Source: Escherichia phage vB_EcoM_F1. Taken from it: a DNA stretch of 64,000 nucleotides. This document shows, one piece after another, positions 1 through 64,000 of the stretch. The position numbers and the translations under genes were made by a program. The notes under the pieces are model-generated. The model was given only the letters and a program-made list of their open reading frames with translations. It was not told the origin of the DNA and made no database searches. The stretch lies in sequence record NC_054912.1; one strand, given 5' to 3'. Within the stretch, counting starts at the first letter, position 1. The number at the start of each line of letters is the position of its first letter.

Positions 1-185
1 CCGAGAAAACCGTTCAAATCGTAAATTGCTACATCAAAATCAATAACGTCAGAAATATTTGCTTCCGCATAAGTTGTACCATTAACTGCGCGAGTCATAA
101 TAAATTGACCTGATTTAAGCATAATACCGGAGTTAATGGTAGCGAAATTTTTCAAAATATTCAGTGTATCTTTAGACAGTTTCAT
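1..185 (-). CDS. 45: DNA polymerase sliding clamp gp45, N-terminal part (truncated by window edge)
   Basis: Reverse-strand translation from ATG at 185 gives MKLSKDTLNILKNFATINSGIMLKSGQFIMTRAVNGTTYAEANISDVIDFDVAIYDLNGFL, recognised as the T4 gp45 N-terminus. Confidence 0.9.
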   Translation of the reverse strand, partial: MKLSKDTLNILKNFATINSGIMLKSGQFIMTRAVNGTTYAEANISDVIDFDVAIYDLNGFL

Positions 186-240
186 GTAATTTCCTTCAAT
201 TCAAATGAGATTTAATTTTATAACTAATTTAATAAAGCAA

Positions 241-630
241 TTAACGATTAAAATCAGCCGCAATTGTTTCCGCAATAATTTGAGCAGCAACAATTAGACG
301 TTCATCTGCATTACCACAATAATCATCTTCAAGGCGTTCACCACATGAAGTCATAATAAATTTAGCACCGGCGTTTAGGGATTCTGCAGTATGTTTGCGC
401 ATTAGTTCAATCCATTTATTACTTACTTCACGATCGATAGCTTCATAATACGCATGACGAGCAGGTGCAGATTTAATTTTGTTCTGAATAACTTCCATTG
501 CGTTATCAGAAAGAGACAAAACCCATGCTCGGCGAATTTTATTTTGGTTTTGCGGATTTGAGTCAGAACGCACGTGTTTTGGCTGAATATCTTTTACATC
601 AACAGTATAATTCACAGTAATTTTAGTCAT
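241..630 (-). CDS. rpbA: RNA polymerase-binding protein RpbA
   Basis: 129 aa; sequence and position between 45 and 46 match T4 RpbA. Confidence 0.8.
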
Positions 631-639
631 AATACACCT

Positions 640-828
640 TTAGTCATAATAATCAGTAACAGTCCAAGCTTCATTTCTGTTGGACATTATTTTTGTATAT
701 TCTGATTTAAATGCATTCTTAAGCATAGATTCAGTAACTATATGCTCTTCATTAGAAAAATTATTTCTCAGAATATATCGTTTTATTTCAGGAAAAGTTA
801 ATAAATGCTGTCCAGTTGAATATTCCAT
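640..828 (-). CDS. small hypothetical protein (T4 45.2 position)
   Basis: 62-aa ORF between rpbA and gene 46 on the early strand. Confidence 0.5.
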   Translation of the reverse strand: MEYSTGQHLLTFPEIKRYILRNNFSNEEHIVTESMLKNAFKSEYTKIMSNRNEAWTVTDYYD

Positions 829-883
829 GTTTTTCCTCCATAGAGATTATACTCTAATAAATTAAAGCATAATCTCTTATAAA

Positions 884-2566
884 TTAAACCATTACAGTAA
901 ATCGACCGACTTTCTTCATTTGAAGATGCTGACCATATTCTTGCGGGTCATGGTCTTTATGTGAAATTATAAAAACATTAGTGTTTTTCATTGAATTTAT
1001 AATATTAGCTACACCTTTAATACCTTCGGCATCAAATGACCCGTCAAACACTTCATCGAGTATTAATGTACTAATACTAACACCAGATACAATAGAAGCA
1101 ATATCACGCCAAGTAAATAAAAGAGCAATATCAATTCTTGCTTTTTCGCCTTCACTAAATGAAGCATAACTAAAATCTTCACGACCACGGGATTTAATTG
1201 TCTCATTAAATTCTTCATCTAATGTAAACACATAATCCGCTTCCATTATTTTAAGATAATGGTTAATCTGCTTATTAAATAATGGAATGTACTTTTTAAT
1301 AATAGCACCTTTAATACCAGAATCTTTGAGCATATCAGTCAAAATTCCTCGGTGATATTTTTCCATTACTAAATTAGTTTTTGTCTTAACAATTTTATCA
1401 AGTTCTTCTTGAAGCAGTGCTATTTCGTCAGCATGGTCAATAAACTCAGAAGATGCTTTTTCTATAGCCGCTTTAACCTTTTTAGCTTTATCTACCGTCG
1501 TGATTAGAGATTGCTTTTTATTGCGAATATCATTTGCCAACGACTGTTGGGTTTTAATATTATCTCGGTATTCATCAACAAGAACTTTTAAATTATCACG
1601 GTGTGTTGAAAGCTGTTCAAACGAATGCGTACATTCAGAAACTTTATCTTTAATTTTAGAAACAACTTTATCACCGGAACTCAATTGTGACAAACAGGTT
1701 GGACATAATCCACCTTCGTGATACATATTAATGACTTTATTATACGAGTCAATTTTTGATTTAATTAAAAATGCTTCTTGACCGATTTTATTAAATGCAT
1801 CAGTTGGGTCTTCGTCTAAAACAATATTAACTAATCTTTCATTAGCTTCTTCTATTTCCGATTTTAGCGTTCTAGCTTCTTTTGCCAAATCATCATACAT
1901 ATTTTGTAGACGAGTAAGGTTGTCACCAGTTAATTTTTTCTGGCGTTCAACGTTATCATTATATATTTTAATTTGTTGGATAATACTATCTTTTTTAACA
2001 TCAAGCACTTGGTTCTGCGAATTTAATTCACGTATTAGTGCTTTATTAAGCTTATCCATTTCAGCTAATGTTCCTACCTCAAGCAGGTCTTCCACAAGCT
2101 TTCTTCGTGCAGGGGTCGACAAACCCATGAAAGGGGTATACCCTGCTGTACCAAGGACAACAATCTGCTTGAAACTGGCATATGACATTCCGATAAGCTG
2201 TTCAAATTCTGCTTGGAAATCTTTACTGCTGGCAGATTCATTAAGACGTGTACCGTTAACGGTGATTTCGAAAACGTTTGGTTTTTGTCCTCTTTTGATA
2301 TAATACTTTTTCTCATCATATTCCATCCACAGTTCAACTAAAAGTTCTTTCTTATTTGTGCTGTTTATTAATTGACCTTTCTTTACATCACGAAATGGCT
2401 TGCCAAAAAGCCCAAACGTGATGGCTTCTAGCATAGTAGACTTACCACCGCCATTTCGTCCAGTAATAAGAGTTTTTTGAACCTTATCTAGTTGAATGTC
2501 AATAGGATTTCCACCTACTGACATTATATTTTGATACCTAACTCGGTTTAGTTTAAAATTCTTCAC
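884..2566 (-). CDS. 46: recombination endonuclease subunit gp46 (Rad50/SbcC-like ATPase)
   Basis: 560 aa; N-terminal Walker A GRNGGGKST, long coiled-coil middle, C-terminal signature/Walker B (LILDEVFD). Confidence 0.95.
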   Translation of the reverse strand: MKNFKLNRVRYQNIMSVGGNPIDIQLDKVQKTLITGRNGGGKSTMLEAITFGLFGKPFRDVKKGQLINSTNKKELLVELWMEYDEKKYYIKRGQKPNVFEITVNGTRLNESASSKDFQAEFEQLIGMSYASFKQIVVLGTAGYTPFMGLSTPARRKLVEDLLEVGTLAEMDKLNKALIRELNSQNQVLDVKKDSIIQQIKIYNDNVERQKKLTGDNLTRLQNMYDDLAKEARTLKSEIEEANERLVNIVLDEDPTDAFNKIGQEAFLIKSKIDSYNKVINMYHEGGLCPTCLSQLSSGDKVVSKIKDKVSECTHSFEQLSTHRDNLKVLVDEYRDNIKTQQSLANDIRNKKQSLITTVDKAKKVKAAIEKASSEFIDHADEIALLQEELDKIVKTKTNLVMEKYHRGILTDMLKDSGIKGAIIKKYIPLFNKQINHYLKIMEADYVFTLDEEFNETIKSRGREDFSYASFSEGEKARIDIALLFTWRDIASIVSGVSISTLILDEVFDGSFDAEGIKGVANIINSMKNTNVFIISHKDHDPQEYGQHLQMKKVGRFTVMV

Positions 2567-2826
2567 AAAAGATTCCTTTTAATGTATCTTTTAGACCATT
2601 CTATCATATCATCATAATCTAAAAAGTATTCATCAAATTCAGCCATGCAAACAACACCTTGTGCTGCTTTTGATGTGATATAAATTATTCCAACATATCT
2701 AGAATCTTCTTCGGTATAATCAATATTTGCTATGAATTCATCATTAATGTCAAATGTCGAAAACTTCACAATACGCATCCTTAATACAAGATACAGCCAT
2801 ATCTCGTAATGATTTAGGTGTGTCAT
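2563..2826 (-). CDS. hypothetical protein (46.1-like)
   Basis: 87-aa ORF; stop overlaps gene 46 start. Confidence 0.45.
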   Translation of the reverse strand: MTHLNHYEIWLYLVLRMRIVKFSTFDINDEFIANIDYTEEDSRYVGIIYITSKAAQGVVCMAEFDEYFLDYDDMIEWSKRYIKRNLL

Positions 2827-3013
2827 TATCTAAAATGTTGAAGTTAAAAGATACAGCCCAGTCAGTGCAGACAGTAACCTTTTTAATACAATTATCTTCA
2901 ACCTCTAACGGTTCAAACCAATATTCAATAATTTCTTTATGCCCAATATCATCTTTTACTTCGCATTCAAAATGCTGACTCATCATAACATTTTTAAATT
3001 CATCAAAAGTCAT
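2750..3013 (-). CDS. hypothetical protein (46.2-like)
   Basis: 87-aa ORF between 47 and 46; overlaps neighbour, start uncertain. Confidence 0.45.
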   Translation of the reverse strand: MTFDEFKNVMMSQHFECEVKDDIGHKEIIEYWFEPLEVEDNCIKKVTVCTDWAVSFNFNILDNDTPKSLRDMAVSCIKDAYCEVFDI

Positions 3014-4029
3014 TGTGTTGCCTCTACATATAGCTGATTTGCATATTGAATAAGTGCTTCACGGTCAGAATCAGTGATGTCTGGAATTGCATTAATATAC
3101 TCTTCCATCAACGTCTGAAGCGATTGAACTTCAACTTCTTCACTGTCATCTGACTCGACAGAGTTATCAATTTTTGACACAACTCGTAATGAATGCACAA
3201 CTTTTTCTAGTTCAGATTCGAACTTCGTTAGATTTTTGTCTACTTCAGTTACTATAACACGTACTGATAGATTTGTAAAATCTTTATAGTCAATTTTTCC
3301 TTTAAATGGATAATGAATTCTACGATGCCAGGTAGTATTGTTTGGAATAAATTCCATTCGTTCTGTTTCTGTATCAAACATCCAGAACCCACGAGGGTCA
3401 TTCTCGTCACCTGCAGTTAGTGTCCATGGTGTCCCAATATATCTGACGTTTGCAGCCTCAGAGATAGTATGGAAGTGACCAGACCACACTTCTTTATAAG
3501 TCTTAAGGAAATCAGGTTCAAGACCGTGAGATTTCATTCCTTTATAAAAATAAAATCCATTCAGTTCCCAGTGACCAACACAAAAAGAAGCAGATGAAGT
3601 TTTGATATGCTCAAGAATTTCACCAGTATTTTCTTCACACATCCAAGGAATTAAATCAATCAAACATCCGTCAAAATCTACTGTAGTAGGCTTATCATAT
3701 ACTTTAACATTAGGATATTTAGCCAAAAGCTCAGTAGAGGCATTTGGATGCATTACATTTTTATAGTGGAGATCGTGATTTCCTACAATAGTGTGTAATG
3801 TAATTCCAGCATCATCAAGCGTTTGAACTATTTCACGAGCGAACTCCATAGTTTTATGTGTGATTGCTTTTCGCACATCAAAAATATCACCGTATTGAAT
3901 CCAGGTAGTAATTCCATTTTTCTTAGAATATTCTATTGCTTGTTTAATTCCATCAATTTGAATACCGCGAATCCACTCATCATCGGCTTTAACGCCTAAA
4001 TGCCAATCACCTAAATTTAAAATTTTCAT
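3010..4029 (-). CDS. 47: recombination nuclease subunit gp47 (Mre11/SbcD-like phosphoesterase)
   Basis: 339 aa; calcineurin-like phosphoesterase motifs (LGDWHLG, GDIFD, GNHD). Confidence 0.95.
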   Translation of the reverse strand: MKILNLGDWHLGVKADDEWIRGIQIDGIKQAIEYSKKNGITTWIQYGDIFDVRKAITHKTMEFAREIVQTLDDAGITLHTIVGNHDLHYKNVMHPNASTELLAKYPNVKVYDKPTTVDFDGCLIDLIPWMCEENTGEILEHIKTSSASFCVGHWELNGFYFYKGMKSHGLEPDFLKTYKEVWSGHFHTISEAANVRYIGTPWTLTAGDENDPRGFWMFDTETERMEFIPNNTTWHRRIHYPFKGKIDYKDFTNLSVRVIVTEVDKNLTKFESELEKVVHSLRVVSKIDNSVESDDSEEVEVQSLQTLMEEYINAIPDITDSDREALIQYANQLYVEATQ

Positions 4030-4189
4030 ATATCAAGAACCGTCATTGAAATGCAAAATAAAATTATTGAAATAAATCCATCTGGAGTGCTAAAGAACCC
4101 AATCCAACATGCTCTAGTGAATAGATAAAATGCAAGAAAAAGTATCACATATCCAAGAAATATCATTATATCAAACTCCGTATAAAGCT

Positions 4190-4207
4190 AAAGGGCCGAA
4201 GCCCTTT
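4190..4207 (-). terminator. stem-loop with UUCG tetraloop after a-gt
   Basis: Plus aaagggc-cgaa-gcccttt; weak U tract downstream on minus strand. Confidence 0.45.
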
Positions 4208-5408
4208 ATTTTGTAATAATGTCAAACTGTTCTTTAAAGCAGAAGCTTGAATCTTGATGCTGATACAAAAATTCATATGCTTTTTCACGTTCACGGTCAT
4301 AAAGAGCTCGGTCAGATGACAGTTCTTTAATACGCTCGAATGTTGATTCCATGTCATTTTCATCAAACCAAATGATACCGCTATCATGTGAGGTCAAAGG
4401 AGTATTATCAACACGGAATTTTAAATTTTCGCCAGTAGATTTCCAGAAAACAGGAATTGTTCCACATGCACCAAGCTCGAGATGAGTATATTCGAGTGAG
4501 CGTTGTAAGTATTTCTGGTTAAGTTTACTCAACTGATATCCAAAGCCAGATTTACTCATTCGTTCAAGCATTTCACTATTAATATAACAATCTAGGATTT
4601 GTGCCGGTTGATTCGGCGCGAGATTCATTTTATCAATCTCACGATTACCGTAATATTCATACGGAATACCTTTTTCCTTAATTGCAATAAAAGCAGGGGA
4701 ACGTTCAAGACCTTCCATTACAGTGGATTTACCAGCAGGTTTTAAGAATTTTTCATGAAAATCAAACATCTGATAAAAACCTTTCCATGTAGTCGTACGA
4801 CCAATCCAACGGTTGATGTTCATGTTAATTTCAGAAACATCTTTCCAATAAGTTGACCGAACCTTCGCAATATCCATAGGAGGCTGAAAATTATATACTG
4901 TTGGTGCTTCTTCAATATCATCAAACAGAGAAACAGTTTCTGGATACCATTCTTTCATCAGAACTTTATTAAAATCGCCATTATCAGAATGACTAAAAAT
5001 AACATCAGCTCGACGAACAGTTTCTTCTAATCCCAAATTTCGACGCAAAGAAAGAACAGAATGATCATGCTGATAAACTACAACACGAATAGAAGGTTTA
5101 ATATTATCTAAAAGTTTTTTATAGTTATTAATCGTGGCTTCTTGAACGGAAGTAGCAGGAACAGAATTAATAATTAGAATATCACAATCATTTACCAGCT
5201 TAAGTGTTTTATCGTATTCTTTAGCTAAAATAACTGGAATTGAAAATGATTTGTGGTCATGAGAACTTGTACGAGTAAATGATTTATCTTTAGCATAAAC
5301 CAAAGTTACTTCATGACCATTTTTAATAAACCAATCACGCTGCTCAAGAGAAAATTTAGTTACACCGCAACCTTCAAGACCCCGAGCCAGAAAAATGCAT
5401 ACTTTCAT
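4206..5408 (-). CDS. a-gt: DNA alpha-glucosyltransferase
   Basis: 400 aa; near-identical to T4 alpha-glucosyltransferase as I recall it. Confidence 0.95.
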   Translation of the reverse strand: MKVCIFLARGLEGCGVTKFSLEQRDWFIKNGHEVTLVYAKDKSFTRTSSHDHKSFSIPVILAKEYDKTLKLVNDCDILIINSVPATSVQEATINNYKKLLDNIKPSIRVVVYQHDHSVLSLRRNLGLEETVRRADVIFSHSDNGDFNKVLMKEWYPETVSLFDDIEEAPTVYNFQPPMDIAKVRSTYWKDVSEINMNINRWIGRTTTWKGFYQMFDFHEKFLKPAGKSTVMEGLERSPAFIAIKEKGIPYEYYGNREIDKMNLAPNQPAQILDCYINSEMLERMSKSGFGYQLSKLNQKYLQRSLEYTHLELGACGTIPVFWKSTGENLKFRVDNTPLTSHDSGIIWFDENDMESTFERIKELSSDRALYDREREKAYEFLYQHQDSSFCFKEQFDIITK

Positions 5409-5459
5409 TTAATATCCTCTTTGTTTTGGTTTATTTTATCAAAAAATTTATAAAGCAAT

Positions 5460-5479
5460 ATAGGAGCCGAAGCTCCTAT
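5460..5479 (-). terminator. rho-independent terminator (UUCG-loop hairpin) upstream of a-gt
   Basis: Plus ataggagc-cgaa-gctcctat; U-rich tract follows on minus strand. Confidence 0.55.
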
Positions 5480-5652
5480 CCACATAATACGCCATACAGA
5501 GGCTCATTAGAACTTTTAAATTTTTATGCGCCTATATGTTATAGTTCCTTCTGCTTTAGCGTTATCATGAGACTCTTTAAAGCGTCTCATCATTTCCTCT
5601 TTAGAGGAACGAATTTTATTATAATCTATTTCAGAAGTCTGGTGTTCATCTT

Positions 5653-5859
5653 TCATAACTGCCACCATTTTTTGACTTGATAAGAATCAACCCACACTTT
5701 CATATTAGGGTCTGCTCTTACAATAGGAGGATTAACTTCTTTAATTGAACTATCATGGTATTCTTTTTCAGAAATTTTCACACAAAGATGACCATTCAAA
5801 GATTCAGTAAATCCTGCATTAATTTTAAGACGCTTGAATTTTACGTGTGTAAGCATCAA
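5653..5859 (-). CDS. hypothetical small protein
   Basis: 68-aa ORF on early strand. Confidence 0.4.
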   Translation of the reverse strand: MMLTHVKFKRLKINAGFTESLNGHLCVKISEKEYHDSSIKEVNPPIVRADPNMKVWVDSYQVKKWWQL

Positions 5860-6142
5860 TCATATCCTCAATCTGCGATCTAGTAGTCTTCCAAAGAATA
5901 CTAATGAGTTCATCGTTATATGGCTGTTTTAGAATATCCCGACTTTTCTTGATAGCATATTCGTATTGAGCAAAATTATTATTTTCAGCCGCAATCTGAG
6001 CATGCTTATAAAGACGATTCAGTTCGCGTTTGTTTTTAGACAATAACTTATTTGCTTTTCTTTCTGCTTCAAGACGGTTCTTTTCTTCAATAGAAGAAAT
6101 AAGCTTTTCCACTTCATCATTAATTTCGGGTTTATCAGTCAT
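5825..6142 (-). CDS. hypothetical protein, predicted coiled coil
   Basis: 105-aa ORF, charged helical sequence. Confidence 0.5.
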   Translation of the reverse strand: MTDKPEINDEVEKLISSIEEKNRLEAERKANKLLSKNKRELNRLYKHAQIAAENNNFAQYEYAIKKSRDILKQPYNDELISILWKTTRSQIEDMIDAYTRKIQAS

Positions 6143-6143
6143 A

Positions 6144-6362
6144 TTATTTCTCTAATATAAAATAAAAATCATCATCTGTTAAATGATACCGATAGTTTAA
6201 TTCTACACCATTAGATTTAAAAGCGGTATCATACGGATTTTCTGGGTCAATATCAATGTCAAGAGCTAAAACTTCCCTGAGATACATTTTAAGTAAATAG
6301 GGAATAGCTTCAACTTCAGGTATTTCTTCCAAGAATCCGGAGAGGTTAATCGTTAGCCTCAT
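6144..6362 (-). CDS. hypothetical small protein
   Basis: 72-aa ORF immediately downstream of gene 55. Confidence 0.5.
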
Positions 6363-6903
6363 ATAAAAAATCCAAACTAGGAGAATCGTCTACAACACTT
6401 TTCTTTTCAGCCCCCGGTGTTCTATAGGTTGATTCTTCGTAATGCGTCATTTTATCGTAGATGTCTTGAATAAAAGTTTCATCTACTAACGCAACCATAT
6501 CGTCGTCACGACTGTCATAGACATTGTGAACGAAGTAACTATATTTCTTTGCAACTTCCTTACGTTCTTTTTTAATACGTTGGACGAATGCATTAAAACA
6601 AGCTTGAGTTATATATGCATGTGGGTTTTTATATTTCGTTTCATCAAAATTATGAAGCCCCTTAATAGAAGCTTCTATACCATCTGCAATCATTTCTTGT
6701 TTCCAAGACTGGGTGTATCCTGAAAAGTTGAAACGTTTAGATAAGCCTTCTGCAATAAGCATAATGGCTAATCCGATAGTATCATTCTGACGAACTACTT
6801 TATTTGGGTCTTTATTATTTTCTAATTCTGTTTTCCAATCAATAATAGCTTGTAAAAGCTCTTTATTGTTTACGTAATTATATTTAGGCTTAGTTTCTGA
6901 CAT
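6346..6903 (-). CDS. 55: late-transcription sigma factor gp55
   Basis: Start taken at [20 protein letters not shown] (185 aa), matching T4 gp55. Confidence 0.93.
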
Positions 6904-6981
6904 TTTCACCTCTTAGCTCAATTCATAGATCTATTATATCATAATATTTGAAGATCTATCTTAAAGCATAGAGGATATCAG

Positions 6982-7251
6982 TTATCTAAGTAAACAGTAT
7001 GCTTGGAATACTTTCTCCATCATCTTTTTAAATTCATGAATATCTATGTAATGACTAGTTAAATCAGCATGATATAAAAAGTCTAAAAACTTTTCATGTG
7101 TACTAACATATTCACTTTCATTTAATTCAGAAACATGACTTTCCCAATATCCAACACCAGTCTTATTTGGGAAAAATGAAATTTTCATGTATTGGTCAAC
7201 ATAGAAAATGCCATAATTTTCAATAGTAATAGAAATATTAATAAATTTCAT
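6982..7251 (-). CDS. hypothetical protein
   Basis: 89-aa ORF. Confidence 0.45.
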   Translation of the reverse strand: MKFINISITIENYGIFYVDQYMKISFFPNKTGVGYWESHVSELNESEYVSTHEKFLDFLYHADLTSHYIDIHEFKKMMEKVFQAYCLLR

Positions 7252-7463
7252 ACATTCATCAACTTAGCCGCTTCAAGAGCTGCATCTAGTGAATCAAATT
7301 GGTCAACATATTCAATCAATTCGCCGTAATTGGCATATAACCACCATTGGCTAAATTCATACTCAAGGATGAATCCATTTCCTTCAATTTGAGTTAAACC
7401 AATGCCATTTGTATTTACTTCATACCCAGCAAGACGTAAATCGTTAATAAGAGCTTCGTTCAT
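7248..7463 (-). CDS. hypothetical protein
   Basis: 71-aa ORF, 4-nt overlap with neighbour. Confidence 0.45.
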   Translation of the reverse strand: MNEALINDLRLAGYEVNTNGIGLTQIEGNGFILEYEFSQWWLYANYGELIEYVDQFDSLDAALEAAKLMNV

Positions 7464-7465
7464 AA

Positions 7466-7792
7466 TTATACCTTAGTAATTTTCAGGTCTGCAAATTTTT
7501 TCTTGCGTTGATTTTTCATGCGACGAATAGTTTTATCGGAAATTTCATGCTTTTGATAAGCTTTAGATTCTACACCAAAAGCTTTAACATCAAATTCTGA
7601 CAAGATATATTGAACCAACAATTCACGGACAGTATTGCGTCCAATCTTCTGATCATTCTGTTTCATCATCTGATGAAGCTCTTTTTCCCATTTATCCAAA
7701 ATTTGAGGAGTTACAATATCGCCTTTTTCTAGCAAAGAAACTACTTTATCATATGCGTAAGAATTAATGACGTTTTTAATCTGAATAGTCAT
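7466..7792 (-). CDS. hypothetical protein
   Basis: 108-aa ORF. Confidence 0.5.
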   Translation of the reverse strand: MTIQIKNVINSYAYDKVVSLLEKGDIVTPQILDKWEKELHQMMKQNDQKIGRNTVRELLVQYILSEFDVKAFGVESKAYQKHEISDKTIRRMKNQRKKKFADLKITKV

Positions 7793-7825
7793 ACATTATC
7801 CTCAATTACGTTAAAATTTTATTAT

Positions 7826-7847
7826 CCAAAAAAGGGCCGAAGCCCTT
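7826..7847 (-). terminator. rho-independent terminator
   Basis: Plus aagggc-cgaa-gccctt preceded by a6 (U6 after the hairpin on minus strand). Confidence 0.65.
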
Positions 7848-8046
7848 AGCTAAACTTTTTGGCACCCTTCCAGCCTTCGTACATCATTGCTACTGACAAT
7901 GACAAAGCTCCTTCACATGCTGCATACTTATTATTCCAGAACCAATTTAGAAAAACTTCATCCTCAATACCATTGTGTTTCATGTTCTGGAAAAATTTGG
8001 CGCGTTCTTCAGCAATTCGCTGCGATAATTTAGATTCAGGATTCAT
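7846..8046 (-). CDS. hypothetical small protein
   Basis: 66-aa ORF. Confidence 0.45.
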   Translation of the reverse strand: MNPESKLSQRIAEERAKFFQNMKHNGIEDEVFLNWFWNNKYAACEGALSLSVAMMYEGWKGAKKFS

Positions 8047-8055
8047 TTAAATTTT

Positions 8056-8262
8056 TCAGTTACCGTTTTCATCAATAAATTTAATCCAGTCATTTACTGA
8101 CCACTTAGTTGTATCGCCTTTTGGAGTAACATTTAAAGTGTATAACCCTTGTTTAAAAAGCATTCGTTTGATATTCATATTTTCCTCAGCTGTAACGATA
8201 GCACTCGTTTGATTTACGCTTAGCAACTCGTTGAGAAGTATTATAATCAAAATCATCGTCAA
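8056..8262 (-). CDS. hypothetical small protein
   Basis: 68-aa ORF. Confidence 0.4.
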   Translation of the reverse strand: MTMILIIILLNELLSVNQTSAIVTAEENMNIKRMLFKQGLYTLNVTPKGDTTKWSVNDWIKFIDENGN

Positions 8263-8524
8263 TGTAAACTGATTTTTTCAACTTTCTTACTTCACCGCGT
8301 AATTGACGATTTAACTCATCTTTAACTTCTGAATCAATACCTTTCATTCTACGCCATTTATCTGAGCGAAAAATGTTTTCAACCATATCTTTATGATTTA
8401 CACCATCAGGAGCTTTACGCTTTCCGAAATAGTCATAATCACGCACTTTTAAGTCTTTACGACGATACGTTTTACCCATGGAGTTTAATTTCCTTAGCAA
8501 CTGAACTAAATACAGCACGGTCAC
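8186..8524 (-). CDS. hypothetical basic protein
   Basis: 112-aa ORF; true start may be the internal MGKTYRR. Confidence 0.45.
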   Translation of the reverse strand: MTVLYLVQLLRKLNSMGKTYRRKDLKVRDYDYFGKRKAPDGVNHKDMVENIFRSDKWRRMKGIDSEVKDELNRQLRGEVRKLKKSVYIDDDFDYNTSQRVAKRKSNECYRYS

Positions 8525-8654
8525 AAATCATCTGTTTATGTAACTTGAGTATAAGATAATAAACTTCAAAACCGTTTACATAAGTAACACGAACAACATT
8601 ACCATTAATAAAATAATACTGTCCCTTTTTAATTTCTTTATCAACCACAACCAT
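8472..8654 (-). CDS. hypothetical small protein
   Basis: 60-aa ORF downstream of an early promoter. Confidence 0.4.
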   Translation of the reverse strand: MVVVDKEIKKGQYYFINGNVVRVTYVNGFEVYYLILKLHKQMICDRAVFSSVAKEIKLHG

Positions 8655-8684
8655 ATCAATTCCTCAAAGGCAATTCATATGTTA

Positions 8685-8713
8685 ATAATACCACAGTTTG
8701 AACTTCTTGTAAA
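8685..8713 (-). promoter_or_regulatory. T4-type early promoter
   Basis: Minus strand reads GTTTACA-like -35 and TGTGGTATTAT extended -10 with an A/T-rich upstream element. Confidence 0.55.
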
Positions 8714-8795
8714 CAACTTTGTGAAAAATATTTTAGGGAATGACAAGAAGGGAACGATAGCTTAGAATGGTAATATACAGAATGTGAGAAAGAAA

Positions 8796-8809
8796 GGCCC
8801 AGAGGGCCC
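8796..8809 (-). terminator. GC hairpin followed by U-rich tract
   Basis: Plus ggccc-agag-ggccc; minus strand continues UUUCUUUCUC. Confidence 0.5.
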
Positions 8810-8812
8810 GCC

Positions 8813-9136
8813 TTAGTCTTCTATGATATCTCTATCATATCCAAGTGAAATGAGAGTTTCTTTGAAGTGTTTAATGTTCTTTTGTCTAGAATCATTGATG
8901 AAAATGACTGGATAACGAATGTTAAGAGATGTGAATCCAGCGCGTTTAGCAAGAGATACAATCAGTGGACGATCATACTCAATCTTACCATTATTTGTAA
9001 GAACTTTATAGAAAGTAAAAGGAGCATTAAGCTCCTTTAGAAGTTTTGTAACTGATTGACATCCAGGACAACGACCTACTTCATCTGGAATTCCATAGAC
9101 TTCAATCTTATTCTTTAAGTTCGAGTTTTGTTCCAC
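8813..9136 (-). CDS. nrdH: glutaredoxin-like protein (NrdH-like)
   Basis: C-terminal 100 aa carries a CPGC redox motif in a thioredoxin-fold context; the listed ORF extends to 9265 but I place the start at a GTG near 9136; start uncertain. Confidence 0.6.
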   Translation of the reverse strand: MEQNSNLKNKIEVYGIPDEVGRCPGCQSVTKLLKELNAPFTFYKVLTNNGKIEYDRPLIVSLAKRAGFTSLNIRYPVIFINDSRQKNIKHFKETLISLGYDRDIIED

Positions 9137-9419
9137 GAGAAATAATTCCTTGGTAAGCCCAATAAGGAGGATTAACAGAATCCTCACCAGAGTTTTCTTC
9201 AGGAAAATAAACCTGGATAACGAAACCGGATTCATCAAAGGTAAAATAAACCGTAGGCAGTTCACCTAACAAATCGGCACGAGCGTTGATTTCTTCGAGG
9301 TCTTGTTCACGTCCAGCCCAGAAGCTTGGGTTCAGACTACATTCATAGAAATAATAGTCATTACCGAACATATCAAAACCATTCCAACTCTCTACTACAT
9401 ATCGCTCAAAACTAATCAT
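9108..9419 (-). CDS. hypothetical protein
   Basis: 103-aa ORF. Confidence 0.45.
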   Translation of the reverse strand: MISFERYVVESWNGFDMFGNDYYFYECSLNPSFWAGREQDLEEINARADLLGELPTVYFTFDESGFVIQVYFPEENSGEDSVNPPYWAYQGIISRGTKLELKE

Positions 9420-9421
9420 AA

Positions 9422-9637
9422 TTATTCCTTTTTATCAAGAACCGCATTCAGCTTGTTAGTAATTTTATCCAGACGCTCACTGAACTCACTTGAAGATAAG
9501 CCCTTTTCTGGAGAAATTAAACTAATCACGAAAAATATAGCAATAAAAGGAATAAGGAAAATAGCTCCAACTGCCATAAACAGAAAGAATGTTACAGTTG
9601 TAAGAAAATCAGCTAAACCTTTACGAAATTTATACAT
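9422..9637 (-). CDS. small membrane protein
   Basis: 71 aa with one long hydrophobic segment. Confidence 0.5.
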   Translation of the reverse strand: MYKFRKGLADFLTTVTFFLFMAVGAIFLIPFIAIFFVISLISPEKGLSSSEFSERLDKITNKLNAVLDKKE

Positions 9638-9752
9638 ATTTTACCCTTAATTGATTAACCAAGCATTGATAAGCACTAAACTATATTGCGAATAAAATTC
9701 TGGACCAAAATGAAAAATCATATCATTTATAGTATCCATAATATAATTCAAT

Positions 9753-10223
9753 TTAATCATGTTTCCACACCCCATCGGTATTTGACCAAAGTCGCTGATT
9801 ATCTGATCCTCGCCACAGCTTTTTAGTCGGAAGATTTTTCTCATACTTCCCATCAATAATAACATCAACATATTTAAGCATTTCTAGTTGTTTAATATCT
9901 TCAAACTTATATCCTGTCCACAACCAAATGCTTTTATTGGGATAAAGATTTTTTACTGTTTGAACGATGCAATGAATCACGTCTCTGTTATCAGGATAAA
10001 GAGGGTCACCTCCGGTTATAGTTAATCCTTCTATATAATCATTATTCAAACATTCAATTAATTGTTCTAGTGTTTCACCAGTGAATGGAATACCATTTCT
10101 AGCATTCCATGTTGATTTATTATAACACCCTTCGCATTTATGCAAACAACCTGTAACGAAAAGAACGGTCCTGCATCCAGGGCCATTCACAAAATCGCAA
10201 GGATAAAATCTATCATAATTCAT
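9753..10223 (-). CDS. nrdG: anaerobic ribonucleotide reductase activating protein (radical SAM)
   Basis: 156 aa; CxxxCxxC-type cluster motif GCLHKCEGC. Confidence 0.9.
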   Translation of the reverse strand: MNYDRFYPCDFVNGPGCRTVLFVTGCLHKCEGCYNKSTWNARNGIPFTGETLEQLIECLNNDYIEGLTITGGDPLYPDNRDVIHCIVQTVKNLYPNKSIWLWTGYKFEDIKQLEMLKYVDVIIDGKYEKNLPTKKLWRGSDNQRLWSNTDGVWKHD

Positions 10224-11520
10224 TGGTGTTTAACCCTATGCATGATTTCTTTATTTTTACCGAGATTAAATCCGCGTTCGTTCGGATTTCCCAAATAACC
10301 ACATGTTCTTCTTATGGTATTCATCTTTTTAGGATCAGTTTCTCCACAAATAGAACAAACAAATCCGTTTTCAGTAGGAGTCATTTCATGGGTACTTCCA
10401 CATGTAAAACATTTATCTACTGGCATATTAACACCAAAATAATCTAAATGTTGTGCAGCATAATCCCACACGGCCTCAAGACCCTTTAAGTTATTTTTCA
10501 TATCAGGAAGTTCAACATAAGAAATGTGACCACCTGTCGCAATGAAATGATATGGCGCTTCACGAGAAATCTTTTCAAACGGAGTAATATTTTCTTCTAC
10601 TGAAACATGGAAACTGTTAGTGTACCAACCTTTATCAGTAACATCCTTTACACTTCCATATTTTTCTGTATCGAGTTTACAGAAGCGATAACAAAGGTTT
10701 TCAGCAGGAGTAGAATATAAACTAAAAGCAAAACCGGTTCTTTCAGTCCACTGTTTAAGATGAGCATTCATTTTAGTTAAAATTTCTCGTCCAATATCAC
10801 GACCGACAAGAATATTCAATTCGTGAATACCAATGTATCCTAGGGACACTGAACTTCTACCGTTTTTAAATAACTCAATTATGTCGTCATCAGGTTTAAG
10901 ACGAACCCCGAATGCACCTTCTTGGTAAAGAATAGGAGCAACAGTAGCTTTAACTCCTTTTAAGGAACTAATTCTACACATCAAGGCTTCAAAACATAAA
11001 TCCATTCGCTCATTGAATAATTCAGTAAATTTCTGTTCATTGAGCTGTGTTCCAATATAAGAATCTAACGCGATACGAGGAAGATTCAGTGTTACAACAC
11101 CAAGATTATTACGTCCATCAAGAATTTCATTACCAGTCGAATCTTTCCATACGCTCAAGAAACTACGGCAACCCATTGGAGAAACAGGAATAGATGAACC
11201 AGTGATAGCTTTATTGTTCTTAGCTGAAATAATATCAGGATACATTCTTTTGCTTGCACACTCTAGAGCAAGCTGCTTAATATCATAGTTCGGATCGTCT
11301 TTATAAAGATTAACACCTTCTTCAACAAACATAACAAGCTTAGGGAAAATAGGAGTTATCCCATCACGACCAAGACCTTTAATACGATTTTTCAGAATTG
11401 CTTTCTGAATCATTCGTTCAGTCCAGTCAGTTCCCGTACCAAATGTAATTGTTACAAAAGGCGTTTGCCCATTAGAGCTGAAAAGTGTATTTACTTCATC
11501 ATTATATTCAGCATGAGTCG
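10220..11520 (-). CDS. nrdD: anaerobic ribonucleotide reductase NrdD, exon 2
   Basis: Class III RNR sequence including the C-terminal glycyl-radical region (RRTCGYLG); 5' boundary is the 3' splice site, placed only to about 20 nt. Confidence 0.85.
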
Positions 11521-11727
11521 CAAATTCATGCCCGTTTATATGAAACAACAAAATTTGGATAGTCCATAGATATGCAACGTTCTTTTATAGTGCTAGGATG
11601 AAAATTTAGCGCTTTAGCTGCTTCTATATAAGACGTATACTTAATACCGTCAACAACCACATATTCAGGAACTTTATGAATAGTAGTCTTAATACTCAAA
11701 ACAAGAGGATGAGTTTCGACTTCACTT

Positions 11728-12297
11728 TCAGTGCAATTTAAATATTCCGCTGCTTTTTTTAAAACTTCTAAAAGTTTTATTTTTAAGCTTTATCGATACT
11801 TGTTTTTTACTTTTTCGACTATTGATATTATTTTGCACATGTTCCTTAGATCTTCCGTTTTTAGCATAATATTCAGCTATAGAAGATTTTATATTGTTTT
11901 TATGAGATTCGGATAACACTTTACCCTTATGAGCATCTCTTAATTTTTGAATATGTTCTTCAGTATCCGGATGCTTATAAAACTTTTTACCGCCTATGGA
12001 TTTATTTAAACATTTTTTGCTATAAAAATGTTTACGTATGACCTCTTCTTCATGTTTTAATGCATCTTTATAACTATCAAATGTTTTTAAAATTATCCAT
12101 TTAGTAGGTGTATCAGTTTTTAAGCGTTCATTTATATACTTAGATGACGTTGTGTAAGTTTTCCAGTTTGTGGGCTTGTTTTTAATTGTTCTAAATTTTT
12201 TATAACCGATATAAATGTCGCCGTTAGAAAACTTAACTAAGTATGTAAATGCGTCTTTATCTTTTATTTTAGTACAACGTCTTTTTATCCATTTCAT
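11728..12297 (-). CDS. intron-encoded GIY-YIG homing endonuclease (I-TevII-like), N-terminal catalytic part; gene appears frameshifted
   Basis: 189-aa ORF with GIY-YIG-type motif (FSNGDIYIGY); a C-terminal HTH-like segment continues in the +1 frame at 11528-11790. Confidence 0.7.
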   Translation of the reverse strand: MKWIKRRCTKIKDKDAFTYLVKFSNGDIYIGYKKFRTIKNKPTNWKTYTTSSKYINERLKTDTPTKWIILKTFDSYKDALKHEEEVIRKHFYSKKCLNKSIGGKKFYKHPDTEEHIQKLRDAHKGKVLSESHKNNIKSSIAEYYAKNGRSKEHVQNNINSRKSKKQVSIKLKNKTFRSFKKSSGIFKLH

Positions 12298-12336
12298 TGT
12301 TTCACCTCGTATTCATAAGATAATCTTATTTATACA

Positions 12337-12344
12337 AGATGACT
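12337..12344 (-). promoter_or_regulatory. late promoter (TATAAATA) inside the intron, upstream of the endonuclease ORF
   Basis: Plus tatttata = TATAAATA on minus strand, about 40 nt upstream of the ORF start. Confidence 0.55.
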
Positions 12345-12537
12345 GCTGCATGTCGCCATGCAGATTAGACTATATCTTCATCTTTCGATGCCGGCCGTTT
12401 CGAATAGCATTAGCTTCTATTCTACACCGCTACATTCATCACGGTTAGTCGTTAGGCATTTAGTTCAAAAGAACATTTAGCACGGGATTGTCTACTAGAG
12501 AGGTTCCCCGTTTAGACCGGTTTTACATGAGCCTGAA

Positions 12538-13083
12538 TTAAATTAACTCATACGCCTGGAACGCGTCATAGACATCTTTTTCTGTTTTAGATTGAGCATA
12601 ATTCAATGCATCAGCGATTTGCCATTTTTCTGCATCCTCAATATGTTTTGCATAGGTGCGTTTAACATAAGGAGAAAGTACTTTATCTACATTCGCAAAA
12701 GTCGTTCCGCCATATTGATGGGAAGCAACCTGTGCAGTAATTTGTGCCATAATTGCAGTAGCAACACCGATTGATTTAGGAGTTTCAATCTGTGCATTAC
12801 CAAGCTTAAATCCATTCTCAAGCATTCCTTTTAAATCTACTAAACAGCAATTAGTAAATGGAAGAGCAGGGGAATAATCAATATCGTGGAAATGAATAAT
12901 TCCGCTTTCATGCGCTTTCATAATAAAAGACGGGACCATATTTTTGGCAATGTGTTTAGACACAATACCAGCCATAAGGTCCCGTTGAGTTGGAAAAACA
13001 CGAGAATCTTTATTAGCATTCTCGTTTAAAAGGTCTTTATTAGTTTTATGAATCAATCCTTCAATTTCTTTTTCAATTGTCAT
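12538..13083 (-). CDS. nrdD: anaerobic ribonucleotide reductase NrdD, exon 1
   Basis: N-terminal NrdD sequence; the ORF reads through the 5' splice site, so the 3' boundary is approximate. Confidence 0.85.
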   Translation of the reverse strand: MTIEKEIEGLIHKTNKDLLNENANKDSRVFPTQRDLMAGIVSKHIAKNMVPSFIMKAHESGIIHFHDIDYSPALPFTNCCLVDLKGMLENGFKLGNAQIETPKSIGVATAIMAQITAQVASHQYGGTTFANVDKVLSPYVKRTYAKHIEDAEKWQIADALNYAQSKTEKDVYDAFQAYELI

Positions 13084-13553
13084 TTTAAACTCTTTCTAAG
13101 CTGCTTCTTAAATGAAGCTATTAACTGTGTTTTGGTGTCAGATTCATTATATTCAAATCCTCTTTGAAGCATCTCAGCCATCATTTCCTCTTTTCCTAAA
13201 CGAGAAAATTCCTTTGATTTATCTCCAACAAAGTTAGGGTGAATATTATTTTGGGTGTAATCGGATTTTAAATAAGTAAGTAAATTTTCTAACCATTCAA
13301 GATAATCAACACCTTGTCCCTTTAAGCCAGAACGATTAAATTTATGCTTCATTTGACCTTCTGCAGCATTGCAGAGATTACAAAGCAATCCACGTACCTT
13401 TCCTGCTTTTGGTCCATTTAATTCATGGTCATGGTCGAGGTGATTAGCTTGAACATCAGGATTTAGTTCTCGTTGGCAAATTAAGCATTTACCGTTTTGT
13501 GCATCATAAAATTTCTGTTTTTCTTCTTTGTATAATTTGCCAGTCAATAACAT
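13080..13553 (-). CDS. 49: endonuclease VII (Holliday-junction resolvase)
   Basis: 157 aa with Cys-rich zinc-binding N-terminus; matches T4 gp49. Confidence 0.9.
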   Translation of the reverse strand: MLLTGKLYKEEKQKFYDAQNGKCLICQRELNPDVQANHLDHDHELNGPKAGKVRGLLCNLCNAAEGQMKHKFNRSGLKGQGVDYLEWLENLLTYLKSDYTQNNIHPNFVGDKSKEFSRLGKEEMMAEMLQRGFEYNESDTKTQLIASFKKQLRKSLK

Positions 13554-13595
13554 AATAAAACCCTTACCTTAAATAGATAAGGGTATTTATTATTT

Positions 13596-13772
13596 TTAAG
13601 TATTGTAAAACATTCGATGCAATCGTTTATACTGTCGAATCATCTTTTTAGTAGGACGAGAATAGGTTCCTACGCAAGTGGTCATATGAGGGTCCGTAGA
13701 ATGTCCTTTAATAAAAAGTTTCCAAACCTTACCGCCATTTAACTTTTCAGTATAAACCAATTCGGTTTTCAT
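13596..13772 (-). CDS. small ORF (58 aa) sharing its C-terminal tail with Pin
   Basis: Not in the ORF track (below size cut-off); MKTELVYTEK...MIRQYKRLHRMFYNT; preceded by a purine-rich RBS. Confidence 0.5.
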   Translation of the reverse strand: MKTELVYTEKLNGGKVWKLFIKGHSTDPHMTTCVGTYSRPTKKMIRQYKRLHRMFYNT

Positions 13773-13807
13773 TAAAATGCCCTGTCAGAAAAAGAATTTT
13801 GAGTTTT

Positions 13808-14293
13808 TCAAGTATTATAAAACATTTGATTCAATCGCTTATATTGCCGAATCTTTTGGTCAGAAAAAGAAATTTGGGTTTCAAGCCATTCAATATATTC
13901 TGCCGCAGCTTGCATCAAATTTCCTTCATAGCCATCGTTATTTTCTTGTGCAGCTAATTTAGCTAATGCGTATGAAATACGTTCACCTTGAAAACCGGCT
14001 TTAGGTTTATGAATAGCTTGATCAACTCGTTCTACAACTTCTTCAATTTCGCCGTTTTCGACTGATTCAGTATTCCACAAACACCAATACGTAATTGGCT
14101 TATCATAGATGTTAATAATCTTTCCGTCGGAAAGTTCAATTTCAATAATTCCAGTATCAGGTTCTATATCATCTTCACATTCTTTTGCAAGTTCACGAAC
14201 TTTAAAGACAGTACCTGCACTAAGTTCCGGCCAGTAATTACATAGCCCTGTATCAGCACGATTAATTCTAAACCACTTATCTACTGTAATCAT
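13808..14293 (-). CDS. pin: Pin, inhibitor of host Lon protease
   Basis: 161 aa from the internal Met; position beside gene 49 and sequence as recalled for T4 pin. Confidence 0.7.
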   Translation of the reverse strand: MITVDKWFRINRADTGLCNYWPELSAGTVFKVRELAKECEDDIEPDTGIIEIELSDGKIINIYDKPITYWCLWNTESVENGEIEEVVERVDQAIHKPKAGFQGERISYALAKLAAQENNDGYEGNLMQAAAEYIEWLETQISFSDQKIRQYKRLNQMFYNT

Positions 14294-14415
14294 GTCCCAT
14301 CTCCATATCAATTAAGTCATTTATCGTTGGTTCATTATATACTGTTTCTTCATCAGTGTAAACCGGTTCTTCCGGCTCTGGCTCTACAGTTTCCCATCTA
14401 GCCGCCCACCAAGGT

Positions 14416-14625
14416 TTAACCCCGAAGCTTATTAAGTTCTTCATAACCAATCCAGGATTCTAATCCTGATGGCAGGTCACATTCAATTTCCCAAAGAAGT
14501 TCTTCAATTTTATGAAGACGATCTAATTCTTCAGCTGGAATAGTAACCATTGATGGAGTTATTGATACACTAATATCGTAAATCATATTTACCCCAGTTT
14601 GACCATGCAATCGCCGTATTTCCAC
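14416..14625 (-). CDS. hypothetical small protein
   Basis: 69-aa ORF. Confidence 0.45.
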   Translation of the reverse strand: MEIRRLHGQTGVNMIYDISVSITPSMVTIPAEELDRLHKIEELLWEIECDLPSGLESWIGYEELNKLRG

Positions 14626-14804
14626 TTAGAAATAGACTTTTCGCCATTAGAATAATAAACTTCGAGTTTAGCACGATTATTTTTAATTTGAATAACCTTT
14701 GCTGTCATCAAAGTTCCATACCCATAATAAACTGCAACTTCATCACCTACATATACCGCGCTTCCGCGGTAATCGTGAATATAGTCAGTTCCTTCGATCA
14801 TCAT
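14589..14804 (-). CDS. hypothetical small protein
   Basis: 71-aa ORF. Confidence 0.45.
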   Translation of the reverse strand: MMIEGTDYIHDYRGSAVYVGDEVAVYYGYGTLMTAKVIQIKNNRAKLEVYYSNGEKSISKWKYGDCMVKLG

Positions 14805-15064
14805 TTAAAATATTCTCGCAGTTGGTCAAATCCACCAATATGACTTCCATCAGGAGCAAATACCTGGGGCATTGTCAAGCCAATTTGAGTATCACGACCT
14901 AGTTTAGTCAGAATCTCAGCGATTTTCTCATCATCAAAAACACCTTTTTCCGGCATAATGTTGATAAATTCAAACGGCTGTTTCTTCACGGTCAAAAGAC
15001 GTTTTGCATTATCGCAATACACACATTTATGAATGTTGCTATCATAACCATATACTTTAAACAT
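14801..15064 (-). CDS. nrdC: phage thioredoxin/glutaredoxin
   Basis: 87 aa with CVYC active-site motif. Confidence 0.9.
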   Translation of the reverse strand: MFKVYGYDSNIHKCVYCDNAKRLLTVKKQPFEFINIMPEKGVFDDEKIAEILTKLGRDTQIGLTMPQVFAPDGSHIGGFDQLREYFK

Positions 15065-15065
15065 A

Positions 15066-15308
15066 TTATTCCTTAATTCCTAGTACTTGTTTAAAAGTCT
15101 CGTCGTAATCAAGACTTTGGCCCGTTTGTTCTTTATGTTTGTATATAATATCACTTACTTCTGATAGCATATTTTTATATGAACGAGTTAAAGCAGATTT
15201 AAGCACGCTGTATCTATCAGGAAATTTACCATGTTCATTATAATAAGCTATTGCTAATTCACGGACTGCCTTTTCAGCAGCCTCCATATATTCTTTACGC
15301 TTGGTCAT
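15066..15308 (-). CDS. hypothetical protein (nrdC.1 position)
   Basis: About 80 aa from the internal Met MTKRKEY; the listed ORF extends to 15449. Confidence 0.45.
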
Positions 15309-15609
15309 TTTCTTCTCGGTCAAATCGGTGTTTACAATGGCGACATTTATAACGAAGATTACTAGTCTGCCAATGGACCAATTGCACCTGTTCAGTTCCA
15401 CATTCAGGGCAATTAGGAACGTTTTTAGAAGCCCTTTCACGACGTTCAACCATGACCATTACAGAATCCCAATTAATAGGAGGGCTATAATCATCACAAC
15501 CATGAATCTTTCCACGCATTTCCAAATCGTCTTCTTCACCAGCCATAATAATTTTAATTAGACTAGAATTACTTGAAGCTGCAATGTCTTCTAATAAACG
15601 CTTTTTCAT
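15295..15609 (-). CDS. zinc-ribbon small protein
   Basis: 104 aa with CPEC...CRHC. Confidence 0.5.
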
Positions 15610-16532
15610 TTCAATACCTCAATAGCATTACGTAAACCATTTGCTTTGGAGGTTAAAGCCTTAAGAACTTTAGTATGCTCTTCAATTTGTTTTTCAACTT
15701 CAGCCAAACGGGCATTGAGATATTCGCGTTCTTCTTTCATAGTATCATTCCCATGATTGGGTTTTGGTGCAGATTTAAATTCACTAGGGTCCTTTAACTT
15801 AATAACAAATTTAGTTTCAAACAGTGAAAGACCATAATTCGTATTATCATCAAAGGATTTAACTACATCCATATTAGATAATAACTCATGCAAATTATAA
15901 GACAAAGAACTAATAGTTTCATTGTGTTTATTAGCTTCGCGTGGTTTCATATACGGAAGATTTTTATATATCTCATGCGGAGCGCAAACGATAATTGACA
16001 ATTCAAATTGTCCATTCTGGGACGATGGAATGAATTTAGCCGTAACCCAGTCTTTTACATTCACATTAATAGTACGGTTATCACCATGACAAAACAGTCT
16101 ACGAGAATGCTTAAAAAGCATATTCACGTTATTATTGAATTCGTGTGAAAATTCACTAGCAAATTTTTCTTTACTATCTTTAGAAAACCATTCTTCTAAA
16201 TAAGTTCTTTTCACGTCGTTAATAATATTAAATGTAACAACACTAGCATTTGATACATTAGTCTCAATGTAGCTTGGATACATAAATTTTTTAACATTAT
16301 TAACAGCTATCACAGAAGATAGTAATCGGGAACGTTTGAACCACTCGAGCAAAGAACCAAGAGAATGTGAATACGCATTTTGTGTATCTTTACAAATATG
16401 GTTTTCCCATCCAATATAGTCTAAAAAATCACGAAGAATATTATTGATTACTGCTCTGTGTCCGATCTGATAATTACGGTGTTTAGTAATAAGACTGTCA
16501 AAATAATCAATATAATGTTTACGAGTTTTCAT
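15606..16532 (-). CDS. paralogue A of a four-gene family with C-terminal coiled coil
   Basis: 308 aa; shares (L/F)xxMDVVxS and the C-terminal heptad helix with the next three genes. Confidence 0.6.
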   Translation of the reverse strand: MKTRKHYIDYFDSLITKHRNYQIGHRAVINNILRDFLDYIGWENHICKDTQNAYSHSLGSLLEWFKRSRLLSSVIAVNNVKKFMYPSYIETNVSNASVVTFNIINDVKRTYLEEWFSKDSKEKFASEFSHEFNNNVNMLFKHSRRLFCHGDNRTINVNVKDWVTAKFIPSSQNGQFELSIIVCAPHEIYKNLPYMKPREANKHNETISSLSYNLHELLSNMDVVKSFDDNTNYGLSLFETKFVIKLKDPSEFKSAPKPNHGNDTMKEEREYLNARLAEVEKQIEEHTKVLKALTSKANGLRNAIEVLK

Positions 16533-16586
16533 GTTCTTCTCACTTGGTTAATGATTTATGCTCCGAGCCATCCTTGGCTTTAAATT

Positions 16587-17588
16587 TTACTTAATTAACT
16601 GTAAAGCTTGTTCAAGACGATCAAGGCGATTAACAGATTCTTCCCAAATCCTTTTAGCCTGCTCATATTCTTTGTGCGCTTTATTAGAAATTTCTAGAAC
16701 TTCTTTATAAGCTTTTTCTAATGCAATAACTTCTGGACGAATTTCTACCGGTTCAGGTGAATCATCAAGATTATCCATTAGTTCCTCAAGAGTAGTTTCT
16801 TCTTTAGGAGTATTCACAATTTCATCACATTTTTGTTGATAAATTTCTTTACTAGTAGGTGAATAAGTACATTTCACTTCACGAAGACTAACTACAATTT
16901 TATATCCTTCCCAACCACACAGATTTTTGAAAGGATATGTATGAATACTTTTTACAGTTTTCATACAGCCCAAAGCCGCCTCTAATTGATGAGTTGTGGT
17001 TCTAGCAATTGAGAAAAATTTATTAATATTCTTTTGGTTAGTTTCTGGTGTAAAAAATCTGTAATTAATAAAAATAGCTACTTTGTTTTTATCAAGCTCA
17101 TATTCTTCTGCTATAATCATATCATCAGCTAAGGGATGAATTTGACGATAATCGCCATAACATAATTTAGAAGCTGATTTTAGAATTTGCTTCGTAAAAC
17201 TCCTAAATTCACTAACCCAACGACGAGTAAAAATATTCTCAGGGTCTTCTTTATTATTAAGATGATAAGAATTAACATCACCGAACCAATTATATCCTAC
17301 TACATCTTTGGTTCGTTTAATTTCTTTCCCAAAATTACCAAGAATATCCCGATTAACCAAATATGAAAGAAGACGAGACTCTTTAAAAGTTTTCTTGATA
17401 ACATCTTTATCTACACGGCTAGAAATTTTACGAATTTCATGAATAAATTTAGTAGAAGAAACAATACTTGCATCAACACTATTGAGCCATTGATTGATAA
17501 TAGAAAGAACGATATTTTGACCAAACATCGGTATAGCTTTATCATCAATAACTCTATTGAATGATTTGATATATTCGTTACGAGTCAT
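16587..17588 (-). CDS. paralogue B of the four-gene family
   Basis: 333 aa from MTRNEY with a GAGGAG RBS; FRSFTKQILKSASKL motif shared with paralogue C. Confidence 0.6.
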   Translation of the reverse strand: MTRNEYIKSFNRVIDDKAIPMFGQNIVLSIINQWLNSVDASIVSSTKFIHEIRKISSRVDKDVIKKTFKESRLLSYLVNRDILGNFGKEIKRTKDVVGYNWFGDVNSYHLNNKEDPENIFTRRWVSEFRSFTKQILKSASKLCYGDYRQIHPLADDMIIAEEYELDKNKVAIFINYRFFTPETNQKNINKFFSIARTTTHQLEAALGCMKTVKSIHTYPFKNLCGWEGYKIVVSLREVKCTYSPTSKEIYQQKCDEIVNTPKEETTLEELMDNLDDSPEPVEIRPEVIALEKAYKEVLEISNKAHKEYEQAKRIWEESVNRLDRLEQALQLIK

Positions 17589-17613
17589 AATAATCTCCTC
17601 AGTAGAAAGTAAG

Positions 17614-17648
17614 AACATTATACCACATCCTTGTGGCAAAGTAAACTA
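17614..17648 (-). promoter_or_regulatory. T4-type early promoter
   Basis: Minus strand GTTTAC -35 and TGGTATAAT extended -10. Confidence 0.55.
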
Positions 17649-18671
17649 GTTCAGTGCATTTAGTGCATTGTTCAGTTTAGAACGTTGCTTTGTCAGATTT
17701 TGAACCCTTGACTGAGCTTGTTCTAACGCCTTTTCAGCTTCTAGCACTTCATTGGTCGCTTTAACGAGTTCATCATCTACTGCCTTAAGAGACTTCTCAA
17801 TCGCGTCAGCGTGCCATTTTTCTACAGGTTTAAAATTTGAATTTTCAGTAGGAAGAAAACTCACTTTATTAAGTTTACATGCATCTATATTGCTTGAGCT
17901 ATACATCCAAAATTTAGGATCGTTTGATAAGTAATTGGATAAATTTAAATTTAAGTTATCTTGTACTTCCTGCTTTTTCTCTTGCGTGACTTCGTCCTTT
18001 CTCAAAAAATCGTATTTAAATGAAACGATCATATCAAGTTCATACGTTGTTGTGTCTAACTTAAATCGTTCAAAACGAGGTAAAATCTTAGATTGAACAG
18101 CAGCAACAACATCCATATACTTAAATGCTTCTGTCAACTGTGATTTAAGGCATTCACAAATTGAAAGAGAATTTTTTGTATTAGGTTTAAAGCTAATTCG
18201 CGCAGTTCTATTATTTTCTTTTAATGGTCTTACTTCCATTTGAAGAGTATAACCATCAAATTTCAGATTCTTTAAGTTAATATCAGAACCTTTTAATCGA
18301 CTAGCAGTAGACAAAATTTGCTTTAATTGTCTACGGAACAGAGCAATAAATCTCCATTCAATACGATAATGATTTGGATTGAAAAATCCAGATGATAAAT
18401 CGACCTTACTCTGACCAACGCCTTGAACAAATAGAGGATTTTTATAATCAATAGTTTTACAGAAATCGGTGAGCTGTTCACGAGCAGTCATTTGTGTAAT
18501 ATATCCAGCTTTATCAAAATGACGTAACCATTCACTGCTATTCATATACTTAAAGTGAATATCACGATTAACTTTATCAGGGTCTAAATTATTTTGGCAC
18601 AAAAATGTCATAACATCACGAGTATAGCTGGCATTACGAACCATATCTTCAATTTGAGAACGAGTTTTCAT
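17646..18671 (-). CDS. paralogue C of the four-gene family
   Basis: 341 aa; FRRQLKQILSTASRL and MDVVAAV motifs; C-terminal coiled coil. Confidence 0.6.
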   Translation of the reverse strand: MKTRSQIEDMVRNASYTRDVMTFLCQNNLDPDKVNRDIHFKYMNSSEWLRHFDKAGYITQMTAREQLTDFCKTIDYKNPLFVQGVGQSKVDLSSGFFNPNHYRIEWRFIALFRRQLKQILSTASRLKGSDINLKNLKFDGYTLQMEVRPLKENNRTARISFKPNTKNSLSICECLKSQLTEAFKYMDVVAAVQSKILPRFERFKLDTTTYELDMIVSFKYDFLRKDEVTQEKKQEVQDNLNLNLSNYLSNDPKFWMYSSSNIDACKLNKVSFLPTENSNFKPVEKWHADAIEKSLKAVDDELVKATNEVLEAEKALEQAQSRVQNLTKQRSKLNNALNALN

Positions 18672-18679
18672 AGTGTTCC

Positions 18680-19567
18680 TTAAGATTTAAGTAAATCAAC
18701 AATTTTAATTAATTTTTCACGCTCAGATTTAGCTTTACTACTCAATCCAGATAGTCTGAAAATTTCATCGTCATACTGTTGAATAGAAATATTCAGCTCT
18801 TCAATTTGCTTATTAAAATAATCAATTTGTTCAGAATGTTTTTCGTTACTACGAACTGGTACAGGTTTTGTAGGTAATTTAGATGAACTGGATTCATCCG
18901 GGCGATAAATTAAAATACAACTTGAACCAATAGGGCATTTTGCACCAGATGAATATTCTAATGTTCCGGCTTCTTTTAAAACTTCAAAAGCTAAACAGAG
19001 ATGATGCCCCATATTAACATAATCAGTAGAGCGAGCTCTGATATAATAATCATCGCCGCGAATACTAAATTTAAAGCATTTAAGGTCTTCTGTATTATTG
19101 GTCTTAAAAATCATTTGTTTATCTAGACCTTTAGCTAATCGAGCGCCTAATGCTAATAATCGTCGTTGATTTTCCCACAAATCCGCAATCATTTGATCAA
19201 ATGATAATTTCGGCATTAGTCGACCATAAAGGTCGTATCCTTTATTATAATTGCGAAGGATTTCACTCGCATTAATACGAGACAATGCTCCAATTTTATT
19301 AAGGGCTTTCATGATGCGATTAGATAAACCCATTCCAGACCCATTTGTTCGTTGTAAATGTTTATCTAATCCAAACCCAATATCAACTTTAAATTTATCT
19401 AAAATTTCAGCATGAACATCTCTGTCAATAACATTCAAATCCAAAGTTGGGTTAAATCTATGAAAAAATTTATCTGGCTCTCCACGACGAAGTACAGTCC
19501 ATTCATTCAATTTTTTATTAACTAAAGATTTAATTACTGCATTGACATTATTAATTACGACTGACAT
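18680..19567 (-). CDS. paralogue D of the four-gene family
   Basis: About 295 aa from MSVV with a GAGGAA RBS; the listed ORF extends to 19588. Confidence 0.55.
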   Translation of the reverse strand: MSVVINNVNAVIKSLVNKKLNEWTVLRRGEPDKFFHRFNPTLDLNVIDRDVHAEILDKFKVDIGFGLDKHLQRTNGSGMGLSNRIMKALNKIGALSRINASEILRNYNKGYDLYGRLMPKLSFDQMIADLWENQRRLLALGARLAKGLDKQMIFKTNNTEDLKCFKFSIRGDDYYIRARSTDYVNMGHHLCLAFEVLKEAGTLEYSSGAKCPIGSSCILIYRPDESSSSKLPTKPVPVRSNEKHSEQIDYFNKQIEELNISIQQYDDEIFRLSGLSSKAKSEREKLIKIVDLLKS

Positions 19568-19574
19568 ATTTTCC

Positions 19575-19982
19575 TCACTCAATTTCAATTTTACTAAATA
19601 CGCAGAATATGATGGAAAAGACTATATAAGCACCACACACAGATTGAACTAATACCATTCCAAAGAACCAAACAATATTATCAAACAATGTCTGTTTTAC
19701 GTCGAAAGGACGTAAACTTACAGTAATATTATCGCCTTTTTCTATTGATGAATACATCTCTGGGGAAATATATTCGCTAAATCTATAACCGTCATTGAGT
19801 TCATATACAGCAATAAACGATAAACTAGATCCCTTTCCTTGAGTTCCTGTAAGGGTATTAACTACAGTAACATCATAATCTTTATAATGCATATAATCAT
19901 TAATTGCGTAATAACCATATGCAATTACTATACATAAACAACATATCAATAAATTCAATCTTTTAATTATCAACTGTTTCAT
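19575..19982 (-). CDS. membrane protein
   Basis: 135 aa with N- and C-terminal hydrophobic helices. Confidence 0.5.
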   Translation of the reverse strand: MKQLIIKRLNLLICCLCIVIAYGYYAINDYMHYKDYDVTVVNTLTGTQGKGSSLSFIAVYELNDGYRFSEYISPEMYSSIEKGDNITVSLRPFDVKQTLFDNIVWFFGMVLVQSVCGAYIVFSIIFCVFSKIEIE

Positions 19983-20037
19983 AATAATCTCAGTTAAAAG
20001 GGCTTAGAACCATTATACCATCCTTGGTATAAAGCGG

Positions 20038-20565
20038 TTATGCGAGTACCGTCTTTAACCGTTCTTCAAACTTCCGAAGAGTATTCTGGCGTTCAGCTCT
20101 TTGCTTTTTGTAAGTTTCAATACGCTCTGAAATGAGAGTGTATCGTTCATTTACTGATTCTTTCATAAAATCAGGAATTTCACGAGAAGATTTAATCTCG
20201 TCAAATTTATCAATAACAGCTTGCTCTTCAGCAATTAAGTTATCATACATCAAAATATCTTTCTTGATGAACTCAATATCTTCTTGAGTTACACGAGATA
20301 ATTTAGATGCTTTATCCTTTTTGTACTGTTCATTAGTATCACGAGACCAGTGTAATGTACGATTTTTATTCGTATTTTTGTAAATTTCTACAATACCGAT
20401 CTCATCAATAATAACGATCCAATTCCAACGAGATTTGTAAATTTGCCCTCCATCAACCGTGATTTCACCTCCGATTGAGATGTCATTAAAGAACTTGCTT
20501 TGTGCTTCAGATTTAAATTTACCATCATTGTAGTTTACCAAGTTGAAAATATCTTTAGCATTCAT
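20038..20565 (-). CDS. hypothetical protein with C-terminal coiled coil
   Basis: About 175 aa from MNAKDIF with a GGAGGA RBS; the listed ORF extends to 20625. Confidence 0.5.
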   Translation of the reverse strand: MNAKDIFNLVNYNDGKFKSEAQSKFFNDISIGGEITVDGGQIYKSRWNWIVIIDEIGIVEIYKNTNKNRTLHWSRDTNEQYKKDKASKLSRVTQEDIEFIKKDILMYDNLIAEEQAVIDKFDEIKSSREIPDFMKESVNERYTLISERIETYKKQRAERQNTLRKFEERLKTVLA

Positions 20566-20591
20566 TTTCTGTTCCTCCGTAGTTGATAGTT

Positions 20592-20624
20592 GTATAGTAC
20601 CACAGAGGAACGGTCTTGTAAACA
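20592..20624 (-). promoter_or_regulatory. T4-type early promoter
   Basis: Same module as other early promoters (ttgtatagtacca ... tgtaaacaa on plus). Confidence 0.5.
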
Positions 20625-20625
20625 A

Positions 20626-20940
20626 CTAAAAGAAACTTCTTTCACAATTTTTTCCACTGAACCACGCGCTCACTGCTTTCTTAGTCTCAGGAGCAGTGTT
20701 ATCCATAAACCATTCAAAGGCAGCCTTTTTATGATTCTGGAGAGCTTCTCGGGCTTTAATCTGCTCACGGTCTATTAACACTAACATATGAGCCTTTCTT
20801 GTCACCAAGGGCTTCTTATGATTCTTGGAGTATTCCCAGTCATTTGTCCAACGCATTGTCGTTGCGAACTGAAATACTGCTTCTTTAATTTTAGTTTCGT
20901 AAATTTCACGAGCCTTTGAGTATAACATCATTACCTCCAT
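20626..20940 (-). CDS. hypothetical protein
   Basis: 104-aa ORF. Confidence 0.5.
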   Translation of the reverse strand: MEVMMLYSKAREIYETKIKEAVFQFATTMRWTNDWEYSKNHKKPLVTRKAHMLVLIDREQIKAREALQNHKKAAFEWFMDNTAPETKKAVSAWFSGKNCERSFF

Positions 20941-21029
20941 TTACCAGTTTAATTCTAGTCATCTTTTTGATGGCAGTCCATATAATCTATTTCTGAACTG
21001 CCTTTTTGTCATAGAAGGCCTCTTATGAA

Positions 21030-21998
21030 TTATTTCAGAAGAGTAACCTCAGCAATTTCTTCCCAACCATTTTTGTCGGTCATAATAAAGTCAGCAAGAT
21101 AAAGAGCAGTACGCAGTGAAACATTGCGTAAACGATTAACATTGACTTTCATCCATGATAATGCTTTATAAGTTTCTTCATCAGAAAGACCGCGCTTTTG
21201 CATCATGTCAGTTGAAAGAATAACATCTTCAACCCTGACCATAATTTCTTCATTAGTGTGAACACCCAAATCCAAATAAACCGAGCGGGACACTAATGCT
21301 TGTAAATGTGGAGCAAGTTTAGTACCACGGTCTAATTCGCGGTCAATGTCAACGTTTGTGATAAAAACAATCGTTCCTTTAAATTCAAACTCACGCTCAA
21401 TGCCTTTTTCTTCTAAGTAAGAAGATGCAGTGCTCCAGCAGACTTTACGGGTCTCTCCAGTGTCCAGAGCAGCTTTCAGAAGATTAAGAATGTCCATATC
21501 AGAGAAAACATCCACATCATCAATCAAAAGGACAGAATTCTCTTCACGATTATTCCAAAGCTGTTCATAAAGACCGATACCAGAGATTTTACCATTAATG
21601 CTTTTATACTCAATGTATCCAATGTCATTTGCTTTATTTAAAGCTTTATCTAAAGAATACGTTTTACCAATACCCGCCGCACCAGAGATAATTAATGAAC
21701 GAATGTTTCCGTTAATAATACCATTCGTCATCATTCCCATAACATTAAATCTTTTATTAATGCGGGTTTTCATATCTTCATATGATTCTTTAACTTCTTC
21801 AACTTTTACACCATCATATGAAATGTCTGATTTGTAAACCCAAACACCGCGACGCTTACCGTCAATTTCAACAAAAACTTTACCATCTCCTTGTGCATCT
21901 ACCGGAGCATTATCTGGGAACCATTCACCTAAGAGCTCAAAAGTTCCAGAGATTTCTTTACCGAAGTAGATACCCTTATTGATAGTTACAGTTTTCAT
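21030..21998 (-). CDS. AAA+/P-loop ATPase
   Basis: Walker A GAAGIGKTY, Walker B LLIDDVD; start taken at MKTVTINKG with a GGAG RBS. Confidence 0.7.
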   Translation of the reverse strand: MKTVTINKGIYFGKEISGTFELLGEWFPDNAPVDAQGDGKVFVEIDGKRRGVWVYKSDISYDGVKVEEVKESYEDMKTRINKRFNVMGMMTNGIINGNIRSLIISGAAGIGKTYSLDKALNKANDIGYIEYKSINGKISGIGLYEQLWNNREENSVLLIDDVDVFSDMDILNLLKAALDTGETRKVCWSTASSYLEEKGIEREFEFKGTIVFITNVDIDRELDRGTKLAPHLQALVSRSVYLDLGVHTNEEIMVRVEDVILSTDMMQKRGLSDEETYKALSWMKVNVNRLRNVSLRTALYLADFIMTDKNGWEEIAEVTLLK

Positions 21999-22030
21999 TT
22001 TATTCTCCAATCTCACATTTGTTTTGATAG

Positions 22031-22067
22031 GGTAATAGTATCACACTACTACCCTTCTGTAAACAAT
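22031..22067 (-). promoter_or_regulatory. T4-type early promoter
   Basis: ggtaatagtatcac ... tgtaaacaa module. Confidence 0.5.
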
Positions 22068-22331
22068 TTATTTTAACGTTCGCCAAATTTTTACTGCTTC
22101 ACGGCGAGATACTTCTACAGCTCCAAGTTCTACAGCTTTTTGGCGTCGCCGAGCGTGTAAGTCATAATGTTTAATGCGTTTATCTTGAAACCAAGAACGT
22201 TTCATTCCTATTGCTTCTGCCATTTCGTGAAGCTCTTCAATATCTCCATCAGTGAACATATGACAATTTTTAGTTGGATGACCGCGAAGTTTCCATCCAT
22301 GATTCATTAAAACATCTACGTAAACTGTCAT
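22068..22331 (-). CDS. DUF4031-like small protein
   Basis: 87 aa; MTVYVDV...CHMFTD...HYDL pattern as I recall for DUF4031; family assignment from memory. Confidence 0.5.
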   Translation of the reverse strand: MTVYVDVLMNHGWKLRGHPTKNCHMFTDGDIEELHEMAEAIGMKRSWFQDKRIKHYDLHARRRQKAVELGAVEVSRREAVKIWRTLK

Positions 22332-22477
22332 TGATTCTTCTCCAAATAAGTTTCGATAATTTTCTGGGCGAGATAAACCGCGTTATCTTCAGTTGCGTCT
22401 TCTAAGAAACTTTCAAAACACTCTGAAATTTCTTCTGTATCAATCAACTTTTTTACTTCAATTGGTGTAATTTTCAT
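22328..22477 (-). CDS. small ORF (49 aa) translationally coupled to the DUF4031-like gene
   Basis: Not in track; ATGA stop/start overlap with the downstream gene. Confidence 0.35.
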   Translation of the reverse strand: MKITPIEVKKLIDTEEISECFESFLEDATEDNAVYLAQKIIETYLEKNQ

Positions 22478-22512
22478 TTTGTTTTCCGTTTAAGTGTTTG
22501 TTTTGATAGTTG

Positions 22513-22544
22513 TATAGTACCATAAAGCTTTATGCTTGTAAACA
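22513..22544 (-). promoter_or_regulatory. T4-type early promoter
   Basis: Minus TTTACA -35, 18-nt spacer, TACTAT -10, A/T-rich upstream. Confidence 0.55.
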
Positions 22545-22565
22545 ACTTTGTGAAAAATTTTTGAA

Positions 22566-22591
22566 ATAAAAAAGGGAGCCCGAAGGCTCCC
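22566..22591 (-). terminator. rho-independent terminator
   Basis: Minus GGGAGCC-UUCG-GGCUCCC followed by U6. Confidence 0.7.
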
Positions 22592-22593
22592 TA

Positions 22594-23607
22594 TCATTTA
22601 TAATAACTTCGGTGGTTTTCAAGATAGACCTTCTCAAGGAAGTCATCCCAGAAACCCATGTCTACTTTTTGCTGCATACCGTTCTTAGAAGCTTCAGTAG
22701 ATGCTGCTTCTACTTGATCGACCACATCTTCCAAAAACTCTTGAACTGTTTTAAATGGATGCTTACCCAACTTCACGTCGAGAATAAATGGAGCATCTTG
22801 GAGTGGATAAACCAAGTCACCAGTTTTGTAAATTTCCAATAGTTGGAGTCCACCACGGCAAGCATGACTCAGAGCTTTCCAGTCAATACCTTCATTGGCT
22901 TCGGCCTTACGAGCGCGTTCACCATATTCAGCATCTAATTTGTTCAGTGACTGCTTAAGCTCAATAAGAGAAAGAGTTGTCTGATATTTACGACCCAACA
23001 CTGTGTAAAACGTCTGTGGGCCTGTTTTCTCATGATTATGGAACACCCATTCACAGAATTCGTTTTCTGGAAGACGATGCTTAATATCTTCAACTTTAGT
23101 ACGACGCTGCTTAATGGAACCGTCTTCTTGGTAATCAACCCATTGCTCAGGGATTTGATTAACTACTTTCAATACATCGCGTAATGCAGCCAAACGAGAA
23201 CCCTTAACGCCGTATTTAGAAGCTTGCTTACGGACATATCCTAAATATGATTTCATGTTAGTCGTATAAAAACGAGAACGGTTGTCTTGAATAAACTTCC
23301 ATACATCAGGCAAATCAGATTTAACCACTAGTTCAGGCGGAGTGTGAAGCATATCCAATGCTACAGTTTCACCATCTGCCGCTAATTTAAAGAAATACTT
23401 AAGACTGTATAGTTCATGGTCAATATCATCTTTAGTGTTTTTAGATGATGTGTTGTTAGTGTTTTTGCTCATATGCTCTTTAACATTTCCGATAAGAATA
23501 TCGCGAGCAGGAGGAACAAAAATTTCTTTAAAATCTACATCAGATTCTGGAGTAGAAGTTCCATAAAGATGACTACCAAAATAGCTTTTCATTACTGTTT
23601 TCATCAT
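22594..23607 (-). CDS. nucleotidyltransferase-fold protein (Pol-beta-like GS...DxD motif)
   Basis: 337 aa; N-terminal GSHLYGTSTPESDVD with a candidate third Asp about 60 aa downstream. Confidence 0.6.
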   Translation of the reverse strand: MMKTVMKSYFGSHLYGTSTPESDVDFKEIFVPPARDILIGNVKEHMSKNTNNTSSKNTKDDIDHELYSLKYFFKLAADGETVALDMLHTPPELVVKSDLPDVWKFIQDNRSRFYTTNMKSYLGYVRKQASKYGVKGSRLAALRDVLKVVNQIPEQWVDYQEDGSIKQRRTKVEDIKHRLPENEFCEWVFHNHEKTGPQTFYTVLGRKYQTTLSLIELKQSLNKLDAEYGERARKAEANEGIDWKALSHACRGGLQLLEIYKTGDLVYPLQDAPFILDVKLGKHPFKTVQEFLEDVVDQVEAASTEASKNGMQQKVDMGFWDDFLEKVYLENHRSYYK

Positions 23608-24065
23608 TCAGCCTTATATTCAATAACAGGACATACTTTAGCTTTACGAGCTTTTAAAAATTCAACGATAATCGATTTCTTGGGTTGAATAGGAGGTAAA
23701 CCTTTATTTTTCCTATCAATGTTTTCTACGTGTAAAGCATAATCCTTTTTCCATTTATAATCTTTATATTTTTCACGCAAATGTACAGGAATAACAAATG
23801 AACCAATAATAAGTAAAACAAGCAAAATGGCAAGTATAAATGCTGATGGAAGCAAAGTCCATAAACTACCGAAAATAAGCCATCGTTGTAAGCTTTCTGC
23901 ACAAATAATTGTTAGCCCTACGAGTATAGCACACCCAAAAATAGAAACGAAAAATGTAGGGATAACAATAGACCAAAAATATGCGCATAGTGTCTTAGGT
24001 CGTTGCCATTCATCGTTAAACAATTTGAATAATTTATAGTGCCAAGAGTTTTCATTAATAATCAT
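23604..24065 (-). CDS. membrane protein
   Basis: 153 aa with 2-3 predicted TM helices. Confidence 0.5.
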   Translation of the reverse strand: MIINENSWHYKLFKLFNDEWQRPKTLCAYFWSIVIPTFFVSIFGCAILVGLTIICAESLQRWLIFGSLWTLLPSAFILAILLVLLIIGSFVIPVHLREKYKDYKWKKDYALHVENIDRKNKGLPPIQPKKSIIVEFLKARKAKVCPVIEYKAE

Positions 24066-24067
24066 AA

Positions 24068-24589
24068 CTATCCTTTCATTGAAGGCGTAACAGTTGTTAA
24101 ATACTTAATCATAGCTTCAGCTTCTGATTTTGATAGTGAAATTTCTCCATTGTTTTGACGAATAGAAATAAAATCCGGATGACGGTCACCACCAGCTTTT
24201 AAAACACACATATAAGTATCAGTTTCATCTTCAATATCTGAAATGATTGAAGCAGTTCCACATGAATGTGGTTTTTGATAAATCAATACAGCTTTTCTTC
24301 CACCGTTTGACTGTTCATAAACTTTTAACACATCAAACAAATCGCTTCTTTTATCAATAGCTAAGATGTTGTTTTCATCTTCAATATTAAATCCTTCGGA
24401 TACTTCATAAAGTGTCACCCATAAATCACCAATATCAATAACAGCGTTCACTTTTCCATGACTTTCAAGAGCATTACAAATTTTCTTAATTTCATCATAA
24501 CTCATTTTAATAATATCATCTCCTTGAATAAGGAAGATGTCATTTTTAAATTCAACACGAATTAAACCACTTCCACTTGAAATAAACAT
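24068..24589 (-). CDS. hypothetical protein, paralogue of the next gene
   Basis: 173 aa; C-terminal ...SEAEAMIKYLTTVTPSMKG resembles the neighbour. Confidence 0.5.
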   Translation of the reverse strand: MFISSGSGLIRVEFKNDIFLIQGDDIIKMSYDEIKKICNALESHGKVNAVIDIGDLWVTLYEVSEGFNIEDENNILAIDKRSDLFDVLKVYEQSNGGRKAVLIYQKPHSCGTASIISDIEDETDTYMCVLKAGGDRHPDFISIRQNNGEISLSKSEAEAMIKYLTTVTPSMKG

Positions 24590-24595
24590 ATTTCC

Positions 24596-25150
24596 TCACT
24601 TTGAAATCATAGTTGGAATGACAGAATCGAGATAAGTCTTTAGCGCAATAGCTTCGTCTTTGGTAAATGTGACAATATACGATCGAAAATCATCAATTTG
24701 ACGAATAGTTAAGACATCACCATCTTCATAGCATTTTGATACGTTTAAAACAGTTTCATCATTCTGATTGCAAGCGTTAGTAATAATAGCATTGCAATTT
24801 TTGAGCCATTTTAAACTATGTTTTCTTTCATTAGAATAATAAAAATATTTAATCTTATCTATAAAACTATCCCAATGGATAACTGATAAACACATTGACT
24901 CACTTTTAATATTAAATCCTGGGCATGAAGAATAAAAATGAATTTTGTGCTCATCATTGATGCTTACTATTTTATCAGTATAAGGATATTCAATTTGGGT
25001 TAAATGAATGATTTCACTAGGCGTAAAATATAGCATATCGTCTTCTTGTGTCAAACGATACATATTATTTACTTTTTCTATAGCTAATTCACCAAAAAGC
25101 GGACTAACTTCTAATACTAATCGTTTCATATTAATCCTTTTTATTGGCAC
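24596..25150 (-). CDS. hypothetical protein, paralogue of the previous gene
   Basis: 184 aa; C-terminal ...DEAIALKTYLDSVIPTMISK. Confidence 0.5.
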   Translation of the reverse strand: MPIKRINMKRLVLEVSPLFGELAIEKVNNMYRLTQEDDMLYFTPSEIIHLTQIEYPYTDKIVSINDEHKIHFYSSCPGFNIKSESMCLSVIHWDSFIDKIKYFYYSNERKHSLKWLKNCNAIITNACNQNDETVLNVSKCYEDGDVLTIRQIDDFRSYIVTFTKDEAIALKTYLDSVIPTMISK

Positions 25151-25409
25151 GAATTTGTTCTAAAATTTTAGAATATTCCTTTGTATCAGATTTACGTACA
25201 ATTGATACACTATAAGGCATACTATCGGTGTCTTTTATAAAGCGTTCCAAATGACACTCTAACAAAATTTCTGGATTATAAATCGTGTACATCAAATTAC
25301 CTGTTGCTCCACGATATTGGCAGATTTCTACTGATTGAACACCATTCCATAATTTTGTTAAAACTAAATCACCTACTTCTAATTTAGGAAAGCCCATGTT
25401 ATTCACCAA
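25131..25409 (-). CDS. hypothetical small protein
   Basis: 92-aa ORF. Confidence 0.45.
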   Translation of the reverse strand: MVNNMGFPKLEVGDLVLTKLWNGVQSVEICQYRGATGNLMYTIYNPEILLECHLERFIKDTDSMPYSVSIVRKSDTKEYSKILEQIRANKKD

Positions 25410-25584
25410 TTAAAGTTTCAATATAAGAATCAAGATTTACTTTAGCTTCTTCCATAAGAGTTTTGTATTTAATCTTGTTAGCATGTCCGGAGAAAGCTGA
25501 TTCATCAATAACTGTTGCTGTATGAACAGCTTTGCTATATGTTTCAATTAATTCTTTTAATTTAAAAGCCTGCTCACTTGTCAT
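25399..25584 (-). CDS. small helical protein, member of tandem paralogue set
   Basis: 61 aa, MTSEQAFKLKELIETY... Confidence 0.45.
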   Translation of the reverse strand: MTSEQAFKLKELIETYSKAVHTATVIDESAFSGHANKIKYKTLMEEAKVNLDSYIETLIGE

Positions 25585-25748
25585 TACATACTCCTTTGAA
25601 TAATATCAATAATGTTGTTCACCAGATTATAAGTAAACATTGGGTAATTATATTGAATCATCACATACACAACAAACAAAACTTTCATTCTCTTCTCCTT
25701 GGCAGTTGACAAGATTACTATACCATAACCTTGCCAACTTGTAAACCA

Positions 25749-25922
25749 TTAAATGACGTTTTCAATAAAATTCTGAAGCTTTGTATGAGCATCAACCATG
25801 ATTTTCAATTCTTCTTTAGCGAAAGCTGTACCTCTTTCACGAGAAGAACATTCATAGTCAGAAACTGCATTAGCATATTCTTCAATTAGCTTCATTAAAA
25901 ACATCTGCTTTTCAGTTTTCAT
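25749..25922 (-). CDS. small helical protein, member of tandem paralogue set (unlisted)
   Basis: 57 aa MKTEKQMFLMKLIEEYANAV...; found by manual translation. Confidence 0.4.
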   Translation of the reverse strand: MKTEKQMFLMKLIEEYANAVSDYECSSRERGTAFAKEELKIMVDAHTKLQNFIENVI

Positions 25923-26106
25923 TATTCCACCTAATCATTTCAAGATATTGAACTAACTTAGCTTTGGATTTATCCAAATCCTTTTTAGCTGCTTCTATAC
26001 CGTCGTATGAATATCCTTCACAATGCTCAACTGCTAATTGGTATGAATCTATTTCAATATCACGTGCTAATTTAATGATTTTTTCAAACTGTTCACGTGT
26101 TAGCAT
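25912..26106 (-). CDS. small helical protein, member of tandem paralogue set
   Basis: 64 aa, MLTREQFEKIIKLARD... Confidence 0.45.
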   Translation of the reverse strand: MLTREQFEKIIKLARDIEIDSYQLAVEHCEGYSYDGIEAAKKDLDKSKAKLVQYLEMIRWNNEN

Positions 26107-26108
26107 AC

Positions 26109-26300
26109 TTACACTCTCGTATTATGATCGATAATTTCATCAAGAAACATATCTAACGCTTCTACAGCATTATTAAATTTAGCTTCAAATTCTTCAATAC
26201 CTGATAAACCTGATAAGGCAAAGTTAATGCGTTCCTCATCTGCTTTACGAATTGAAGCCACTAATTCCTTGATTTTATCCGCTTGCTCTACACTAATCAT
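26109..26300 (-). CDS. small helical protein, member of tandem paralogue set
   Basis: About 63 aa from [16 protein letters not shown]; the listed ORF extends to 26336. Confidence 0.45.
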   Translation of the reverse strand: MISVEQADKIKELVASIRKADEERINFALSGLSGIEEFEAKFNNAVEALDMFLDEIIDHNTRV

Positions 26301-26533
26301 TATTCCACCACATATGAAAGAGAGAATATTGCACACGCCATGTGAGTTGCAACTTCATCACACATATCATAACGTTTCTTAAGAAGTTCTACAAGTTCTT
26401 CACTAGTGACTTCATCCATGTCGACGAAAAAATCACCATTAATGATGACATAGATATTTCCTTCTTGATTAAGTGCTTCAATTTTCATGATGTTCTCCTC
26501 TTTATCCGATGGTTGTATAGTATCACAGCTCAA
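26300..26533 (-). CDS. hypothetical small protein
   Basis: 77-aa ORF. Confidence 0.45.
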
Positions 26534-26547
26534 ATGGAAAGTAAACC
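26513..26547 (-). promoter_or_regulatory. T4-type early promoter
   Basis: ggttgtatagtatcac ... agtaaacc module. Confidence 0.5.
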
Positions 26548-26556
26548 GGTAAAATG

Positions 26557-26578
26557 AAAAAAGTCTCCCGAAGGAGAC
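26557..26578 (-). terminator. rho-independent terminator
   Basis: Minus GUCUCC-UUCG-GGAGAC followed by U6. Confidence 0.65.
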
Positions 26579-26583
26579 TAATG

Positions 26584-26859
26584 TTATTCGAGGGAAAGAA
26601 GATACTTACTCTGGTAAAACATTCCAGTAATATCATCTATCGTGCTTTGGATGGCTGGAGGCATTTCTTTATAAATGCTGTTAGATTGGTCTAGTATGCG
26701 ATCAATCATTTTAATTGTGTCGGTAGGAAGTTTACTAGCATCTGGAATTGAAGGTGTGTATTTTCTACCAGAATACCCCAAATATTGCTCACCAAATTTA
26801 TCAATCAAATCTGGCAACTCGGAGAAAATAAAATCGTCTAGCATAACTTTTAGTTTCAA
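26584..26859 (-). CDS. hypothetical protein (rI.-1 position)
   Basis: 91-aa ORF just downstream of rI. Confidence 0.5.
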
Positions 26860-26955
26860 AATGCGCAGAATGAAAATAAGCTTGTGCAGCCATTAATAAA
26901 CCTAAGTATTCATCTGCCTTTGAAGGTTTTCCACTTTGTGAAAAGTCGCTGAATT

Positions 26956-27249
26956 TCATTCAGTCTCCAATTTAATGTTCATAATTCTAGCGTATGATTG
27001 TGCCATCTCCGCGCCTCGCTCTATACATTCAAAATCGGAAGAGCACGGGTCATTTTTATAAGTCGTTCGCATAAAACTATAGAACTGTTCAGATGATTCT
27101 ACGCTTTTATTTTCAAAAAGCATATAAACGTGTCTAATACCAGATTCCATAAATTTATCAAAATGAGGATCGACATTCGCTTCAATTGGTGGAGATAAAG
27201 CAAACGCTAATCCTAGCATGGCAAATAGTGCCGTTGCTTTTAAGGCCAT
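26956..27249 (-). CDS. rI: lysis-inhibition regulator rI
   Basis: 97 aa with N-terminal signal-anchor; matches T4 RI. Confidence 0.9.
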   Translation of the reverse strand: MALKATALFAMLGLAFALSPPIEANVDPHFDKFMESGIRHVYMLFENKSVESSEQFYSFMRTTYKNDPCSSDFECIERGAEMAQSYARIMNIKLETE

Positions 27250-27261
27250 AAAGGCCTCCTA

Positions 27262-27474
27262 TCATTTTTGTCCTGTATTTACTTTATGCCGATGCACGGC
27301 CTTAACTTTATCAAGGTATTTTTCAAAATTTCGCAATCTAGTATAGTCTGCCGGAGATTGGTTGAGTGATACTTCTCGACGCAAAGCTGAAATGATATTT
27401 CCAACTTCCCTACGAATTTCATCTAATTGAAGAACAGTAAGATTGCAAAGTTGCTTTTCAGTTAATTGTAGCAT
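27262..27474 (-). CDS. hypothetical protein (rI.1 position)
   Basis: 70-aa ORF. Confidence 0.5.
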
Positions 27475-27516
27475 ATATACCCCTTTAGTTAGATAAACCT
27501 ATTTATAACTTTTGCA

Positions 27517-28098
27517 CTAACCGAGCTTTTTAGTTAATTCGTTCCAATGTTTTCTACACAAAGAAACATAAATTTCATCACCAATACAGATTTGATTACC
27601 TTCTTTAACTGGTGTTCCATCTTCCATTAATCGAGCTGTCATAATAGCTTTTTTACCACAATGACAAACTGCCTTTAGTTCAATAAGTTTATCTGCAATC
27701 GCCAAAAGTTCTTTAGAACCTTCAAATAATTTTCCAGCGAAATCAGTCCTTAATCCATAAGCCATAACAGGAACATTATATGTATCAACAATTCGGCTTA
27801 ATTGATGCACTTGTTCAGTTTTTAAAAACTGAGCTTCATCTACAAATACGCAATGAATATCTTTTTGTGCTTCAGCCCATTTATAGAACTCGAAAATATC
27901 CATATCATCTGTAATAATATTCGCTTCCTGCTTAATTCCAATGCGAGAAACGACTTCACAGACAGAATCGCGAGTATCAATAGCGGGTTTAAGAACTAAT
28001 ACACTCATTCCACGTTCTTTATAATTATGTGCGGCAGTCAAAAGAGAAGCAGATTTTCCAGCATTCATTGCTGCATAAGTAAAAATTAAACTCGCCAT
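27517..28098 (-). CDS. tk: thymidine kinase
   Basis: 193 aa; P-loop AMNAGKS and C-terminal zinc-binding Cys pairs. Confidence 0.95.
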   Translation of the reverse strand: MASLIFTYAAMNAGKSASLLTAAHNYKERGMSVLVLKPAIDTRDSVCEVVSRIGIKQEANIITDDMDIFEFYKWAEAQKDIHCVFVDEAQFLKTEQVHQLSRIVDTYNVPVMAYGLRTDFAGKLFEGSKELLAIADKLIELKAVCHCGKKAIMTARLMEDGTPVKEGNQICIGDEIYVSLCRKHWNELTKKLG

Positions 28099-28107
28099 AT
28101 CACCTTC

Positions 28108-28293
28108 TTAAAGCGTATTCACATAAGCTATTAATTCATTTTCTTTCTTATCAAACCGATCAGCAAATTCTTCCTGCTGTTCGGGAGATAACGGGCCGTA
28201 TTCATCATAAAAGGTGTTTGCTTCTGTATGCTCATCTAGAAGTTCATGGATAAGCTCAAATAATTTATCTTTTTGTTCTTTACTCAGACTCAT
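28108..28293 (-). CDS. small helical protein (tk.1 position), related to the tandem small-protein family
   Basis: 61 aa, MSLSKEQKDKLFELIHELL... Confidence 0.5.
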   Translation of the reverse strand: MSLSKEQKDKLFELIHELLDEHTEANTFYDEYGPLSPEQQEEFADRFDKKENELIAYVNTL

Positions 28294-28459
28294 ATATTAA
28301 TTTCCAGGAGTTTTAAAATAATTCGCTTTTGCTTAAATATTTCCATAGTTAAATGACCAGTATCTTTTTGACCGATTCCAATGGCAAAACCTTTATTAAC
28401 AGCGAGTTCAATTAAATTATCAAGCTCACGTAACACTTCGTATTGTAACTCAAAACTAT

Positions 28460-28666
28460 TCATTTTGGTTTACCTTCTTTAACGAAATCTGGATAAGGAT
28501 AAAATCCCGAATAAAATCCTTCACCTTTATGATTGATACATCCTTTATTAGAACAATAGCACCAATAATCGAAATCACAAGCCATTTCATCGTTGCATAA
28601 AGCAAAAACAACCGGCCACTTACACTTTTCACAATGGGCATTTTTAAGAATACTAGTTTGGCTCAT
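28460..28666 (-). CDS. Cys-rich small protein
   Basis: About 68 aa with several Cys pairs; start set at the internal Met giving an ATGA overlap. Confidence 0.45.
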   Translation of the reverse strand: MSQTSILKNAHCEKCKWPVVFALCNDEMACDFDYWCYCSNKGCINHKGEGFYSGFYPYPDFVKEGKPK

Positions 28667-28875
28667 AACCATGTCACCTTCAAGCAATATTCTTCTACGT
28701 GCTGTTTGCGACCTTTCTTATCAATAAAGGTATATTCAACGAATGTTCCAATGTAGTCTTTATCTACATCATGTAGACTATTAATTGGGCATTTAGTACG
28801 GCAAATGCGTTCCCATTGACGAATAATTTCTGCTTTGTTTTTAGGATCAAACGGATGCGGGTAATGCACTTTCAT
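28663..28875 (-). CDS. hypothetical small protein
   Basis: 70-aa ORF. Confidence 0.45.
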   Translation of the reverse strand: MKVHYPHPFDPKNKAEIIRQWERICRTKCPINSLHDVDKDYIGTFVEYTFIDKKGRKQHVEEYCLKVTWL

Positions 28876-29326
28876 AATCCACCACTATTAAATCAATATC
28901 AGGAGTAAACATGTCGATTAATTTAGAAACCTTATCCCAATCACCGCCAGCAATACCACAACCTATGCGTGGAATGTAAATTACTGGTTTAAACAAAAGG
29001 GTTTCTGCCTGTAGATTTAATTCTATCATGCAGTTTACTAAAGCACCATAATCAAGATTAGGACCTGGTTCGTATTGCGTATACAAGTTATAACATATGC
29101 CAAAACCATTAGGTTTATGTTTAAAAACAATAGACATATCACCGAGTTTTTCACGCGAACCATATTCAGTAGTAGTTTTATCTATTTCTAAAATTTTAGG
29201 ATAGGCCCTTGCTAATTGACCAGCTACACCACTGCCCATTGTATGAAAACAATTGCATCCATGCGCAATATTTTTACCTTCAGCGAAAAGGGCGACAATA
29301 TCGCCCTTGATATATTTTACAATCAT
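28847..29326 (-). CDS. macro-domain protein (putative ADP-ribose-binding or -processing)
   Basis: 159 aa; GDIVALFAEGKNIAHGCNCFHTMGSGVAGQLARA resembles the macro-domain ADP-ribose-binding motif. Confidence 0.6.
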   Translation of the reverse strand: MIVKYIKGDIVALFAEGKNIAHGCNCFHTMGSGVAGQLARAYPKILEIDKTTTEYGSREKLGDMSIVFKHKPNGFGICYNLYTQYEPGPNLDYGALVNCMIELNLQAETLLFKPVIYIPRIGCGIAGGDWDKVSKLIDMFTPDIDLIVVDYESALPASV

Positions 29327-29670
29327 CTAGTACTCAATCCTCGATTATAAGAATCTACCAAACGGTCAACCATTGAATGACAAGCGGCTTTATCTTTCTC
29401 CTCCGCAACTGAACATTCTAAGGTATTCCACTTTTTAGCATATCGTTTTAATAATGTATCGTTTTTGTATCTGCTTGATTTATCTCTTTCTCCGTCTTTA
29501 TATGCATATATTAATTTCTGTGCAAATTCAGCTTGGCATGCTTTATTTTTCCCACAATAATCTGCCGCAGTGCGGTTTACATATTCTCTAATTTCAGTAT
29601 ATGATGTATCTGCTGACGCAGAAGCAGAAAATGAAATTAATCCTATACATAAAACCAAAATTTTAGTCAT
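29323..29670 (-). CDS. vs: secreted small protein at the T4 vs position
   Basis: 115 aa with N-terminal signal peptide (ILVLCIGLISFSASASA); assignment by position. Confidence 0.55.
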   Translation of the reverse strand: MTKILVLCIGLISFSASASADTSYTEIREYVNRTAADYCGKNKACQAEFAQKLIYAYKDGERDKSSRYKNDTLLKRYAKKWNTLECSVAEEKDKAACHSMVDRLVDSYNRGLSTR

Positions 29671-30208
29671 TTACTATTTCCAAAAGTTTATTATTTTTAA
29701 GGTAATTAGCCTTTTCTAGGACTTCAGAAGCATATTTAGAACCTGCTTTAACATTCCATCCCGAATTATAAGAGGATATTGCTTTTCTTATATCGCCCTT
29801 ATGTATATTTAACCAATAAGAAAGTTCAATGTACGCCCAGGAAGCTGAATTGGATCGTTTATTCAACATTCTTTTTATTTCAGCATCGGTCATATTATAA
29901 CCAAGTTCCTTAACTCTTGCTCGCATAGTAGGCAAATAATTTTGGAACATTCCATAAGCGTGATGCTTTGGTTTAGATTTTAAATTAACTCCGCCAGAGC
30001 TTTCTTGCCATAAAATAGCAGCCATTATATGACCTAATCCGCTCTTGTGGATATTTTTATGTGTTTTATATTTTCCATCCTTAGAAAATTGTTCCCCGAA
30101 TTGATACGCGTAACGCATGTTATCGAGTTGGACATTACTGAAAGTATGCTCGGAGCTATGTGCCATCATTGAAATGGCCAATAGACCAGCGAGTAGTGCT
30201 TTTCTCAT
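29663..30208 (-). CDS. periplasmic lytic-transglycosylase-like protein (vs.1 position)
   Basis: 181 aa; signal peptide and QESSG motif typical of SLT-domain catalytic Glu. Confidence 0.6.
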   Translation of the reverse strand: MRKALLAGLLAISMMAHSSEHTFSNVQLDNMRYAYQFGEQFSKDGKYKTHKNIHKSGLGHIMAAILWQESSGGVNLKSKPKHHAYGMFQNYLPTMRARVKELGYNMTDAEIKRMLNKRSNSASWAYIELSYWLNIHKGDIRKAISSYNSGWNVKAGSKYASEVLEKANYLKNNKLLEIVND

Positions 30209-30215
30209 GCTTACC

Positions 30216-30677
30216 TCATTGAGTTTTAATTACTGCTTTAGAAGCCTTTCCTGGTAAACGACGACTGTTAATAATTGCCATCCTACATTGAAGTGACGGG
30301 TCTTTGAACTTCGCATTAGGTTTACAAACTGTAAATCCAAGCCAAAGATTTCCATCTGTGATTTCTAAACGTCCAGGACGATATTCAACCCCATCAATAA
30401 AATCCTCGTCAATGTCAGGACGCGGAGGCATACTCAGGAATTCATTAACTTCTAAAACATGGTCTTTTATTTTATGGAATAATTCAAAAACGTATGTCTC
30501 ATCAATCTCCCGTTGAATTGCGCGATCAAGAAGATGTTGAGAATATTTTAGATGAAACGATGAGACCCCTGCTGCTTTTGATGCCTCACGAATCTCATTG
30601 TTAATTTGACGAAACTCCGACTCAAAGTGACGACGAAGCTTATTTCGACGGATAAAAACTTCTGTATTGATAGTCAT
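30216..30677 (-). CDS. regB: endoribonuclease RegB
   Basis: 153 aa; matches T4 RegB as recalled. Confidence 0.9.
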   Translation of the reverse strand: MTINTEVFIRRNKLRRHFESEFRQINNEIREASKAAGVSSFHLKYSQHLLDRAIQREIDETYVFELFHKIKDHVLEVNEFLSMPPRPDIDEDFIDGVEYRPGRLEITDGNLWLGFTVCKPNAKFKDPSLQCRMAIINSRRLPGKASKAVIKTQ

Positions 30678-30702
30678 GTTATTCTCCTCTTAACTGATAG
30701 AA

Positions 30703-30737
30703 AAATTATACCACAGTCAAGAGGAAAAGTAAACAGT
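30703..30737 (-). promoter_or_regulatory. T4-type early promoter upstream of regB
   Basis: Minus GTTTAC -35 and TGGTATAAT extended -10. Confidence 0.55.
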
Positions 30738-31057
30738 TATTCTTTAAATCTAATCAATTTATTCATAGACTTTGAAACTTCTGCACGAACCTCATGTAGA
30801 TTTTTGAGCTGTTCAAGACGCTGCTCATAGTAAGCAATTTCATCTTCTTCGAGACAGTCCTGTGAATCTTCTTTAAGATAACGTGCATAGTCCTGAAAAG
30901 CGTTACGAACTACTTCCTGGAAATCATCAAGACTTTGAATTTTCTTAGGAGCAGCAGATACACGACGAGGGGCAGTATAATACTCATAACCAAACCCTGC
31001 GCTTAATTGAGCCATTAGTATTTTTCCTCTGGTTGGAACACAGCACGGCAAGCCCAC
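30737..31057 (-). CDS. hypothetical protein (vs.3 position)
   Basis: 106-aa ORF. Confidence 0.5.
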
Positions 31058-31281
31058 ATACTGGCTTCTTTGAGTTTCGTTTTAGCAATAGTTAACTGAT
31101 CGAGGCTTTCGGCGTAATTCTTCGCGAGTTCATCATCTTCACAGCTATCAAATGCTTCCCAAAATTCATCGTATAAAGCATCAAAGATAAGTCCTAAACG
31201 AACTTCAGCGTCTTTGATAGCATTCACTTTACCGATTTTCTCTTCAGTATGTGGTTTATAACCTTTAATATCTTCAATCAT
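31015..31281 (-). CDS. small protein at the vs.4 position; candidate Acb2-type cyclic-nucleotide sponge
   Basis: About 88 aa from the internal Met with a GAGGAAG RBS; assignment by gene order only. Confidence 0.45.
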
Positions 31282-31495
31282 ATTTGACTTCCTCACCAGT
31301 ACATAAATCATATTCAACTAAACGAATAGGTTCATGAATGCCATATCCTTGAACAGAAATTTCTGTAGTAGGATAAATTCCATTAATATCACCCATGTTC
31401 CATGCTTCGTTAAATTGCTGTTCGCCTGAATTACTAAACCATTCGGCGAAAGCATTTAACACATCTTCAGAACCTTCAATAATTATCTTTGCCAT
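31274..31495 (-). CDS. hypothetical small protein (vs.5 position)
   Basis: 73-aa ORF. Confidence 0.5.
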   Translation of the reverse strand: MAKIIIEGSEDVLNAFAEWFSNSGEQQFNEAWNMGDINGIYPTTEISVQGYGIHEPIRLVEYDLCTGEEVKYD

Positions 31496-31857
31496 TACAA
31501 ACTCTCGGTAAAGGTACGAGCGATAACGTCGCGCTGCTGTTCCGGAGTCAGAGAGTTAAAGCGAACTGCATAACCGGATACACGGATGGTCAGCTGTGGA
31601 TATTTTTCCGGATGCTTAACTGCATCTTCCAGAGTTTCACGACGCAGAACGTTAACGTTCAGGTGTTGACCACCTTCAATTTTAACTGTAGGCTGTTGCT
31701 CAATTTCAATTTCACGGGCATGCAAACCATAGAAAATTTCTGGGTCTACAAAAGAGTCCTCTTTAAAGGTTTTAGAGACAATAATTCGCGCTTGAATACC
31801 ATCTTCAAAATAAATAGTACCTTTATGTGTGCCTTCAAGAATTTGATATGCTTTCAT
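31495..31857 (-). CDS. autonomous glycyl-radical cofactor (GrcA/YfiD-like)
   Basis: 120 aa ending with the glycyl-radical motif [17 protein letters not shown]. Confidence 0.85.
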
Positions 31858-31864
31858 ATAAACC

Positions 31865-32194
31865 TCAATTAGAAAATAAATTTATCCAAGATTGTTCTTT
31901 AATTAAAAATGGCTCAGAATCATATGCCATTAAACTCTGTGTGATTAGTCCTTTAAAAGGCCCATCAATAAATTCCATGGTAAAATATGGAATTTTATTC
32001 ATTAGCCGTGCATTAGGAGCAGTGCACAAAACTTTGCATCCTTTGAATACGCCTTTTTGCAATTTGTATTGCTTGGGATAAAATTCGCTCAAAATGTTAT
32101 TATTTGCTAAAATTTCAAAATGATTCACCAATTTATTTTTAATAGTTTTTGGTGAAAAATAAAGATATTCGAAAAGCTGTGTGTCTGTCATCAT
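31865..32194 (-). CDS. hypothetical protein (vs.7 position)
   Basis: About 109 aa from the internal Met; ATGA overlap with the upstream gene. Confidence 0.5.
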
Positions 32195-32730
32195 TGCATT
32201 CCGATTACGAAAAACTGTGGACGAGTAATACCACCAATACAACATTTAATATTACAGCAGCAGTGTACAGTGTCAATATGGACACTATAAATCTTATCCA
32301 TATCAGGAGATTTGACAGGCTCATCAATTATATACAAAATTCGCGAAAGCGATAAACCTCTGAACTTGCTTCCTTTATTACCGATAAAACTGCGCACAGA
32401 ATCAGTAAATAAACGAAAACGTATATCATCATTAGAATAACGCGAAAATTCCTTTTTGATGCTATTTGCAGAAATTTTAGCGTAAGCTGAAGTATTAGAA
32501 AGAACAATAACTGTTCCACCGTCATACAACCAATTAGCGGCAAAATTAGTTACTGCAGTTGATTTACCGGATTGACGTCCACCATCTAGTCGAAGTGTGC
32601 AATACTGCTTAAGTAAGTCTTCAAATGGTGGGATATAATCGTTTTTACAAATTTCTTCTACTCTAGCATCAGAATGGTGTGTAAAAGCATTCATCAGGGA
32701 TAGATAAGGACCAGTTAAAAATGTTCTCAT
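32191..32730 (-). CDS. P-loop NTPase-like protein (vs.8 position)
   Basis: 179 aa; Walker A GGRQSGKST and Walker-B-like ILYIIDEP; Cys-rich C-terminus. Confidence 0.55.
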   Translation of the reverse strand: MRTFLTGPYLSLMNAFTHHSDARVEEICKNDYIPPFEDLLKQYCTLRLDGGRQSGKSTAVTNFAANWLYDGGTVIVLSNTSAYAKISANSIKKEFSRYSNDDIRFRLFTDSVRSFIGNKGSKFRGLSLSRILYIIDEPVKSPDMDKIYSVHIDTVHCCCNIKCCIGGITRPQFFVIGMQ

Positions 32731-32882
32731 TTCTTCTCTCTAAGTTTGGGCCATTCCGTGGCGCATGAATTGTCCATTTCTGTATTTACCCATTACCGCA
32801 CTTGGGCTCGACCTTATTACAGGTTGGCGGGAATCCCTCACAAAATCATGAGGTCCAGGTTGTTCCCATATTTCTTATTTGC

Positions 32883-33356
32883 TTATTTGAATGATTTAAC
32901 GTACTGAATAGAACCTTTACTATTCACGAAAGCGATTTTACCATTTTTATTATACATGGTAGCAGTACGCTGATATCCATAAGTTTGCTTACCAGATTGA
33001 TAACCAACTAATGCGAAATTATCTTCACCCATTTTATTCTGTTTAGCGCGAATGCGTTCATGACCATGTGCCATAAGAACCTTAGCATCACCCGTTGCAA
33101 TGGATCTACGAGTTTTTTCATCTTCAACTGTATTAACAAAGTCGTCAAATGAATCAAATTTAGCATGAGATTTATTATACAGTTTTCCATCTACTGCATA
33201 ATTATATCCTTGTACATCCATCTCAACTTCTGTACCATCATCCAATACAGCAGTGATTTTCTGTCCTTTTTTAAATTTCAAAAGATCAGTAAAAGATTCA
33301 GCAATAATTTGAGAATTAATAGCTGCTTCAGTAATAAATTCTTGATATGTTTTCAT
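32883..33356 (-). CDS. head internal protein (IP-type) with capsid-targeting N-terminus
   Basis: 157 aa; N-terminal MKTYQEFITE|A matches the internal-protein targeting sequence and an LxE/IxE prohead-protease site. Confidence 0.7.
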   Translation of the reverse strand: MKTYQEFITEAAINSQIIAESFTDLLKFKKGQKITAVLDDGTEVEMDVQGYNYAVDGKLYNKSHAKFDSFDDFVNTVEDEKTRRSIATGDAKVLMAHGHERIRAKQNKMGEDNFALVGYQSGKQTYGYQRTATMYNKNGKIAFVNSKGSIQYVKSFK

Positions 33357-33392
33357 GTGTTTCCTTTAAATATTTTAATTAGTAACTGTGAA

Positions 33393-33427
33393 TATACTAT
33401 CACAGTTTTAGGAGAAAGTAAACAACT
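33393..33427 (-). promoter_or_regulatory. T4-type early promoter upstream of the IP gene
   Basis: atatactatcacag ... agtaaacaac module. Confidence 0.5.
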
Positions 33428-33958
<531 letters not shown>

Positions 33959-34414
33959 TTAAAAGAGGTTGTTCATTATTCGGTAAAGTGAAGGACCCAT
34001 CACATATTGCCACTGAGTACGAGGAATAAGAGCAAAAGCATCCATCTCTGGAATCATAACGCCATCTTTATTTTCAAAATAAGACTCGCAATGGCAATTT
34101 CTAAACATCTCATGCTCTACTGGAATCGTATAATAAAATAACTGTAAGTCTTTATTACTAGAATATTTAAATACACCTAGGTCTTCTAGAAGGTCTGGAT
34201 TATAATTGCTAAAACCGGTCTCTTCTAAGCATTCTCTTCGTGCTGCATCTAGTGCACTTAAATCAGAGTTTTCTACACGGCCCTTTGGAATATCCCAACG
34301 ATGTGCCATCATTCCAGGCTTACGAGAACCAGTAACCCGACCCATAAATAAATCTTTATCTTCTGTCATAAAGATAATACCAGCTGATAGTGTTTTCATT
34401 TTAATTTCCTGCAT
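33959..34414 (-). CDS. nudE: Nudix hydrolase NudE
   Basis: 151 aa; Nudix box GRVENSDLSALDAARRECLEETG. Confidence 0.85.
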   Translation of the reverse strand: MQEIKMKTLSAGIIFMTEDKDLFMGRVTGSRKPGMMAHRWDIPKGRVENSDLSALDAARRECLEETGFSNYNPDLLEDLGVFKYSSNKDLQLFYYTIPVEHEMFRNCHCESYFENKDGVMIPEMDAFALIPRTQWQYVMGPSLYRIMNNLF

Positions 34415-34587
34415 TCAGTGATAAAGTTATTTAAATTTTGAGTATATTTCTTTTCATCAAAAATCTTTTGCTGTCTGCGTAACCGCCATGGCATTTCAAT
34501 GAACATACGCCATATTCCTGATAATACTGCTGCTGTAAAAATATTAACAAGTATGGTTAAAAGAACCCAATCTCCTATTCTGTCCAT
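34396..34587 (-). CDS. small membrane protein
   Basis: 63 aa, hydrophobic N-terminus. Confidence 0.45.
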   Translation of the reverse strand: MDRIGDWVLLTILVNIFTAAVLSGIWRMFIEMPWRLRRQQKIFDEKKYTQNLNNFITECRKLK

Positions 34588-34883
34588 TGGATTTTTATAA
34601 AAAAGTAAAATACGAACGATGATATAGGAAGACTAATGATATACCACAGAAGAACCTTCTTATCTGTGAACCATTCAGCATTCGTTAACTTAGCGCGACC
34701 GTTTTGAATACATACGAACTTATCATCTGTTACAGTAAATGGCTTAGCTGCTTGATACCCCATTCTAAACTCCCTAATTAATCGTTTCTTTGTATCTTCA
34801 GAACAGCCGCTCCAGTCAACTCTATCAACTGAAATGCCATCGTCCCCATCATCTAAATCATACCAGCGAGTTTTTAAAATCAT
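34575..34883 (-). CDS. hypothetical protein with C-terminal TM segment
   Basis: 102-aa ORF. Confidence 0.45.
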   Translation of the reverse strand: MILKTRWYDLDDGDDGISVDRVDWSGCSEDTKKRLIREFRMGYQAAKPFTVTDDKFVCIQNGRAKLTNAEWFTDKKVLLWYIISLPISSFVFYFFIKIQWTE

Positions 34884-35242
34884 TTAATTTTCCTACAATC
34901 ACTCACAAACTCTTCCATTGATTCTTTTTCAATATAAGACATATAGCTATTATATTCCTTTAATTGTATTTTGTAATCCTTTTTTCTTTGCCAATTTATT
35001 TTAAAATTATCATAATGAAAATATAACATGGTACCAAAGAATGAAAATAATGAAATTGCTATAGTATAATGAAGTTCACTCCAAACTTCTATTATATTTA
35101 CTGTGCCGTCAATGTTTAAAATAAGACAGTCAATTAACAATCCAAAAAGACTACCCGCAAGAGCTGCAGCCAACGCCACAGCAAAAATTAAAAATGACTC
35201 AGGAAACGAATATTTGACTTTATTTAGTTTTGGCTTTTGCAT
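34880..35242 (-). CDS. membrane protein
   Basis: 120 aa, two hydrophobic helices. Confidence 0.5.
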   Translation of the reverse strand: MQKPKLNKVKYSFPESFLIFAVALAAALAGSLFGLLIDCLILNIDGTVNIIEVWSELHYTIAISLFSFFGTMLYFHYDNFKINWQRKKDYKIQLKEYNSYMSYIEKESMEEFVSDCRKIK

Positions 35243-35637
35243 CGTGATTCCTTAACAAATTTCATAATTTCATCAAATTCATACGCAGCAAGTTTAAGCT
35301 GATGTTCCTTTTTAATCTTTTTACACTGTGCTTTCCAATCACGTACGCGTTTACGATAATGCCTTCCTTGATACCAGTATCCTACCCAATTTACAGGTAC
35401 TAATAAAAGTGGAACTATTAATGGAAGAATTAGCGTTGCTCCAAATATTACACCAGATTCAATATCAGTCATAACATCTATAACTATTCCGGCAATCAGC
35501 AGAATCACAAATGATACAGCTACCACAGGACCTATTAACACATCAGTAGAAATTATCTGACGCTTTAATTCATACTTCAACGGTTTACTTGGAAGGTATA
35601 GTGATGGTTTTGACATATTCTCTACATTCCTTAACAA
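35224..35637 (-). CDS. membrane protein
   Basis: 137 aa, hydrophobic helices. Confidence 0.5.
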   Translation of the reverse strand: MLRNVENMSKPSLYLPSKPLKYELKRQIISTDVLIGPVVAVSFVILLIAGIVIDVMTDIESGVIFGATLILPLIVPLLLVPVNWVGYWYQGRHYRKRVRDWKAQCKKIKKEHQLKLAAYEFDEIMKFVKESRCKSQN

Positions 35638-36193
35638 ATTTTTCTAGTAATAAATCGCTTTCAAAATTGGGATTTTCTACGAATTTATCAAAAAGATCAT
35701 CAACAATAGTTAAGATATTCTTTTTGCTAAGAATACGTTTATTTTCATGCTTCGTTTCAGAGTCAACTATAAGAGTAAAGAAATATTTCTTTCCCTGAAA
35801 TTTTACCGTAGTATCAATATAAAATAAATTTGACTTTTGTAAATTACGTTTAAACCATGCGTCACTTAAACTATAAACACCGAGATAATCAAAATCGTCA
35901 TTTAAATAACAAACTGTCCATTCAGGAGAAATGAAATCAGTAAATTCAACATCAAAATCACATGTTAATGAATGAATTGATTCAATACTGTTAATAAGTA
36001 TTCCAGGACGTATTAAAGACTTTTTACCTCTGGAAAATCTTCCAGAAAGACTTTCATTAGTTTCATATGAAGAACCCCAATAATAATTACGCCCTTCTGC
36101 CATACGTTTAAGAGCATTTAATAATTGGTCTGGAACATCAACTTGTCTTTGGAACTCTTCAAACATTGAATTGAAATCATTTTGCATTCTCAT
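35585..36193 (-). CDS. hypothetical protein
   Basis: 202-aa ORF. Confidence 0.5.
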   Translation of the reverse strand: MRMQNDFNSMFEEFQRQVDVPDQLLNALKRMAEGRNYYWGSSYETNESLSGRFSRGKKSLIRPGILINSIESIHSLTCDFDVEFTDFISPEWTVCYLNDDFDYLGVYSLSDAWFKRNLQKSNLFYIDTTVKFQGKKYFFTLIVDSETKHENKRILSKKNILTIVDDLFDKFVENPNFESDLLLEKFVKECREYVKTITIPSK

Positions 36194-36213
36194 TTCTATT
36201 TACTCCAAGTAAT

Positions 36214-36229
36214 AGGGGCCGAAGCCCCT
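36214..36229 (-). other. intergenic GC hairpin (UUCG loop), function unclear
   Basis: Plus aggggc-cgaa-gcccct; no U tract on the minus strand. Confidence 0.35.
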
Positions 36230-36234
36230 TATCA

Positions 36235-36828
36235 TTATTTCAGAGAATTAATGTATTCCTGAACATCGGCAGAGGTAGTTTCAACCCCAGAAATATTACC
36301 ATTAAAGGTTTCAACTCGAGCAAGGGTATCTTCAATATCAACCTTAGTCAGTGCTGCAATTTCAACTACATCATCGGCAGTACTAATTCCAAGGGCATTT
36401 GCCGCACGAGTTTCACGGATATATTCCAATTTAACTGCAAGCTCTTGACGAGCATCATCTAACTCAACTACTTTCTTGGCGATTTCAATTCGCATTTCAG
36501 CATAACCGTCAGCCTTAGTAGTCAACTGCTCAGCTGTTCGACGATATAGTAAACCGAGTTTAGCATGCATTGTTACATCTTGACCTTCGGAAAGAAGTTT
36601 ACGAATTTCACGCTCTTTTGATTCAGCCTGTCGATTCTTTTCGACAATAAGTTCACGAATACGTTTTTCTTCGTTAATAGATTTAACAGAAGCAGTTTTT
36701 AGATCTTTAATTTTATCAAGTAGTTTTGCTGCTGCAGCAGTATACTGTTCTTCAACAGATAGATTTTTAGCCATAGCAGAACCAAGTTTAGTGCGAATAA
36801 ACTCAACAATTTTCTTCAGTGTGTTCAT
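36235..36828 (-). CDS. PspA/IM30-like coiled-coil protein (tentative)
   Basis: 197 aa; amphipathic N-terminal helix then long heptad-rich helices; resemblance judged by eye. Confidence 0.4.
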
Positions 36829-36871
36829 AGTATTTCCTTAGGTTGATTAAAAATTAAAATCTGTGGAAGAA

Positions 36872-37417
36872 TTATATCATGCTATTTAAGAGATGTAAAC
36901 TATTTTTAATTTTACAAATTCGTTCAGCTTCTTCAACAGCGGCGGCGATAATGCTTTTAGCTATAGGAGTACTAATACTAGTAGCTTTTACACTTAACAC
37001 GATTTCTTTATCTTTACCAGGCCAACCCCACGATTTTTCACCATGAGTGCCTTTAATTACAGCAGACACCTCAAGTGAGCATCCATTATCACATGTTTTT
37101 ACATTAACAACCCAAGGATCACTTTTCTCAACCGGTTTATCAAACGGTTTATCCCAGTAAATATTAAGAGTACGTGGGACATCAAATTTAGCAGGGCAAA
37201 TCTTAACCGTAAGACCTTCGCTTTCTAGCCAATTAATAAGAGGGCGTTCATACATGCGGCGATGTGGGCTTTGAACTCGACAAGCTTTGTACCCATTGCT
37301 TGCGGCTTCACTAAGCTCTTCTAATACCTGCTTTTGCATTATTGATAAGATACCATCAAAAGATTTTTCGGAAGTTTCATTCAGTTCGGTATAAAGAGAC
37401 ATAACAGTTTTCCTCAA
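36872..37417 (-). CDS. hypothetical protein
   Basis: 181-aa ORF. Confidence 0.5.
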   Translation of the reverse strand: MRKTVMSLYTELNETSEKSFDGILSIMQKQVLEELSEAASNGYKACRVQSPHRRMYERPLINWLESEGLTVKICPAKFDVPRTLNIYWDKPFDKPVEKSDPWVVNVKTCDNGCSLEVSAVIKGTHGEKSWGWPGKDKEIVLSVKATSISTPIAKSIIAAAVEEAERICKIKNSLHLLNSMI

Positions 37418-37458
37418 ATTATAGGCTCATAATATCTCAATCATGAGCCTATGTAAAC

Positions 37459-37776
37459 TTATTTCATATTATTGAAATATTCTTCTGCGATTTCATCGTT
37501 ATCATGGTAAACTTTAGAAGACAGTTTAACATAACCTTCAGCAGTGAACATATTAATCACAACCTTTACAGTATACCACTGTCCGTCTTCATTACCCATT
37601 ACTGCGTAAGTTTCAAACATCGGATGGTCAGGACCGATAACTTTAATATCATTCACTGTACGACCAAAATCTTCTGAAACGCATTTCATAAAGAAGTTGA
37701 ACAGTTCGCCGTAATTATCCATTTCATTCTCCAAGTTGTTTTTCTGTATCAGTAGTTGATAGTTGTATAGTACCAT
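37459..37776 (-). CDS. hypothetical protein
   Basis: 105-aa ORF. Confidence 0.5.
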   Translation of the reverse strand: MVLYNYQLLIQKNNLENEMDNYGELFNFFMKCVSEDFGRTVNDIKVIGPDHPMFETYAVMGNEDGQWYTVKVVINMFTAEGYVKLSSKVYHDNDEIAEEYFNNMK

Positions 37777-37797
37777 GGAAGAACAGGGATGTAAACC
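37763..37797 (-). promoter_or_regulatory. T4-type early promoter
   Basis: gttgtatagtaccatgg ... gtaaacc module. Confidence 0.5.
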
Positions 37798-37923
37798 ATT
37801 TTGTGAAAAAAATTTTTAAAAGTTTTAGGGAATTCTAGGGAGGGATGGGCAATTAAAGGATAGGATAATATATTATAAAGGGTATAAACTAAATGATGCC
37901 TAGAGAGGTCCAGAAAGGCCTAG

Positions 37924-37958
37924 ATACCAAAAAGCCCCAACCTTTCGGCTAGGGCTAA
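37924..37958 (-). terminator. terminator hairpin, copy 1 of a 35-bp direct repeat
   Basis: Minus-strand RNA forms a 9-bp stem with GAAA loop and U5; the plus-strand version has two mismatches that are G-U pairs only on the minus transcript. Confidence 0.6.
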
Positions 37959-37963
37959 GAATG

Positions 37964-38437
37964 TTATTTGATTTGTTTAGCAGACCAAATGCGGTCTTTA
38001 ATAATTTTTTGGATGTCTTCAACATACTCAAGAGAGTGAGCATGTGGGTTATCTTTGAAACTATAAGCACGAGCTAGTTTTTGGCCTTCAGTTTTGATTA
38101 CTAAAAGCTCTTTAAGGATAGCTTCATATTTGGAGATAATTCCTTTAACAATATTTTTCTCTTGTGCGACTTTAGGATCTGCTTTAGGAGCAGGTTTACC
38201 CGAAGCCTTTGCAAAAGCAGCGCCAGTAGCAACTAAACTTTTCCAGGCCATACTAACTGCATTTCCCGTAAATCCTTCCGCTTTCATGTCGCGTGCGAAC
38301 TGGAATCGTGATTCATCAGAAGCATCTTTGTAAGAATATTTACCCGCTGCAATGGCTGCTTTTGCGACAGCTTGAATTTCGGTGCTAGATGCTTCATTTA
38401 ACACCGCTTCATTTAAAAATTGAGTATATGATTTCAT
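37964..38437 (-). CDS. head internal protein (IP-type), second copy class
   Basis: 157 aa; N-terminal MKSYTQFLNE|A targeting sequence. Confidence 0.65.
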   Translation of the reverse strand: MKSYTQFLNEAVLNEASSTEIQAVAKAAIAAGKYSYKDASDESRFQFARDMKAEGFTGNAVSMAWKSLVATGAAFAKASGKPAPKADPKVAQEKNIVKGIISKYEAILKELLVIKTEGQKLARAYSFKDNPHAHSLEYVEDIQKIIKDRIWSAKQIK

Positions 38438-38478
38438 CTTATTTCCTGTTTTAATTCGTGGATTTAATATACTACTAT

Positions 38479-38486
38479 ATTTATAC
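38479..38486 (-). promoter_or_regulatory. late promoter (TATAAATA) for the IP gene
   Basis: Plus tatttata about 40 nt upstream of the IP start. Confidence 0.6.
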
Positions 38487-38518
38487 CAAAAAGCCCCAAC
38501 CTTTCGGTCGGGGCTAAG
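38484..38518 (-). terminator. terminator hairpin, copy 2 of the 35-bp direct repeat
   Basis: ataccaaaaagccccaacctttcgg... near-identical to copy 1. Confidence 0.6.
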
Positions 38519-38566
38519 CCTTGCGGCAACCTTGTCGGGGTTCCACCTGCTAAGGCAAGTGTTTGT

Positions 38567-38658
38567 ACGAAACGCCGGGATTCGAACCCGGTTATTAAGC
38601 AGTTGACGCTACTCAATATTTTTAAAAGGCCATATCTCGACCATATCCGAACGTTCCG
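38567..38658 (-). ncRNA. tRNA-like structured RNA candidate (possible stable RNA species)
   Basis: Canonical T-arm CCGGG-UUCGAAU-CCCGG with flanking 7-bp acceptor-like pairing (CGGAACG / CGUUUCG), but a 60-nt insert; no ORF in 38520-38824. Confidence 0.35.
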
Positions 38659-38824
38659 TCAAAAACGCTACTCGGCTTATGGCAAAGATATTTCCTCGAA
38701 TCGATAATTCGGTGCGCCGTTTCTGCTGTGATGTAAGAGGGCATCAATAAACGCAAAGATTATTAACGCAATTCCTTACTCAGGGAACATCAGTCCGACG
38801 ACTTACCGGTAGCGACCCGGTTTC

Positions 38825-39175
38825 TTAATATTCTTTTAAAGAATCAATATATTCACGGCGTTTACGCCACAAATCAATTGCTTCATACGCGGATTCAGCA
38901 TTTCGAATTGGTCGGCATTTATGTAAAGACTTATGATTTTGATATTTTGTAGATAATGGAATTTTATCTAAAAGGTCTTTACGTTCAAAGTATTCGTAAC
39001 CATCTAAGCCAAATGAACGATTTTTGAGAAATTGCCAATGACCAAATTCGTTTTGAATATAAATATAATCCGCATGTTGATAAAGTAAATTAATTTCACG
39101 AAATGAGATATGTTTTTCATATTCATTGAAGTAAAATGTTAAATCATGAACTACTAAATAAACATTACCTTTCAT
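38825..39175 (-). CDS. hypothetical protein
   Basis: About 116 aa from MKGNVYLVV with a GAGGAA RBS; the listed ORF start at 39223 would overlap tRNA-Arg. Confidence 0.5.
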   Translation of the reverse strand: MKGNVYLVVHDLTFYFNEYEKHISFREINLLYQHADYIYIQNEFGHWQFLKNRSFGLDGYEYFERKDLLDKIPLSTKYQNHKSLHKCRPIRNAESAYEAIDLWRKRREYIDSLKEY

Positions 39176-39193
39176 ATTTTCCTCACTTATAAT

Positions 39194-39270
<77 letters not shown>

Positions 39271-39273
39271 TAA

Positions 39274-39939
39274 TTAAAATTTCATTTTTCGACCTTTAAA
39301 CCATCCTTCTGGAATTGGGTCAGTTTTCTTAATACGTTTAGAAACTTTTTCATCTAATGAATGAATCCACATCATACCAAATTGGGAATTCTTTTCACCT
39401 TTCTGGTGATTATTTTTAGCGTGAATTTCTTTCATTTTATTAATAGTTTCAAGAGTATGATGCTTATTTAAAAATCTGCTATTATTTAAAAATTTTTCCC
39501 TGTATTCAGGAGTTGACCACAAGCGTTTAAATACATTTGAACCATGTTTACGATATTTTTCTTGAAGTAAAATATCATTTTTAAAACGTGACTTAAACGA
39601 TTTAGCTCCTTTTAAACTAGCGTCTTTCTTCTGGTTTAGCATCTCAGGAATATTTATATGATCCCATCCGCCTTCACCGCCAAGTTTTAAATTATACACA
39701 TCTGGTCTATTTAAAAACTCTTCTGTGACAATATTTTTCTCGGCTTCAAGCATAGATTCTTTATCATCAAAATATTCTAATATTTCTTTAGAAAAATTTT
39801 CTATACCATACCTGTCTTGGGCTCTTTTTAATAATTTACCAGAACCCATATATCCATCATCTAAATTTTCGGTAGAATGCACACCAATATAAATTTTATT
39901 ATTAATTTTATTTGTTATTTTATAAGTGTAATGGAACAT
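39274..39939 (-). CDS. segB: GIY-YIG homing endonuclease SegB
   Basis: 221 aa; YTYKITNKINNKIYIGVH GIY-YIG motif; sits inside the tRNA cluster as in T4. Confidence 0.85.
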   Translation of the reverse strand: MFHYTYKITNKINNKIYIGVHSTENLDDGYMGSGKLLKRAQDRYGIENFSKEILEYFDDKESMLEAEKNIVTEEFLNRPDVYNLKLGGEGGWDHINIPEMLNQKKDASLKGAKSFKSRFKNDILLQEKYRKHGSNVFKRLWSTPEYREKFLNNSRFLNKHHTLETINKMKEIHAKNNHQKGEKNSQFGMMWIHSLDEKVSKRIKKTDPIPEGWFKGRKMKF

Positions 39940-39980
39940 AAATATCTCCTATTTCTAAGAGTATTTATGTTCCCAAAATA

Positions 39981-40052
39981 TGGCCCTGGGTGGAATTGAA
40001 CCACCATCTGGCGATTATGAGTCGCTTGCTTGAACCTTCCAGCTACAGGGCC
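39981..40052 (-). tRNA. tRNA-Ile/Met type (anticodon CAU), no encoded CCA
   Basis: Manual cloverleaf; anticodon loop CUCAUAA; acceptor GGCCCUG/CAGGGCC. Confidence 0.8.
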
Positions 40053-40053
40053 T

Positions 40054-40129
40054 TGGTGCTGATTGACGGAATCGAACCGCCGACATCCTCATTACAAGTG
40101 AGGTGCTCTACCTACTGAGCTAAATCAGC
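40054..40129 (-). tRNA. tRNA-Thr (UGU), CCA encoded
   Basis: Anticodon loop CUUGUAA; 1 nt from the Ile-type tRNA (dimeric precursor arrangement). Confidence 0.85.
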
Positions 40130-40136
40130 GAAATTA

Positions 40137-40223
40137 CGGAGGCGATAGGATTTGAACCTATGAGTCGCCGGAGCGACTGCCGGTTTTCAAGACCGGTGCA
40201 TTAAACCACTCTGCCACGCCTCC
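40137..40223 (-). tRNA. tRNA-Ser (UGA), class II, no encoded CCA
   Basis: Long variable arm; anticodon loop CUUGAAA. Confidence 0.85.
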
Positions 40224-40225
40224 AG

Positions 40226-40299
40226 TCTCCGCGGCAGGATTTGAACCTACGACATTCTGCTCCCAAAGCAGACGCTCTACCAAACTGAGCTACACGGAG
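40226..40299 (-). tRNA. tRNA-Pro (UGG), no encoded CCA
   Basis: Anticodon loop UUUGGGA; 2 nt from tRNA-Ser. Confidence 0.85.
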
Positions 40300-40309
40300 T
40301 AAATTAAAT

Positions 40310-40383
<74 letters not shown>

Positions 40384-40388
40384 AAATT

Positions 40389-40475
40389 TGGTGCGAGAAG
40401 TGGGACTCGAACCCACAAGGAAATCATTCCGCAGCATTTTAAGTGCTGTGCCTTTACCAATTTGACCATTCTCGC
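40389..40475 (-). tRNA. tRNA-Leu (UAA), class II, CCA encoded
   Basis: Anticodon loop CUUAAAA; long variable arm. Confidence 0.85.
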
Positions 40476-40476
40476 G

Positions 40477-40549
40477 CTGGGAATAAAGGACTCGAACCTT
40501 TGCATCCTGGAATCAAAATCCAGTGCCTTACCAACTTGGCTAATTCCCA
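40477..40549 (-). tRNA. tRNA-Gln (UUG), no encoded CCA
   Basis: Anticodon loop UUUUGAU; 1 nt from tRNA-Leu. Confidence 0.85.
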
Positions 40550-40646
40550 ATTATTAACAAAGGCTCTTAAGCAAGAACCCTTGATGATAGAGGGTATTAA
40601 TCAGTGCGATATAAGTTAATAATAACAAATAATTCTTAAAGCATAT

Positions 40647-40934
40647 TTACCATTTATGATGATACATACTTACGATGCATTCAAGACCCAAAGGATTCTT
40701 GAAAATATCATATTCAAGAGGACCTTTTTCTGTTTCAATAAAGAAATCAAAATTTACTGTATTAAATTTACGGTCTTCCTTTACTAATTTAACCTGAGAA
40801 GATGAACGGTCAATGTAAACCTTTTCAACTTCAAAACACGTTAAAATGCCATAATCATCAATCAAGGCTTTGGCTGCTTCTTGATCATATTTATATCCAT
40901 TTTCAACGGATGATACTTTCGCATAAAGAATCAT
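40647..40934 (-). CDS. hypothetical protein
   Basis: 95-aa ORF. Confidence 0.5.
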   Translation of the reverse strand: MILYAKVSSVENGYKYDQEAAKALIDDYGILTCFEVEKVYIDRSSSQVKLVKEDRKFNTVNFDFFIETEKGPLEYDIFKNPLGLECIVSMYHHKW

Positions 40935-40936
40935 TA

Positions 40937-41326
40937 TCAGCCTTCATCAACAATAGTATGAGTGTGGGCATTTACAATTTGCCACCAATCAAAGCGATTA
41001 GAACCATACATCGGTTTGTTTTCATTTTCTTTGATAATATCACGGAGTTCATCTTCGGTAGCGGCTTTCGCGATTAAATCAGCATATCCACCACGAGGAT
41101 AATAATTATCACCTGCAAAAAGTAAAAAGTTTGGTTTAATATTATTAAACTCTTCAAGAGTAATAACTGTTCCACCAGGTTGAACAATATCTACATAACT
41201 ATATCCTAATTTTTGAGCAGCATCTACTGCTTCAAGCAGGGTATCATGAGCCCATCCAATTTGGCAATCTGGCTTTTCAGATGGATTAGCCTGATAATCC
41301 GCGTACACTTTATACATTCTATTCAC
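40937..41326 (-). CDS. hypothetical protein
   Basis: 129-aa ORF. Confidence 0.5.
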   Translation of the reverse strand: MNRMYKVYADYQANPSEKPDCQIGWAHDTLLEAVDAAQKLGYSYVDIVQPGGTVITLEEFNNIKPNFLLFAGDNYYPRGGYADLIAKAATEDELRDIIKENENKPMYGSNRFDWWQIVNAHTHTIVDEG

Positions 41327-41504
41327 CTTTAGAAATTTTATCCATAACGATAGCGATTAAACCAACTAAAAATGCTACTACAAGTGAAAAAACATTTTCT
41401 GCTGTAGTTAATAATCCGCATATAAATCCAACAAACATTGAAAAACTAAAAGCGGAAGCAGAAATTGCAATAGCAACATTTCGAATTAATTCACAACGTT
41501 TCAT
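41319..41504 (-). CDS. small membrane protein
   Basis: 61 aa, largely hydrophobic. Confidence 0.45.
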   Translation of the reverse strand: MKRCELIRNVAIAISASAFSFSMFVGFICGLLTTAENVFSLVVAFLVGLIAIVMDKISKGE

Positions 41505-41528
41505 TTTATTCTCCTCAGTAGTTGATAG

Positions 41529-41565
41529 GGTAATAGTATCACAACTAAAACCCTATGTAAACAAC
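41529..41565 (-). promoter_or_regulatory. T4-type early promoter
   Basis: ggtaatagtatcac ... tgtaaacaac module. Confidence 0.5.
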
Positions 41566-41579
41566 TTTGTGAAAATTTA

Positions 41580-41870
41580 TTACAAAAGATTTTTTGCAAT
41601 AATTTTAAGCTGAGCTACTGAAATATGCTTGGCTTTAAACAAAGCAGTTTCTTCAGCAGGGGAGATAACGATTGTAGCACCATCTTTCTTAGCGGACCAT
41701 CCATCACCCAGGTAAACAGTACCTTTGACTTCTTCGCCATCAACCAGACTAATCATTGGTTTACCTTCTCGTCCTTTATTTGCTTTAATAACTTCAGAAG
41801 TAAGAGTAGCTTCGGTAATAGTAGAAACCGGGGTAGTTGTAGTAGAAGTAAATTCTTTAAATGTTTTCAT
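41580..41870 (-). CDS. ipI: internal protein I (IPI), injected inhibitor of GmrSD-type restriction
   Basis: 96 aa; targeting sequence ends ...TITE|A, leaving a 76-aa mature part ATLTSEVIKANKGREGKPMISL... that matches IPI* as I recall it. Confidence 0.8.
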   Translation of the reverse strand: MKTFKEFTSTTTTPVSTITEATLTSEVIKANKGREGKPMISLVDGEEVKGTVYLGDGWSAKKDGATIVISPAEETALFKAKHISVAQLKIIAKNLL

Positions 41871-41896
41871 TTTATTTTCCTAATTAATTTTGATGA

Positions 41897-41930
41897 GGTA
41901 ATAGTATCACTACCTCATCAGCATGTAAAC
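41897..41930 (-). promoter_or_regulatory. T4-type early promoter upstream of ipI
   Basis: ggtaatagtatcac ... tgtaaac module. Confidence 0.5.
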
Positions 41931-41942
41931 AACTTTGTGAAA

Positions 41943-42639
<697 letters not shown>

Positions 42640-42640
<1 letters not shown>

Positions 42641-43365
42641 TATAGTACCTTTAGTGTATTTTTAATTTTAGAAAAAAGTTCTTCAAGAGAACCATCGTTT
42701 GTAATTACTAAATCGCCATCACGAATTGGCAATCCAGCTTCTGTAATATGTGTATCATTGGATTTTTGACCAGGACGAACTACATGAATTACTGTAGCAC
42801 CCATCGCCCTAGCCGCATCCATTTCATGATCTTGACGAGTATCAGGAACGATATAATAATCATAACCTGAGTTAAATTTATCAAGATAATCTAAAGCAAA
42901 TAATTTTACCCAGTACATGCGATCGAAGTTATTAACAATCAAATCCGTACCTAGGGCTTGCATCAGACGACGGACTGACCATTGATCTTCAATATTATTT
43001 ATAACGTCAATAATCTTGTTAAATGCTACGGAATTAACTGATTCTTGTCCTTCGTCATCAAAAACAAACACACCTTTAATTGGGCTTTTACCATTAAGAT
43101 AGCAAAATGCTTGTTCCATAATCGTGATTACTTCTGATTTAGTCAGATTTAAATTAGTCTCACGATCATAGTCAATTCCTTCAAACTCTTTACGAGTTAA
43201 GCAAGGATAGTAAGTGTTTTCTGCAAATACGCCCCATGCATAAGCCAATGCATCCTTAATAGGACCAGCAAGTTGGTATTTAACTGCAGAATAATTGCTC
43301 ATGATAAAATCAGCAGTAGTATCTTTTCCACTACGCTTTACACCGCTTAAAAAGACTAGTTTCAT
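42640..43365 (-). CDS. 1: deoxynucleoside monophosphate kinase gp1
   Basis: 241 aa; P-loop GVKRSGKDT. Confidence 0.93.
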
Positions 43366-43414
43366 GTGTTTCTCCTCAAATTTAATTAAGATTATAACAC
43401 ATAAAACTGAAGCA

Positions 43415-43945
43415 TTAAACTTCTGCTATAATTTTACCATCTTTTTCTACTTGAAAATACGTATAAGGAATCGTTGCTGTACATACTAAAGCCGGGTCTG
43501 AATCTTCTGTGTAGCTAAATTCTACTTCAGACAGGTCAGAAACCCAAGGCTTATAAAAATTTATTGACATCACGATTTCAGTTTTGCTATTATCTAAGAT
43601 GTAAAGCGTAATGTACTCAGGACCTGTTTTTTGGGCAGTATTTTCACCTGTAAGATAGTTGCTAGTTCCTAGCATCCATTCATACATTCCTATCCACGAC
43701 TTAAGTTCTTCATCAACTATAAATCTCACAATGAGTGGATCGTACTCAAATGTAACTCCTGGACGCTGTGCTCGGCCTAGTCCAAACGGCCCAGTCACGG
43801 TATCAGTAACAGGTATTCTAATTCCTGGAATAGGAACTGACTGAGCATTTAAAGTAAAAGCAGATGTAGTATTACTATGTGGTATTGATACTACAAAGTT
43901 AGTTGTATTTGCTTGGTTAAAAATTTGTTGCAGAGCTTGCGACAT
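43415..43945 (-). CDS. 3: tail completion / sheath stabiliser gp3
   Basis: 176 aa from MSQALQQIF; the listed ORF extends to 44026. Confidence 0.85.
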   Translation of the reverse strand: MSQALQQIFNQANTTNFVVSIPHSNTTSAFTLNAQSVPIPGIRIPVTDTVTGPFGLGRAQRPGVTFEYDPLIVRFIVDEELKSWIGMYEWMLGTSNYLTGENTAQKTGPEYITLYILDNSKTEIVMSINFYKPWVSDLSEVEFSYTEDSDPALVCTATIPYTYFQVEKDGKIIAEV

Positions 43946-44051
43946 ATATTCCTCATAATGCTTTATAACTGTTGGTGGTATAATGGGTCTAAGTCCCTTC
44001 CATTCAATTCCATTTAGAACAAACAACAGAAAAGAATGGAAGATAATAGAA

Positions 44052-44876
44052 TTAGATATTTGACCAGACTTTGTTTGCAGAGAAACGTTTTCCTTTTGAA
44101 ACGAACTGCTGAAGTGGCATCAACACAACGTTCGCCCAGTCTTTCGGGGCGATTTCAACAAGGCTACCCATAATATTACCAGGTATATATGCCTTAATCA
44201 TTTGGTCTGCACCCCTAAATCCTTTCACTTGACTCCAATCAATTTTTAATTTCGTTTTATTAGTAATAGTAGGTGTATTTGCATATTGCTTTAAAAGCTC
44301 TTCTAGGAATTGCTGACGAGCTTTAGGTGGAATATAGTGCAAGTTTAATCCGTACATTAAATTATGCTTACCTAAACCAAGGTAAATTATCAAAGGAAAT
44401 TTATCCCAGTAAGGAAGAGTTTCCTTGTGTTTAGCATCATAAGCAAAAGCATATATTCGTCCCGGCTGCGGGCGAACAACTTTATGTCCTTTTACTTGCT
44501 TAATAGTTTCAGCAAACCACTTTCTGGTTTTATTATTAATTGCTGCGCCTTCATTACGAATTTTATCACGCAATGTTTGTCTGAATGAATTTATCATAAG
44601 CAATTGTCTTTCTTGCTTATTGAGTTTATTCATCGGTTTTGATTCAAGCTTTTGAATCTTTTCAGCCGTTTTAATTCCTGAAGCATATTTTGACATTGCT
44701 GAAGTAAACGTAGAGTATTTGATTCCTCTTTCTTCAGCAAATTGCTTTCCTGTCATTCCTTTTGCTTTGGCCTTTTTATATTCAAGACCTATCTGAATCC
44801 ATTTCTTTTCGTTTAATGATTGCTTAACCTTTGGAACTTGGGGAGTGCTTTCATTAATTATTTGAAAAATAGCCAT
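44052..44876 (-). CDS. 2: DNA end protector gp2
   Basis: 274 aa; matches T4 gp2. Confidence 0.88.
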
Positions 44877-45328
44877 TATGCCCCCTTAAAGCCAAGAGCT
44901 CGTAATCCATCTTCTGTTAAAATTCTAAATTTTATTCCACGCTTTTCAGCTAAAGATTGTGCTGCTTTCCATTTGTCGGTGTTAACAGACCAGGTATAAA
45001 TTTCATTCATAAATCTTTTCTTCGCTGCGGTTGTTAGATGCGCCGGTTTAACTGGTGGTTGTGTTTCTTTTTTAGGTTTTATTTCAATAAAAAATTCTTG
45101 TCCAGAAGAATCTTTCATCCAAATATCCATGAAGTATCTACGTTTTTTCCCTTCTGCATTACAAAAATAAGGAATTACTGCTGTTTCACTACCCCATGCA
45201 ATAATTTCTGGATTTTTATCTAACCATTCAAAAAAGAATTTTTCCCAATTTGATCTATACGTAATTTTTTTAGGGTCACCTCTATACTTTGATATATTTT
45301 TAGGAACCCATTTTCCAGAATATGCCAT
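44876..45328 (-). CDS. 4: head completion protein gp4
   Basis: 150 aa; matches T4 gp4. Confidence 0.88.
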
Positions 45329-45339
45329 TGGATTCTCCT

Positions 45340-45347
45340 TATAAATA
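45340..45347 (+). promoter_or_regulatory. late promoter (TATAAATA) for gene 53
   Basis: Exact TATAAATA 29 nt upstream of the gene 53 ATG. Confidence 0.7.
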
Positions 45348-45353
45348 GATAAT

Positions 45354-45361
45354 ATATTTAT
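45354..45361 (-). promoter_or_regulatory. late promoter (TATAAATA) for gene 4, divergent from the gene 53 promoter
   Basis: Plus tatttata 26 nt upstream of the gene 4 start. Confidence 0.65.
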
Positions 45362-45375
45362 AAACAGGAGGGCCC

Positions 45376-45966
45376 ATGCTCTTTACATTTTTTGATCCGA
45401 TTGAATATGCGGCCAAAACGGTGAATAAAAACGCGCCGACTATTCCTATGACAGATATTTTTAGAAACTATAAAGACTATTTTAAACGCGCTCTTGCGGG
45501 ATACCGCTTACGTACTTATTATATCAAAGGTTCACCACGCCCGGAAGAATTAGCAAATACTATATATGGAAATCCACAGTTGTATTGGGTTTTATTGATG
45601 TGTAATGATAATTATGACCCGTATTATGGATGGATTACTTCACAAGAAGCAGCTTATCAAGCATCTATACAAAAATACAAAAATGTAGGTGGAGACCAAA
45701 TAGTATATCATGTGAATGAGAACGGTGAAAAATTTTATAATTTAATATCATACGATGATAATCCATATGTTTGGTATGATAAAGGTGATAAAGCTAGAAA
45801 ATATCCTCAATATGAAGGAGCACTTGCTGCTGTTAATACGTATGAAGATGCTGTTCTTGAAAATGAAAAACTTCGTCAAATAAAAATAATAGCAAAATCA
45901 GACATTAATTCATTTATGAACGACCTTATACGTATAATGGAGAAATCTTATGGAAATGATAAGTAA
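45376..45966 (+). CDS. 53: baseplate wedge protein gp53
   Basis: 196 aa; matches T4 gp53. Confidence 0.9.
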   Translation: MLFTFFDPIEYAAKTVNKNAPTIPMTDIFRNYKDYFKRALAGYRLRTYYIKGSPRPEELANTIYGNPQLYWVLLMCNDNYDPYYGWITSQEAAYQASIQKYKNVGGDQIVYHVNENGEKFYNLISYDDNPYVWYDKGDKARKYPQYEGALAAVNTYEDAVLENEKLRQIKIIAKSDINSFMNDLIRIMEKSYGNDK

Positions 45967-47677
45967 TAACCTTAATTGGTTTGTTGGTGTTGTTGAAGAT
46001 AGAATGGACCCATTAAAATTAGGTCGTGTTCGTGTTCGTGTGGTTGGTCTGCATCCACCTCAAAGAGCACAAGGCGATGTAATGGGTATTCCAACTGAAA
46101 AATTACCATGGATGTCAGTTATTCAACCTATAACTTCTGCAGCAATGTCTGGAATTGGAGGTTCTGTTACTGGACCGGTAGAAGGAACTAGAGTTTATGG
46201 TCATTTTTTAGACAAATGGAAAACTAACGGAATTGTCCTTGGCACGTATGGTGGAATAGTTCGCGAAAAACCGAATAGACTTGAAGGATTTTCTGACCCA
46301 ACTGGGCAATATCCTAGACGTTTAGGAAATGATACTAATGTATTAAACCAAGGCGGAGAAGTAGGATATGATTCGTCTTCTAATATTATCCAAGATAGTA
46401 ACTTAGACACTGCAATAAATCCCGATGATAGACCACTATCAGAGATTCCAACCGATGATAATCCAAATATGTCAATGGCTGAAATGCTTCGCCGTGATGA
46501 AGGATTAAGATTAAAAGTTTATTGGGATACCGAAGGATATCCGACAATTGGTATTGGTCATCTTATCATGAAGCAGCCAGTTCGTGATATGGCTCAAATT
46601 AATAAAGTTTTATCAAAACAAGTTGGTCGTGAAATTACTGGAAACCCAGGTTCTATTACGATGGAAGAGGCGACGACTTTATTTGAACGTGATTTGGCTG
46701 ATATGCAACGGGACATTAAATCACATTCTAAAGTAGGACCAGTCTGGCAAGCTGTCAACCGTTCTCGTCAAATGGCGTTAGAAAATATGGCATTTCAGAT
46801 GGGTGTTGGTGGTGTAGCTAAATTTAACACAATGTTAACTGCTATGTTAGCAGGAGATTGGGAAAAAGCGTATAAAGCCGGTCGTGATTCATTATGGTAT
46901 CAACAAACAAAAGGCCGTGCATCCCGTGTTACCATGATTATTCTTACGGGAAATTTAGAATCATATGGCGTTGAAGTGAAAACCCCAGCTAGGTCTCTAT
47001 CAGCAATGGCTGCTACTGTAGCTAAATCTTCTGACCCTGCTGACCCTCCTATTCCAAATGACTCGAGAATTTTATTCAAAGAACCAGTTTCTTCATATAA
47101 AGGTGAATATCCTTATGTGCATACAATGGAAACTGAAAGTGGACATATTCAGGAATTTGATGATACCCCTGGGCAAGAACGATACAGATTAGTTCATCCA
47201 ACTGGAACTTATGAAGAAGTATCACCGTCAGGAAGAAGAACAAGAAAAACTGTTGATAATTTGTATGATATAACCAACGCTGATGGTAATTTTTTGGTAG
47301 CCGGTGATAAAAAGACTAACGTCGGTGGATCAGAAATTTATTACAACATGGATAATCGTCTTCACCAGATAGATGGAAGCAATACAATATTTGTACGTGG
47401 CGACGAAACGAAAACTGTTGAAGGCAATGGAACTATCCTAGTTAAAGGTAATGTTACTATTGTAGTTGAAGGTAATGCTGACATTACAGTTAAAGGAGAT
47501 GCTACCACTTTAGTTGAAGGAAATCAAACTAACACAGTAAATGGAAATCTTTCTTGGAAAGTTGCTGGGACAGTTGATTGGGACGTTGGTGGTGATTGGA
47601 CAGAAAAAATGGCATCTATGAGTTCTATTTCATCTGGTCAATACACAATTGATGGATCGAGGATTGACATTGGCTAA
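45950..47677 (+). CDS. 5: baseplate hub and tail lysozyme gp5
   Basis: 575 aa; internal T4-lysozyme-like domain (MAEMLRRDEGLRLKVYWDTEGYPTIGIGHL) and C-terminal VxGxxxxx beta-helix repeats. Confidence 0.95.
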   Translation: MEMISNNLNWFVGVVEDRMDPLKLGRVRVRVVGLHPPQRAQGDVMGIPTEKLPWMSVIQPITSAAMSGIGGSVTGPVEGTRVYGHFLDKWKTNGIVLGTYGGIVREKPNRLEGFSDPTGQYPRRLGNDTNVLNQGGEVGYDSSSNIIQDSNLDTAINPDDRPLSEIPTDDNPNMSMAEMLRRDEGLRLKVYWDTEGYPTIGIGHLIMKQPVRDMAQINKVLSKQVGREITGNPGSITMEEATTLFERDLADMQRDIKSHSKVGPVWQAVNRSRQMALENMAFQMGVGGVAKFNTMLTAMLAGDWEKAYKAGRDSLWYQQTKGRASRVTMIILTGNLESYGVEVKTPARSLSAMAATVAKSSDPADPPIPNDSRILFKEPVSSYKGEYPYVHTMETESGHIQEFDDTPGQERYRLVHPTGTYEEVSPSGRRTRKTVDNLYDITNADGNFLVAGDKKTNVGGSEIYYNMDNRLHQIDGSNTIFVRGDETKTVEGNGTILVKGNVTIVVEGNADITVKGDATTLVEGNQTNTVNGNLSWKVAGTVDWDVGGDWTEKMASMSSISSGQYTIDGSRIDIG

Positions 47678-47711
47678 TATACTTCCAATGAGCGCTGATT
47701 TAGGAGAATCC

Positions 47712-48206
47712 ATGGAAGGTTCTTCTATCGACGTCACCTTTACCGCTCAATTAGAAACAGGTGAAACGTTAGTATCTATAAATATAACTAGTTACGAAGA
47801 AACTCCTGGGGTTTTAGTAGAAGAAAATCGCTTATACGGAACATATGAATCTGTGTTTGGATTTGGAAATGACGCGTTGAAATATCGTTTAGGCGATGAA
47901 TTTAAAACTGCTGCTTCATGGGAAGAACTTCCTACTGATTCTGATACTCAGTTGTATTTATGGAAAGCTCCTCAAAACCTCCAGAAGACATTCACTTACG
48001 AAGTAACATTAATATATGACTACCAAGAACAAAGTGAATCTGGAGGTTCTGGCAGTAATTCTAGGTCATCTTCTGATACTACTGAACCGACAGATCCTCC
48101 TGCTCCAGTAAGAAAAACTCTCGTTAAAAATTATACTAAAACTATAGTTGGAAATTGGAGTCGTTGGGCTAATAAATTAAGAAGCTATGTGTATGAGAGG
48201 TCATAG
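47712..48206 (+). CDS. 5.1: gp5.1-like protein
   Basis: About 164 aa from [10 protein letters not shown] with an AGGAGAA RBS; the listed ORF starts inside gene 5. Confidence 0.7.
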
Positions 48207-48500
48207 ATGTCAGGATTAAGTTATGATAAGTGTGTTACTGCCGGCCATGAAGCATGGCCTCCAACAGTTGTGAATGCTACACAAAGTAAAGTATTCACTG
48301 GAGGAATTGCTGTTCTCGTAGCAGGTGATCCAATTACAGAACATACAGAAATTAAAAAGCCATATGAAACACATGGCGGAGTGACACAACCTAGAACTTC
48401 TAAGGTATATGTCACTGGAAAGAAAGCGGTTCAAATGGCTGATCCAATATCATGCGGTGATACTGTGGCTCAGGCATCATCTAAAGTATTCATTAAATAG
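48207..48500 (+). CDS. 5.4: PAAR-repeat spike-tip protein gp5.4
   Basis: 97 aa; matches T4 gp5.4. Confidence 0.85.
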
Positions 48501-48508
48501 GATTTAAA

Positions 48509-50491
48509 ATGGCAAATACCCCTGTAAATTATCAATTAACAAGAACAGCAAATGCTATTCCCGAGATATTCGTCGGGGGTACGTTTGCTGAAATAAAACA
48601 AAACCTCATTGAATGGCTTAATGGCCAAAATGAATTTTTGGATTATGATTTTGAAGGCTCAAGATTAAACGTTCTGTGTGACCTTTTGGCTTATAATACG
48701 CTGTACATTCAACAGTTTGGTAATGCTGCTGTGTATGAAAGCTTTATGCGTACTGCTAACTTACGAAGTTCAGTTGTTCAAGCTGCACAAGATAACGGAT
48801 ATTTACCTACTTCAAAATCCGCTGCGCAGACCGAAATTATGTTAACATGCACCGACGCATTGAATAGGAATTACATTACTATTCCTCGCGGAACTCGCTT
48901 TTTAGCATATGCAAAAGATACTTCTGTTAATCCATATAACTTCGTTTCTACCGAAGACGTTATTGCTATTCGTGATAAAAATAACCAATATTTTCCGCGT
49001 TTAAAATTGGCCCAGGGACGTATAGTAAGAACTGAAATCATTTATGATAAATTAACACCTATTATCATTTATGATAAAAATATTGATAGAAACCAGGTTA
49101 AATTATACGTTGATGGAGCAGAATGGATTAACTGGACAAGAAAGTCAATGGTTCATGCTGGTTCTACATCGACAATTTACTACATGCGTGAAACTATTGA
49201 TGGAAATACTGAATTCTATTTTGGTGAAGGTGAAATTTCTGTTAATGCTTCTGAAGGAGCTTTGACCGCTAATTATATCGGAGGTCTTAAACCTACTCAG
49301 AACTCTACGATTGTTATTGAGTACATCAGTACTAATGGTGCTGACGCGAACGGAGCAGTCGGATTTTCATACGCAGATACATTAACAAATATAACTGTCA
49401 TCAATATTAATGAAAATCCAAACGATGACCCAGATTTTGTTGGGGCAGATGGCGGCGGTGATCCAGAAGATATTGAGCGTATCCGCGAATTGGGTACTAT
49501 TAAACGCGAAACCCAGCAACGCTGCGTAACTGCAACTGACTATGATACATTCGTTTCAGAAAGATTTGGTTCTATTATTCAAGCAGTTCAGACTTTCACT
49601 GATTCTACTAAACCTGGTTATGCATTTATTGCTGCTAAACCTAAATCAGGTCTGTATTTAACTACTGTACAGCGCGAAGATATTAAAAATTATCTCAAAG
49701 ACTATAATTTAGCTCCTATTACGCCATCAATTATTTCTCCTAATTATCTTTTTATTAAGACTAATTTAAAAGTCACATATGCTTTAAATAAACTGCAAGA
49801 ATCCGAACAGTGGCTCGAAGGTCAAATAATTGATAAAATTGATCGTTATTATACCGAAGATGTAGAAATTTTTAACTCGTCTTTCGCTAAATCTAAGATG
49901 TTAACTTATGTAGATGATGCAGATCATTCTATCATTGGTTCATCAGCGACAATTCAAATTGTTCGTGAAGTACAAAACTTCTATAAAACGCCTGAAGCAG
50001 GTATTAAATACAATAATCAAATAAAAGATCGTTCTATGGAATCTAATACGTTTTCATTTAATTCTGGACGAAAGGTTGTAAATCCTGATACTGGTTTAGA
50101 AGAAGATGTATTATATGACGTTCGTATAGTATCAACAGACCGAGATTCTAAAGGAATTGGTAAAGTTATTATTGGTCCATTTGCTTCCGGCGATGTTACA
50201 GAAAATGAAAACATTCAGCCGTATACAGGCAACGATTTTAACAAATTAGCAAATTCTGATGGACGCGACAAATACTATGTTATCGGTGAAATAAATTATC
50301 CGGCTGACATGATTTATTGGAATATCGCTAAAATTAATTTAACATCTGAAAAATTTGAAGTTCAAACTATTGAATTATATTCTGACCCAACCGATGATGT
50401 TATCTTTACTCGCGATGGTTCACTGATTGTATTTGAAAATGACTTACGTCCACAATACTTAACTATCGATTTGGAGCCTATATCACAATGA
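48509..50491 (+). CDS. 6: baseplate wedge protein gp6
   Basis: 660 aa. Confidence 0.93.
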   Translation: MANTPVNYQLTRTANAIPEIFVGGTFAEIKQNLIEWLNGQNEFLDYDFEGSRLNVLCDLLAYNTLYIQQFGNAAVYESFMRTANLRSSVVQAAQDNGYLPTSKSAAQTEIMLTCTDALNRNYITIPRGTRFLAYAKDTSVNPYNFVSTEDVIAIRDKNNQYFPRLKLAQGRIVRTEIIYDKLTPIIIYDKNIDRNQVKLYVDGAEWINWTRKSMVHAGSTSTIYYMRETIDGNTEFYFGEGEISVNASEGALTANYIGGLKPTQNSTIVIEYISTNGADANGAVGFSYADTLTNITVININENPNDDPDFVGADGGGDPEDIERIRELGTIKRETQQRCVTATDYDTFVSERFGSIIQAVQTFTDSTKPGYAFIAAKPKSGLYLTTVQREDIKNYLKDYNLAPITPSIISPNYLFIKTNLKVTYALNKLQESEQWLEGQIIDKIDRYYTEDVEIFNSSFAKSKMLTYVDDADHSIIGSSATIQIVREVQNFYKTPEAGIKYNNQIKDRSMESNTFSFNSGRKVVNPDTGLEEDVLYDVRIVSTDRDSKGIGKVIIGPFASGDVTENENIQPYTGNDFNKLANSDGRDKYYVIGEINYPADMIYWNIAKINLTSEKFEVQTIELYSDPTDDVIFTRDGSLIVFENDLRPQYLTIDLEPISQ

Positions 50492-53400
50492 CAGTAAAAG
50501 CACCTTCAGTCACTAGTCTCAGAATTTCCAAGTTATCCGCAAATCAGGTGCAAGTACGCTGGGATGACGTTGGTGCTAATTTCTACTATTTTGTAGAAAT
50601 CGCTGAGACCAAAACAGACTCGGGGGAAAATCTCCCGAGTGATCAATATCGTTGGATTAATTTAGGGTATACAGCAAATAATAGTTTCTTTTTTGATGAT
50701 GCTGATCCACTGACATCATATGTTATTAGAGTAGCTACGGCGGCTCAAGATTTTGAGCAGTCTGACTGGATTTATACCGAAGAGTTTGAAACTTTTGCTA
50801 CGAATGCTTACACATTTCAAAACATGATTGAAATGCAATTAGCCAATAAATTCATTCAGGAAAAATTTACTCTTAACAATTCTAATTATGTCAATTTTAA
50901 TAATGACACTATAATGGCTGCATTGATGAATGAATCGTTTCAATTCAGCCCATCATATGCTGATGTCTCATCAATCAGTAATTTTATTATTGGCGAAAAT
51001 GAGTATCATGAAATACAAGGTTCTATTCAGCAAGTGTGTAAGGATATTAACCGAGTTTATTTGATGGAATCAGAAGGAATTTTGTACCTCTTTGAGCGCT
51101 ATCAACCTGTGGTTAAAGTATCTAATGATAAAGGACAAACCTGGAAAGCTGTAAAGCTCTTCAATGACCGCGTAGGATATCCTTTATCTAAGACAGTATA
51201 TTACCAATCTGCAAACACAACATACGTTCTAGGATACGACAAGATTTTCTATGGCCGTAAATCGACTGACGTTAGATGGTCAGCTGATGATGTCAGATTT
51301 AGTTCACAGGATATAACATTCGCTAAACTTGGTGACCAATTGCATCTAGGATTTGATGTAGAAATTTTTGCCACTTATGCGACTTTACCAGCGAATGTAT
51401 ACCGCATTGCAGAAGCTATTACTTGCACCGATGATTACATTTACGTTGTCGCCAGAGACAAAGTTAGATACATAAAAACGAGTAATGCACCTATAGATTC
51501 TGATCCATTATCTCCAACATATTCGGAAAGACTTTTTGAACCTGATACAATGACTATAACTGGAAATCCTAAAGCAGTATGCTATAAAATGGATTCTATT
51601 GGTGATAAAGTTTTTGCTCTTATTATTGGAGAAGTTGAAACATTAAATGCTAATCCTAGAACATCAAAAATAATTGATTCTGCTGATAAAGGAATATATG
51701 TTTTAAATCATGACACGAAAACATGGAAAAGAGTTTTTGGCAACACTGAAGAAGAAAGAAGACGTATTCAACCTGGATATGCGAATATGTCAACTGATGG
51801 TAAATTAGTTTCTCTGTCTTCGAGTAATTTTAAATTTTTAAGTGATAACGTTGTTAATGACCCTGAAACTGCAGCGAAATATCAGTTAATCGGTGCTGTT
51901 AAATATGAATTTCCTCGTGAATGGCTAGCCGATAAGCATTATCATATGATGGCATTTATAGCAGATGAAAAATCTGATTGGGAAACTTTTACGCCTCAAC
52001 CGATGAAATATTATGCAGAACCATTCTTTAACTGGTCTAAAAAATCTAACACACGTTGTTGGATAAACAACTCTGACAGAGCTGTAGTAGTTTATGCTGA
52101 TTTAAAATACACTAAAGTTATAGAAAATATTCCGGAAACATCGCCAGATAGATTAGTTCATGAATACTGGGATGATGGTGATTGTACTATAGTAATGCCA
52201 AATGTTAAATTCACTGGATTTAAAAAATACGCATCAGGAATGCTTTTCTATAAAGCCTCTGGTGAAATAATTTCTTACTATGATTTTAACTATCGTGTGA
52301 GAGATACAGTAGAAATTATTTGGAAGCCAACTGAAGTATTTTTAAAAGCATTTTTACAAAACCAAGAGCATGAGACTCCTTGGTCACCAGAAGAAGAGCG
52401 TGGACTAGCTGACCCTGATTTAAGACCATTGATTGGCACAATGATGCCTGATTCTTATTTGTTGCAGGATTCGAATTTTGAGGCATTTTGCGAAGCATAT
52501 ATTCAGTATCTTTCTGATGGATATGGAACTCAGTATAACAATTTACGAAATTTAATTCGTAATCAGTATCCACGAGAAGAGCATGCATGGGAATATTTGT
52601 GGTCAGAGATATATAAAAGAAACATTTATTTAAATGCTGACAAACGTGATGCTGTTGCAAGATTTTTTGAATCACGTAGCTACGATTTTTATTCTACTAA
52701 AGGAATTGAAGCATCATACAAATTTCTTTTTAAAGTTCTTTATAATGAAGAAGTTGAAATTGAAATTGAATCTGGGGCTGGTACTGAATATGACATAATC
52801 GTTCAATCTGATTCTTTGACTGAAGACTTAGTAGGACAAACGATTTATACGGCAACAGGAAGATGTAATGTTACTTATATAGAAAGAAGTTATTCTAATG
52901 GTAAATTGCAATGGACCGTAACTATTCATAATCTTTTGGGACGATTAATTGCTGGCCAAGAAGTTAAAGCAGAAAGACTTCCTAGTTTTGAAGGCGAAAT
53001 TATTCGTGGGGTTAAAGGAAAGGATTTGCTTCAAAACAATATAGACTATATTAATAGAAGTAGATCATACTATGTAATGAAAATTAAATCCAATTTACCT
53101 TCTTCCCGCTGGAAATCTGACGTTATTCGTTTTGTTCATCCAGTAGGATTTGGATTTATAGCAATTACCCTTTTAACAATGTTTATTAATGTTGGTTTAA
53201 CTCTTAAACATACAGAGACTATAATTAATAAATACAAAAACTATAAATGGGATTCTGGATTGCCTACTGAATATGCCGATAGAATAGCTAAATTGACTCC
53301 AACTGGTGAAATTGAGCATGATTCAGTAACAGGCGAAGCAATTTATGAGCCTGGCCCAATGGCTGGTGTAGAATATCCTCTTCCTGATGACTATAATGCT

Positions 53401-53586
53401 GAAAATAATAATTCAATATTTCAAGGTCAATTGCCGTCTGAACGACGTAAATTAATGAGTCCTTTATTTGATGCATCTGGAACAACATTTGCGCAATTTA
53501 GAGATTTAGTTAATAAACGTCTAAAAGATAATATAGGAAATCCAAGAGACCCTGAAAATCCAACACAGGTTAAAATAGATGAATGA
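50488..53586 (+). CDS. 7: baseplate wedge initiator gp7
   Basis: 1032 aa. Confidence 0.93.
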   Translation: MTVKAPSVTSLRISKLSANQVQVRWDDVGANFYYFVEIAETKTDSGENLPSDQYRWINLGYTANNSFFFDDADPLTSYVIRVATAAQDFEQSDWIYTEEFETFATNAYTFQNMIEMQLANKFIQEKFTLNNSNYVNFNNDTIMAALMNESFQFSPSYADVSSISNFIIGENEYHEIQGSIQQVCKDINRVYLMESEGILYLFERYQPVVKVSNDKGQTWKAVKLFNDRVGYPLSKTVYYQSANTTYVLGYDKIFYGRKSTDVRWSADDVRFSSQDITFAKLGDQLHLGFDVEIFATYATLPANVYRIAEAITCTDDYIYVVARDKVRYIKTSNAPIDSDPLSPTYSERLFEPDTMTITGNPKAVCYKMDSIGDKVFALIIGEVETLNANPRTSKIIDSADKGIYVLNHDTKTWKRVFGNTEEERRRIQPGYANMSTDGKLVSLSSSNFKFLSDNVVNDPETAAKYQLIGAVKYEFPREWLADKHYHMMAFIADEKSDWETFTPQPMKYYAEPFFNWSKKSNTRCWINNSDRAVVVYADLKYTKVIENIPETSPDRLVHEYWDDGDCTIVMPNVKFTGFKKYASGMLFYKASGEIISYYDFNYRVRDTVEIIWKPTEVFLKAFLQNQEHETPWSPEEERGLADPDLRPLIGTMMPDSYLLQDSNFEAFCEAYIQYLSDGYGTQYNNLRNLIRNQYPREEHAWEYLWSEIYKRNIYLNADKRDAVARFFESRSYDFYSTKGIEASYKFLFKVLYNEEVEIEIESGAGTEYDIIVQSDSLTEDLVGQTIYTATGRCNVTYIERSYSNGKLQWTVTIHNLLGRLIAGQEVKAERLPSFEGEIIRGVKGKDLLQNNIDYINRSRSYYVMKIKSNLPSSRWKSDVIRFVHPVGFGFIAITLLTMFINVGLTLKHTETIINKYKNYKWDSGLPTEYADRIAKLTPTGEIEHDSVTGEAIYEPGPMAGVEYPLPDDYNAENNNSIFQGQLPSERRKLMSPLFDASGTTFAQFRDLVNKRLKDNIGNPRDPENPTQVKIDE

Positions 53587-54583
53587 TTCAAGTGTTATCT
53601 ATCGTGCGATAGTTACTTCAAAATTTAGAACAGAAAAAATGTTGAATTTTTATAATTCAATTGGAAGTGGTCCGGATAAAAACACTATCTTTATCACATT
53701 TGGAAGATCAGAACCGTGGTCATCAAATGAAAATGAGGTGGGCTTTGCCCCACCTTATCCAACCGATTCTGTATTAGGCGTAACTGACATGTGGACGCAT
53801 ATGATGGGAACAGTAAAGGTTCTTCCATCAATGCTTGACGCAGTTATTCCTCGTCGAGATTGGGGAGATACTAGATATCCGGATCCATACACATTTAGAA
53901 TTAACGATATTGTAGTGTGTAACTCAGCTCCTTACAACGCTACTGAATCAGGCGCTGGCTGGTTAGTATATCGTTGTTTAGATGTTCCTGATACTGGAAT
54001 GTGCTCAATTGAGTCTTTAACTAATAAGGATGAATGCCTTAAGCTAGGTGGAAAATGGACTCCTTCTGTTAGGTCAATGACTCCTCCTGAAGGTCGAGGA
54101 GATGCTGAAGGAACAATTGAACCTGGGGACGGGTATGTATGGGAATATCTTTTTGAGATTCCACCCGATGTATCTATAAATAGATGCACGAATGAATATA
54201 TTGTGGTTCCTTGGCCTGAGGAATTAAAAGAAGACCCGACTAGATGGGGATATGAAGATAATCTCACTTGGCAGCAAGATGATTTTGGATTAATTTACCG
54301 GGTTAAGGCAAATACTATCCGTTTTAAAGCATATTTAGATTCAGTTTATTTTCCTGATGCTGCATTGCCAGGAAATAAAGGATTTAGACAAATATCAATA
54401 ATCACGAATCCTCTTGAAGCTAAAGCTCATCCAAATGACCCAAACGTTAAAGCTGAAAAGGATTATTATGACCCAGAAGATTTAATGAGGCATTCGGGCG
54501 AAATGATTTATATGGAAAATAGGCCACCTATTATCATGGCAATGGATCAGACAGAAGAAATCAATATTCTGTTTACATTTTAA
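53579..54583 (+). CDS. 8: baseplate wedge protein gp8
   Basis: 334 aa. Confidence 0.93.
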   Translation: MNDSSVIYRAIVTSKFRTEKMLNFYNSIGSGPDKNTIFITFGRSEPWSSNENEVGFAPPYPTDSVLGVTDMWTHMMGTVKVLPSMLDAVIPRRDWGDTRYPDPYTFRINDIVVCNSAPYNATESGAGWLVYRCLDVPDTGMCSIESLTNKDECLKLGGKWTPSVRSMTPPEGRGDAEGTIEPGDGYVWEYLFEIPPDVSINRCTNEYIVVPWPEELKEDPTRWGYEDNLTWQQDDFGLIYRVKANTIRFKAYLDSVYFPDAALPGNKGFRQISIITNPLEAKAHPNDPNVKAEKDYYDPEDLMRHSGEMIYMENRPPIIMAMDQTEEINILFTF

Positions 54584-54588
54584 ATTAA

Positions 54589-54611
54589 GGGAGCCCATGG
54601 GCTCCCTTTTT
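54589..54611 (+). terminator. rho-independent terminator after gene 8
   Basis: GGGAGCC-CAUG-GGCUCCC followed by T5. Confidence 0.75.
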
Positions 54612-54614
54612 CTT

Positions 54615-54622
54615 TATAAATA
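54615..54622 (+). promoter_or_regulatory. late promoter (TATAAATA) for gene 9
   Basis: Exact TATAAATA 25 nt upstream of the gene 9 ATG. Confidence 0.7.
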
Positions 54623-54646
54623 CTATAAACTCATAAGGAAACCGCT

Positions 54647-55513
54647 ATGTTCATTCAAGAACCAAAGAAATTGATTGATACCGGCGAAATTGGTAACGCT
54701 TCTACTGGTGATATCTTATTCGACGGTGGTAATAAAATTAATAGTGATTTTAACGCAATTTATAATGCGTTTGGCGATCAGCGTAAAATGGCAGTAGCAA
54801 ATGGCACTGGAGCAGATGGTCAAATTATCCATGCTACTGGATATTATCAAAAGCACTCTATCGCGGAGTACGCAACTCCAGTGAAAGTTGGCACTAGACA
54901 TGATATTGATACCTCTACTGTAGGTGTTAAAGTTATTATTGAAAGAGGAGAACTTGGCGATTGTGTTGAATTCATTAACTCTAATGGATCAATATCAGTT
55001 ACTAATCCTTTAACGATTCAGGCTATTGATTCAATTAAAGGCGTTTCAGGTAATTTAGTAGTAACTAGTCCATATAGTAAAGTTACTTTACGTTGTATTT
55101 CATCTGATAATTCTACGTCGGTTTGGAATTATTCTATTGAAAGTATGTTTGGTCAAAAGGAATCACCGGCCGAAGGTACATGGAATATTTCTACATCTGG
55201 GTCAGTTGACATTCCATTGTTTCATCGTACTGAATATAACATGGCTAAATTGTTAGTTACATGCCAATCAGTAGATGGAAGAAAAATTAAAACGGCAGAA
55301 ATAAATATTCTTGTAGATACTGTTAATTCAGCGGTCATTTCTTCTGAATATGCTGTCATGCGGGTTGGAAATGAAACAGAAGAAGACGAAATCGCTAATA
55401 TTGCATTTAGTATTAAAGAAAATTATGTAACGGCAACTATAAGTTCTTCAACTGTCGGTATGAGAGCAGCAGTTAAAGTTATCGCTACGCAGAAAATCGG
55501 GGTGGCTCAATAA
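54647..55513 (+). CDS. 9: baseplate protein gp9 (long-tail-fibre socket)
   Basis: 288 aa. Confidence 0.93.
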   Translation: MFIQEPKKLIDTGEIGNASTGDILFDGGNKINSDFNAIYNAFGDQRKMAVANGTGADGQIIHATGYYQKHSIAEYATPVKVGTRHDIDTSTVGVKVIIERGELGDCVEFINSNGSISVTNPLTIQAIDSIKGVSGNLVVTSPYSKVTLRCISSDNSTSVWNYSIESMFGQKESPAEGTWNISTSGSVDIPLFHRTEYNMAKLLVTCQSVDGRKIKTAEINILVDTVNSAVISSEYAVMRVGNETEEDEIANIAFSIKENYVTATISSSTVGMRAAVKVIATQKIGVAQ

Positions 55514-57318
55514 TGAAACAAAATATTAATATCGGTAATGTTGTTGATGATGGTACCGGTGACTACCTGCGTAAAGGTGGTATAAAAATAAATGAAAACT
55601 TTGATGAACTTTATTATGAACTTGGCGATGGAGATGTTCCATATTCAGCCGGTGCCTGGAAAACTTATAATGCTTCATCCGGTCAAACATTAAAAGCTAA
55701 GTGGGGAAAATCATACGCTATTAATACCTCTTCTGGAAGAGTAACTTTACAACTTCCTAAAGGAACTGTTAATGATTATAATAAAGTAATTAGAGCTAGG
55801 GATGTATTTGCAACATGGAACATTAATCCAGTTACTTTAGTAGCTGCTTCTGGGGATACAATTAAAGGGTCGTCATCGTCAGTTGAAATTAATATTCAAT
55901 TTAGTGATTTAGAGCTCGTTTATTGTGCTCCAGGACGTTGGGAATATGTCAAAAACAAACAAATTGACAAAATTATTAGTTCAGATATTAGTAATGTAGC
56001 ACGTAAAGAATTTTTAGTCGAAGTTCAAGGACAAACAGACTTTTTAGATGTTTTCCGTGGAACTAGCTATAATGTTAATAACATCCGAGTAAAACACCGC
56101 GGTAATGAATTATATTATGGCGATGTATTTAGTGAAAACAGTGACTTTGGCTCTCCTGGGGAAAATGAAGGAGAATTGATTCCTCTTGATGGATTTAACA
56201 TTCGATTAAGACAGCCTTGTAATATTGGTGACACCGTTCAAATTGAAACATTTATGGATGGTGTATCACAATGGAGAAGTTCATATACAAGACGCCAAAT
56301 AAAAGTATTAGATTCAAAATTAACGTCAAAAACTTCTTTAGAAGGAAGTATTTACGTTACTGATTTATCGGCGATGAAATCAATTCCATTCTCTGCATTT
56401 GGATTAATTCCTGGAGAACCTATTAATCCTAATTCTCTTGAAGTTCGTTTTAATGGAATTTTACAACAACAAGCTGGAACAGCCGGATATCCTCTGTTTT
56501 TGTGTGAAGGTGCTAATTCAGATACGCAAGCAGGATGTATATCTCTTGGCGGTGAATGGAAAGAATCGAATACAGATTATTCTATAGAATATGAAGATGG
56601 AAAACCTACCAGTCTTTTATTTGATAGAAAATTTGAATCCGGTGACATTATCGTTATAACATGGTTCAATAATGATTTAGGAACTCTTTTAGAAAAAGAT
56701 GACATCATTGAATTGACTGATGACCGTTATGTTAGCAAAGGATCATCTACCGAAGTTACTGGTGATGTAGCCTTAACAGATTTTGATAAAATCGGTTGGC
56801 CAAATGTTGAAAAAGTTGATTCTTATACTAGAACGTATAATTCAATATCATCTATTTTCGATAGCATTTATCCTGTAGGTTCAATTTATGAAAATGCTAT
56901 AAATCCAAATAATCCGGTGACTTATATGGGATTTGGTTCATGGAAATTATTTGGTAAAGGACAAGTTTTAGTAGGATGGAATGATGATGTTACGGATCCA
57001 AACTTTGCTTTAAACAATAATGATTTAGATTCTAGCGGAAATCCTTCACATACTGCAGGTGGAACAGTTGGAACAACATCAGTAACGCTTGAAAACGCAA
57101 ATCTTCCTGCAACTAAAACCGACGAAAGAGTTTTAATTGAAGACGAAAATGGATCGGTTATTATTGGAGGTTGCCAATATGACCCAGATGAAACTGGTCC
57201 TATATATACAAAATATCGTGAAGACTACGCAACAACAAACTCTTCACATACTCCTCCTGCTAATATTAGTAATATTCAACCGTCTATTACTGTATACCGT
57301 TGGATAAGGATTGCATAA
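55513..57318 (+). CDS. 10: baseplate protein gp10
   Basis: 601 aa. Confidence 0.93.
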
Positions 57319-57977
57319 TGAGTTTACTTAATAATAAAGCGGGAGTTATTTCCCGCTTAGCAGATTTTCTTGGTTTTAGAACTAAGAAAAATGATATTTC
57401 GGTTATGAATAATCAGCCAGTAGGCGCTGTAACAATTTCACAAATAGCAAAAGGTTTTTATGACCCAAATGTAGAATCTGCTATCAATGATGTTAGAAAT
57501 ATGGCAGAGCAACAGGTTGGAGCTGTATTAGTTAATATAAGCGGCGTATCTCCTACTGGCGTGCAACAAACAGACTATTGGTCATTTGAAGGAACTGTTA
57601 CTGATACTTCAGCCAAACCAGGTGACCCAGTTATTGTTAATATGTTTGGCATTCCTGTTAAAGCTACTAATGGAATGACTTCAATCGAATTTACCAGTGC
57701 CGTTAGAACAGCTCTGCAGGAAATGGTTGCAAAATTTATTGCAATTGATTCATTTGAAGACCATCCTACCATAGGAAATAAAATACAAGTTAAGTATTTA
57801 GATAACCAAGAACATATCTTAGAACAATACTCTGATAAAGGAATTACTTTCAAACAAGAAATAATTTCTCCTTCTAAACCTGGATACGGAACTTGGCAAT
57901 TATTAGGTGCGCAAACTGTCACGCTAGATAGTCACACACAACCTACGGTATTTTATTATTTTGAGAGAATAGCATGA
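57318..57977 (+). CDS. 11: baseplate protein gp11 (short-tail-fibre attachment)
   Basis: 219 aa from [20 protein letters not shown]. Confidence 0.92.
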
Positions 57978-59524
57978 GTAACAATACATATCAGCACGTA
58001 TCAAATGAATCAAAATATGTTAAATTCGATCCTACTGGATCGAATTTTCCTGACACTGTCACGACAGTGCAGTCTGCATTATCAAAAATAAGTAATATCG
58101 GCGTAAATGGTATTCCTGATGCAACTATGGAAGTTAAAGGAATAGCAATGATTGCGTCAGAGCAAGAGGTTTTAGATGGAACTAATAATTCTAAAATCGT
58201 TACACCCGCTACATTAGCAACAAGATTATTGTATCCAAATGCTACTGAAACTAAGTATGGTTTAACGCGCTATTCAACAAATGAAGAAACATTAGAAGGC
58301 TCAGATAATAATTCATCAATAACGCCGCAAAAACTGAAATACCATACTGACGATGTGTTCCAAAATAGATATTCGTCTGAGTCATCAAACGGGGTTATTA
58401 AAATATCATCTACACCTGCAGCTTTAGCTGGAGTTGATGATACTACGGCAATGACTCCACTGAAAACACAAAAACTTGCAATAAAATTAATTTCACAAAT
58501 AGCTCCTTCCGAAGATACTGCATCAGAATCTGTGAGAGGTGTAGTTCAATTATCTACTGTTGCGCAAACACGTCAAGGAACTCTCCGCGAAGGATATGCA
58601 ATTTCTCCGTATACATTTATGAATTCTGTTGCAACACAAGAATATAAGGGCGTTATACGTTTAGGAACACAATCGGAAATTAACAGTAATTTAGGAGATG
58701 TTGCAGTAACAGGTGAAACACTAAATGGTCGAGGAGCTACCGGTTCTATGCGTGGGGTAGTAAAATTAACGACGCAAGCCGGTATTGCCCCTGAAGGTGA
58801 TAGCTCTGGAGCATTAGCATGGAACGCAGATGTAATTAATACTCGTGGTGGACAAACTATTAATGGTTCTTTAAATTTAGACCATCTTACAGCAAACGGA
58901 ATTTGGTCGCGCGGCGGAATGTGGAAAAATGGCGATCAACCTGTTGCCACTGAAAGATATGCGTCCGAAAGAGTTCCAGTTGGAACTATTATGATGTTTG
59001 CGGGTGATTCAGCACCTCCAGGTTGGATTATGTGTCATGGTGGAACTGTGTCAGGAGACCAATATCCTGATTATAGAAACACTGTTGGAACAAGATTTGG
59101 TGGGGATTGGAATAATCCAGGGATTCCTGATATGCGAGGTCTTTTTGTTAGAGGAGCGGGCACAGGTGGTCATATTTTAAATCAGCGAGGACAAGATGGT
59201 TATGGGAAGGATAGACTTGGTGTAGGATGTGATGGAATGCATGTTGGTGGTGTTCAAGCACAACAAATGTCATACCATAAACATGCTGGTGGTTGGGGAG
59301 AATATAACAGAAGTGAAGGTCCATTTGGCGCGTCTGTTTATCAAGGATATCTTGGAACTAGAAAATATTCCGACTGGGATAACGCTTCATACTTCACCAA
59401 TGATGGATTTGAATTAGGTGGACCGAGAGATGCCCTTGGTACACTTAATCGTGAAGGATTAATTGGTTATGAAACTAGACCATGGAATATATCATTAAAC
59501 TATATTATTAAAATTCATTACTAA
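57974..59524 (+). CDS. 12: short tail fibre gp12
   Basis: 516 aa, [13 protein letters not shown]...; I recall T4 gp12 as slightly longer. Confidence 0.92.
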
Positions 59525-59533
59525 GGATTACAA

Positions 59534-60991
59534 ATGATTGAATTAAAAGATTTACCTTTTGTTGATAGCGTTCCTGGCGAAGGTCAGGAACGTATTTCAT
59601 GGATTAAAAATGGTGAAGAAATATTAGGAGCTAGTACTAAGTATGGAAACGATGGATCAATGAATAGACCAACTGTTTCCGTGTTTAAAAATGTCGAGGT
59701 TCTCGACGAAAATGTAGGAATTCTTAAAACAGCATTAGAAACATCCCAGGAAGATATTAAAACCATTCAGGGTATCTTAGATGTATCTGGTGATATAGAA
59801 GCTTTATCGCAAATAAGTATCAATAAAAAGGATATCACTGATCTTAAAACGCTTACGAGTGAACATACCGAAATATTAAATGGAACTAATAATACTGTCG
59901 ATAGCATTCTTGCTGACATTGGTCCATTTAATTCGCAAGCAAATTCAGTTTATAGAACGATTAGAAATGATTTGTTATGGATTAAAAGGGAATTAGGACA
60001 ATATGCTGGGCAAGACATTAATGGTCTTCCTGTTGTAGGAAATAGCAGCACGGGTATGAAGCACCGCATCATTAATAATACAGATGCTATAACTTCCCAA
60101 GGAATACGTCTAAGTGATTTGGAAGAAAAATTTATTGAATCTGATGTAGGTTCACTGACAATTGAAGTCGGAAATCTTAGACAAGAACTTGGACAAAGAC
60201 CATCTTCATTCAGTGAAAGCATATATTCACGTGTGCATAATTTAGATCAATCTCAGATTAATCTTAGTTCCGAAATTAAATCTATCAAAACTTCTATTGG
60301 ATATCCAGGAAATACTTCAATAATCACAGATGTTAACACTAATACCCAAGAAATTTCAGCTTTAAATGATGAACTAAATAAAAGCGGAGGTATTAAACAA
60401 CGATTGACTGTCATTGAAACATCAATTGGCTCAGATGATATTCCTTCTAGTATTAAAGGTCAAATTAAAGATAATACTACCTCTATTGAGTCTTTAAATG
60501 GAATTGTAGGTGAAAACACCTCGTCTGGTTTAAGAGCTAATGTTTCGTGGTTAAACCAAATTGTTGGAACTGATTCTAGCGGTGGACAACCTTCTCCTCC
60601 TGGGTCTCTTTTAAATAGAATTTCAACAGTTGAAACTTCCGTTAATAGATTGAACAATGATGTTCAAAACTTACAAGTTGAAATTGGTAATAACAATTCC
60701 GGAATTAAAGGACAAGTTGTAGCATTAAATAAATTAGTAAATGGAACAAATCCAAATGGCTCAACTGTCGAAGAACGCGGATTGACTAATTCAATAAAAG
60801 CTAATGAGACTAACATTGCTTCAATTAATCAAGAGATTCGTAGCATTAAAAGCGATGTATCTTCATTACAAAGGGATGTTCAGACTTTACAGGAAGCAGG
60901 TTATATCCCTGAAGCTCCAAAAGATGGCCAAGCTTACGTTCGTAAAGACGGCGAATGGGTACTACTTTCTACCTTTTTATCACCAGCATAA
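59534..60991 (+). CDS. wac: fibritin (whisker) Wac
   Basis: 485 aa coiled coil with C-terminal foldon [27 protein letters not shown]. Confidence 0.95.
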
Positions 60992-60994
60992 CAT

Positions 60995-61010
60995 GGGGCC
61001 GCAAGGCCCC
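60995..61010 (+). other. GC hairpin with GNRA-type loop between wac and 13
   Basis: ggggcc-gcaa-ggcccc; no immediate T tract. Confidence 0.4.
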
Positions 61011-61022
61011 AAAGGATTTTAA

Positions 61023-63532
<2,510 letters not shown>

Positions 63533-63573
63533 TAAATATTATAAACTAATTAAAGCCCAGATTAGGAGAAATC

Positions 63574-64000
63574 ATGTTTGGTTATTTTTATAATTCGTCT
63601 TTTAGACGATATGCTACCTTGATGGGCGATTTGTTTTCAAATATCCAAATCAAACGTCAGTTAGAATCTGGTGATAAGTTTATACGTGTTCCTATTACGT
63701 ATGCATCAAAGGAACACTTTATGATGAAATTGAATAAATGGACATCAATAAATTCACAAGAAGATGTAGCTAAAGTTGAAACCATTCTACCTCGTATAAA
63801 TTTACATTTAGTTGATTTTAGCTATAATGCTCCATTTAAAACAAACATTTTAAATCAGAATTTACTACAAAAAGGTGCAACTTCTGTAGTATCGCAGTAT
63901 AATCCATCTCCTATTAAAATGATTTATGAATTGAGTATCTTTACTCGCTACGAAGATGATATGTTTCAAATAGTTGAACAGATTCTTCCATATTTTCAGC
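63574..64000 (+). CDS. 15: tail sheath stabiliser/terminator gp15, N-terminal part (truncated by window edge)
   Basis: MFGYFYNSSFRRYATLMGDLFSNIQIKRQ... read directly from the sequence. Confidence 0.85.
   Translation, partial: MFGYFYNSSFRRYATLMGDLFSNIQIKRQLESGDKFIRVPITYASKEHFMMKLNKWTSINSQEDVAKVETILPRINLHLVDFSYNAPFKTNILNQNLLQKGATSVVSQYNPSPIKMIYELSIFTRYEDDMFQIVEQILPYFQ

Follow-up and report, generated by a model that had tools for sequence, protein, structure and literature searches.

The window analysed here, a 64,000-nt stretch of the genome of Escherichia phage vB_EcoM_F1 (NC_054912.1), comes from a T4-like Tequatrovirus. Between rnaC, which closes the tRNA/stable-RNA transcription unit, and e.8, it carries a 157-aa ORF that is bracketed by direct repeats and preceded by a late promoter box. 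The features below all lie on the minus strand and are given in the direction of transcription.

38566-38704, minus strand: rnaC (species 1 stable RNA), coordinates transferred from the RB68 annotation (3667-3805, offset +34899)
38483-38518, minus strand: upstream repeat, predicted intrinsic terminator (stem 38492-38515, GAAA loop, U5 at 38487-38491)
38478-38485, minus strand: TATAAATA, late promoter box of the T4 type, joined to the 3' end of the upstream copy
38442-38447, minus strand: Shine-Dalgarno AGGAAA, 4 nt ahead of the ATG, read from the sequence
37964-38437, minus strand: 157-aa ORF, MKSYTQFLNEAVLNEA... (phrog_2280; RB32ORF132c / RB68_138 / fD1 g140)
38408-38437, minus strand: leader MKSYTQFLNE, codons 1-10, CTS-like, ending in an L-x-E/A prohead-protease motif (slashes mark the putative cleavage site)
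Codons 12-15, to 38393, minus strand: second VLNE/A, a sequence motif
37924-37959, minus strand: downstream repeat, putative terminator for the late transcript (stem 37933-37956, GAAA loop, U5 at 37928-37932)
37767-37795, minus strand: sigma-70-like early promoter of e.8 (TTTACA-17-TACTAT, with TG)

The rnaC gene of the window is 98% identical to that of T4; Rfam holds no model for rnaC or rnaD. The next gene after the ORF, e.8 (37459-37776), was identified via the T4 and RB68 annotations. As it has its own early promoter, e.8 is independent of read-through from the cassette.

Repeats, hairpins and the late box

The repeats are 36 nt long and identical at 33 of 36 positions. The initial annotation had correctly placed near-identical copies on both sides of the 157-aa ORF, but gave their length as 35 bp. 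With up to three mismatches allowed, these are the only 2 matches in the whole 64-kb window (0.00 expected from shuffles). The stop codon of the ORF falls 4 nt short of the downstream copy. The minus-strand RNA of each repeat folds into a hairpin with 10 bp in the stem, GAAA in the loop and U5 behind it (-20.5 and -21.6 kcal/mol; z -2.5 and -3.6), and the two rank highest among terminator-like sites in the region. Plus-strand folds are weaker (-10.1 kcal/mol, z +0.2, and -16.0 kcal/mol) and have no trailing U-run. Folding had been described as confined to the minus strand, which holds for the terminator, but is slightly overstated for the upstream copy. The three substitutions of the downstream copy are all in the 5' arm, and minus-strand pairing is kept via A-U or G.U. 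Across 12 variants the hairpin is 86.7% paired, with one compensatory pair, and both copies are annotated as "terminator" in fPS-2. From this anatomy, the upstream hairpin would end the tRNA/rnaC unit and insulate the ORF from early transcription.

The box TATAAATA overlaps the upstream repeat by 3 nt and lies 40 nt 5' of the ATG. A candidate late promoter is present ahead of the gene, as had been noted, although the overlap means that it is not strictly between repeat and gene. The box occurs 14 times in the window against 11.5 expected, with no enrichment, and its weight thus comes from its position and cross-genome conservation, not from box frequency alone. Upstream regions were aligned for ten cassettes (153-157-, 187- and 205-aa ORFs, plus a DUF7338 membrane ORF). 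Within these, the exact TATAAATA follows the hairpin in 7/10 and ATAAATA in 10/10, and the AGGAAA is kept in 9/10. No late box is present 3' of the downstream hairpin, where the sequence is GGTATC....

Empty and filled states of the rnaC-e.8 interval

In T4, the rnaC-e.8 interval contains one copy of the repeat and no gene, and the flanks are collinear with those of the window up to the repeat. This single copy follows the tRNA/rnaC unit, 47 nt after rnaC. Thus, the 559-bp difference between the window and T4 corresponds to the gene plus one repeat. The gene is missing in T4, T2, PST and RB6, and a 47-nt hairpin query finds two places in ORF-carrying genomes, and one in T4, T2 and Sf24. About 850 genomes bear the hairpin. 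For the empty-site junction query, BLAST pieces were merged, and the counts of empty and filled sites are therefore those of a 60-row spread sample of 671 records: 6/60 are empty and 21/60 are split by about 549-559 nt. The presence or absence of the cassette across T-even genomes, with breakpoints defined by the repeats, is accordingly as the initial annotation had anticipated. That annotation had also allowed that the repeats might be ordinary terminators, found at unrelated loci and uncorrelated with the gene. They are terminators first of all, and the core hairpin does recur, both in unrelated phages and, at a different locus, in Mosigvirus-like genomes; yet at this site copy number tracks the presence of the gene.

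The number of ORFs in the interval ranges from 0 to 2 among 12 loci, and every ORF comes after the hairpin, (T)ATAAATA and a Shine-Dalgarno sequence. The phrog_2280 members at the interval each carry an MK[ST]Y..FL.E leader behind the hairpin, late box and Shine-Dalgarno sequence. The cassettes of the 205-aa (L009) and 157-aa (L010) ORFs are 97-100% identical over ~115 nt, from the hairpin to codon 17, and ~50% identical thereafter. From the alignment, this abrupt loss of identity reads as a recombination footprint. With empty/filled junctions at the repeats, and identity that ends after the shared module, the sequences support the suggestion that the flanking repeats offer a route for cassette exchange. 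The repeats appear to be strictly needed for precise deletion alone, as crossovers in the rnaC and e.8 flanks between close relatives could also move the gene. The design is conserved in a second genus, as hairpin-TATAAATA-SD-MKFKEFLAEAS stands right behind the tRNA cluster of Jiaodavirus phiKp_22. The hairpins of this homologue are not repeats of each other, although the architecture is the same; thus, the identity of the repeats is lineage-specific and not required.

The leader, the protein family and the virion

The prohead protease gp21 cuts after (L/I)-x-E, where a small residue follows. Such motifs occur twice at the start of the ORF, as F-L-N-E/A at residues 7-11 and V-L-N-E/A at residues 12-16, with Ala11 (AVLNEASSTEIQAVAK) or Ala16 (ASSTEIQAVAK) as possible mature N-termini. 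The leader aligns with those of T4 IPII and IPIII (MKTYQEFIAE/A) and of Ip4, with M1, K2, Y4, F7 and E10 identical and the S/T and L/I differences conservative. In ten leaders, these five residues are invariant and their codons differ 21 times, always synonymously, whereas the other positions of the alignment show 37 synonymous and 126 non-synonymous differences. As the invariant residues are kept despite codon changes, including in IPII, IPIII and Ip4 at another locus with other flanking DNA, selection on the leader peptide is indicated. This match and protein-level constraint support the earlier identification of the N-terminus as a capsid-targeting/prohead-protease sequence. A six-frame translation of the window contains only two ORFs with such a leader. 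No such leader is present on the DUF7338 membrane ORF, although this ORF shares the array and the promoter module, and thus the promoter module does not impose the leader.

The mature protein is predicted to be 142-147 aa long, about 15.5-16 kDa and basic (pI 9.5, with 24 K+R against 16-17 D+E), and is modelled as all-alpha, with two helical subdomains and a K/P/A-rich linker. The family is present in 468-510 phage records and is "hypothetical" in every one; carriers include RB51, RB68 and, in the BASEL set, Bas42. Searches of Pfam, NCBIfam and a PDB sequence profile gave no informative match to the ORF protein, and Foldseek of its AlphaFold2 model (pLDDT 74) against PDB and BFVD gave none beyond its own family. 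Weak matches to Shikimate_dh_N (E 0.12), a designer PPR and talin R7 are left uninterpreted. An hmmsearch of 1.84 billion representative proteins returned 13 relatives alone, all short phage proteins, among which there is no fusion and no context clue. The 157-, 187- and 205-aa ORFs are not unrelated payloads, as PHROG assignment and BLASTP place them in one deeply diverged family; the 157-aa and 205-aa members share 26% identity. This rapid divergence, together with the narrow distribution, fits an arms-race gene.

A close homologue, fD1 g140 (98.7% identical), passes the strict threshold for particle association in LC-MS/MS of purified virions (PMC8309999 Table S3; data PXD026812), in a dataset of low specificity where DenV, lysozyme and NudE are also strict-flagged and thymidine kinase carries a sub-threshold flag. 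As about half of all gene products are called particle-associated there, the detection is worth about a two-fold likelihood at most.

Interpretation and comparison with known systems

The locus is probably a self-contained late-gene cassette for a capsid-targeted, injected internal protein (IP), and rnaC-e.8 a third IP locus, empty in T4. By its anatomy, the upstream hairpin would terminate the early/middle tRNA-rnaD-rnaC transcript, and the TATAAATA at the hairpin, judging from its sequence and conservation, would start gp55-dependent late transcription, so that the protein would be made during prohead assembly. The MKSYTQFLNE leader would take it to the scaffolding core, where gp21 would be expected to cut after Glu10, perhaps Glu15. 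The mature basic helical protein would then be packed and injected with the DNA, as the leader suggests and as the virion mass spectrometry weakly supports. The downstream hairpin would end the late transcript ahead of e.8. Recombination between the 36-nt repeats would delete the gene and one repeat, giving the T4 state, and would be precise because both terminators are direct repeats; the reverse event would be an insertion. Recombination inside the shared hairpin-promoter-leader module could swap the body of the protein.

By analogy only, with Ip1, Ip2, Ip3 and the McrBC inhibitor Bas37_0260, the mature protein would have an anti-defence role, most probably disarming a first-response host defence, with a modification-dependent (Type IV) restriction enzyme as the likeliest target. 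The initial annotation had cited internal proteins as an anti-restriction payload (IPI versus GmrSD), and Ip1, Ip2 and Ip3 each block a different GmrSD (PMC12373910). However, tests of Ip4-10 found no reproducible inhibition of GmrSD (PMC12373910), and a Type IV target therefore cannot be assumed. Only the leader of the ORF aligns with IPI, IPII, IPIII and Ip4, and the mature protein resembles neither IPI*, IPII, IPIII and Bas37_0260 nor any other known inhibitor in sequence or fold. This is not counter-evidence, as the known Ips have only the leader in common (PMC12373910).

It is unlikely that the protein, though packaged, serves as a basic head-filling or DNA-condensing component of the core, with the duplicated terminator a passive by-product of the arrival of the gene. 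A head-filling or core role has long been supposed for IPII and IPIII, and the basic charge of the mature protein would suit it, as would the helical model with its flexible K/P/A linker, which may favour DNA contact. The lack of likeness to any inhibitor and the results with Ip4-10 also point this way. However, the gene is dispensable, as shown by the phages that lack it, and hypervariability with a narrow distribution is the typical accessory arms-race pattern. Moreover, all CTS proteins of assigned function (4/4) inhibit restriction, including the basic IPII and IPIII.

It is quite improbable that the protein is not packaged. The block of identity spans the first 17 codons, so within the locus the likeness of the leaders could be inherited rather than selected, and the virion proteomics is of low specificity. 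The constraint on M, K, Y, F and E nevertheless extends to IPII, IPIII and Ip4 at the other locus, the late promoter matches prohead timing, and the DUF7338 ORF shows the same promoter module without the leader. An origin of the repeats as a target-site duplication, from a mobile element or from homing by, for example, the neighbouring SegB endonuclease, is hardly credible. An intact segB, its product 96% identical to T4 SegB, does lie ~840 bp upstream, and the insert is flanked by direct repeats; but the repeat is already a terminator in empty sites, 36 nt far exceeds typical duplications, and the insert contains no transposase or endonuclease. T4, moreover, has segB and yet an empty site, and SegB may at most promote co-conversion of the region.

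A more far-reaching form of the internal-protein reading, which we hold only tentatively, is that rnaC-e.8 is a third, unlisted IP locus working as a small integron-like array, in which recombination exchanges diverged phrog_2280 proteins, injected inhibitors of a host defence that T4 and T2, as non-carriers, cannot counter. Each slot of the array would consist of the terminator hairpin, late promoter, Shine-Dalgarno sequence and packaging leader. If true, this would help to explain host-range differences among near-identical T4-like phages. Host immunity encounters injected internal proteins before any other phage molecule, and work of 2025 established all three T4 Ips (PMC12373910) and one Ip of a BASEL phage (10.1101/2025.11.20.689424) as specific inhibitors of Type IV restriction enzymes. 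The present family was probably omitted from Ip screens, as the site is empty in T4 and the gene is "hypothetical" in all carriers. Comeau et al. 2007 counted ">30 IP variants", which may include phrog_2280. In addition, the empty and filled states of the site form a clean natural pair in which the short-homology recombination of T4-like phages can be studied.

A close parallel is offered by IPI, IPII, IPIII and Ip4-Ip10, the internal proteins of T-even phages (Repoila et al. 1994, as cited in PMC12373910, PMC3012670 and PMC2839356). In both, a leader of ~10 residues, MK[ST]Y..F[IL].E, ends at a prohead-protease site, and the genes are non-essential, polymorphic between close relatives, without a conserved mature domain, and bracketed by repeated regulatory sequences. 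They differ in position: the described IP loci are 57B-tRNA.4 and denV-e, and IP genes are absent outside these two according to Arbiol et al. (PMC2839356; "the two Ip loci" in PMC12373910). The window has classical-locus IPs as well (Ip4, 32883-33356; ipI, 41580-41870). No named Ip is related to the mature part of the 157-aa protein, and public annotations do not call the protein an Ip. The repeats differ too, as those of classical IP loci are based on early promoters (PMC2839356). The ipI flanks in the window agree, being early-promoter/AT-rich stem-loop repeats, whereas a GC-rich GNRA-loop terminator and a late box are found here. A similar route to recognition was taken with Bas37_0260, which bears a CTS, inhibits McrBC and is encoded at the ipI locus (HIDEN-SEQ preprint, 10.1101/2025.11.20.689424). 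It was likewise previously unannotated and recognised by its N-terminal packaging signal, and at its conserved site it, too, takes the place of T4 genes or is added to them. However, it belongs to the classical ipI locus and its function was shown by knockout, whereas the ORF here is known from its sequence and from the virion detection of a homologue.

Lambdoid morons (Hendrix et al. 2000, summarised in PMC2839356) are also lone accessory genes with their own promoter and terminator between resident genes. The present gene differs in that it is co-oriented with its neighbours, its terminator is common to the resident upstream operon, and homologous repeats define its junctions. A further parallel lies in the PeSL/PmSL cassettes that T4-like phages carry (Arbiol et al. 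2010, PMC2839356; Comeau et al. 2014, PMC4122927), in which a composite of terminator stem-loop and promoter precedes small accessory ORFs in variable regions and is repeated on both sides. Copies of these lie at indel and replacement breakpoints of close relatives and have been proposed as recombination linkers. Recombination between PeSL/PmSL copies yields excised mini-circles, for which the counterpart here would be a predicted 559-bp circle. Where PeSL has a sigma-70-like early promoter and PmSL a MotA middle promoter, the present cassette has the late TATAAATA box, and no -35/-10 pair was found in or beside either repeat. There are also 2-3 copies at one locus, rather than about 50 per genome. 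Our reading is therefore of an unlisted internal-protein locus using a late-promoter analogue of PeSL cassettes, which would extend the idea of promoter-terminator linkers to late promoters.

Anatomy of the cassette between rnaC and e.8

The window matches Escherichia phage vB_EcoM_FN (MZ170041.1) at 100% identity, its coordinates being those of the record minus 32000, and the genome is a Tequatrovirus of the RB51/RB68/RB32 type. Every gene of the cassette region is carried on the minus strand, in the order, along transcription, tRNA cluster with an intact segB, rnaD and rnaC, cassette, and e.8.

Features of the cassette region, in the direction of transcription
40549-39194, minus strand: tRNA cluster
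about 38829-38566, minus strand: rnaD and rnaC (coordinates transferred from the RB68 annotation)
38518-38483, minus strand: upstream 36-nt repeat
38485-38478, minus strand: late box TATAAATA, overlapping the upstream repeat by 3 nt
between late box and ORF, minus strand: Shine-Dalgarno AGGAAA
38437-37964, minus strand: 157-aa ORF
37959-37924, minus strand: downstream 36-nt repeat, beginning 4 nt past the ORF stop codon
37776-37459, minus strand: e.8

The initial annotation described 35-bp direct repeats on both sides of the gene and a late promoter between the upstream repeat and the gene, and the observation as a whole is confirmed with small corrections. Two copies are present, but they measure 36 nt and match at 33 of 36 positions (no third copy in the window; chance expectation none), and the late box runs into the upstream repeat rather than lying strictly between repeat and gene. 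In the transcribed, minus-strand RNA each copy folds into a GAAA-tetraloop hairpin with a 10-bp stem and U5 directly behind it (-21.6 kcal/mol upstream, -20.5 kcal/mol downstream), and the two copies are the top-ranked terminator-like sites of the region. Folding of the opposite strand is weaker (-16.0 and -10.1 kcal/mol), and the U-run is absent there. All three differences between the copies fall in the 5' arm, where minus-strand pairing is kept through A-U or G.U. Across 12 hairpin variants from different genomes, pairing is found in 86.7% of cells, against 28-68% with a slid partner; at one pair C-G is exchanged completely for G-C, and two inner pairs are open in a subset of the variants.

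The stable RNAs rnaC and rnaD, T4 species 1 and 2, are well conserved in the window (38566-38829, minus strand), and neither matched a family in Rfam. A convergent adaptive SNP has been reported in rnaD of a lab-evolved T4-like phage (PMC12685909, 2025); rnaD is immediately upstream of the cassette locus. An extra 116-aa ORF (38826-39176, minus strand; phrog_3355, RB68_139 type) lies between rnaD and tRNA-Arg, which abut in T4; within 1 kb, then, the window has two small insertions that T4 lacks. On the other side, a 181-aa ORF (phrog_6869; 36872-37417, minus strand) in place of T4 e.7 is another replacement within the same hyperplastic stretch. No tblastn match to T4 denV, ipII, ipIII or e.7 was found anywhere in the window.

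Empty and filled sites, and the proposed role of the repeats

In T4, no gene is annotated within the 284 bp separating e.8 from rnaC, and the interval holds one repeat copy, 47 nt after rnaC. T4 and the window are collinear on either side as far as the repeat, and the 559 bp by which they differ is accounted for by one repeat copy together with the ORF and its promoter. Sequence comparison therefore shows both the anatomy of the cassette and an exact empty/filled relationship, such as deletion by homologous recombination across the two direct repeats, or the same event in reverse, would be expected to leave. A 47-nt hairpin query matches two places in ORF carriers and one in T4, T2 and Sf24. 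A T4 junction query matched 671 records, 60 evenly spaced rows of which were sorted. The empty site is contiguous in six (T4 twice, T2, PST, RB6 and pSe_SNUABM_01) and split by about 549-559 nt in 21; the remaining rows match on the rnaC-side flank only, representing larger or different inserts or diverged sequence. Thus, the T4-type empty site is the minority state, which is probably why the T4-centred literature has not listed the locus.

The possibility that the repeats are ordinary terminators, also occurring at unrelated loci and uncorrelated with the gene, is correct in its first half. The single T4 copy comes after the tRNA/stable-RNA unit, and in fPS-2 independent annotators label both copies around g131c as terminators. 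As a terminator design the GAAA-loop GC stem is in wide use, and the repeats are ordinary terminators first; from its sequence, the module would have both terminator and late-promoter activity. The second half fails, as copy number in Tequatrovirus follows cassette presence, with junctions at the repeat, in line with the presence/absence pattern predicted for T-even genomes. The hairpin core GGCCCTTCCGAAAGGTTGGGCC with its T-run was also seen at a second, unrelated locus in Mosigvirus-like IMG/VR genomes (L023, L038, L051, L054, L055), and a cousin hairpin, GCCCCGGCCGAAAGGTTGGGGC with T-run, recurs in unrelated small phage contigs (L016-L058, ~14-38 kb).

Recombination between the repeats would remove the gene and one repeat, giving the T4 state, and the reverse event would insert the cassette. 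For gain, unlike loss, a part played by the repeats may be proposed; where phages are closely related, recombination within rnaC and e.8 would move the gene without their help. The intact segB homing endonuclease gene (39274-39939, minus strand; 96% identical to T4 SegB) is flanked by tRNA-Arg and tRNA-Met, with the cassette about 840 bp downstream. In mixed infections, SegB could drive co-conversion of the tRNA region and bring the cassette with it.

A variable array with a conserved leader

The interval was mapped in 12 genomes (the window, RB68, T4 and ten from IMG/VR). It is empty in T4, and elsewhere holds either a single ORF (153-157 aa) or a pair: 154-157 aa with 187 aa (RB14ORF136 type), 184 aa (a DUF7338 membrane ORF) with 205 aa, or 157 aa with 184 aa. 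One and the same composite module stands ahead of each array ORF: a hairpin with T-run, then (T)ATAAATA, about 25 nt, Shine-Dalgarno and ATG. The final hairpin ahead of e.8 has no late box. The 157-, 187- and 205-aa proteins all belong to phrog_2280 (E 1e-53 to 1e-60, full length), yet are very diverged: identity is 26% between the 157- and 205-aa forms (E 5e-9), the match of the 187-aa to the 205-aa form is marginal, and alignment of the 157- and 187-aa forms is confined to the leader. Between two cassettes that differ in the protein body, those of L010 (157 aa) and L009 (205 aa), identity is 97-100% over about 115 nt, from the hairpin through the first 17 codons, and then falls abruptly to about 50%; the alignment marks this break as a recombination footprint at the end of a shared 5' module. 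The 3' end of the 205-aa ORF has an unrelated UUCG hairpin. At the 3' end of the 187-aa ORF another stem is attached to the same GGGCTTTTTGGTATCTAGG tail, suggesting crossovers within the 3' arm or T-run of the hairpin. In double-cassette genomes, the 187-aa member (L004 1603-1785, L006, L007) has a 42-nt insertion between the T-run and the AATAAATA box.

In Jiaodavirus phiKp_22, a distant homologue directly follows the tRNA cluster with a AGCCCCGTC-UUCG-GACGGGGCU hairpin, T-run, TATAAATA, SD and MKFKEFLAEAS, and its two flanking hairpins are not repeats of one another. Thus, terminator, late promoter and leader are conserved across genera, and repeat identity is lineage-specific.

The ORF N-terminus, MKSYTQFLNE|AVLNE|A, aligns with T4 IPII and IPIII (MKTYQEFIAE|A) and Ip4 (MKTYQEFITE|A). 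In T4 this leader is established as the capsid-targeting sequence, and the prohead protease cleaves behind the Glu of (L/I)-x-E (Mullaney and Black 1996, as cited; PMC3012670). A six-frame scan found the motif in two window ORFs only, the cassette ORF and Ip4. M1, K2, Y4, F7 and E10 are unchanged in ten leaders drawn from the two kinds of locus, their codons differing by 21 synonymous and 0 non-synonymous changes (37 and 126 at the remaining positions); conservation is of the peptide, not just the DNA. The promoter module does not impose the leader, as the DUF7338 ORF has the same module without it. Sequence and comparison show the module before every array ORF, a breakpoint past the leader and constraint acting on the leader itself, and the capsid-targeting reading of the N-terminus is supported. 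Ip4 itself (32883-33356, minus strand; DUF7412, publicly named 'IpIV internal head protein') occupies the classical ipII/ipIII locus of the window, directly after the lysozyme gene e (33428-33922).

The predicted mature protein is of 142-147 aa and basic (pI 9.5). It has no Pfam or NCBIfam family and no sequence relative in PDB. An AlphaFold2 model (moderate confidence, pLDDT 74) is all-helical, with two subdomains and a K/P/A-rich linker, and a fold search with it returned nothing beyond the protein's own family, which has just 13 cluster representatives among 1.84 billion proteins. The ORF is present in 468-510 phage records of Tequatrovirus and Mosigvirus and, more distantly, Klebsiella and Yersinia T4-likes; all of these, and all of a 216-member cluster, are annotated 'hypothetical protein'.

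Virion association and relation to known internal proteins

The homologue in Yersinia phage fD1 (phiD1), g140, is 98.7% identical, and LC-MS/MS of purified virions calls it particle-associated at the strict threshold, as it does fD1 Ip4 (g129, 'Head protein'); e.8 (g139) is not listed. This proves that the ORF is translated and, as weak evidence, is consistent with packaging, about half of fD1 gene products being called particle-associated; the strict list also has DenV, lysozyme and NudE, with thymidine kinase below that threshold. The protein would be packaged, cleaved and injected.

The kind of system is already known from leader-bearing, repeat-flanked, restriction-inhibiting Ips. Polymorphic internal-protein genes with a conserved leader and flanking repeated regulatory sequences date from 1994, and >30 variants have been counted (both as reported in PMC2839356 and PMC12373910); the present family may be among those of Comeau et al. 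2007. No public annotation of phrog_2280 carries an Ip label. Ip1, Ip2 and Ip3 are inhibitors of GmrSD-type Type IV restriction enzymes, each acting on a different one, and no hit of Ip4-10 against a panel of GmrSD enzymes was reproducible (PMC12373910). IPIII is active in trans without its leader, and Bas37_0260, at the ipI locus, is a McrBC inhibitor (HIDEN-SEQ preprint, 10.1101/2025.11.20.689424). By analogy with the four characterised Ips, an anti-defence function may be suggested, with a Type IV restriction target in particular.

The literature speaks of 'the two Ip loci', with IP genes absent elsewhere in T-even genomes (PMC12373910, PMC2839356), whereas the rnaC-e.8 site is neither of these. 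Repeats at the classical IP loci are built on early promoters and have weak, AT-rich stem-loops (PMC2839356), whereas here a GNRA terminator that is strong and GC-rich is fused to a late box. The window's own ipI (41580-41870) has a direct repeat, 'tttcacaaagttgTTTACA...gtgaTACTAT', on both sides with an AT-rich stem-loop in the spacer (41480-41960, minus strand), a promoter-early stem-loop (PeSL)-like element of classical type, unlike the cassette module; a similar early promoter precedes e.8 (37795-37767, minus strand). The cassette lacks the sigma-70-like promoter that defines PeSLs but shares their stable stem-loop and their placement on either side of accessory ORFs, at indel breakpoints, and its module can best be called a late-promoter analogue both of PeSL and of the promoter-middle form, PmSL. 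The interpretation as an internal-protein cassette is judged correct and the finding real: this is probably a new, unannotated T-even internal-protein cassette at an unlisted third locus, whose linker is a late-promoter variant of known promoter-terminator linkers. The family is unsurprising in principle, but widespread, overlooked and directly testable.

Follow-up and report, generated by a model that had tools for sequence, protein, structure and literature searches.

Non-translating RNAs that borrow the acceptor/T-arm shape of tRNA include mascRNA and menRNA, the bacterial YrlA (Y RNA) modules and the 3' tRNA-like structures of plant viruses. Such modules either bind proteins that recognise tRNA or recruit one of the enzymes RNase P, RNase Z and the CCA-adding enzyme. 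A further well-known case is tmRNA (SsrA), which is matured by the enzymes that act on tRNA. The minihelix made up of the acceptor stem and the T-arm is all that RNase P, TrmA, TruB and the CCA-adding enzyme require.

The RNA to which the locus reported here is most closely related, rnaC of phage T4, has been known for about 50 years and annotated since the 1970s-80s. The 1975-76 papers on species I (Paddock and Abelson) reportedly describe an RNA of about 140 nt, the long arm of which is said to be cut by RNase III in vitro. In the T4 record (NC_000866) two misc_RNA features lie directly 3' of tRNA-Arg: rnaD ('species 2 RNA', 119 nt), followed by rnaC ('small, stable RNA; species 1 RNA', 139 nt; T4s001, 70908-71046). 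T4 rnaC and the tRNAs are carried on one operon transcript, which ends after the species I gene (PMC2330249). During T4 infection RNAC is seen by Northern blot and belongs to the late class (PMC9697503). Its role is given as unknown in publications of 2010, 2022 and 2025 (including PMC3014915 and PMC9697503), and we found no recent functional work on rnaC in the literature.

Identity and genomic context of the locus

The window, i.e. the whole 64-kb stretch of DNA analysed here, belongs to the Tequatrovirus (T4-like) genome of phage F1. Over its segment 38440-38900 (461 bp), which 742 phage records match, the identity to Escherichia phage vB_EcoM_FN (Tequatrovirus) is 100%. T4 rnaC aligns with the window over its full length at 98% identity, while a BLAST comparison of the larger T4 region (rnaD, rnaC and the trailer) gives 336/344 identities; the query RNA is matched over 80% or more of its length in 726 phage records. 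A covariance model built here (R1) has one match in the window, at 38562-38709 on the minus strand (164 bits, E 6e-33), and detects no second copy (paralogue) of rnaC in the 64 kb. The locus thus has full-length homology to T4 rnaC, together with its strand and position: 3' of the tRNA cluster and rnaD, and 5' of the terminator. By sequence comparison it is almost certainly the rnaC/species 1 RNA of T4-type phages.

The F1 gene has the same length as that of T4 (139 nt) and the same place in the tRNA operon, after rnaD and before the trailer with the terminator. It departs from T4 rnaC by three substitutions (G25A, U66C and A105G), and the base pairs are kept. Unlike T4, F1 has a 117-aa ORF between tRNA-Arg and rnaD, and its tRNA-Arg is a different, non-homologous gene. 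As the gene is the species 1 RNA/rnaC already known from T4, the identification itself has no novelty.

The initial annotation had marked 38567-38658 as a candidate tRNA-like RNA, proposing either a stable small RNA co-transcribed with the T-even tRNAs or a degenerate tRNA. The first proposal is borne out by the near-identity to T4 rnaC and the placement after rnaD and the tRNA cluster; the strong, structure-preserving conservation across genera speaks against the second. Since BLAST sets rnaC at 38566-38704 on the minus strand, the marked interval corresponds to nt 47-138, i.e. the 3' two-thirds of the gene: it left out the 5' 46 nt of a 139-nt RNA, and the motifs quoted for it are a minus-strand reading. 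The segment 38520-38824, described as free of ORFs, is indeed overlapped by none longer than 50 aa; short ORFs of 34-50 aa do overlap it.

All eight tRNA genes of the window are on the minus strand (ARAGORN and Rfam) and follow the order of the T4 tRNA cluster (Table 1). The last gene of the operon is rnaC, and a 50-nt structured trailer separates it from the terminator. We also considered rnaD as a second tRNA-like RNA and rejected it: it is without a T-arm and has a weak fold (z = -1.55).

The best explanation overall, to which we assign a probability of roughly 85%, is that the locus is rnaC, a 139-nt minus-strand gene whose RNA would combine an oversized cloverleaf, complementary covarying loops and tRNA-type maturation.

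Table 1. Features of the F1 rnaC locus and its operon, with positions in the mature RNA and in the 64-kb window
Feature	Position in rnaC (nt)	Window coordinates	Strand	Remarks and basis
tRNA-Gln, Leu, Gly, Pro, Ser, Thr, Ile(CAU) (also given as Met/Ile(CAU))		39981-40549	minus	ARAGORN, Rfam
segB-like homing endonuclease ORF		39274-39939	minus	PHROGs
tRNA-Arg(UCU)		39194-39270	minus	ARAGORN, Rfam
rnaD/species 2 RNA homologue		about 38711-38828	minus	T4 rnaD alignment; upstream neighbour, shared transcript
rnaC/species 1 RNA	1-139	38566-38704	minus	139 nt; nt 1 = 38704, nt 139 = 38566; T4 NC_000866 alignment
First nucleotide	1			variable, U or A; unpaired
Acceptor-like stem, 5' strand CGAUUCG	2-8	38697-38703	minus	pairs with nt 131-137; MFE, RNAalifold, pair counts
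D-like stem, 5' strand AGG	9-11	38694-38696	minus	pairs with CCU, nt 76-78 (38627-38629)
Giant arm	12-75 (about 64 nt)	38630-38693	minus	long irregular hairpin with hairpin 1 at its tip
Hairpin 1 loop UUGACG	43-48	38657-38662	minus	exact complement of hairpin 2 loop
CGGAACG	47-53	38652-38658	minus	last 2 nt of loop 1 and 3' strand of hairpin 1 stem
A-rich linker UUUAAAAA	79-86	38619-38626	minus	single-stranded; A residues conserved (alignment A2); unpaired in every fold
Hairpin 2	87-112	38593-38618	minus	10-bp stem; loop CGUCAA at 38603-38608
Single A	113			between hairpin 2 and T-arm
T-arm CCGGG-UUCGAAU-CCCGG	114-130	38575-38591	minus	pattern search, pair counts
Acceptor 3' strand CGUUUCG, U138 at discriminator position, A139	131-139	38566-38574	minus	CGUUUCG is nt 131-137
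3' trailer with three small hairpins, then intrinsic terminator		38492-38565	minus	terminator scan, fold
Intrinsic terminator AGCCCCGACC-GAAA-GGUUGGGGCU-UUUUU		38492-38515	minus	terminator scan, fold

Predicted fold of rnaC

The minimum free energy of the full-length RNA is -50.6 kcal/mol (z = -4.1), and none of 200 shuffles is as stable. Comparison of homologues supports an oversized cloverleaf (Table 1). When eight homologues were folded singly, all six of the T4/Karam/Moon type adopted the same fold. The two ends of the RNA are predicted to form an acceptor-like stem that stacks straight onto the T-arm. This stem has seven positions, C-G, G-C, R-Y, U.U, U.U, C-G and G-C: hence five Watson-Crick pairs and two permanent, invariant U.U pairs. 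The only covarying pair is the third, 9-144 (A4-U135), which is G-C in 20 sequences and A-U in 11, with invariant pairs on either side. In the T4 annotation a single nucleotide, U1, is left unpaired ahead of the stem, which differs from a canonical RNase P product.

The 3-bp D-like stem is paired in 97.8% of the cells and is nearly invariant; therefore, it offers no covariation evidence of its own. Compensatory changes are seen in all four RNAalifold helices of the giant arm (20-22/76-78, 28-31/67-70, 35-38/59-62 and 43-47/54-58), the last of these being the hairpin 1 stem, in which each of the five pairs covaries. Hairpin 2 occupies the position of the anticodon or variable arm of a tRNA, with compensatory changes in nine of its ten pairs.

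The T-arm, claimed as perfect in the initial annotation, is exact. Its pattern, CCNGGTTCGAATCCNGG, occurs once in the 64 kb as against 0 expected (100 shuffles), and the third pair of its stem (125-137) is found as UA (16), GC (12), AU (2) and UG (1). With the T-arm lying directly on the acceptor 3' strand, the tRNA-like character attributed to the stretch holds good. Beyond A139 the genome continues with CA, so that the 3' end reads U-ACA in both F1 and T4.

Comparison with tRNA, tmRNA and other tRNA-like RNAs

The RNA is not a canonical tRNA, as it fails both RF00005 and ARAGORN and is without a normal D-arm or anticodon arm. RF00005 has no match in 38566-38704 even at E <= 10 (gathering threshold 29 bits), and ARAGORN run on the window calls neither a tRNA nor a tmRNA at rnaC. 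Only the eight tRNAs of the window reach an Rfam gathering score, with none for rnaC; in 38300-39300, the covariance-model search that the initial annotation had proposed yields no Rfam family at rnaC that attains its gathering score or is credible at E <= 10. The best match from the tRNA clan is tRNA-Sec at 38567-38659, with 16.6 bits against a gathering score of 47.

With canonical and class II tRNAs, rnaC shares a predicted 7-position acceptor-like stem abutting a 5-bp T-stem with the loop UUCGAAU (consensus UUCRANY), a nucleotide at the discriminator position, the CCA encoded in the Marfavirus homologues and a tRNA-like location and spacing in the arrays. A hairpin 1 nt ahead of the T-arm further recalls the long variable arm of class II tRNAs. 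The body is quite different: in place of a D-arm of 3-4 bp with a 7-11 nt GG loop, the 3-bp D-like stem encloses 64 nt, and in place of an anticodon arm of 5 bp with a 7-nt loop there is a 10-bp arm with a 6-nt loop. The length of 139 nt and the two U.U in the acceptor stem likewise set it apart from tRNA. Aminoacylation identity was considered and rejected: we know of no E. coli identity set that the combination of C1-G72, U73 and a tandem U.U fits.

The topology of rnaC, with a 5' acceptor strand, a large non-tRNA body, a T-arm and a 3' acceptor strand, is shared with tmRNA, and it would likewise be matured by tRNA enzymes. Unlike tmRNA, rnaC has A-U or G-C at pair 3-70 and hence is without the G3.U70 alanine identity; it also lacks both a tag reading frame and a pseudoknot ring, is far smaller, and gives no Rfam tmRNA match. 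There is no sequence or covariance-model relation, at Rfam threshold, between rnaC and mascRNA/menRNA, YrlA or the plant-virus tRNA-like structures, and its body of a giant arm and complementary loops is unlike any of theirs.

Homologues, conservation and placement among tRNA genes

Homologues were gathered by sensitive BLAST searches, with the window RNA and two divergent homologues as queries. Full-length relatives occur in Tequatrovirus, Mosigvirus (RB69), Karamvirus, Moonvirus, Kanagawavirus, Winklervirus, Gelderlandvirus, Marfavirus and an unclassified Citrobacter phage. They thus span at least eight phage genera, and their hosts are all Enterobacterales. The 31 distinct homologues that make up alignment A2 are without exception 138-142 nt long. 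On A2 the fold with the terminal acceptor and the loop-loop helix is paired in 92.3% of the cells (with the invariant U.U counted in), as against 34-47% for slid controls. Compensatory changes are present in 17 of its 36 pairs (110 cells), a level that none of 500 shuffles reached. RNAalifold, run blind, returned the same architecture with compensatory changes in 24/38 pairs, including three further helices of the giant arm. On this comparative evidence the length and the fold of rnaC are evidently under selection.

A scan of IMG/VR with TTCGAGGA...GGTTCGAATCC returned 57 loci, only nine of which are genuine, the others being ordinary tRNAs. A pattern combining a loop and the T-arm recovered the same nine loci. 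A loose 5'/3' pattern brought in much noise; among the matches listed, two new homologues passed covariance-model screening. The 15 loci from a scan of metagenomes are near-identical Tequatrovirus copies and unrelated GC-rich tRNAs from soil.

In Karamvirus, Gelderlandvirus, Moonvirus KM16 and phage Ursula the homologue begins 5-6 nt after tRNA-Trp. In the first three of these it is followed, after about 5-11 nt, by tRNA-Gly; in phage Ursula an ORF intervenes before tRNA-Gly. Moonvirus NM4.3 has tRNA-Met rather than tRNA-Trp ahead of the homologue. The remaining homologues are preceded by tRNA-Met(CAU), and those of the T4 type by rnaD. By this placement rnaC fills a tRNA slot in polycistronic tRNA precursors. 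The Marfavirus homologues, from Klebsiella phages, encode CGUUCCG-U-CCA as against CGUUUCG-U-ACA in the T4 type; U-CCA is encoded in five Marfavirus homologues and in one further sequence (L131). Because the Marfavirus homologues encode U-CCA, the register of the acceptor is set as that of a tRNA-type end.

The same placement could be that of a processing or stability module acting in cis, in which a tRNA-like fold recruits RNase P/E and, as a 3' cap, protects the polycistronic precursor, the free RNA being a by-product. Such a module would account for the homologues being always within or beside tRNA genes, and for T4-type rnaC being the last gene ahead of the trailer and terminator. However, the homologue is internal to the array in Karamvirus, Gelderlandvirus and Moonvirus KM16, and the invariant loops, the covarying contact between them, the invariant U.U and the strict length of 138-142 nt exceed what a protective hairpin needs. 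The released RNA, moreover, accumulates as a stable species in T4 (PMC9697503). We regard a purely cis-acting module as quite unlikely.

Complementary loops

The loops of hairpin 1 (UUGACG) and hairpin 2 (CGUCAA) are exact reverse complements in 31/31 sequences. In the Marfavirus clade they change together, to UUGGCG and CGCCAA, which replaces an A-U by a G-C. At this pair (51-108), 26 sequences have AU and five have GC; the other five positions of loop 1 are invariant, and so is loop 2 save for the coupled U to C change in Marfavirus. For the loop duplex the predicted energy is -5.5 or -7.6 kcal/mol when the loops match; a G.U intermediate gives -4.9, and one mismatched combination -0.4. Since the loops are complementary and covary, they most likely form a 6-bp loop-loop (kissing) helix, be it within one molecule or between molecules. 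The covariation, being confined to a single clade, is to be counted as one evolutionary event. Within one molecule, the unequal lengths of the arms (about 27 bp and 10 bp in the T4 type) imply that a kiss would need a sharp bend.

It may be asked whether the 6-nt loops act instead in trans, either as a base-pairing riboregulator on targets or through self-association with other rnaC molecules in a dimer or multimer. Among the single-stranded elements of the RNA none is as conserved as the loops, and the predicted folds suggest that the unequal arms make an intramolecular kiss sterically demanding. In addition, the loops are complementary to each other, not self-complementary, which would allow head-to-tail association. 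Against this, the coupled A to G and U to C changes of Marfavirus are most simply explained by the loops pairing with each other, 6-nt seeds are too short to specify a target, and T4 is without a characterised trans-acting sRNA (PMC3014915). We would give regulation or self-association of this kind little chance of being the function of rnaC.

Proposed maturation and role of rnaC

In our reading of the locus as rnaC with tRNA-type maturation, the RNA would be excised, modified and stabilised by the tRNA-maturation machinery of the host. It is probably cut out and stabilised by this pathway: the minihelix is the element that the enzymes recognise, and homologues lie 5-6 nt from tRNAs. The mature RNA could then work in trans as a mimic of the top half of tRNA, binding or titrating an enterobacterial or phage factor that recognises the acceptor/T-arm. 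Its body, locked by the loop-loop contact and presenting no anticodon, would be kept out of translation. In favor of a mimic we count the tandem U.U, which never varies, the CCA of some lineages and a body held by its loops in place of an anticodon. From these we infer, tentatively, that rnaC might act in trans by titrating a factor that recognises acceptor ends. That it is specifically a decoy or inhibitor of an enterobacterial factor attacking or handling the 3' ends or acceptor stems of tRNAs, such as an anti-phage toxin targeting tRNA, is conceivable, though we judge it unlikely; if true, a function would be found for an RNA first described some 50 years ago.

The partner of the acceptor 3' strand

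A different architecture was implied by the initial annotation, which paired CGUUUCG with the internal CGGAACG: this would make the locus a tRNA-like RNA of about 94 nt, or a degenerate tRNA, with nt 47-53 and nt 131-137 as acceptor, an insert of about 60 nt and a 5' tail either trimmed off or of no importance. Both strands are present (CGGAACG at 38652-38658 and CGUUUCG at 38568-38574) and could form the 7-bp pairing; in T4-type sequences their complementarity even exceeds that of the terminal strands. On its own, the 94-nt piece adopts this pairing (-30.8 kcal/mol, z = -2.8), in two homologues ARAGORN calls a tRNA over the equivalent 95 nt, and the weak tRNA-Sec alignment covers the same stretch.

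The pairing is, however, neither favored in the full-length RNA nor conserved. Its probability in the full-length ensemble is 0.000, and forcing it costs 13.7 kcal/mol (-36.9 as against -50.6 kcal/mol). Across the 31 homologues this pairing, with positions 140-146 of the alignment, shows no compensatory changes and is broken in 18/31, 13/31 and 8/31 at three positions; its score lies below the shuffle mean and is reached by 500/500 shuffles. In type II homologues (KMB17, PEi20, Melville, Marfavirus and others) the 5' strand is missing while the 3' strand is invariant, and nt 47-53 sit in a hairpin in which all five pairs covary. The ARAGORN calls disagree on isotype (Met in one, Phe in the other) and have no counterpart in the window; we read these calls on the 3' ~95 nt of the homologues as artefacts of the same misleading pairing. 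The tRNA-Sec score, for its part, is far under the gathering threshold. An RNA of this shorter form is thus very improbable. In rnaC as we model it, the acceptor 3' strand pairs with the true 5' end (nt 2-8), and the intervening region of about 60 nt, which does exist, is half of the large arm plus the 10-bp hairpin rather than an insert in a normal tRNA.

Annotation of rnaC in phage genomes

In most T4-like GenBank records rnaC is either unannotated or misannotated as a hypothetical protein or a tRNA. That the region is a non-functional tRNA pseudogene or encodes short proteins, as the 'hypothetical protein' CDS in many records and the overlapping ORFs of 34-50 aa might suggest, can be dismissed: these ORFs have TTG as start codon and lack conservation, the substitutions keep base pairs and not codons, the homologues differ by indels of 1-2 nt (138-142 nt), the region is conserved in at least eight genera and T4 makes an abundant discrete RNA from it (PMC9697503). 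There is no Rfam family for rnaC, and one could be started from alignment A2 and model R1. As a discovery the present finding is modest, the gene having long been annotated in T4; its value is in the refined fold, the correction of misannotation and the question of function. The structural model, with its terminal acceptor, kissing loops and CCA-bearing homologues, may be new with respect to the later literature compared here. The model offers several experimental handles: the terminal acceptor with its invariant U.U, the covarying loops, the U-CCA of the Klebsiella phages and the strict length.

T-loop variants

Two homologues, Q7622 and Kc304, have a non-canonical T-loop (UGCAUGC/UGCAUUC), and in view of this deviation the canonical T-loop does not appear to be absolutely required. 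A candidate elbow contact, G74:U120, analogous to G18:psi55 of tRNA, becomes C:G in these two related sequences, which also carry other T-loop changes; 8/500 shuffles reach the same level. G74 is the first G of the GG ahead of the 3' strand of the D-like stem, and in Q7622 and Kc304 it has changed alongside the T-loop.

Gene content around rnaC

The region around rnaC (species 1 RNA, a tRNA-like RNA encoded by the last gene of the tRNA operon) differs in gene content among the T4-like phages. Directly downstream of the tRNA-operon terminator lies a 157-aa ORF; in T4, by contrast, the ~280 bp from rnaC to e.8 contain no annotated ORF, whereas RB69 has two ORFs in this interval. The ORF adds to the variable cargo genes of the tRNA/rnaC region. 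The interval between tRNA-Arg and rnaD (species 2 RNA, the upstream neighbor of rnaC) is occupied by a 117-aa ORF, with a similar ORF in RB69. In T4, however, there is no gene between the two, and rnaD begins 1 nt past tRNA-Arg. The stop codon of the 117-aa ORF overlaps the site matching the 5' end of T4 rnaD (UUAAGAAACC versus AUGAGAAACC); hence, the 5' end of rnaD must be formed differently in this phage than in T4.

In T4, rnaD terminates in GCGCACC and the next base is A, which makes the end CCA-like; in the window, G stands in the place of this A. No T-arm is found in rnaD, for which a weak fold is predicted (z = -1.55). It is missing from the loci of the Karam, Moon, Kanagawa and Marfavirus phages, in which a tRNA takes its place upstream of rnaC. 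In the Klebsiella Marfavirus loci L087-L090 (about 1135-1195) and L131, an inserted ~60-nt GC-rich hairpin (GGGGUGG...CCCACCCC) separates the CCA end of tRNA-Met from the rnaC homologue. This hairpin is absent from Klebsiella phage EI; it may be a processing element or a further small, structured RNA.

The tRNA-Arg(UCU) is itself non-homologous to the tRNA-Arg of T4. The G19-C56 elbow pair is near-universal in tRNAs; in this tRNA, the T-loop is UUAGAAU, with A at position 56, and the D-loop, AAUUGUAUA, lacks GG. It could have a U19-A56 pair instead.

Features of the tRNA/rnaC region and mis-annotated stretches within rnaC homologues
Feature	Sequence	Position	Strand	Family
157-aa ORF	window	37964-38437	-	phrog_2280, function unknown
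rnaD / species 2 RNA	window	~38711-38828	-	
117-aa ORF	window	38825-39178	-	phrog_3355, function unknown
tRNA-Arg(UCU)	window	39194-39270	-	
Mis-annotated rnaC homologue	L005	1546-1640		
Mis-annotated rnaC homologue	L094	7816-7911		

Variation and annotation of the rnaC homologues

Within the genus Karamvirus, the giant arm of rnaC is either of type I (T4-like) or of type II, which lacks the strand CGGAACG (L003 versus L006, L084 and L086), although these phages are alike in the remainder of the RNA and in the tRNAs on either side of it. The pattern suggests that the arm module has been exchanged by recombination. The homologues of Q7622 (L092) and Kc304 (L093) have the T-loop UGCAUGC or UGCAUUC instead of the canonical UUCGAAU, and upstream GGCC is changed to CGCC in the same two. 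Either the two sites form a tertiary contact and co-vary, or the tRNA-like elbow has decayed in those lineages.

Mis-annotation of rnaC is widespread: 'hypothetical protein' CDSs overlie it in many GenBank phage records (BLAST hits H1-H30); the homologue in Enterobacter phage vB_Ecl_id4496 is annotated as 'tRNA-Met'; and that in an IMG/VR contig is called 'tRNA-Phe' by ARAGORN. Few records carry the label rnaC.
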